A stretch of DNA of 30,110 bases from positions 1 through 30,110 of the IMG/VR virus record IMGVR_UViG_3300046171_000005, one strand, 5' to 3'. Below, in pieces: positions 1 to 30,110 of this stretch. Made by a program: the position numbers and the translations under genes. How positions within the stretch are numbered: position 1 is the stretch's first letter; each line of letters starts with the position of its first letter. This DNA is from a virus (taxonomy: Duplodnaviria; Caudoviricetes). The notes under the pieces are model-generated. The model did not search any database, was not told the DNA's origin, and worked only from the letters and a program-made list of their open reading frames with translations.

Positions 1-356
1 AATTTTTCTTTGAAGTAATCAAGCAGCCATTTATTCTCACGGAAGATACCGATCCAATAGTTACTGAAGTTATTGACGACTCTTTCTTCGACATCATCTT
101 TATCTAATGCACCGCCTTCATTAGTCTCACAAGTAAGCCAGGCTATAGAGTGCATGAGTTCGTGGAATAGTGTATTGGCCTCATCAATATCTGATAGACC
201 TGCTTGTATTTGAATTAGGTTTTTGCGTTTGAGATAGTGTCCGTAACAATCTGTAAGATTATCATCACCAAAATCTGGTGATCCAAGTTCAATCTTTATA
301 TCAGTACAATGTACTTTGATAGACTTATCGTTAATGGAGTGTTTGGTCTTTGGCAT
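1..356 (-). CDS. HEXXH zinc metallopeptidase-like protein (ImmA/IrrE-like), truncated by window start; not in ORF track
   Basis: Manual translation from ATG at 356: MPKTKHSINDKSIKVHCTDIKIELGSPDFGDDNLTDCYGHYLKRKNLIQIQAGLSDIDEANTLFHELMHSIAW...EERVVNNFSNYWIGIFRENKW...; HELMH motif plus downstream Glu; frame open to the window edge. Confidence 0.75.
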   Translation of the reverse strand, partial: MPKTKHSINDKSIKVHCTDIKIELGSPDFGDDNLTDCYGHYLKRKNLIQIQAGLSDIDEANTLFHELMHSIAWLTCETNEGGALDKDDVEERVVNNFSNYWIGIFRENKWLLDYFKEK

Positions 357-576
357 AATGTGTATGAAACTGATCCTCTAGATTTTCAATGTACTCTTGC
401 ATATCTTCTTCTTCGCATACGATCTCAAGATAGATCTTAGCAGATATAAGTTTCCCTATAGCATTGGCTACTTTATAAGGACAGTCTAGACTTTCTTGGA
501 TACCACTTACTAGTCTATCCATATCTAGATCTTTGAGATACTTATCTGATTTAGAAAGTTGTTTGTTATCAGGCAC
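331..576 (-). CDS. hypothetical protein
   Basis: 81 aa ORF, GTG start with AGAGG upstream, overlaps the peptidase start. Confidence 0.65.
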   Translation of the reverse strand: MPDNKQLSKSDKYLKDLDMDRLVSGIQESLDCPYKVANAIGKLISAKIYLEIVCEEEDMQEYIENLEDQFHTHYAKDQTLH

Positions 577-606
577 TTAGATACACCTCTGGTTATTCTA
601 ATTTCT

Positions 607-634
607 TTTATAAGTTAAGGGTTTCGTTTGTCAA
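607..634 (-). promoter_or_regulatory. sigma70-like promoter for 576- and 356-start genes
   Basis: Minus strand TTGACA-16 nt-TATAAA, ending 30 nt upstream of the GTG at 576. Confidence 0.5.
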
Positions 635-893
635 GGGATACTTGATAGAGTATAGCTGCATAAATACCGGGTTCAAGACTACGCTCTATCCAGAATCTAC
701 GCTCTCCGTAATGATGTAATTTGTGATGACACATAGGACATAAAGGTACAGTCCAGCAATCATCAGACTTCATAGACATTCCATTAGGTTTGATATGAGT
801 AAGATGGTGCGCGCAGATATCTATATCAGTCTTGCAATAACAACAAGGATACTGCCTAACATTCTTTAAATGTTTAGCGTCTCTTATTGCCAC
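615..893 (-). CDS. DUF968-like Zn-binding HNH-type nuclease
   Basis: HLKNVRQYPCCYC...AHH...DDCWTVPLCPMCHHKLH: two CxxC pairs with His pattern typical of this phage family. Confidence 0.7.
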   Translation of the reverse strand: MAIRDAKHLKNVRQYPCCYCKTDIDICAHHLTHIKPNGMSMKSDDCWTVPLCPMCHHKLHHYGERRFWIERSLEPGIYAAILYQVSLDKRNP

Positions 894-1365
894 GAATAGT
901 ATTACCTTTATCTTTTAATCCGTAGAATATTGATGCTTCATCAAGAGCTTCACGGAATCTAACACCGCCTCTGGCTTTAGATAGTTTAAATTTAGAGTTC
1001 ATTTGCTTAATAGTATTACCAAAACCACAAACATATTCAAGAAGTTCGTAAGGTTTCTGACCAATAACACTATGCAATCTATTAAGATCTTGGATAGCAT
1101 CTAGTTTATTATCAGCTATTGTAGGGTTAGCAGAATGATCTACTCGTACACCTATCTCTGGTTTAGAAATAAGTTGAGACATCTCCCACTTCCTTCTAAA
1201 GATAGAGCCAGCTGCATATTGAATGTGATCTATATGCCTACGATAATACATAGTCTCTATAGAAGATTCACGGATGTTTACAATATGTGCAGGTTTGTCC
1301 TTATTTGGTTGAGTGATTATGATTTCTCTATTATAATTAAAATGAGGTTCATCAAAGTTAGACAT
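874..1365 (-). CDS. DUF6456-like protein (possible antiterminator/transcription regulator)
   Basis: Start moved to ATG 1365 (MSNFDEP...) because the track start at 1554 lies inside the opposite-strand gene. NIRESSIETMYYRRHID..QYAAG..FRRKWE..LLEYVCGFG..FREALD pattern with helical C-terminus. Confidence 0.6.
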   Translation of the reverse strand: MSNFDEPHFNYNREIIITQPNKDKPAHIVNIRESSIETMYYRRHIDHIQYAAGSIFRRKWEMSQLISKPEIGVRVDHSANPTIADNKLDAIQDLNRLHSVIGQKPYELLEYVCGFGNTIKQMNSKFKLSKARGGVRFREALDEASIFYGLKDKGNTIRGNKRR

Positions 1366-1371
1366 AAAAAA

Positions 1372-1400
1372 AATATAAGTTATTCGAGAAAGGAATACAA
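1372..1400 (-). promoter_or_regulatory. putative leaderless sigma70 promoter
   Basis: TTGTAT-17-TATATT-6 nt-ATG(1365); no Shine-Dalgarno. Confidence 0.45.
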
Positions 1401-2128
1401 TGAAAATAAATGAGTACAGACATAGTGCAAGTAAGGGTAATGATTGGTATGGTAATCCTTCACTATGGATATACAGAAACTTACTAGGTAAAAGATCTGA
1501 GACTACACCCCGTATGGCTATGGGTAACTCAGCAGAATTTGGTTGTGCTATCAATCTATTCTATAACAGATCAGATGCTGATGTAGTAGAACATTGCACT
1601 AAACACATGGTCAATCAGTTTGATGGTGAATGGTTTGACGAAACAGACAAAGTAGGTGGTATAGCTTTAAACTTGATTAAAGGTATCAAAGAAGCGTATC
1701 CTGATATTGGTATACCTCACCTATTTCAGAGCTACAAACGTCACAGATTGGACACCCTAGAGTATCCTATCACTACTGTAACAGACTTTGAATGGGAGAA
1801 CCTAATCATAGATACGAAAGCTACCCTAGCAGTACCATCACAGCCAAGAGAAGATCATGTAAGGCAACAGTCTTTGTACTCTATGTTGTTGGGTAAGCCA
1901 GTAACATTGGTGTATGCGTCACATAAAAAGTTCAAAGTGTTTGAATTAACTGACGAAATGATTAGCCAAAATTATGAGACTATGATAAATTCGTTTGAGT
2001 CTTTGGAGACATTTATGGCTAATGTACCTAACACAGAAACAGCTATCAAGATGATGCCTTTAAATACTGATGGGTACAAATGGAACCAGGAGGATCGTGA
2101 CAATGCGAAAACGCTTTGGAACAACTAA
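1400..2128 (+). CDS. PD-(D/E)XK nuclease (RecB/Cas4-like exonuclease)
   Basis: AAGGA RBS; MAMGNSAE, TDFEWENLIIDTKAT (D..D-x-K) and QQSLY motifs. Confidence 0.8.
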   Translation: MKINEYRHSASKGNDWYGNPSLWIYRNLLGKRSETTPRMAMGNSAEFGCAINLFYNRSDADVVEHCTKHMVNQFDGEWFDETDKVGGIALNLIKGIKEAYPDIGIPHLFQSYKRHRLDTLEYPITTVTDFEWENLIIDTKATLAVPSQPREDHVRQQSLYSMLLGKPVTLVYASHKKFKVFELTDEMISQNYETMINSFESLETFMANVPNTETAIKMMPLNTDGYKWNQEDRDNAKTLWNN

Positions 2129-2174
2129 TGGTGCTACAAAGATAGGATTAACTAACATAGCAAGGAGAATACAA

Positions 2175-2699
2175 ATGGAACTAAATAAATCAGTAGGTAA
2201 AGTAGATTATATATCTGCACCGAAACCAGGTAAGGATCAATGGTTCATGCCTGTTGTACTAAATCAAAGTGGAACTAAGATAAAGTTCTACTGTAAGTTT
2301 GATCCACAAGTATCAGTGGGTGATGAAGTCATGGTACATTATGGACAAGAACGAAATGGAAACGCTACTGCATTCAAAGTAGAAAGACCTGATAAAGATG
2401 TGAACGAAACAGAAACATCAAGCGGTGGAGCGAAAGCGACACCGAATACTTCTAAGGCTTTACCACAAGATATGATAGCAGTAGGATTGGCTGGTCGAAT
2501 AACTGAAGTGCTTATGACATTACATCATGAGAAAGGTATCCAACTAAAAGATCCATCAGGTGAAGTAGCTAAATGGATTTCAATAGGTCAAGAAGGATAC
2601 AACAAAGCAACTAATGTAGTAGATCAAATCAAAGATGCATTCCCTGGTACAACTGTAGAGAATGTTGATGATGATATTGATGACGAAGTACCATTCTAG
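2175..2699 (+). CDS. single-stranded DNA-binding protein-like
   Basis: ATG 2175 follows AAGGAG; beta-rich N-terminus and acidic tail DDDIDDEVPF typical of SSBs; next to the nuclease. Confidence 0.6.
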   Translation: MELNKSVGKVDYISAPKPGKDQWFMPVVLNQSGTKIKFYCKFDPQVSVGDEVMVHYGQERNGNATAFKVERPDKDVNETETSSGGAKATPNTSKALPQDMIAVGLAGRITEVLMTLHHEKGIQLKDPSGEVAKWISIGQEGYNKATNVVDQIKDAFPGTTVENVDDDIDDEVPF

Positions 2700-2710
2700 A
2701 AAGGAGTAAC

Positions 2711-3034
2711 ATGACAATCATTACAAGAGAAGGTATGGAGAAAGCTCTCCAACAAAACTATGATAACGAAGATACTGAGGCAGAACATGTAGCTCAAGCT
2801 AGTTACGTTAAGGAGTATCTAAGAACTGTATTGGCTGAACAAGTATTCAAAGCTCCAGATGATTTATCAGGTGCAATGAAAGAACATTGGGCCAGACAAA
2901 GTGATGAATACAAACAACATCTACTAGCTATGAAAGAATCTATAAGACTCAAAGAGAAAGATAACTTCCGTAGAAAAGATAATGATATGTATTGTTCTCA
3001 GTTTCAGTCACTAACTAAAGCTGGTGCTATATGA
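2711..3034 (+). CDS. helical phage protein, possibly UvsY-like recombination mediator
   Basis: AGGAG RBS; all-helical with EHWARQSDEYKQHL motif; follows SSB-like gene. Function is a weak inference. Confidence 0.45.
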   Translation: MTIITREGMEKALQQNYDNEDTEAEHVAQASYVKEYLRTVLAEQVFKAPDDLSGAMKEHWARQSDEYKQHLLAMKESIRLKEKDNFRRKDNDMYCSQFQSLTKAGAI

Positions 3035-3264
3035 TAGACGCTGTAAAGAAACTTTGTAAGGATGAATTGGTTAGTAAGATCTGTGCAAAAATGATTGAAC
3101 GATCAAACAACGGAACTATAGAATACGGTAATACTATGCGTACTGCTGATAAACCTTTGCTTCAATGGATTGAAGATACACAAGAGGAATTGGCAGATGC
3201 CATTGTCTACCTTGAGAAAGTAAAGGAACTTATCAATGACACCAGAACAAAACTTATGGGTTAA
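3031..3264 (+). CDS. conserved phage protein, possible all-alpha NTP pyrophosphatase (MazG-like)
   Basis: RS..G..EYG.TM...WIEDTQEELADAIVYLEK; EExxD helix. Confidence 0.5.
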   Translation: MIDAVKKLCKDELVSKICAKMIERSNNGTIEYGNTMRTADKPLLQWIEDTQEELADAIVYLEKVKELINDTRTKLMG

Positions 3265-3520
3265 TGTTATAGCCCAACAATTCCATGATGCGACTAGGAA
3301 GATACTGCCACCTAAACGTAAGAAGAATGGCAAGACTCAAGACAGACCAAATAATAATTCTATATATCTAGCTCGCACTTGGTTAAGTGACAACACAGAA
3401 GATTTCCAAATAGTTTGTAGCCTGGCAGGATTAGAACCTGAATGGGTAATGAGAGAATATAAAAGAGTTGAGGCTGATGGATCTGATAAATCCTGGAGTA
3501 AGAGAGTTAATTATGTATAA
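3236..3520 (+). CDS. conserved phage hypothetical protein
   Basis: PEQNLW..VI.Q..DA...ARTWL..DFQIVCSLAGLEP pattern; AAGGA RBS. Confidence 0.65.
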   Translation: MTPEQNLWVNVIAQQFHDATRKILPPKRKKNGKTQDRPNNNSIYLARTWLSDNTEDFQIVCSLAGLEPEWVMREYKRVEADGSDKSWSKRVNYV

Positions 3521-3692
3521 GATGATATACAAACTTAATACCTTTTTTAAGAAACTTTTTAATTAGAAACTTTCCAATACGGACAGGAATAAGGATAGGA
3601 GCAGCCAGAATATCAAGGCAAAGAATACCAATATCCACTCCCATATCAATCGTGTTATCCGCATTGGCTTGTTTCTTGATCCATTTATTCAT
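3507..3692 (-). CDS. small membrane protein
   Basis: Hydrophobic core followed by basic amphipathic tail; last gene of the minus-strand block. Confidence 0.55.
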   Translation of the reverse strand: MNKWIKKQANADNTIDMGVDIGILCLDILAAPILIPVRIGKFLIKKFLKKGIKFVYHLIHN

Positions 3693-3906
3693 AGATCTTT
3701 TTAATTTTTAATCTTCCCATATCTTCATATACTTCTGCTTTTACTTCTTTGCATTGCATATAGATACCAGCTTGATCTTCTCCAATATTACGAGAGATAG
3801 TACGCTTTTGTTTGAGACAATCACTAAGACCATCAGTCGGAACCATCTCTATTGTCGAACCATTCTGTATCATCAGAATTGCAAAGACAACTTTAATGGT
3901 TTCCAT
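3685..3906 (-). CDS. small protein with hydrophobic N-terminus and two Cys
   Basis: 73 aa, overlaps both neighbours. Confidence 0.6.
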   Translation of the reverse strand: METIKVVFAILMIQNGSTIEMVPTDGLSDCLKQKRTISRNIGEDQAGIYMQCKEVKAEVYEDMGRLKIKKIYE

Positions 3907-4276
3907 TCTTTCTTTCCTCTAAGTCTATTAATCTTTCTTCGTGAAACTGTATGACCATATCATTCTTAAGTATCATTGGAATCTCTGACTCCATTTGTTC
4001 TTTGAGTTTGTCTACGTTTTCGCCCACGTACTCAACTAACATGTAGAGTTCTTGGACTTGTGGACTGACCATGCCACCCTTGGGAACAGAATCAATAAAA
4101 GTATTAGCAGCTTCAAGGTCTTTCTCCATCAGCTGTAATTTTGTTTCTATATTATTAAGTCGCTCAACGACTCCAAACCCGAACCAAGCACCCACAAGAC
4201 AAGCCCCAATAATAGTAATAAGATTACGAGCTGGCATTGAGATAGAGGTGTTTTCATTTATGTCTAATCTTTTCAT
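3893..4276 (-). CDS. single-TM coiled-coil protein (spanin-like topology)
   Basis: TM LITIIGACLVGAWFGFGVV followed by heptad-like helices. Confidence 0.6.
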   Translation of the reverse strand: MKRLDINENTSISMPARNLITIIGACLVGAWFGFGVVERLNNIETKLQLMEKDLEAANTFIDSVPKGGMVSPQVQELYMLVEYVGENVDKLKEQMESEIPMILKNDMVIQFHEERLIDLEERKNGNH

Positions 4277-4503
4277 ACTTCATCTAGTTCTACAAACTTA
4301 CCTTCACAAAAATATTCAAATGATTGCATATTCATACTATCTACGTTTCTAAACTTTTCTAGTAAGCTATCTACTAATATTACCTTGTTATCAAATAAAT
4401 GTTGTTGACAGGCATCTTCAGAAATAAATTGAATATCTTGTAAGTAAGTATTTCTGTATTGATCTCCTTCGTACCACATCATTACAGTTAATATCCAAAT
4501 CAT
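4273..4503 (-). CDS. small protein with hydrophobic N-terminus and two Cys
   Basis: 76 aa, ATGA-type overlaps with neighbours. Confidence 0.6.
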   Translation of the reverse strand: MIWILTVMMWYEGDQYRNTYLQDIQFISEDACQQHLFDNKVILVDSLLEKFRNVDSMNMQSFEYFCEGKFVELDEV

Positions 4504-4931
4504 TTTTTAACTAACGATCCACCGAAGTAGAGTCCGATAATAGCTGATACAAGATTAGTATCTAATGGTGTAATCACTATACCTCTATGAGCCATAGGAA
4601 CCCACTTCATTACATCCTTACCTTCAAAGAATAAGAATCCAGGATTCCATTCTGTATACCCAACAATAACTTGTGCTTGTGGATCTATCAATGGAAGTAT
4701 CTTAGGTAGTACAACAATAGCAAAGATAGCAGTTAGTGCTATAATTCTTCTTGTCCATTGGAATCCTACATTTTCATATTCTCTTGCTTCTTTAAATGCT
4801 TCGGTTTGTACTTCAGCTCTTTGTATAAGAAGTTTTTGTTCAGCTTGTTTAGCTTTAATGGATTGACTCCAGATGGACATCACCCCTCCTAGGACTGTAG
4901 ATCCTAGCATAGTAATCATTTCAAAAGGCAT
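4500..4931 (-). CDS. holin-like multi-TM protein
   Basis: N-terminal hydrophobic helix, WTRRIIAL-TM, C-terminal AIIGLYFG-KK, resembling 3-TM phage holins. Confidence 0.6.
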   Translation of the reverse strand: MPFEMITMLGSTVLGGVMSIWSQSIKAKQAEQKLLIQRAEVQTEAFKEAREYENVGFQWTRRIIALTAIFAIVVLPKILPLIDPQAQVIVGYTEWNPGFLFFEGKDVMKWVPMAHRGIVITPLDTNLVSAIIGLYFGGSLVKK

Positions 4932-5264
4932 TTAGTTCTCCAGGTAGTAAGACTTTATGAGTTCATCTACAACTAAACCTTGTATTGTAGACGGAGTACC
5001 ATCACCCCTACGAGGCGCAGCAGTTGCCATTCTCTCTAAAGACTTATCTAAGTTTTTTCTTATTTGTAATCGTTCAGTAATATCGTCAGATAAATCAATC
5101 AACATATCACTAAATACTGTTCCTACTTTCATATCACTCCAGATACGAACAACTCTTGGTAACATATCTTTAGGATCATATCCTATATTTACATAGAACT
5201 TATGATTATCCATTTCATATTTTCTAGTTACTCCAGGTCGTCTATTGCTTTCAGGCTCATACAT
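4932..5264 (-). CDS. stand-alone TSCPD-like domain (class II ribonucleotide reductase C-terminal domain)
   Basis: ATG 5264 after GAGGAG; RRPGVTRK..KFYVNIGYD..P..V.I..K.G..L.D..IT..LQ..R..G.PST..G.VVD pattern. Confidence 0.6.
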   Translation of the reverse strand: MYEPESNRRPGVTRKYEMDNHKFYVNIGYDPKDMLPRVVRIWSDMKVGTVFSDMLIDLSDDITERLQIRKNLDKSLERMATAAPRRGDGTPSTIQGLVVDELIKSYYLEN

Positions 5265-5274
5265 GATTGGCTCC

Positions 5275-5457
5275 TCAGTTAAGTTGTTTTGCTCCGTTGA
5301 GTAGTTGTCTTGCGAGATTAATTGCATCTTCGCTTGTGAGTCTGTTTTCTGCATAGATTCCCCTTGTTGAATTGATATATAAATAAAGTTTTTTCTTAAC
5401 AATTTTTACTCCCTGTTTAGGAGTTGTCAAATATTCTAAGTCAGTTCTTTGTTCCAT
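5275..5457 (-). CDS. hypothetical protein
   Basis: 60 aa, GGTGG RBS, fills the gap between neighbours. Confidence 0.55.
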   Translation of the reverse strand: MEQRTDLEYLTTPKQGVKIVKKKLYLYINSTRGIYAENRLTSEDAINLARQLLNGAKQLN

Positions 5458-6137
5458 CTTCCACCTTTATTTAAAACCATAGGTATCAATTTTGGGAGTC
5501 CGTTTAATATAACGCCACATCCAATTATTGGTCTAGATTTTTGTGTTTTCATGTACTCGAATGCTAGAGACTTAGCATCTATTAAGCATCCGACTTGCAT
5601 ACCCCAGTTTAGACTGTTGGGATTACCCCAGTATTGAATAGAATAAGAGCTATGATAGTGTCCTTGAACTGTAGGGCAACCATATTGTTGTGCTACCTTT
5701 AATACATTAGCAGCTTTACCATGACAGAAGTATACTTGCTGTCCATTAGACATAGTAATTAAAAGATCATCATGCCATTTCCATCCAGGGCCAACTTCTA
5801 AAAAGTCATTGTAAGATTTCATTGCAGCTCTTGGTAGACCTGAGGCTTTCTGTCTACGATATACTAAGCTACCATGATTAGAATCCATAAGATCCATCTT
5901 AGGAAATAACTTTTCCATTTGATGGATAGTAACTAATGATTCTCTATGTTCATCTCCTGCACTATACAAATCAGGATCAGAGTCATGGAATGATATAGCA
6001 TGAGAGTCAACCTCATCTCCTATATGTATAATACGATCTGGTTTGTATTTCTTTTTAATAGCAGAAAGAAATGGTATTAGATCTGGATGATGATACGGAC
6101 AATGCGTATCAGATATAATCAAGATTGATTTGTTCAT
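5436..6137 (-). CDS. calcineurin-like metallophosphoesterase
   Basis: SDTH, GDEVD, SNH, HG and GHYH motifs in order. Confidence 0.88.
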   Translation of the reverse strand: MNKSILIISDTHCPYHHPDLIPFLSAIKKKYKPDRIIHIGDEVDSHAISFHDSDPDLYSAGDEHRESLVTIHQMEKLFPKMDLMDSNHGSLVYRRQKASGLPRAAMKSYNDFLEVGPGWKWHDDLLITMSNGQQVYFCHGKAANVLKVAQQYGCPTVQGHYHSSYSIQYWGNPNSLNWGMQVGCLIDAKSLAFEYMKTQKSRPIIGCGVILNGLPKLIPMVLNKGGRWNKELT

Positions 6138-6142
6138 ATCGA

Positions 6143-6172
6143 ACTGTAGACCGATTTGATCTTTATTGTCAA
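6143..6172 (-). promoter_or_regulatory. putative leaderless sigma70 promoter
   Basis: TTGACA-18-TACAGT-5 nt-ATG(6137); no SD. Confidence 0.5.
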
Positions 6173-6366
6173 ATCAGCGTTCTAACTATTAAGTAACACA
6201 TTTGTGCAAATACTGTAGTACCAATAAACCATACTAGAGCTTTGAGTTGACGCATATCTTTCTCGACATGATAGAGATGATTATCCTTGAGGGTGTTGAG
6301 CTTATTATCCATTAGCTCTAGTTTACCCTCAATACGGATAATTGCTTCTCTATTGTCCTGTTCCAT
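6169..6366 (-). CDS. XhlA/hemolysin-like small membrane protein
   Basis: Start reassigned to 6366 (MEQDNRE...); coiled coil, NHLYH motif, C-terminal TM. Confidence 0.55.
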   Translation of the reverse strand: MEQDNREAIIRIEGKLELMDNKLNTLKDNHLYHVEKDMRQLKALVWFIGTTVFAQMCYLIVRTLI

Positions 6367-6535
6367 TTTCTTCTTCTTCTTTTGGTAACTCTGCCTGTAG
6401 AAGAGCTGTATAATGGTTTGCAATAATATCTAGATCAAATTTATCAGCACCTATTTTCATTAACTTTTGATAGAGTGCTTTACCTTTGTCAGATAATTTA
6501 GTCTCGTCATATTCTTTTTCATTTAATGTAAACAT
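6350..6535 (-). CDS. hypothetical protein (tail-fibre associated)
   Basis: AAGGAG RBS; FTLNEKEYDETKLSD N-terminus; downstream of tail fibre. Confidence 0.65.
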   Translation of the reverse strand: MFTLNEKEYDETKLSDKGKALYQKLMKIGADKFDLDIIANHYTALLQAELPKEEEENGTGQ

Positions 6536-6550
6536 TGTATCTCCTTAGTT

Positions 6551-6847
6551 TTAACCAAGTGTACTGACATCAAATGAATTGTCAACTGTATCAACTGCTG
6601 GTGGGTTTTGGTGTACGTTATGTTTTTTTGCAAACATATCATCCCAATGTGCCTCATCCATAAGTGTCAATAGTTCAGCTTTTGTATAGCTACCTGGTGC
6701 TTTTGATGGTGTGTCTATTTTTTCAGATTTTTTAAATGTATGAGAAAAGTCACCATCAGTATATTTATACTCAACCGACCATTCTGTTACATTACCATCA
6801 GCATTTACTTTAGGTTTAGCTGATACCCATTCTTTAGTTACTGCCAT
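6551..6847 (-). CDS. hypothetical protein, probable tail fibre assembly factor
   Basis: AAGGAG RBS; directly after the tail fibre gene. Confidence 0.6.
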   Translation of the reverse strand: MAVTKEWVSAKPKVNADGNVTEWSVEYKYTDGDFSHTFKKSEKIDTPSKAPGSYTKAELLTLMDEAHWDDMFAKKHNVHQNPPAVDTVDNSFDVSTLG

Positions 6848-6848
6848 A

Positions 6849-8768
6849 TTATTCTCCTTTTATGGTTTTTATTTCTTGTTGTAGAGTTGTTACTTGAGCC
6901 GACAACTCTTGTACGGCTTTTACTAGTATAGGTGTTAGTTCACCTTCTGCTAATCCTTGTGTTCCATCATCTTGTTTAGACCAAAGACCAAAACAATTTG
7001 AATCTAAATTATTGTCATCTATAATTTGTTTTACTTCTTGAGCTATAAATCCGTGCTTTAAAATTATTTCTTCATCATCACTATTTACTCTTTTATCTGA
7101 ATCTTCTTTGTAATAATGTAGAGACTCATCTACATCTTTTTCTTTTTTCCAATTATATGTAACTGGTCTTAAATCATTTACAAAATCTAATCCAAGAGTA
7201 TGATCGTTGATGTTTTCTTTTAATCTTAAATCTGATGTACCACTCCAAGAACTTGAACCTGGGGCTATATAAGTAAGATCACCTTGATAACCTAATGTAA
7301 TATACCTTGTGCCAGAAGATGCCGCTGTTACATTATAACCAATAACAACTGCACCATCTACACCACCAGCAGCAGCGTGTCCAGAATGACTTCCTATTAT
7401 AACATTTTCACTAGATGTTGTAACTAGATCACAAGTGCTTGTTCCTAAAAAAGTATTGTTAGAACCAGTTGTAACCGCACTTCCAGAATTATATCCAAGT
7501 GATACGTTATTATCACCAGAGGTAAGAGCGTCTAAATTCAAGTTTCCTATGGCTACATTATATTCTCCACCAGCTACAGAACCACCTAAAGCAGAATATC
7601 CAACTGCTAAATTATTACTTTCAGTATCAGCATTATAAATAGAACCAAAACCTAAAGCTATATTTCTAGCACCAGTCGTATTTCCTCGACCAGCAGTCTT
7701 GCCCATATAAACATTGTCTTGTCCAGTCGTTGTGCTAAGTCCAGCTTCAAAACCAACACCAGTAAAACCAGAGGCTTCAGTTACAGCACTTCCAGCATTA
7801 TAACCAACTGCTACACATTGGTCAGCAGAAGTCAAAGCATCTAGTGTGTTGTTACCTATAGCTACGTTGTATTCACCACCTGCAATAGAACCACCTAAAG
7901 CTCCATTACCAATTCCTAAATTATTTGTTTCAGTATCAAAAGCATCACCAGCATCTGCACCAATCATAATATTAAATGAACCAGTGGTAACAGCACCACC
8001 AGCTGCATAACCCATAAATGTATTTGAATCACCAGTTGTTAAAGCGTTTCCTGCTGTCCAACCATATACTGTATCAAATGCAGCAGTACTAGTTGTGTCT
8101 AAAATATCTGAGTCAGACATAAAGATAGAGTTGTTCTCTGAAGCAATAGCAATACCAGCAAGAGTTGTAGTTGTACCAGCTGCACCTATTGTACCTATAA
8201 ATGAACTACCAGATTCAGCAGTTAATGTATTGGCTGTAAATACAAAGTCTTTAGCACCACCAATATAGATATCAATAGTATCATCAGTAGGAGCTTCAAT
8301 GTAAGTATCACCGTCATCATCTAGGATTAATCTTCCACCAAATGCAGCTGTATCTATACCAAGTTCAACTTTTGTAGGAGTACCAGAAGCCAACGAGATA
8401 CCTGTAAGGTTTACAGTCTGAGTAGTAGATGAGTGTGAAGAAGATGCTATTGTGCCTTCGACAACATTAGCACCACCATCAGTGATTCTTATCTTTCTAC
8501 CTGGAAAGTATATTGATGAAATATCAGATGATGAAGTTATAGTTATAGTATCAGCATCAGATCTAGCTACAGTATATGTAGCATCTCCGTCACCATACTC
8601 AAAGTAACCATCACCTAATTGTTTGTACATATCATAGATATGCCCCATCAATTCTCTTGCAGCATTATTGACATTACTTGGTGCCATATTCTCTGCAAAG
8701 TTTACAGTCATGTTGCTAGTATTGTTACCAGCAGTTGAACTAAATTTACCTACGCCTGTTCCAGCCAT
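6849..8768 (-). CDS. tail fibre/spike with C-terminal peptidase S74 intramolecular chaperone
   Basis: N-terminal FAENMAPSNVNNAARELM anchor; many N.xIG/VG..AG repeats; SDLRLKENI, LRPVTYNWK, GFIAQEV, LVKAVQEL motifs. Confidence 0.9.
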   Translation of the reverse strand: MAGTGVGKFSSTAGNNTSNMTVNFAENMAPSNVNNAARELMGHIYDMYKQLGDGYFEYGDGDATYTVARSDADTITITSSSDISSIYFPGRKIRITDGGANVVEGTIASSSHSSTTQTVNLTGISLASGTPTKVELGIDTAAFGGRLILDDDGDTYIEAPTDDTIDIYIGGAKDFVFTANTLTAESGSSFIGTIGAAGTTTTLAGIAIASENNSIFMSDSDILDTTSTAAFDTVYGWTAGNALTTGDSNTFMGYAAGGAVTTGSFNIMIGADAGDAFDTETNNLGIGNGALGGSIAGGEYNVAIGNNTLDALTSADQCVAVGYNAGSAVTEASGFTGVGFEAGLSTTTGQDNVYMGKTAGRGNTTGARNIALGFGSIYNADTESNNLAVGYSALGGSVAGGEYNVAIGNLNLDALTSGDNNVSLGYNSGSAVTTGSNNTFLGTSTCDLVTTSSENVIIGSHSGHAAAGGVDGAVVIGYNVTAASSGTRYITLGYQGDLTYIAPGSSSWSGTSDLRLKENINDHTLGLDFVNDLRPVTYNWKKEKDVDESLHYYKEDSDKRVNSDDEEIILKHGFIAQEVKQIIDDNNLDSNCFGLWSKQDDGTQGLAEGELTPILVKAVQELSAQVTTLQQEIKTIKGE

Positions 8769-8786
8769 AGTGTTTTCCTCCTAATT

Positions 8787-11700
8787 TTAATTAAATCCTG
8801 TATAATATTTGGTTCTTCTACCTTCTGGGTAGATAGGGTGTCCAAAGTTTCCAATTATATAGTTAATAGCATCTTGAAAATCTAAGTCGTCTTTTTGCAT
8901 TTGTTCAACAACTCCTCTGAAAGCAAATGGTAATAATGACATACCAATTTGTTCTCCATAATCCCTAGCTCTGTAGAGTGAAAACAAATCAGATTCACTG
9001 ATAGGACTAGGCCATGGGCTTGTCAAGTATTTTTTATTAAATAATAATTGTTCAGTTAGTTTTAGTGTACTACCTTGTTTAGATACTAAGGTTTTATATG
9101 GGTGTACAGCCCAATGTAAAGGTTCCATCAACTGTTTAGAAAATACCATAGTGTCTCCATTACCTAAATCTATTTTAGTTGGATCTTTATTTTCTAACAA
9201 TGATTTACCAGTAAACATATATTGCAATGCACTACCAAAAGTTGCATATATTAATGCAGCTCTCATAGCGTATGCTTGGTAAAGTTTTCTTCCTATTGGA
9301 TCTTTGTTAAATCCAGGAAATGCTTTACCTATAATTCTTATATTTGCAGTAGTCCAGTCAGGAGCAAATAATAATAACTGTAATATTCTTCTACCTGATG
9401 GATTGTATGCTTCGCCTAATACTTTTTTAAGAAGTGGATTTGTAGTGTCCTCATAAATCTGTCTCCAGTTTAATCCACCATATGCATCATTAGTATATTC
9501 AGCAGCTCTCCTATCTAATATGTGCATAGGAACATCTTTGTTTGCAGGATCTCTTAATAGTTTCATTCTTGCAGTTTGAAATGTATATAACTTACCTGAG
9601 TTATAGACATGATCCCATGTAACCATATCAATAAATCTAAATGGTTTTGTAACAAGTTTATCTATACCTTGTTGCATAGTCCATTTCATTAAAGGGCTAC
9701 CAGTCTTATCTGCTAATCTATTTGCACCTTGTATTAAATCATAGAATCTATGGTATCCAATATCTTCAGGGTGTGAGAATATAGCACCAGCTCTAAGTGC
9801 AGCTTCATAGTCATCACCATTACCACCTTCTTGTATCATGCGTTTTGCACTTATAGTCTTTGGTATAAAATATCTTATGCCAGGTACTTTACCTAGACCA
9901 GCTACATTAGCTATCTTAGCTGTGCCTACACCTGCAAAAAACATATTTTCAAACAATGCCATTCCATGAAAGAATGAATAACCAACACTTAATCTTTTTT
10001 GTAAGAAGTTAAAGTTTGATATAGCTCTAAAGAAACCTTTCTCTACACTTGTATCAAACATCATTTTAAGATGTGGTGCAGCTTCCTTAAATACATAAGG
10101 TACTTTAATACTTTTATCTTCTGTAATAAGTTTGTTTCTTAACTTAATAATATCTTGTGGTGATTTTACTTTACCAGTTTCTTTTGCTTTAGATATAGTT
10201 TCATTAATACGATTGATTGCTGATCTATTTAATGGGTTAGCACTAATAATACCATCATGTGGAAACTGTACATATTCATCAATATCAACACCTCTTGATA
10301 GTAGTAAATCTTTATCTGCATATAAAAAGTTTTGCATCATACCTTTTGGTGTAGTACGACCAGGTATCTTAGAATTATATAAACCTTTTAATGCATCTCG
10401 TTCAGCAATAGCTTTAAACAAAGAATGATTATACAAAGCAATAATCTCACCAAGATTTGTAGTTCTTGGTTTTAATCCTGCTTTAATACCTTCATCATAT
10501 GAATCTACAACTTTAACATTTTCAGTTGCAAGTCTACCTCTATAACCCGCACCTTTTTTTGTTTCAGTAAAGAAATTAGTAAAGAATGATTTAGCATCAT
10601 CATCTGTAATCATAGCTGATCGTTGCCAGAAACCAGGTAAAAAGTTTTCTCTCCACTTTAATTTAAGTGTATCGTTATTAGCTAACTCTTTATGTATTTT
10701 TTCAAAGAATCTTTGTGCAGCTTTTGCAGCTTTTAATTCATCAGAGCTTAAATCAGATTCTTTAACTACAAGTTGTTTTGTTTTTTTATCTCTAACTTTT
10801 TGTATAAATTTAAGAACATCTTCTTCTCTACTTTTTGCAATAGGAAATTCTTTTCTAAATAACATATTCAACTGATGTGAATACATACCACCCAGTTTAT
10901 AAAAAGTATCCATGTTATAAAGAATCTTTCTACTTACAGCAGTAGCTTTAGAGTCCAGTAAATCTTTTGTAACACCAAGGTCTGCTAAATCTTTATTAAA
11001 TCTTTTATTAAGTTTTACAGCTTCAAGATACTCATCTCTAGTTTTAATATTAATTTTACTAGTATCTACACCTGTACCTTTTACCTCATTATAAAATCCA
11101 TCCCATTCTTTTTTATCAATGAATTTAGTAGCAAGATCTTTACCTCTACTAGTTTGTAAAGCTCTATTAATGCTTTTACCAACTACTTTACCAAAGGTAG
11201 TACCAGCTAATACTGTTCCACCAGTAATTAAAAAGTTTTCCGGTTCTCCTGTAGCTAATGCTCCACCAGCTCCAAAGACTCCACCAGCAACTAAAGGTGT
11301 TGTAGAGTTTCTATATATTTTTTTAGCAAGACTTGTATCATACATATCTACTGCAAGTTTACGGAATGTTTCGTTTAATCTACTTTCAATATCTTGATAC
11401 ATTGCCATAGCATTTGCATCATTATATTTAAACTCTTTTCCTTTTAATGTTTCTATTGTATCAAATACTTTATCTTCAAAGTAAACTGGTTTACCTTGTT
11501 TGCTTAATTCTAATCCTTCTAGTAATCTGATTGCTTCAGGTTCACCAGCTTCTGCTCTAGGTCTTACAATACTATCTTTTATTTCATCCATAGTACCAGT
11601 AAATTTACCTATAGTATTTAGTGATCCACCAAATGCTACACCTAAACCTAAACCACCAGCTCCACCTATAGCAGTTTCAACTGCCATACGATTAGCATCA

Positions 11701-12308
11701 AACTGACCATTCTCTCCTGCTTGTTGTATAACAGAATACAATGCAGCTTCAGGTACAGCAGCAGTTCCTATTGCAGCTCCCCTGGCTAATCTTGGAACTT
11801 TACCTAATACTTTATTAGCTTGATAGAATTTAGTAAGAGCATTACCTCCTAGTAAGTATGGAGTAAATATAAGATATGGATCTGCCATAAAAGCATTTAC
11901 AAACTCACCAGCCATTTGTCCTGGATTAGTTTTTACTGCTTCTTGTAATGCTTCAAAGCTAAATGGTTGTCCTTGTTCTAATAGATAACCATAGCGTTCT
12001 AGTTTTCTTTGTGCATTTATATATTCAGGTGTACCTTCTAACTCAGGGTTAGCTTCAATAAAGTCTTGCGCCCTCTTAGCTTGTACTTCTTGAGTATCAC
12101 CAGTAAGATAATTATATCCTTGTCTTACAACAGACTCATTAAACATAAGATCTATTGGATTTCGTAATGTTTCAAAGAAACCTTTTTGTTCTGGACTTGA
12201 TATAGATTCTCCTAGATCTAGTGCTTGTTTTGAATCACCTAAATCTAAAGAGTTTTTTGAGTCTCCTAAATCTAAGGCAGATATTGAATTGCCTAAATCA
12301 AGAGCCAT
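8787..12308 (-). CDS. large internal virion (ejection/DNA-transfer) protein
   Basis: 1173 aa helical protein with Gly/Ala-rich hydrophobic segments, directly upstream of the tail fibre as in podoviruses. Confidence 0.65.
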   Translation of the reverse strand: MALDLGNSISALDLGDSKNSLDLGDSKQALDLGESISSPEQKGFFETLRNPIDLMFNESVVRQGYNYLTGDTQEVQAKRAQDFIEANPELEGTPEYINAQRKLERYGYLLEQGQPFSFEALQEAVKTNPGQMAGEFVNAFMADPYLIFTPYLLGGNALTKFYQANKVLGKVPRLARGAAIGTAAVPEAALYSVIQQAGENGQFDANRMAVETAIGGAGGLGLGVAFGGSLNTIGKFTGTMDEIKDSIVRPRAEAGEPEAIRLLEGLELSKQGKPVYFEDKVFDTIETLKGKEFKYNDANAMAMYQDIESRLNETFRKLAVDMYDTSLAKKIYRNSTTPLVAGGVFGAGGALATGEPENFLITGGTVLAGTTFGKVVGKSINRALQTSRGKDLATKFIDKKEWDGFYNEVKGTGVDTSKINIKTRDEYLEAVKLNKRFNKDLADLGVTKDLLDSKATAVSRKILYNMDTFYKLGGMYSHQLNMLFRKEFPIAKSREEDVLKFIQKVRDKKTKQLVVKESDLSSDELKAAKAAQRFFEKIHKELANNDTLKLKWRENFLPGFWQRSAMITDDDAKSFFTNFFTETKKGAGYRGRLATENVKVVDSYDEGIKAGLKPRTTNLGEIIALYNHSLFKAIAERDALKGLYNSKIPGRTTPKGMMQNFLYADKDLLLSRGVDIDEYVQFPHDGIISANPLNRSAINRINETISKAKETGKVKSPQDIIKLRNKLITEDKSIKVPYVFKEAAPHLKMMFDTSVEKGFFRAISNFNFLQKRLSVGYSFFHGMALFENMFFAGVGTAKIANVAGLGKVPGIRYFIPKTISAKRMIQEGGNGDDYEAALRAGAIFSHPEDIGYHRFYDLIQGANRLADKTGSPLMKWTMQQGIDKLVTKPFRFIDMVTWDHVYNSGKLYTFQTARMKLLRDPANKDVPMHILDRRAAEYTNDAYGGLNWRQIYEDTTNPLLKKVLGEAYNPSGRRILQLLLFAPDWTTANIRIIGKAFPGFNKDPIGRKLYQAYAMRAALIYATFGSALQYMFTGKSLLENKDPTKIDLGNGDTMVFSKQLMEPLHWAVHPYKTLVSKQGSTLKLTEQLLFNKKYLTSPWPSPISESDLFSLYRARDYGEQIGMSLLPFAFRGVVEQMQKDDLDFQDAINYIIGNFGHPIYPEGRRTKYYTGFN

Positions 12309-12309
12309 G

Positions 12310-13296
12310 CTATTGTTTTATTTTTCTTTCACCTTGGTAGATAAACATAGTGCCTTTTGGTATTGCATCAAACTCCTCTTGTGAATAGTTGTCTACATTA
12401 ATAACTGAACCTTCAGGATCAATTACATATTCTTTACCATATAAAGATGCTACATTTTTAAGTCCACCACCTTCTTGTTGTGCAAGTTGATAGGCTAATG
12501 TAATAGCTTCATTAAAAGACATACCAGTATTTTGTTGTATTGTTTTTGCTCTACCAGCTACAAAGTTTGCAACAGCATCTATGTCATCTTTATCTACATC
12601 TTTTTTAACAATATTCTTAGCTATTTCTAATTCACCTTTTTCTACTTTACCTGGTGTAGTTGCTTTCTTTTGTGCTTCTAATACTTGAAACTGACTCTTT
12701 GTTAAATTATTTTGTGCAATAGCTGATTGTAATAAAGCAGAGGCTTGTTCTTTTTTAAACTTATTATTACCAAGTATAGCTTCTGCTATTGTATCACCTT
12801 GTTGTCCACGAACATAAATATCTAAACCATTAATAATTTTATCATATGCTTCAGGATTATTGTCTTGTAAATTAAATATCTTATCAGCAACAGAGTTTAA
12901 CTTAGACATCATAGTTTTAGGTTTGCTTTCAGATAGTGCTTCATTAATTTCTTTAATTGGCCCAGCTTTAACAACTTCTTCTCCAGAAGGTACTTTTTCA
13001 CCTGATGCTTTAAATGCAGCTTCTTTATCTTGTGCAGCTTTACTTGATGCTTCAATGTCTGCACCTGTTCTAAATAAACCTGTAAGTTCTTTACTTGGTA
13101 TTTGCCTAGCACCAAAATCTGTTGTAATTGTCTGTTCAGTATCTTTGAATGTAGGACTTAAATACATTGTTCCTGGATCTTTAGGTTTTGTATATGTCTC
13201 TATCATTTGCTGTCTAAATTCTTCATCAGTTAAAGATTTAGGTTTTGCAAATGGATTGTTTAATAATCCAGAATATTGATTCATTGTATTTACCAT
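12310..13296 (-). CDS. putative internal virion protein
   Basis: Helical 328 aa protein between ejection-like genes; AAGGAG RBS. Confidence 0.55.
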   Translation of the reverse strand: MVNTMNQYSGLLNNPFAKPKSLTDEEFRQQMIETYTKPKDPGTMYLSPTFKDTEQTITTDFGARQIPSKELTGLFRTGADIEASSKAAQDKEAAFKASGEKVPSGEEVVKAGPIKEINEALSESKPKTMMSKLNSVADKIFNLQDNNPEAYDKIINGLDIYVRGQQGDTIAEAILGNNKFKKEQASALLQSAIAQNNLTKSQFQVLEAQKKATTPGKVEKGELEIAKNIVKKDVDKDDIDAVANFVAGRAKTIQQNTGMSFNEAITLAYQLAQQEGGGLKNVASLYGKEYVIDPEGSVINVDNYSQEEFDAIPKGTMFIYQGERKIKQ

Positions 13297-13305
13297 AGTA
13301 TCTCC

Positions 13306-14400
13306 TTATCCTAATAATCCACCGAGGCCACCAAGTATTGCACCGAGACCTCCGTATCCAAATTGAGAACCTAATCCATAACCTGCTTCTGCTAAACCGA
13401 AAGCACTAGTTAATGGGTTGGCTTGTTCAGCATATCTTATGCCTGGCATTTGCATACCAGCTGCACCAAATATAGGACTAGCAAACTGTGATAGTCTTTG
13501 ATATGGAGCTTGTTGTTCAAATTGAAATCTATTAATACGATCTTGTAAGTTTCTAGCAGCAAGATCTTCATATGCAGAACCTACTCCACTAATACCAGAT
13601 ATACCTGCTAATCGTCTTTCATCCATTTGTTGTTGCAATCCAGGTAATGCTTGCGCACCTTGCATCATTCTAGCAATTGCAGATTCTCTAGCTTGTTGCT
13701 GACGAGCTATGTCAGCTTGAGATGCACCATATTGTCTTTGTAATTGAGATTCAGTACCGCCATACATTCTTTGTAATTGTCCTGAGGCTGCTTGTTGTTG
13801 TCTAACAATGTCTGCTTCTCTTGCAGATAGTTCTCTAGCTCTTTCTGCTTCAGCAGCACTTTGAGCTATAGGTGCATATGCTTGTGTAAATCCTCTAGCA
13901 GCAGCTTGTTGTGCAGCAGGACTAGTGCCTGTTCTACCCATACCACCAAATTGTGAGGCAATATCACCCATAACATCAGAACTAATACCAGCTCTAACAT
14001 CTCTTAAATAATCAGCTTGTGGAGTTAATTCACCATATGCTTGTCTACCTGTGTAAGCAGATCCCATACCTCCACCAAGTCCCATACCTGCACCAAGACC
14101 TCTACCCATATAAGCATCAGGCATAACACCAGTAGCAAATCCACCTAGTGCTGTTTCAGCTGTACCAAATAAACGACTTGGGCCAGTCATTTCAAATCCT
14201 AATCCCTTTGATAAATCTAACCCTGCTTGTGTTTCAGGTGCAAAAGGAATTACAGTTGAGCCAGGATAATATGATTTACCAACATCACTCGCATATAAAC
14301 GAGCAGCTTCTGACATTATATCTTTTACATAAGGTTCAGCAGGTTCATATATTCCACCCCCTGTTTCTATTACTTGTGGATCATCTCCTCCGAATGACAT
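13306..14400 (-). CDS. putative ejection (DNA transfer) protein
   Basis: Gln/Ala/Gly-rich, RFQFEQQAPYQRL motif, C-terminal glycine zipper GLGAILGGLGGLLG; follows the GNAT gene. Confidence 0.65.
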   Translation of the reverse strand: MSFGGDDPQVIETGGGIYEPAEPYVKDIMSEAARLYASDVGKSYYPGSTVIPFAPETQAGLDLSKGLGFEMTGPSRLFGTAETALGGFATGVMPDAYMGRGLGAGMGLGGGMGSAYTGRQAYGELTPQADYLRDVRAGISSDVMGDIASQFGGMGRTGTSPAAQQAAARGFTQAYAPIAQSAAEAERARELSAREADIVRQQQAASGQLQRMYGGTESQLQRQYGASQADIARQQQARESAIARMMQGAQALPGLQQQMDERRLAGISGISGVGSAYEDLAARNLQDRINRFQFEQQAPYQRLSQFASPIFGAAGMQMPGIRYAEQANPLTSAFGLAEAGYGLGSQFGYGGLGAILGGLGGLLG

Positions 14401-14403
14401 ATG

Positions 14404-14829
14404 TTAGTCCTCCAACTTTCTTTCTAATAAATAGTGTGTTATTTTATAATCATGTTTTTTTAGTATGCGAGACCAACCTGGTCGAGCATATGTTTCTAGA
14501 TGAGTACACCCTTGTTGTTTGGCGTAATCTTCTAGTGTAGTAATTTTATCTTCCCAAGATCTTTTATTCTTGCCAGTAGCTATAAATATATTCAATGATT
14601 GAGTATTACTACGTTTAATTATCTTAGTTACAATACAACCTTGATATTTGTTTTTTCTTTTTTCATTCCATAAAATCCATAACTGAGCTTTACCTTTATA
14701 TAATTGTTTGTGTACATCTTCTAAGTTATAGTGATTACCAGAATGTTGTAACGCTTTATCAATCGAATCATTAACAAATGGTTCAACTGTTTTAATATTA
14801 TCTGTAGGTATAAATACAGGTATTGTCAT
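14404..14829 (-). CDS. GNAT-fold acetyltransferase-like morphogenesis protein
   Basis: LEDYAKQQGCTHLETYARPGWSRIL motif; position between tail hub and ejection genes. Confidence 0.7.
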   Translation of the reverse strand: MTIPVFIPTDNIKTVEPFVNDSIDKALQHSGNHYNLEDVHKQLYKGKAQLWILWNEKRKNKYQGCIVTKIIKRSNTQSLNIFIATGKNKRSWEDKITTLEDYAKQQGCTHLETYARPGWSRILKKHDYKITHYLLERKLED

Positions 14830-15149
14830 GTAATTTCTAATATAGATATTGTTCCACTAAAATGATTTGCAGATCCAGCTTCTAATCTTAATATATCACC
14901 AGATTCTAAAACTATAATACCATCAGATATGTCCTGAGAAACACCTGAGTTTATTGTGTGTTCGTCTATTTGAAACTCTGTACTAGCAGAACTATCATAG
15001 ATATAACCTTTAATAGTATGATTACCAGCACCATAATTTACTACATGAATATTTTTGACTAAGCAAGTAGATCCAGATGCACAAGTATATACATCTGTTT
15101 TATTTGTATTTGTTAAATTAAATTGTGCGTTGTTATAATTGTGTGCCAT
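14826..15149 (-). CDS. beta-rich putative virion protein
   Basis: 107 aa, VYTC..IVLESGDILRL..SILEI pattern. Confidence 0.65.
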   Translation of the reverse strand: MAHNYNNAQFNLTNTNKTDVYTCASGSTCLVKNIHVVNYGAGNHTIKGYIYDSSASTEFQIDEHTINSGVSQDISDGIIVLESGDILRLEAGSANHFSGTISILEIT

Positions 15150-15283
15150 TACTCTTTATTATCCTCATCTACTCTTTTCCAAAATTCGTCAAGAGCATTG
15201 TGTTCGCAGTTAGAACATTTGCATACAGGACATTGACCATTGTTGCTACAATGACATTCGTGTTCACAGTTTTTACATTGCAT
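15149..15283 (-). CDS. metallothionein-like Cys/His-rich peptide (44 aa; not in ORF track)
   Basis: MQCKNCEHECHCSNNGQCPVCKCSNCEHNALDEFWKRVDEDNKE; GGAGG RBS; TAATG coupling to next gene. Confidence 0.75.
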   Translation of the reverse strand: MQCKNCEHECHCSNNGQCPVCKCSNCEHNALDEFWKRVDEDNKE

Positions 15284-15284
15284 A

Positions 15285-15434
15285 TTAACCTCCAAAGAAC
15301 CAAGATGCTACTTCATAGTTTTCATCATTATGATAGCGTACTAGTTGATTTACAATATCTTCAATGACTAGTTGAAAGTTAGCCTGGTTATCTAAGTCTT
15401 GATAGATATATTCTAAGTCTCTAATACTTGTCAT
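15285..15434 (-). CDS. small hypothetical protein (49 aa; not in ORF track)
   Basis: MTSIRDLEYIYQDLDNQANFQLVIEDIVNQLVRYHNDENYEVASWFFGG; TAATG coupling to upstream gene. Confidence 0.7.
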   Translation of the reverse strand: MTSIRDLEYIYQDLDNQANFQLVIEDIVNQLVRYHNDENYEVASWFFGG

Positions 15435-16519
15435 TAGAATCTAGATGTTCCTTTATTTTTACCACCTTGTCCACCAGCACCAAGACCTCCTCTACCAGCT
15501 CCACTACCTGAACTTTGTCGACCACCTCGACCGCCTCCGCCACCTGGGCCTCGACTACCTGTATTATTACGTCTTTCTGATGTAGTTTGTTTACCTACTG
15601 TTGTGCCAGCTCCTGGGCGACCAGTTCCTCCCATTGGGCCTGCTCCACCACCTGTACCAGTTGTACCAGATGGAGGTGAATATCCTCCTTCACCTTTACT
15701 ATCCATTTTTTTCTCAACTTCTGCAAGCATATCATCAATAGATAGTTCTTCAATACCAGCTTGTGTAAATGCTTTTTTATTTAAAGTAGTACCACTTGTT
15801 AGTGTAGCTTGAGTTAAAGCATCTTGAGGAGATAAACCTGATTTTAATGCATCATTATAAGAATCTGCAAGTTGTCCAATAGCAACATCTCCTTCAATAC
15901 CAAGTCCTTTTAGTTGAGCTTTGTTAATCATATTAGCAGCTCCAGCTATTGGGCCTATTGGCATTCCTGTAATTGTTCCAAGTAACCCAGCTACCGCAGG
16001 ATTAAAACTTTGAACATCACTAGCTATCTGACCAAAATTACGTTGTTGCATTCCTCCTATACGATCTTGATAACCTTGAAAGCCACCAGTATCTCCTCCA
16101 CCGCCTCTTGCTGGTGTTCCAGAAGAAGGTTGTGGATCTATTCCAATAGATGGTTCTATTGTTTCTTGAGGTTTTAAAGTTTCAAATGGTGTAGATACAG
16201 GCAAGAAGTCTTGTTGATCTGTTCTAAATGGAGCCATGTATTCAGGAATAATAGTTTCTGTTTGTCCAGTTGCAGGATTAAATCTTAACTGTACTTGTTG
16301 TCCTGGTTGTGTAGCATCTTGACTAATAGTTTGTGAACCCATACCACCAAGAACACCCATTTGTGTAGGAGTAGTAGCAGGTTGCAATAGCCCAGCATAA
16401 GTATCTCTTATCTGATTAAATTGTGAATCTTGAAATGTTTTTTTACTTTCAGGATAAACTATAGACTCATATCTTTGTCTAATTCTATCAAAATCTATTG
16501 GGTTTCCTATTAGTGCCAT
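15434..16519 (-). CDS. low-complexity putative virion protein with Gly/Arg-rich tail
   Basis: Pro/Gln/Gly-rich, C-terminal RGPGGGGGRGGRQSSG..., coupled to the tail hub gene. Confidence 0.6.
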   Translation of the reverse strand: MALIGNPIDFDRIRQRYESIVYPESKKTFQDSQFNQIRDTYAGLLQPATTPTQMGVLGGMGSQTISQDATQPGQQVQLRFNPATGQTETIIPEYMAPFRTDQQDFLPVSTPFETLKPQETIEPSIGIDPQPSSGTPARGGGGDTGGFQGYQDRIGGMQQRNFGQIASDVQSFNPAVAGLLGTITGMPIGPIAGAANMINKAQLKGLGIEGDVAIGQLADSYNDALKSGLSPQDALTQATLTSGTTLNKKAFTQAGIEELSIDDMLAEVEKKMDSKGEGGYSPPSGTTGTGGGAGPMGGTGRPGAGTTVGKQTTSERRNNTGSRGPGGGGGRGGRQSSGSGAGRGGLGAGGQGGKNKGTSRF

Positions 16520-17985
16520 TATCTATATCCTTCTTTTATAGCTTCTATATCAAGTCCTTGAGCATCATTCCAATCTTTGTTTGCTGGAACTTGTATATTA
16601 AATTTAAAGTATCGTGCAGACTTATGAAACGGAATTGTTCCTGTAGAGTGCATAGCATTTTCACTTGTTGTAGATGAAGTATCAGCAACTTTATCTTTAA
16701 AAGTTAAAGAACCTGTAGCATCATCAGTATCTATTATTGGTCTTACATGAGTAACTAGTGAACGATTGTTTGGAAATACCTCTGTTTCACCAGTACCTAT
16801 TTCAGCTTTCAATGAGTTGCCTTGGAAAGCTCCTAGTTTATGATCTGTTCCAAATACACCAAATGATCTAAGTCCACCAGACCAGAATGCACTATCTAAT
16901 GAAATAGTAATTGCATCTAAATCATTAGCACCTGATGTTGGATAATCATCTAGTTCTTCTAATGTATAACCAGGAGTTTGATAATCTAGCATATACTCAT
17001 GGTCTATAACTACTAATGACCATCTCTTAGATTCATAGTGATATACAAGAATCTTATCATTTTGAGTTTCAGAGTTAGTTCCTGTTTTAGATGGATAAGA
17101 CCAACATATTAGTTTGTTTTCTCTATCAGCAGTTGCTTTGACTCTTTCTCTTTTAGCAAATTTTAAATCATTAAAAAAGAAACGATCTACTTTACCATTA
17201 CCAATAGGAACTGAAGTATTGCCATCAGTAACTCTAAATCCATCTTCAGATAAAAAGTAAACCATGTTTCCAACTTTAATTACATTCTTACCTTGTACTG
17301 CTCCTACATTATCTTCTATTCTTCTAAATGAAAAGATAACATTACCGCCTCTATAATCCATTCTAGTAATACGAGACTCTTGAAATATCAATCCATACTG
17401 CCCACCAGTAACACCAGTAATAACTCCACCTTCAGGTAGAACTTCTGTATCAGATTGATTAGTTCCAGCAGTCCAAGATGTAGGACTATTAAAACTAGAC
17501 CAGGCTACAGTTGTTTGTGCAGTTGGTTGAAATCCTGTAACAACAAAATTACCTACAACAGCAGCATGTTTAAATATAGGAGGTGATCCTGCAAGTGCAG
17601 CAAAGTCAGATGATGAATCTAATGTCCATGCTTGAGCTGCATCATCACCATTAAAAGCAATAACAACTTCTCCAAACTTAATAAAATCCCAATGACCATC
17701 AGTAGGTGTAGAGAATGTAGTACCACCACTTTCATCTACAAATGAGTTAGATGTTAGTTTATATAACTTAGTAGCATCACCAGCAAATATAGAGATAACA
17801 CCACTATCTGATTTAAAAGATGCTGCTCCTTGCGCTCTAGCTGTTAAAGCATTACCACTAGTAGTAGAAATACTTTTCCAAGGTCTATAACTAGTCACAG
17901 CAGGATAAACATTTAAGGCTTGTGTTGCACCAGGGTTAGTGTGGTCTGGTAAATCAGGTAGCCATTCTCCAAAAGGTACTTGCAT
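16519..17985 (-). CDS. tail hub/nozzle (P22 gp10 / tail tubular protein B-like)
   Basis: 488 aa beta-rich protein starting MQVPFGEWLPD, directly after the adaptor gene. Confidence 0.75.
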   Translation of the reverse strand: MQVPFGEWLPDLPDHTNPGATQALNVYPAVTSYRPWKSISTTSGNALTARAQGAASFKSDSGVISIFAGDATKLYKLTSNSFVDESGGTTFSTPTDGHWDFIKFGEVVIAFNGDDAAQAWTLDSSSDFAALAGSPPIFKHAAVVGNFVVTGFQPTAQTTVAWSSFNSPTSWTAGTNQSDTEVLPEGGVITGVTGGQYGLIFQESRITRMDYRGGNVIFSFRRIEDNVGAVQGKNVIKVGNMVYFLSEDGFRVTDGNTSVPIGNGKVDRFFFNDLKFAKRERVKATADRENKLICWSYPSKTGTNSETQNDKILVYHYESKRWSLVVIDHEYMLDYQTPGYTLEELDDYPTSGANDLDAITISLDSAFWSGGLRSFGVFGTDHKLGAFQGNSLKAEIGTGETEVFPNNRSLVTHVRPIIDTDDATGSLTFKDKVADTSSTTSENAMHSTGTIPFHKSARYFKFNIQVPANKDWNDAQGLDIEAIKEGYR

Positions 17986-18635
17986 TATTTTACGTTATCA
18001 AAGTTATTAATATTAATATCTGTTCTTTGTATAAGAGGTGAACCATTGTATTTATCTTTTTCATCACCAGCTTCTACTTGTTGTAAAGCTGCTTCATATT
18101 GTGATTTAAACTGTGCAATAGTAGTTTGATCCATGCCTCTAATAAATGTAGATGCAAAGTATAATGCACCATATAAATATACATCAGGATGATTTGTAAG
18201 AATATGATTGGTAGTAGTTGTAGCATCAATACTATCAAATGCTTTATAATATGTTAGCCTGGCTGTGTATGAAGTATCAGGTGTAGGACTAAATCTAAAG
18301 TTTGATCCTTCAATAGAATACATTTTAGGAACACCAGATCTTTCAAAACCAGCAGTATTAGCTTGATGGTATGCAGTAGTTAGTTCTAATGTTTGGTCAG
18401 GTGTAGAACTTGTAAGTATAAAACTACGAGCCTGTAAAAATCCTGTAGGTAGAGCTTCTGTTTCTGAGTCTATTGTAAACGTAGCATCTACTGTTTCCAT
18501 ATTTCTAACTCTTAATCTACGATTAAAGTCAGCTTCTGTTAAGTCAATAAAATCATCTATCTCAGATGTTAAATCATCTCTAGCTAGGAAATTAGCTATT
18601 GCTGTTTTTAAATTTGCATAATTGTTTAACGCCAT
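17985..18635 (-). CDS. head-tail adaptor (tail tubular protein A-like)
   Basis: NYANLKTAIANFLARDDLT..FIDLTEA..RRLR..LP.GF..HPDVYLYGAL motifs. Confidence 0.8.
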   Translation of the reverse strand: MALNNYANLKTAIANFLARDDLTSEIDDFIDLTEADFNRRLRVRNMETVDATFTIDSETEALPTGFLQARSFILTSSTPDQTLELTTAYHQANTAGFERSGVPKMYSIEGSNFRFSPTPDTSYTARLTYYKAFDSIDATTTTNHILTNHPDVYLYGALYFASTFIRGMDQTTIAQFKSQYEAALQQVEAGDEKDKYNGSPLIQRTDININNFDNVK

Positions 18636-18952
18636 TATAACTTCTTATCTCCCACTCTAAAGTTTTGGAACTCATTACTGTTAATCATTCTTTTTATAAT
18701 AGTACGTTGGTCATCTTTATGTACTTTATGCCAATTAGAATGACCAAATAGTTCTTTAGTTTTTATTTGCAGAGCAATCAATGGTATCTGTGCAATCCTT
18801 TGAAACTCTCCACGCTGTTCATTAGCTCTATGGTTACGAGCTATTTTATTATCATTAAGTATGTTTGTTGTATCTTGTGTTTTTTTGACAACTAATTTTC
18901 TAGTGCCTCTATCTATATGTATATCTTGATTTGAATTATATATATTAGTCAT
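18635..18952 (-). CDS. conserved phage hypothetical protein
   Basis: QD...IL..N..RIAQIP..NS.EF..FR pattern; coupled to the adaptor. Confidence 0.65.
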   Translation of the reverse strand: MTNIYNSNQDIHIDRGTRKLVVKKTQDTTNILNDNKIARNHRANEQRGEFQRIAQIPLIALQIKTKELFGHSNWHKVHKDDQRTIIKRMINSNEFQNFRVGDKKL

Positions 18953-18953
18953 A

Positions 18954-19748
18954 TTATAGTTCCGTTACATCAACATCATAAGCATCAACTAAGACTCTCC
19001 AACCATAAGTATCATTATAAAATACTAAACCAATACCTGTGTTTTGAGTTGTTATGGTTAAGTCAGCAGTAGCTCCTTGTATCTTCTTTGAGTTGCGATT
19101 TATTGTCAAGTTATTGGAATCAAAAGATGCAGTTGCATCAAGTACATGAACTTCATCACCAGCACTAGGACTAGCAGGAAGTGTAATTGTAAATGCACCA
19201 CCTGAAGTATCGCATAATATTTTATCACCAGCAACAGCAGTATAGTTTGCTGTTTTAGTTAAGTTATAGTTAATGTGTGATTTACTATCAAGTTGTGTTT
19301 GAATAGCACTAGTAACACCATCAACATAATTTAATTCAGTAGTAGAGAGAGTAGCTCCATCTAGTATTTCTAATTCTGTTTCATTGATAGATGCACTACC
19401 AATTATAAATCCTGTAGCAGTAACTGTAGAATTAAATGCAGCAGCTCCAGCTTCTGACATATCTAATGTTAATGCTGTAATATCTGAAGTGTTATCTGTT
19501 CCTTTAAATATAATATCAGTATCACCTGCTTGCGCGTCAATAGTAATGTTTCCAGAACTTGTTGCTATAGTAACAGCAGCATCACCAGTTGCAATATCAT
19601 CAGCAGCAACAGATGCAGATATAGATGAATTTAAGTTTGAAAATGTTATTCGTTTTGTTGTACCAGCATCAGTATCAACTACTACAAATTCATCATCATT
19701 GGCAGGACTAGTTAATGCACTCAACTCTGAAATTTTACTATCAGCCAT
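18954..19748 (-). CDS. fibre-like structural protein
   Basis: MADSKISEL N-terminus, ELNYVDGVTSAIQTQLD coil, DTSGGAFTITLPASPSAGD domain typical of phage fibres. Confidence 0.7.
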   Translation of the reverse strand: MADSKISELSALTSPANDDEFVVVDTDAGTTKRITFSNLNSSISASVAADDIATGDAAVTIATSSGNITIDAQAGDTDIIFKGTDNTSDITALTLDMSEAGAAAFNSTVTATGFIIGSASINETELEILDGATLSTTELNYVDGVTSAIQTQLDSKSHINYNLTKTANYTAVAGDKILCDTSGGAFTITLPASPSAGDEVHVLDATASFDSNNLTINRNSKKIQGATADLTITTQNTGIGLVFYNDTYGWRVLVDAYDVDVTEL

Positions 19749-19854
19749 TCTTTACTCTCTTTCTTAAAACTTTGTTTCTTTCTTTATTCTTAGATTGTTG
19801 TTGAGAAGATTTCTCTTTCTCTTTTAATAATTTAACAAGCTCATCAAAGGTCAT
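19741..19854 (-). CDS. small basic protein (37 aa; not in ORF track)
   Basis: MTFDELVKLLKEKEKSSQQQSKNKERNKVLRKRVKNG; overlaps both neighbours. Confidence 0.55.
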   Translation of the reverse strand: MTFDELVKLLKEKEKSSQQQSKNKERNKVLRKRVKNG

Positions 19855-19991
19855 TTACCCTGTCCAATATATCGCTTAAAGTTTCTACGTTTTTGTTTAT
19901 TTTTAGGTCTTGATCTAACAGACTGTCCTATAGAAGTTCTTTTTTTAGAACCAGGTACGTGTGCTGAATATGATTTTGCTTTTTTTGCCAT
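19851..19991 (-). CDS. small basic protein ending in YxGQG (46 aa; not in ORF track)
   Basis: MAKKAKSYSAHVPGSKKRTSIGQSVRSRPKNKQKRRNFKRYIGQGK; TAATG/ATGA coupling. Confidence 0.7.
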   Translation of the reverse strand: MAKKAKSYSAHVPGSKKRTSIGQSVRSRPKNKQKRRNFKRYIGQGK

Positions 19992-20164
19992 TAATTAGGT
20001 ATAGGTGTACCACTAAATACAGTACCCACCGCTTGTTCTAATCGAAGGTTTGATCCTTCTTCCATTAATAAATATGTTCTATCTTCAAGTTGTAAAAGAT
20101 CATTAGGTACATCTGTTCTACGATCACGATAACGATCTTGTCCTCGAAGTGAAAATCTTTTCAT
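19991..20164 (-). CDS. small protein with LxLED..YLL.E motif (57 aa; not in ORF track)
   Basis: MKRFSLRGQDRYRDRRTDVPNDLLQLEDRTYLLMEEGSNLRLEQAVGTVFSGTPIPN; abuts upstream stop. Confidence 0.65.
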   Translation of the reverse strand: MKRFSLRGQDRYRDRRTDVPNDLLQLEDRTYLLMEEGSNLRLEQAVGTVFSGTPIPN

Positions 20165-20461
20165 TTACTGTGTTAGTTCTGTAACTCTTGCAGTTCCAGT
20201 AACAGATCCCACTCTTAGGAATGCTACCTTAGTAGCAGGCGTTACTCTAAAATACTCTGGTGTATATGCAGGTATAATTAAACTTGATGATGTTGCAGAT
20301 GGTGAAGCACCAAACTCTACATAAGCATCAACTGTACATACAATTCTAACTTCTCTAGTTTCAGCATTAAACGCTGTACTGTTTGCAGCAGATGAATCAG
20401 CAACAGCTACTGTGTGATTTGTGTCTACTTTAAATGTAGTTGGGCTTTTTGTTGTTGTCAT
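20165..20461 (-). CDS. putative capsid decoration protein, paralog 2
   Basis: Beta-rich; aligns by eye with 20464..20736; downstream of capsid gene. Confidence 0.6.
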   Translation of the reverse strand: MTTTKSPTTFKVDTNHTVAVADSSAANSTAFNAETREVRIVCTVDAYVEFGASPSATSSSLIIPAYTPEYFRVTPATKVAFLRVGSVTGTARVTELTQ

Positions 20462-20463
20462 AT

Positions 20464-20736
20464 TTACTCCGTTAGTTCTGAAATATACAATGATCCGTTA
20501 TCAGCAGATCGAATAGCAGATACAATTTGACCTTCAGTAACTTTGAATATCTCATAGTCTTTTGCAGCTATTGGTGTTGCAGCATTAGTTGCTGTAACTG
20601 CTGGATTATTAATTGTAATAAAACAATCAGTCGTTGCATATACTCTAATAAATCTTACATGATCTGAAATAGCAGAACTATTTGCAGCACTGTCTGTGTA
20701 GTCTACTTTTTTAACTACTCCACTTAATCTATACAT
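20464..20736 (-). CDS. putative capsid decoration protein, paralog 1
   Basis: Beta-rich; first gene after the capsid gene; AAGGA RBS. Confidence 0.6.
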   Translation of the reverse strand: MYRLSGVVKKVDYTDSAANSSAISDHVRFIRVYATTDCFITINNPAVTATNAATPIAAKDYEIFKVTEGQIVSAIRSADNGSLYISELTE

Positions 20737-20755
20737 AATACTTTCCTTTAATAGA

Positions 20756-20775
20756 GGGGAGACCGAAGTCTCCCC
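20756..20775 (-). terminator. GC-rich cUUCGg hairpin after major capsid gene (attenuator or mRNA stabiliser)
   Basis: Minus strand GGGGAGAC-TTCG-GTCTCCCC; no clear U-tract follows. Confidence 0.65.
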
Positions 20776-20785
20776 CTAATTATAA

Positions 20786-21733
20786 TTACTGATTAATATC
20801 AGCAATAATGCCATGTGCGGCTTCGTTTCTCATTTCGAGAGTGTACTCAACTAAAAGTTGTTTCTTCTCAGAGTCACCAGTCTTTGCAAGATCAGCAACT
20901 TGGAAGTCTCTTAGATAAGCAGTAGCAGCCATGTCAGACTGTAGTAAGAAAATTTGTTTCTCAGCAGTCGTAGCCATAACTCTATTTGGAACCACTTGGA
21001 TGTCTCCAAAGTCTGAGCTATAAACGTCAATAGCAGCAAACTCAGTTCTTGATTCAGCTGGGCCAAAACGAGTAGTGTTCGCATTGAATCCAGAAATCAC
21101 TTGTTTAACTGAAGGTGGAACTACCAATAGATCCAAATCGCCACCAGAAACATAAACATCTTCGATAGCAGCTTTTAGGATTGTTTCAGTAAGGTCTCTG
21201 TCTGTACCATCATTAGGTAAGTCAGCTCCTCCACCAGTTGACATTGAACCAGTAGCACCTACGCTACCATTCGTTGCAATCCAAGAAGGTAAAGAACCCA
21301 AAGCTCTAGCAGCAGTTGCTGATCCAACAGCAGCTACTTGACCTTCGATAAGAGCAAACTCCATATCTTTTTTAAGTTCTTTTGATTTCTTAGCAATTTG
21401 ATAAGCCATTTCGTCAGCTCTACCAGCAGCGTCAACAGCACTTTGAGTTCCTGATAAAGCAATTACTTTGTCAGAAATTTGTGTGTAGTTGAAAGCTCTT
21501 GTAGTAGCAGTCATAGCGTCAACAGTTGCATCATCACCTTCAATAACTTTGTTGGCAGCAGGTGCAGCTAATGAATCTAATTGCCATTCGTGCTTAGTTG
21601 ATTTAGCAGCAGTTCTAGGAATTGCTGAAAGTATAGGAGTATCTTCAGGGCTGATATTGTAAATAACATCCACTAAATCTTCTCTTATACCAGTAGTATC
21701 GTACGTATCGTACAAGTTGGTTGGTTGTGCCAT
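20786..21733 (-). CDS. major capsid protein (DUF5309/SU10-type)
   Basis: GIREDLVDVIYNISPEDTP, HEWQLDSL, NYTQI, KELKKDME, LAKTGDSEK..EYTLE..NE.AHG motifs; AAGGAGG RBS. Confidence 0.9.
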   Translation of the reverse strand: MAQPTNLYDTYDTTGIREDLVDVIYNISPEDTPILSAIPRTAAKSTKHEWQLDSLAAPAANKVIEGDDATVDAMTATTRAFNYTQISDKVIALSGTQSAVDAAGRADEMAYQIAKKSKELKKDMEFALIEGQVAAVGSATAARALGSLPSWIATNGSVGATGSMSTGGGADLPNDGTDRDLTETILKAAIEDVYVSGGDLDLLVVPPSVKQVISGFNANTTRFGPAESRTEFAAIDVYSSDFGDIQVVPNRVMATTAEKQIFLLQSDMAATAYLRDFQVADLAKTGDSEKKQLLVEYTLEMRNEAAHGIIADINQ

Positions 21734-21751
21734 AAGGCCTCCTTATTTTAA

Positions 21752-22741
21752 TTAGAGAAAGTCTTTAAAAATCTTGGCAGCATCTTTTACTTGACCAGAC
21801 TTTTTAAGACGACTTAGTTTATCTCGTCTACGTTGAGCCAATTCATCGGCTTTTGTTTTAGCAACGCCAGGCTTAACAACTTTAGGAGCTTTAGCAACTT
21901 TCTTTGTAACTTTAGGATTTGCTTTTCTTAACTTATCATAAGTCATAGCATCTTTAATTAACAAGACTTGTCTTGAATCATAAATACTATTGATCTCTTG
22001 ATCGCTATAACCAACACCTGATAGATATCTTCTCATATCAGATTTCATTTTGGTAGCTTTAGCAGGATCAGCAAAGTCAGGTATCAAGGTAGCAATCTTA
22101 TTTTGTTGCTCCTGGATATACTTTTGAAACTCTTGCATTTGATTAGCTCTAGTTTCTTCCTGAATCATGTTTAAGTTTTCAGCACGCTTTCGCATTTTAT
22201 GCTCTTGTCGTGCAGCTTCAACAGGATCATCTTCATAAAGTCTTTCAAAGTCTATATTGCTATATTCTCTTTGAAGTTCTTGTTGTGCCATTGTTGTTAA
22301 TTCAGTCAACTTAGACAATTTTTGATTAATCTCAGATTGAGATTGTTGCAATAGATCGTTGTACTTTGATTTCTCTAAAGACAATTCTGATGTCTTGCGT
22401 GTATAATCAGCTTCTCGTTGATACCCTCGAAGTAGTTCATTAAGGGTGACTTCCATTTCGCTGCCATCTACTTTGACAACATATGAAGGTTCCTCTGAAG
22501 TTTCATCAATATCTTCTTGAGCTTCTTGTTCCACAGTTTGTTCTTCTATTTCTTCAGTTTCCTGATCCATATACGGAACATCACTTGGATTAACTGTTTC
22601 TTCAACAGCTTCTTGTTCGACTGTTTCAGTAACTTCTTCAGTCGGTTGTTCTTCTTTTGTTTCAGCAGGTTTAGTTTCTCCAGTCATAAGACCTTTAATA
22701 ACTTGACCAGCGTCAATCACATTCATAGCTTCATCAGCCAT
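21752..22741 (-). CDS. capsid scaffolding protein
   Basis: Acidic N-terminus, VKVDG.E.EVTL.EL..GYQR.ADYTRKT motif, basic C-terminus; directly upstream of capsid gene. Confidence 0.85.
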   Translation of the reverse strand: MADEAMNVIDAGQVIKGLMTGETKPAETKEEQPTEEVTETVEQEAVEETVNPSDVPYMDQETEEIEEQTVEQEAQEDIDETSEEPSYVVKVDGSEMEVTLNELLRGYQREADYTRKTSELSLEKSKYNDLLQQSQSEINQKLSKLTELTTMAQQELQREYSNIDFERLYEDDPVEAARQEHKMRKRAENLNMIQEETRANQMQEFQKYIQEQQNKIATLIPDFADPAKATKMKSDMRRYLSGVGYSDQEINSIYDSRQVLLIKDAMTYDKLRKANPKVTKKVAKAPKVVKPGVAKTKADELAQRRRDKLSRLKKSGQVKDAAKIFKDFL

Positions 22742-22769
22742 AGTTCACTCCTTTATGGTTAGTGTTATA

Positions 22770-22796
22770 TTAGCACTCCAGGTTGGGTGGTGCTAT
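22770..22796. promoter_or_regulatory. CIRCE-like inverted repeat upstream of scaffold
   Basis: TTAGCACTC-N9-TGGTGCTAT versus consensus TTAGCACTC-N9-GAGTGCTAA (15/18). Confidence 0.4.
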
Positions 22797-23053
22797 TTCT
22801 TGCGGAGATCTTGTAATTGTTTCTCTGCAAGTTTACCAGTCTCCATAACAGTACGGAGATGGTTTTCAACCTTACCTAATATTTGGTATGCAAGATAGAT
22901 AGAAAATCTACCTTTGTCATCCGTAGGTGTAGTTTGAAATATTGCTTCTTCATAAGATTTCTTTAGTGTACCTAAAGTCTCTTTGAATAATTCGTTTTCT
23001 AAAACTTCTTTAGCTCTTGTGCCTCTACTAGTCTCTTTGTGGAGATCCGACAT
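22793..23053 (-). CDS. conserved protein between portal and scaffold
   Basis: RG.RAK..LEN.LF.E..GKLAEKQL pattern; overlaps the portal end. Confidence 0.7.
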   Translation of the reverse strand: MSDLHKETSRGTRAKEVLENELFKETLGTLKKSYEEAIFQTTPTDDKGRFSIYLAYQILGKVENHLRTVMETGKLAEKQLQDLRKK

Positions 23054-25223
23054 TTATTTGTACTTCTGCCTCAGGTTGTTCTGGTTGTAAAAGTTCTTTA
23101 GTTGCAGCATCTAAAATTTGTTTATTAGTATCACTAATACCTTTCATTTCTAATGCTTCACGCCTAATTGCTTTTTCATCTATATCAGCTTTGTATTTTA
23201 ATTCAAGCTCTTTTGCTTTTGTTTCAAACTCTAATATCATTTTCTGATATTTAAGTTCCATCTCACGCATTCTATTTTCATAGTTCATCTGAGCTTCAGC
23301 TGCTTTTTGTTGTGTTTGAATCTGAGAAACTTTCTCGAACTCTGTTTGTTTAGGCTGTTTAGGTGGCATTTGTTGCATACCTAAAGATGGTTCTGTGAAA
23401 TATGAACCTACATCTTTTAGTCCTGCATTTTCAATAATGCGAGCCAATGTATTATAAATGTTTTGTAAGTTTACGATTGGGCCTTGTGCAGATCCTTGAA
23501 GTTTAATTGCTTCAAGTTGTCTACCAAGGATACCATTTAATATTTGTAATTGTTGATCTCTAGATCCAGTACCTAATCCTACATGGATAGTAACATTGCA
23601 TCTATCTCTCCATTCCATAGGATTCATAGGAATAAAACTATTTCTAATTTTAACAATACGTTCTTTATCTTGATATTTAACAACTAATTCAAATATCTTT
23701 TTGAATATATCTTTAACACCAGTCTCAGCAAATACTCTTGCAATCAATTCTAATCTCATTTGTGATTGAGAAAGAATAGTATTAATACCAGTAGCAGTTT
23801 TATTTAAGCTATCAGTATCCATACCCTGATTGTATTTAGTAACACCACTTCGTTCTTCTTTAATGGTATCAAGATATTGTAATAATGGAAATGCCTGATT
23901 GCTTAGTGTTTGATTTTGTAAAGGCATCATAACTTGTCCAGGTGCGCCCTTTGTTCTTACAACTCCGCCCGGTCGGTTTGTTAAAAGATCATCAAGATTA
24001 ACCTGACCATCCATAACAGCAACTCTGTTATTGTTTGTTAGATACATATTATCTAGTACCTGACGCATAACAGTAGATTTAATTAACTGAATGTCCTCTA
24101 CTAACTCTGCAACAGATCTACCATGGAATCTATGTGGAACAATAATAGGTGTTAATGAACAGAAAGGATGAGAATCAACAGCAACATTATCAAGAATAGT
24201 ATATCCACTATCACCAGCAGAAGTTATCTTTCTAAGTTCTGCAACTCCATCACCATCAACATCCATTCTAATATAAGATTCATAAACAATTACTTCTTCA
24301 GTAGATGCATCACCTACTGTTCTATCATAATCATCATCTACATTTCTGTATCTTGTGCTGCGTTCTTGATTGTATTGTTCTTTGTTTTCACTTGGTAGTG
24401 AATAAACTTTATCATAATCAAAACCCATTTCAATTAATGCACTACGAGTAGTTGGAACTCTATGACACATAAAGTTTGCATCAGCTAATGATTTAGCCTG
24501 GCGTTCAATTAAAAATTCTTCAGGTGGTATTGGTTCTATTTTAACTTTACCAAATGTTTGTTTTCTAGTTATGACAACATCATGTAGTTTTGGTGTTGGA
24601 ACTTTGTTAAGCTCATCTCTCATCAATGATGCTTGTAAAGAATCTTCTTGTTCTGCTAGTACATCTTCTGCTTTTGATTTTTGTTCTAGGAATGTTTCAT
24701 CTTCGTACTCAGTATGTTCTTTTACATCTACACCATCTTCATCAACAAGCATTGTAAATTCATCATCAGATAACTTCTCATAAGTTTCTCGTTCAATTTT
24801 TTCAGAGTTATCCCAGTATACTTTACAGATACCATTCTTTTGTAGCAATGCATCTTTAAACATTGAGTATAGAACAGTAAAGCCTTCGTTATCTTTATTA
24901 AAAATATGATTAAGATAATCAGTTGCTTGTTCAGCTATTTGTACATCTTCTTGTCCAACAGGTTCTACCTTAACTACATTATCACTTGCAGTAAATATTC
25001 TAAGCAATGGTGGTAAGATTGATTCAATAGTATCAGCTACATCAGTAGAAACAACTTGTGATCTACCTTCTACTTCATTACCGAATGCTTCACCAAAATA
25101 ATATTCATTAGCTTTGCGTCTAGATTCTGTTAATTCAGAAGAATAAAATCCATAACTATTTTTAATATGATCTCCTAAAATACCTGAGATTACATACTCG
25201 TCTAGTGGTTTACCTTTTGCCAT
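23028..25223 (-). CDS. portal protein (P22-like)
   Basis: 731 aa after TerL; GNEVEGRSQVVS.DV.DT, FKDALLQKNG, EERSGVT, C-terminal coiled coil. Confidence 0.9.
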   Translation of the reverse strand: MAKGKPLDEYVISGILGDHIKNSYGFYSSELTESRRKANEYYFGEAFGNEVEGRSQVVSTDVADTIESILPPLLRIFTASDNVVKVEPVGQEDVQIAEQATDYLNHIFNKDNEGFTVLYSMFKDALLQKNGICKVYWDNSEKIERETYEKLSDDEFTMLVDEDGVDVKEHTEYEDETFLEQKSKAEDVLAEQEDSLQASLMRDELNKVPTPKLHDVVITRKQTFGKVKIEPIPPEEFLIERQAKSLADANFMCHRVPTTRSALIEMGFDYDKVYSLPSENKEQYNQERSTRYRNVDDDYDRTVGDASTEEVIVYESYIRMDVDGDGVAELRKITSAGDSGYTILDNVAVDSHPFCSLTPIIVPHRFHGRSVAELVEDIQLIKSTVMRQVLDNMYLTNNNRVAVMDGQVNLDDLLTNRPGGVVRTKGAPGQVMMPLQNQTLSNQAFPLLQYLDTIKEERSGVTKYNQGMDTDSLNKTATGINTILSQSQMRLELIARVFAETGVKDIFKKIFELVVKYQDKERIVKIRNSFIPMNPMEWRDRCNVTIHVGLGTGSRDQQLQILNGILGRQLEAIKLQGSAQGPIVNLQNIYNTLARIIENAGLKDVGSYFTEPSLGMQQMPPKQPKQTEFEKVSQIQTQQKAAEAQMNYENRMREMELKYQKMILEFETKAKELELKYKADIDEKAIRREALEMKGISDTNKQILDAATKELLQPEQPEAEVQINVGSPQRD

Positions 25224-25231
25224 ATATTTCC

Positions 25232-26491
25232 TTAAACTATATATCTTGTATCTACATTCATGGGTTGCGCCCAGTCAGTTCTAGTTGGGCCATCAACAAC
25301 ACAGCCATATCGAAATGCATCCGCAGCATGTGAACTCCAATCGTGTAGGGGTTTATTTTTAAATGTTTGCATTCTATCGTCAAACTGTTTTCGATATTGT
25401 CGCAAACAATCAATACCATATTTACATCTGTTTTTATCAAACCAACAGTTATCTAAATTATTTCTCACAGCTTCTATACCATGATCTACTTCTAATCGAG
25501 GACATACTTCAAAGTCTAATCCAAGATCATAAGCAACTTCTAACCTGGACTTACCAGTACCAAGTTCTCTTGTTGTAATATCGTGTGGGCCAATATGTCT
25601 ACCATACTTATATCCTTTATCTCTAAGGACTGTAGCATAATGTCCAAGTGATTCACCTGATGTTTCATAATAATCAATGAGTCTTACTTCTTCACCAGTT
25701 CGTTGTGCAAACCAAATAGAAGTTGAATCACCTATTCCTAAATCCCACCATGTTTCTACATCCAGGCTAGGATCATAATCTACTTCTGTAATCCTATTTT
25801 CTTTTTCAGCTTTTTGAATTTGTTTCCCATAATAAGCACCAGAGACTGCAGCTTGAAAACTACACTCATACTCTTGCTCAAATTGATCTTCTGGCATAGT
25901 TTCTCTAGCGGATTCCAATTCTTCAGCTGAGATAATTTCTGTTTCACTTGCTCTATATAATTGTGCATACCAATCCTTTCCTGTTCTTTTTGCAAAATCA
26001 TAAACATCCCAGAACTGATTATGTCCCATTGGAGTTCCAATAAAGATTACATAACCAAGTTTGTCTGACACAGCTGGTCTAACAACTTCTGTCCATGTTC
26101 TAGGAGACATCAATGCAAACTCATCCATGCATACGCCATCAAATCCCAATCCACGAAGTGCATCAGGATTATCAGAGCCAAAGATTTGAACTCTTGATCC
26201 ATTCCATAGATCAACTTTGAGTTCAGTCTCATGACGCTTGCCACCAAGTTTCATTAAGGGTTCCGTATATTCTTTTAAATAGTCGTAAGCGACTGCCTTA
26301 CCCTGGCGATATGTTGGTGCTATATACGCCAATCTTGCATTTTGCTTTTCACATGCAGTCATAATTAAATGATTGATTGCAAATACGGTCTTACCGAATC
26401 TGCGGTGACAGCAAATAACATTAAATCTTTTTAGTTCGTTATGAATCTTCTCCTGTAAAGGGCGAGGTTCATAAGGTATATCTATTTGCAT
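25232..26491 (-). CDS. terL: terminase large subunit
   Basis: Walker A HRRFGKT, Walker B VCMDE, GTP.G, nuclease WDLG and HAADAFRY motifs. Confidence 0.95.
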   Translation of the reverse strand: MQIDIPYEPRPLQEKIHNELKRFNVICCHRRFGKTVFAINHLIMTACEKQNARLAYIAPTYRQGKAVAYDYLKEYTEPLMKLGGKRHETELKVDLWNGSRVQIFGSDNPDALRGLGFDGVCMDEFALMSPRTWTEVVRPAVSDKLGYVIFIGTPMGHNQFWDVYDFAKRTGKDWYAQLYRASETEIISAEELESARETMPEDQFEQEYECSFQAAVSGAYYGKQIQKAEKENRITEVDYDPSLDVETWWDLGIGDSTSIWFAQRTGEEVRLIDYYETSGESLGHYATVLRDKGYKYGRHIGPHDITTRELGTGKSRLEVAYDLGLDFEVCPRLEVDHGIEAVRNNLDNCWFDKNRCKYGIDCLRQYRKQFDDRMQTFKNKPLHDWSSHAADAFRYGCVVDGPTRTDWAQPMNVDTRYIV

Positions 26492-27018
26492 TAATTGTTT
26501 AAAGTTTCTGCATCCATTAATACTTCAGCTAATGTATTAGCTCTATTAGGTGTTTGTTTTGCAAACTTAGAATCTAATAATTCTTCTGCTGCTAATTTAT
26601 AATTTCTATCTTTTAATGCATCAAGCATTTTTTTAAAACCTAAAGTTCCTTTTTTTCCCATTTGAAAATTCATTTCAACTAAAACTCCAAATGCTTCAGG
26701 ACTAATTGAATCTTCATCTATTATAGACTTAGCATTATTTAATGCTTTATCAAAGTCTTTATCATACAAATCAAGTAATCCTTCTATATTAGTTGGAACT
26801 TTTTCACCTTTAATTACTTTGTGTCCAACTCCTACAGTTTCATTTCCAAGTGTATCTAAATAAACATTTTGTCTAAAACCTTCATGCTCTTTTATTCTAT
26901 CTTTAATTGAACTATATGGATCAGAATTATTTGTTATTGCTAGTAAACCTTCTGATCTAATCTCATCAACTGCTTGAGCTTTATTACTAGGTAGTAAAGC
27001 AAGTAATCCTTCAAGCAT
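26491..27018 (-). CDS. T4-type lysozyme (GH24 muramidase) with short N-terminal extension
   Basis: Start reassigned to 27018 (MLEGLL...); intact E-x8-D-x5-T triad in HEGFRQNVYLDTLGNETVGVGH; FQMG, QTPNRA motifs. Confidence 0.88.
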   Translation of the reverse strand: MLEGLLALLPSNKAQAVDEIRSEGLLAITNNSDPYSSIKDRIKEHEGFRQNVYLDTLGNETVGVGHKVIKGEKVPTNIEGLLDLYDKDFDKALNNAKSIIDEDSISPEAFGVLVEMNFQMGKKGTLGFKKMLDALKDRNYKLAAEELLDSKFAKQTPNRANTLAEVLMDAETLNN

Positions 27019-27019
27019 A

Positions 27020-27307
27020 TTATTTCTTTTTTCTCCAGCCAATAGTAACAGCAACAGGCTTATCATCATCACCTTGCAAAGTTTTAGTAACAGATGATAG
27101 TTTAGAATGTACATATGGTGCTGACTCCTTTGCAGCCCACATCTTCTTTTCAACAGAAACCTGTGGGTTATTCAATAGGTTTAACATATACTTTAATGGT
27201 GTTGTTTGACCTTTACCTAGTTTAGCATCTAGGCGTTCTTGCTTTGTTCCAATAGAAACACCGCTTGGTCTACCTGCACCTTTACGTTTTCCTCCGTGTC
27301 CAGCCAT
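27020..27307 (-). CDS. terS: terminase small subunit (probable)
   Basis: HGGKRKGAGRP N-terminus, TPL.YML, AAK..APYVH.KL; upstream of TerL. Confidence 0.65.
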   Translation of the reverse strand: MAGHGGKRKGAGRPSGVSIGTKQERLDAKLGKGQTTPLKYMLNLLNNPQVSVEKKMWAAKESAPYVHSKLSSVTKTLQGDDDKPVAVTIGWRKKK

Positions 27308-27606
27308 TATATTAACCCTGTTAAGTTTGCCAATAACATTTTTCTTAAATTCATTGGTGTAGATTTTACTTGTGGTTGACTCATTGCTTGCCCTGGCGTA
27401 CCCATTGTTTGTGGAGCAGGCATATTCATTGGCATTTGTGGTTTCATGTAAGGTGATAAATCTTTTGGGCCAACTCTTACGCCAAATATCTTTTCAATAT
27501 CAGCATTAGTTTTAACATCCATACCATCAAAGCGTGAACCTGGACTAACAACTTTATTGTTTTCTAGTGTAGCAACTTCATTGTCTACTGTTAAAAATTT
27601 CATCAT
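27307..27606 (-). CDS. hypothetical protein
   Basis: 99 aa, AAGGA RBS, Pro/Met/Gln-rich, TAATG coupling to TerS. Confidence 0.6.
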   Translation of the reverse strand: MMKFLTVDNEVATLENNKVVSPGSRFDGMDVKTNADIEKIFGVRVGPKDLSPYMKPQMPMNMPAPQTMGTPGQAMSQPQVKSTPMNLRKMLLANLTGLI

Positions 27607-27621
27607 ATGATTATCCTTTAA

Positions 27622-27888
27622 TTAGCAATTCCAAGCTCTAAGTGATTTGTTAATTCTAGAGTTCGGATCTCTTGCAGTCTTTGCAGAGGTTAATTTCTTT
27701 TTCATTCCCTTCATTCTAGCACAGAAGGATGCTCGTCTAGGGTTGCCTACCTTCTTACTAGGTGCTTTGAGGTTACGTTTCTTACCAGTCTTTGTTCTTC
27801 CCTTATTGTAAGATGCACGACCTTTGGCATTCAAACCCCCACTAGGGCTTTTACCTTCTTTACGTTGCCATGCTGGAGTCTTAGCCAT
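27622..27888 (-). CDS. basic protein, DUF6321-like
   Basis: Start probably 27888 (MAKTPAWQRKEGK); GGLN.KGRASY, RRASFCARM, DPNSRINKSLRAWNC motifs. Confidence 0.7.
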   Translation of the reverse strand: MAKTPAWQRKEGKSPSGGLNAKGRASYNKGRTKTGKKRNLKAPSKKVGNPRRASFCARMKGMKKKLTSAKTARDPNSRINKSLRAWNC

Positions 27889-28024
27889 GTTTCTTTTGTA
27901 CCTCAAATTTAGCTGTTAATGATGCTCCTTTGTGTGCCTTAAATTTACCTGAATGCTTCATCAACTTATAAGATGAACCTTTCTTCATCCAATGAAAACC
28001 AGCAGGAGCTTTAATTGATTTCAT
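27881..28024 (-). CDS. small basic protein (47 aa; not in ORF track)
   Basis: MKSIKAPAGFHWMKKGSSYKLMKHSGKFKAHKGASLTAKFEVQKKHG; alternative ATG at 28027. Confidence 0.7.
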   Translation of the reverse strand: MKSIKAPAGFHWMKKGSSYKLMKHSGKFKAHKGASLTAKFEVQKKHG

Positions 28025-28254
28025 CATTTCTGTTTTCTCTTTCTTCCTGATGCAGTAACAGACCAGCTTACTCTTTTCGGCCCAGTCTTTTTAGCTGCTT
28101 CTTTTTTAGTTATGCGACTTGCTACCTTTTTAGGTCTACAAGCAGGGTATGGTCGGTTCTTATCTTTCTTTCCGCTACGCCCACACTTCTTTCCTGTCTT
28201 AACATCACGCCAGTCCTCCTTGAACCACTTGCGCAAACCCCCCTTATACGCCAT
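28024..28254 (-). CDS. small basic protein
   Basis: GLRKWFKEDW.DVKTGK.CGRS..YP.CRP motif; TAATG coupling. Confidence 0.75.
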   Translation of the reverse strand: MAYKGGLRKWFKEDWRDVKTGKKCGRSGKKDKNRPYPACRPKKVASRITKKEAAKKTGPKRVSWSVTASGRKRKQK

Positions 28255-28394
28255 TAGTACTTGCCACCACGCTTCTTATACGTTTTGACAAGCCATGCGT
28301 TAGCATAAGCACTAGGATAGACCTTGAACTTGCGTTTAGCCTCTGATTTTACCCTAGAGTATAGGGCTTTATTCTTAGGTTTAGGTGATGCCAT
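28254..28394 (-). CDS. small basic protein, DUF5872-like (46 aa; not in ORF track)
   Basis: MASPKPKNKALYSRVKSEAKRKFKVYPSAYANAWLVKTYKKRGGKY. Confidence 0.75.
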   Translation of the reverse strand: MASPKPKNKALYSRVKSEAKRKFKVYPSAYANAWLVKTYKKRGGKY

Positions 28395-28395
28395 A

Positions 28396-28515
28396 TTAAA
28401 CTATGAACTTTTTATTAGTTTCCTGTACAATCATGCCAGGTTTCTTTTTCTTTTTAGCCTCCATGATCTTCTTTTTAAGAGAATCAGGTAGAGTCATTTG
28501 TTTCTTAGTAAGCAT
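28396..28515 (-). CDS. small basic protein (39 aa; not in ORF track)
   Basis: MLTKKQMTLPDSLKKKIMEAKKKKKPGMIVQETNKKFIV; TAATG coupling. Confidence 0.65.
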   Translation of the reverse strand: MLTKKQMTLPDSLKKKIMEAKKKKKPGMIVQETNKKFIV

Positions 28516-28613
28516 TAGTAAGACATACCCTTCTTTTTAGTTTTCTTCTTTTTTTTCTTCTTCATTGGTGGTCTACCTTTAGTAGAACCATACGTACCTT
28601 TACCCATTGGCAT
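28515..28613 (-). CDS. small Lys-rich peptide (32 aa; not in ORF track)
   Basis: MPMGKGTYGSTKGRPPMKKKKKKKTKKKGMSY; AAGGAG RBS. Confidence 0.7.
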   Translation of the reverse strand: MPMGKGTYGSTKGRPPMKKKKKKKTKKKGMSY

Positions 28614-28657
28614 AGTTATCTCTCCTTTAAAATAGTGTTTAAATTGATTTTAAGGTA

Positions 28658-29356
28658 TCAAACAGACGAATCTGAGTCGATCAGGTCTGTATCTACCATA
28701 TTAAGGTTCCCTGCTACTGTACGCCTCTCTCCGTCACCCTCAAAGGGGTAGACACAATGCTGTGTCCAGGATGGAAACATCAGTAGTTTACCAACTTCGG
28801 GCTTGATAGTCCGTGAGAATGGTGGTCTTAGCTCCTCCAAACCCCGTATGCCTGTCTGTCCGAAGTGAAATTGCAGGAATCCGTCTGCGATCCCACTAGA
28901 ATTGTAGAGATCTGACGACTTATAGGCATCTTTCTCTGCAATCTGGGGTGGTATCTTAGTCCATGTGGTGAATGATAAGCCCATAAGCGTATCAACCCCG
29001 TGGTCATGCAAGGGATTGTAGTCTCTTTCGTATGAATGAACAGACCATAGGCTGTGAACATGTGGAGTTCTTTTTAATTGGTCAACTCCGATAGTCCTGC
29101 AAAACTGTTTTATGTACTCCTGGGACATATACGCCACAATATTAACAAATGGGGTTATCAATGGATCCTTTGAATCGATCTTTAACTGTTCCCCGTGGGA
29201 TATTTGACCTACCAGTTTATTTCCAAAATCCTCTCCACCCTTCTTGTGTCGTGCATCGAGGTATTCGTTCAAACCCCCTATGACCTTTTCTGGTAGCTGT
29301 GTCTCTAAAAATAGAACTGCTGGAGCAACTGAGAACTTCATGGTTATCTCTGTCAT
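28658..29356 (-). CDS. putative 2OG-Fe(II) oxygenase
   Basis: YNPLHDH, MFPSWTQHCVYPF and RRTVAGN motifs of the double-stranded beta-helix oxygenases. Confidence 0.85.
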   Translation of the reverse strand: MTEITMKFSVAPAVLFLETQLPEKVIGGLNEYLDARHKKGGEDFGNKLVGQISHGEQLKIDSKDPLITPFVNIVAYMSQEYIKQFCRTIGVDQLKRTPHVHSLWSVHSYERDYNPLHDHGVDTLMGLSFTTWTKIPPQIAEKDAYKSSDLYNSSGIADGFLQFHFGQTGIRGLEELRPPFSRTIKPEVGKLLMFPSWTQHCVYPFEGDGERRTVAGNLNMVDTDLIDSDSSV

Positions 29357-29361
29357 ATCTC

Positions 29362-29390
29362 TTTGTATCGTTTCCTTGTGTGTGTGTCAA
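29362..29390 (-). promoter_or_regulatory. putative leaderless sigma70 promoter
   Basis: TTGACA-17-TACAAA-5 nt-ATG(29356). Confidence 0.45.
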
Positions 29391-29702
29391 TTACGGAATA
29401 CTGTTTACAAACCTCCGTATATATATTTACCTCTACCCTTATATTATTTCTTCCTATCCCGTTCTAAAACCCCCCTCTTTCCTTTTACCTCTGTACCTAT
29501 TAGGTACTGTATACTCGTCTTGAATTATCCCCTTGCCTACGTTCTCTCTTTGATTGTGTACCTTGTGTGGTTGGGTACGAACTACGCCTTTATTCCCTAC
29601 CTCAAGTACGCTGACTAATGTTGTATATTCTACTACGTAAGTACAAGACTAAGTGTAAGTATCAATATCAATCAATGAGTGTTTGTTGGGCAATTTTATT
29701 TC

Positions 29703-29938
29703 GTCAACGAGAAGTACTTCGAGTACTTCGTTGCCGACACATCAACAGAGAATAACTAAAGCTCGACCAAATATGGCCGAGCGAACAAGCGTATTGTGAA
29801 TATAACTGCTCGCCGCAGGGGCTATATCTTTTTCTGTTAAAGCGATACCAGTCTTGAAGTCAATGCACGCAGGCTGAAAAGTGGTCGCACCTAAAGGTGC
29901 AACAACTTTCCGCATATGACTACTGCGAGTGGATCGCT
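29703..29938 (-). ncRNA. putative structured RNA (ncRNA or 5' leader) of unknown class
   Basis: Several nested helices, G-U pairs that form only on the minus strand, and TATAAT 7 nt upstream of the first helix. Confidence 0.55.
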
Positions 29939-29945
29939 AGTAAAT

Positions 29946-29951
29946 ATTATA
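29946..29951 (-). promoter_or_regulatory. -10 box upstream of structured RNA
   Basis: TATAAT on minus strand; no good -35; the region is very AT-rich, so a chance match is possible. Confidence 0.35.
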
Positions 29952-30026
29952 AGATATATTTATTATAATAATAAAGAAGTAATGAATGTATTGAATTAAT
30001 AAATAAATAAAAATAGGAGTATAACT

Positions 30027-30110
30027 ATGAATAAAAATGTAAAAACAATCTATAATGTAATCACAGAATTCTGGAAAGAATTACATGATGAATGTATGAC
30101 AAGTAATCCA
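30027..30110 (+). CDS. hypothetical protein, truncated by window end (start of divergent region)
   Basis: TAGGAG RBS; MNKNVKTIYNVITEFWKELHDECMTSNP, open to the edge. Confidence 0.55.
   Translation, partial: MNKNVKTIYNVITEFWKELHDECMTSNP

Follow-up and report, generated by a model that had tools for sequence, protein, structure and literature searches.

In a group of marine podophages, the mosaic non-coding stretch between the early and the late genes is occupied, even in near-identical members, by one of several interchangeable hairpin cassettes. The cassette analysed here lies in IMG/VR record IMGVR_UViG_3300046171_000005 (positions 1-30,110; Duplodnaviria, Caudoviricetes), and "the window" denotes this whole stretch of 30,110 nt. 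The element forms a long imperfect hairpin with covarying pairs, carries an invariant -35-like hexamer in its paired 3' arm, and is closed over a conserved GATATAG by an outer helix. We propose, with a probability of about 0.4, that it folds as single-stranded DNA into a hairpin promoter, at which host RNA polymerase would prime phage DNA synthesis. When this reading is combined with that of an RNA-primed origin of the ColE1/MRB kind, the junction is, on balance, probably an origin region.

The window record is a marine phage, 83% complete. From 29356 its minus strand encodes the late genes (2OG-Fe(II) oxygenase, terminase, portal, scaffold, capsid, and tail), with the terminase about 3 kb from the junction. 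The folded element sits in a 670-nt divergent early/late junction. In its capsid protein the phage is 47% identical to pelagiphage HTVC106P and 43% identical to proteins of Bruynoghevirus. Related loci carry L numbers; 66 loci were fetched via the 2OG protein, and three relatives (G001, G002, and G003) are 100% complete according to CheckV. The features of the window are as follows.

2070-2699, plus strand: SSB-like early gene, with an N-terminal OB fold and an acidic DEVPF tail in the predicted structure.
28658-29356, minus strand: first late-strand gene, 2OG-Fe(II) oxygenase (phrog_81).
29362-29390, minus strand: TTGACA-17-TACAAA, a sigma70-like promoter placed immediately in front of the first late gene.
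29466-29477, minus strand: G-tract followed by a T-tract in a purine-rich stretch, shared by 30 of 32 related loci and confined to the late-sense strand.
29516-29526, minus strand: AATTCAAGACG motif, conserved in relatives; in L378 a DnaA-box hairpin comes next.
29666-29677, minus strand: CATTGATTGATA motif, conserved in relatives, just past the right boundary of the swapped cassette.
29703-29738, minus strand: third hairpin, by pairing; 29694-29753 (60 nt) are unchanged in one metatranscriptome contig.
29744-29838, minus strand: AACAGA/UCUGUU helix, seen in no relative of the window; it and the outer helix are alternatives.
29761-29782, minus strand: 9-bp hairpin, terminator-like by pattern, with no homolog found.
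29806-29818, minus strand: GGCGA-loop hairpin, whose stem varies with pairing kept in L005, L011, L012, L054, and L187.
29822-29828, minus strand: conserved GATATAG, which forms the 3' arm of the outer helix and is predicted to hold the +1 region of the promoter.
29836-29841, minus strand: position of the -10 hexamer after a 16-nt spacer; TAnnnT in L002, L009, L187, L191, and L199, and a degenerate TTTAAC in the window.
29841-29938, minus strand: domain 1, a long imperfect hairpin in which four pairs are compensatory; at least three unrelated types of cassette occur at this position, and it is one of them.
29858-29863, minus strand: TTGACT, the -35-like hexamer in the paired 3' arm, invariant in the domain 1 rows.
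29940-30028, no strand assigned: flank of 88% A+T separating the hairpin from the first early gene, kept in close relatives.
29953-29958, minus strand: TATATC, 5' arm of the outer helix (RNAalifold); were the element a single-strand promoter, the first bases of the RNA are predicted to be copied from here.
30029-30110, plus strand: start of the divergent first early gene (169 aa in L008).

The original prediction had described a multi-domain, possibly pseudoknotted RNA, and each of its helices was found to pair on the minus strand. The closing helix of domain 1 (29938-29930/29850-29841) forms 6+3 bp, the inner AGUCA and AUGC helices (29921-29912/29866-29858) are paired, and the 16-position stem (29911-29896/29891-29876) holds 15 pairs, with two G-U and a single U.C mismatch at 29904/29883; the 9-bp hairpin (29782-29761) and the third hairpin (29738-29703) pair as well. 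As minus-strand RNA, the 236 nt of the element fold at -85.6 kcal/mol (z -4.98), with 0 of 200 shuffles as good, and the same 236 nt of the plus strand fold at -72.8 kcal/mol (z -3.0); the G-U pairs in the window likewise favour the minus strand. With DNA parameters, 29700-29965 yields z scores of -5.5 (minus) and -4.5 (plus), and a stable long stem-loop is hence present in the single-stranded DNA form, as the covariation of domain 1 also indicates. Since DNA and RNA z scores are both strong, energy cannot tell RNA from DNA. In a coarse and noisy genome-wide fold scan (100-nt segments, 10 shuffles each), 29711-29810 of the minus strand ranked second of 602, and coding segments scored alike.

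Covariation among homologs, which the original prediction had put forward as a check, is seen in domain 1. In an alignment of the window with L002, L009, L187, L191, and L199, in which L002 and L009 are near-identical, 4 of the 40 pairs are changed on both sides across the six rows, and 98.7% of cells are paired vs. 31-39% in slid controls. Rfam returned no match at gathering over the window and none at E<=5 over 27800-30110, and the description of a selected structure of no known class thus holds on both counts. The proposed pseudoknot (29927-29923/29872-29868) stands only in part: CGCAG and CUGCG are complementary in the window, but the pairing is not conserved and displays no two-sided change. 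The CUGCG partner is deleted in two of the six rows (L191 and L199), where the sole bases complementary to CGCAG are already taken by the main helix. With the pseudoknot not conserved, the main hint of a ribozyme or riboswitch is therefore removed.

The same applies to the AACAGA/UCUGUU helix (29838-29833/29749-29744) said to close domain 2, which pairs in the window but is not conserved, L187 and L191 lacking it even though GATATAG and the GGCGA hairpin are retained. A further helix, absent from the original prediction, was identified by RNAalifold in five of the six rows between TATATC (29958-29953) and GATATA (29828-29823). The fold with AACAGA/UCUGUU and the fold with this outer helix have energies of -89.4 vs. 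-85.5 kcal/mol as RNA and -46.8 vs. -46.6 kcal/mol as DNA, so that the outer helix costs 0.2 kcal/mol with DNA parameters vs. 3.9 as RNA. In L011, L012, and L025 it closes first domains that are unrelated to domain 1. The helix is short, made of low-complexity A+T and nearly invariant within domain 1, and it is therefore supported by recurrence, not by covariation. The TATAAT that had been placed 7 nt before the first paired base is indeed found at 29951-29946, but it is not conserved in homologs and falls inside the outer helix; a second TATAAT (29967-29962) occurs in the same 88% A+T stretch, and a TATAAT there is therefore weak evidence. An RNA starting near 29938, as had been envisaged, finds no support, given that the conserved fold begins upstream of TATAAT, that the promoter-like signals are in the 3' arm, and that the loops look DNA-like. 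As the outer helix encloses TATAAT, a transcript from 29938 would not contain the conserved fold.

The exchange of cassettes is most evident in one contig that aligns with the window at 95.5% identity across 26939-29701 and at 96.9% across 29953-30110. The interval has no match, an unrelated 455-nt structured insert replacing the 251 nt of the window. Terminases are 98-100% identical where the cassettes are unrelated. Exchange extends to parts of the element, with domain 1 kept and domain 2 changed in L002, L009, L187, and L199, and with domain 1 and the GGCGA hairpin kept before divergence sets in for L054/L191 and L187; an all-against-all comparison of relatives reveals several shuffled modules. 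L378 lacks both the element and any large GATATAG-closed hairpin, and the AT-rich relatives lack that hairpin too. In a metatranscriptome contig (268 nt, depth 2), the third hairpin of the window is joined, unchanged, to a junction like that of L143, a more distant phage whose late genes are present in the same run. This RNA-library contig shows cassette exchange and is, as evidence of transcription, weak. The RNA-run data consist entirely of contigs, from which strand, ends, and level are not readable, and X2-X5 do not cover the junction; among the seven RNA runs listed, one held any element words, with a share of 0.07. Such fast swapping of unrelated cassettes suggests selection by the host or by rival phages on a non-coding element.

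Pattern scans for the element returned real matches in 4 of 10 cases in the first scan, all of them known contigs, again in known contigs only in the second, in 5 of 21 in the third (L187, L189, L191, L196, and L199), and in 3 of 119 among the matches listed in the fourth, all known contigs; a covariance model of domain 1 run over 34 sources matched only the window. Two other structured modules are found in relatives and not in the window. One is a multi-way junction with tandem GA/GA pairs and covarying stems (L012:950-1175, L005, L011, and L025), and the other a three-hairpin module with a conserved CCGACT linker and fully covarying stems (L002, L003, L011, L012, L019, L028, L035, and L054).

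Promoter-like boxes occupy one arm of the hairpin. The -35 TTGACT is invariant and paired, and a TAnnnT hexamer follows 16 nt past it in five of the six domain 1 rows. Across three unrelated cassette types, TAnnnT lies 7-8 nt upstream of the GATATAG anchor in seven of nine cassettes, unrelated ones carrying a perfect TATAAT (L011) or TAATCT (L012); the window and L025 fail this test, and one promoter scan scored none for the window. When the sequences were read by eye, the TAnnnT-type hexamer was absent from the opposite arm. The signals of the 3' arm point to a start near 29828, and the late promoters of several relatives also combine TTGACT with a 16-17-nt spacer. Back-to-back divergent promoters were considered and rejected, the 5' arm having no -10 before GATATA on the plus strand (sequences read by eye).

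The loops of the junction hairpins look DNA-type, as judged from their sequence classes. GNA triloops cap 7 of 70 distinct strong hairpins (15 junctions) vs. 0 of 55 terminator-like hairpins of the same phages, and GNRA and UNCG loops taken together cap 0 of 70 vs. 4 of 55 (Fisher p 0.018 and 0.035, respectively, in a test devised after seeing the sequences, which are related). With 4-bp stems allowed, C(GNA)G, a loop stable in DNA, is counted 6 times on the late-sense strand, where shuffled sequence gives 0.8, and 4 times on the opposite strand, where it gives 0.6; GNRA occurs 4 times vs. 1.6 and c(UNCG)g 0 times. The window's own loops are TTTA, GGCGA, TATT, and CGA, none of them C(GNA)G. 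In the junction helices G.T and A.C mismatches stand at 12:12, and a strand-specific fold is therefore not shown for the region as a whole. At four-fold sites, skew runs from -0.22 to -0.27 on the late-sense strand, which is the C-richer one, and from -0.02 to -0.15 on the early-sense strand (few counted sites), opposite to what long minus-strand exposure would give. Covarying phage hairpins labelled "structured RNA" may in such cases be selected as DNA.

No polymerase, primase, helicase, Rep, or integrase was found by Pfam among 28 early or small ORFs of G001, nor by PHROGs among 47 ORFs of G001-G003; what the two scans did return was an exonuclease, HNH/DUF968, a weak DUF6456, methylases, and unknowns. 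Neither was a nicking enzyme found. Many of the small early ORFs belong to no family, and one of them could be an initiator. The same lack of replication enzymes is described for HTVC106P, the MCP relative (bioRxiv 10.1101/2019.12.14.876532). The 209-aa product of 2070-2699 has a predicted OB domain (pLDDT 66) with best structural matches to CST, cold-shock domains, and RecO, and is consistent with an SSB. A single-stranded stage in this tailed phage is putative, with no relaxase or Rep match and an SSB-like gene present. A search for the terminase in GTDB genomes found no prophage.

Downstream of the element, a promoter of the form TTGAC(N)-16/18-(T/C)AnnnW directly precedes the first late gene at 27 of 36 loci, that of the window lying 330 nt away. 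G-tracts followed by T's reach 4.8 per kb in the final 300 nt ahead of that gene vs. 0.22 elsewhere, and lie in a stretch of 72% purine. The junction of L378 holds two perfect DnaA boxes, one of them in a 13-bp stem; among 32 junctions, L378 is the only one with DnaA boxes, and none is present in the window. An AT-rich subclade carries dif-like sites in the junction, with conserved XerC/XerD-type arms and variable 6-nt spacers. Judged by sequence, these sites would fit dimer resolution of a circular replicon and leave the host unfixed.

In the hairpin-promoter model, the phage would replicate as a circle with host enzymes, and the late-sense (minus) strand would be exposed, coated with SSB, at initiation or during strand displacement. 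Domain 1 and the outer helix would then offer the -35 and the spacer as duplex, leave the -10 loosely paired, and add a short duplex downstream of it. RNA polymerase would copy the 5' arm into a plus-sense RNA starting GAUAUA, which might serve as a primer or provide a leader for the first early gene. In the double-stranded form, the same promoter would fire leftwards from 29828 through domain 2 to the G-tracts, and an R-loop formed there could open the origin. Cassettes without any relationship could replace one another because each would be a different way of signalling host proteins to prime. The hairpin promoter draws on the missing replication enzymes and the SSB-like gene, the invariant paired TTGACT, TAnnnT in seven of nine cassettes, the outer helix on unrelated cassettes, the GNA loops, the DnaA hairpin of L378, the dif-like sites, and the G-tracts of 30 of 32 loci. 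Against it stand the degenerate -10 of the window, its loops other than C(GNA)G, the 12:12 mismatches, the opposite skew, DnaA boxes in 1 of 32 junctions, the absence of a GATATAG-closed hairpin from L378 and the AT-rich relatives, and the RNA-library contig, which spans hairpin 3 and the junction downstream of it. A wider version, unlikely in its entirety, would posit, in an abundant group of marine tailed phages lacking their own replication enzymes, a mosaic origin whose interchangeable modules (hairpin promoter for RNA polymerase, DnaA-box hairpin, and GNA-loop hairpins) enlist host priming. Its promoter would work both ways: as double-stranded DNA it would act leftwards and yield an R-loop primer, and after displacement and folding of its strand it would act rightwards.

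Comparable elements are known from plasmids. The Frpo/ssi promoters of F, ColIb-P9, and pESBL (classes 1-3) and polymerase-primed sso are portrayed as large imperfect stem-loops with -35 and -10 on one arm, used by host sigma70 polymerase only (PMC9849209, PMC12672017, PMC4595007, bioRxiv 10.1101/2023.02.15.528439). The layout predicted for the phage element, with -35 and spacer as duplex, a loose -10, a short duplex over +1, and the boxes on one arm only, corresponds to that of Frpo-type promoters (PMC9849209, PMC12672017, bioRxiv 10.1101/2023.02.15.528439) and of polymerase-primed single-strand origins (PMC4595007), for which emphasis is placed on both boxes lying in the stem. The phage element shares with them its intergenic location, the large imperfect stem-loop, a paired -35 on one arm, with a TAnnnT -10 in seven of nine cassettes, the putative use of host sigma70 polymerase alone, and an SSB-like gene in the same genome. 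It differs from them in belonging to a tailed phage in which no relaxase, oriT, or rolling-circle Rep was found, in having no plasmid sequence similarity and a degenerate -10 in the window, in the swapping of unrelated cassettes at one site, and in a promoter that would also be usable double-stranded. The A-site of the ABC-primosome, as described in PMC6127211, is a DnaA box in a hairpin stem; L378, with its DnaA box in a 13-bp stem, resembles it, unlike the window and 30 other junctions, which have no DnaA box.

Beyond Rfam, where seven relatives gave ten sub-threshold matches, none over a cassette, a tRNA scan detected nothing, blastn against annotated phages gave short chance matches only, and blastn against 72,556 plasmids gave six short chance matches (best E 0.07). 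Short motifs and two contig numbers are absent from three of the six supplements listed for the Fremin 2023 viral RNA catalogue (PMC10690425), and the element may be among its remaining candidates. In the literature covered, which includes few subscription papers, we found no report of a single-strand promoter or ssi in a tailed phage, and none of such an element in this phage group. The element is not a member of any tested family, and its sequence features suggest that it would work like a known kind, the single-strand promoter or initiation site, in a setting unreported in that literature. If correct, the hairpin promoter would extend single-strand promoters, reported for plasmids and integrative elements, to tailed phages, and would supply a candidate origin for small podophages without polymerase, primase, helicase, or initiator (HTVC106P-like phages, which are globally abundant).

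The same observations can be arranged around an RNA. In an origin of the ColE1/MRB kind, which we consider rather unlikely here, a promoter, either that of the 3' arm or one further upstream, would drive a structured 250-500-nt RNA that hybridises at the G-tracts and primes the leading strand; the folds would be selected in RNA, and the mosaic 5' parts would change the specificity of replication control. ColE1/MRB origins belong to replicons without Rep, with an ORF-free structured region of about 500-900 nt and a long origin RNA used in this way (PMC6380287, PMC3035462), and the phages match them in having no Rep-like gene in three near-complete relatives, an ORF-free structured region, and a candidate long RNA from an origin promoter whose signals point to a start at GATATAG. 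The covarying multi-helix modules downstream of GATATAG, the strand-specific G-tracts in their 72% purine stretch, and the RNA-library contig over the downstream part agree with this origin type. It leaves unexplained domain 1 and the outer helix, which lie upstream of the predicted start and fold the hairpin back over the promoter, and RNA-type tetraloops are few. No antisense RNA I unit was detected, the plus strand over 29700-29960 showing neither antisense promoter nor terminator in a consensus scan, which is a weak test, and L012 showing terminator-like hairpins and no promoter on that strand; nor is there similarity to plasmid origins (the six short chance matches) or to Rfam. A stand-alone non-coding RNA, swapped like a moron and acting as a decoy, an anti-defence RNA, or a 6S-like promoter mimic that binds RNA polymerase, is a shade less credible. 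Rapid swapping between near-identical phages, the G-U pairs favouring the minus strand in the window, the terminator-like hairpin 29782-29761, and the RNA-library contig would suit it, and a closing stem, a bubble, and a long interrupted stem give the element the look of a promoter mimic; no conserved terminator or promoter bounds it, however, neither 6S nor any other Rfam family scores at E<=5, the loops are of DNA type, and element words occur in just one of the seven RNA runs listed (share 0.07).

The position of the junction admits two further readings. Were it the physical end of the genome, its promoter, hairpins, and G-tracts could serve terminase loading or repeat duplication, a possibility that we regard as improbable. 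Its placement between the start of the late block, with the terminase about 3 kb off, and the early genes is compatible with a terminal-repeat or packaging signal, as are the short motifs conserved across cassettes and the relationship of the MCP to that of Bruynoghevirus, whose genome ends reportedly lie at the corresponding early/late junction. Several contigs stop 230-310 nt short of the 2OG gene, but these ends coincide with a mosaic boundary near 29588 that is enough alone to break assemblies, all six records checked are of the linear class and without end repeats, and terminases 98-100% identical accompany unrelated cassettes. The remaining idea, which the original prediction had raised, is a cis antiterminator or other leader (put-like, riboswitch, or ribozyme) controlling the late block. 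The HK022 put antiterminator RNA is a structured sequence upstream of a long phage operon, and antiterminators of this type lie in the leader of the transcript that they control and are conserved among close relatives. The element is on the strand of the late genes, upstream of them, with a strong fold, a GGCGA pentaloop hairpin that we take to resemble a boxB-type stem, and a weak DUF6456 gene elsewhere in the genome. Unlike put, it is much larger, is swapped or absent (as in L378) even among close relatives, and is separated by a promoter from the late genes; it has no Rfam match, and its pseudoknot is not conserved. Because a separate promoter for the late block lies 330 nt downstream of the element, as one does before the first late gene at 27 of 36 loci, put-like antitermination is unlikely, and we hold control of the late block by such a leader to be very improbable.

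Several further observations concern the genome and its junction. The cumulative GC skew minimum falls within the junction in four of four genomes (29636 in the window, 23835 in G001, 6329 in G002, and 2160 in G003), but this is also where the coding strand switches. A cluster of very small lysine-rich ORFs, most of which are missed by a 60-aa ORF list, occupies 27622-28612 of the minus strand, in the interval that separates the 2OG gene from the terminase region. Within the early region, the late strand carries DUF6456-like and DUF968/HNH-like genes, at 874-1365 (minus strand) and next to it upstream, which are a possible candidate for a late-transcription regulator; PDB sequence searches gave nothing significant. 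In L378 (contig of L135), positions 916, 958, and 1399 correspond to two perfect DnaA boxes and one complementary near-match. The dif-like subclade comprises L032, L036, L039, L041, L042, L044, L175, L023/L024, L027, and L172, and its arm pattern recurs in 43 GTDB stretches, 15 of them from SAR86, every SAR86 spacer being TATATA; a dif-like site in the window was rejected, its best match having 6 mismatches in 18. GTTC-N7-GTTC/GAAC-N7-GAAC repeats, none of them in the window's junction, occur in L020, L032, L034, and 11 other junctions, in up to four units with an 11-nt period (23 in 27.5 kb of junction vs. 40 in 213 kb elsewhere), and may be alphaproteobacterial LexA boxes or iterons.
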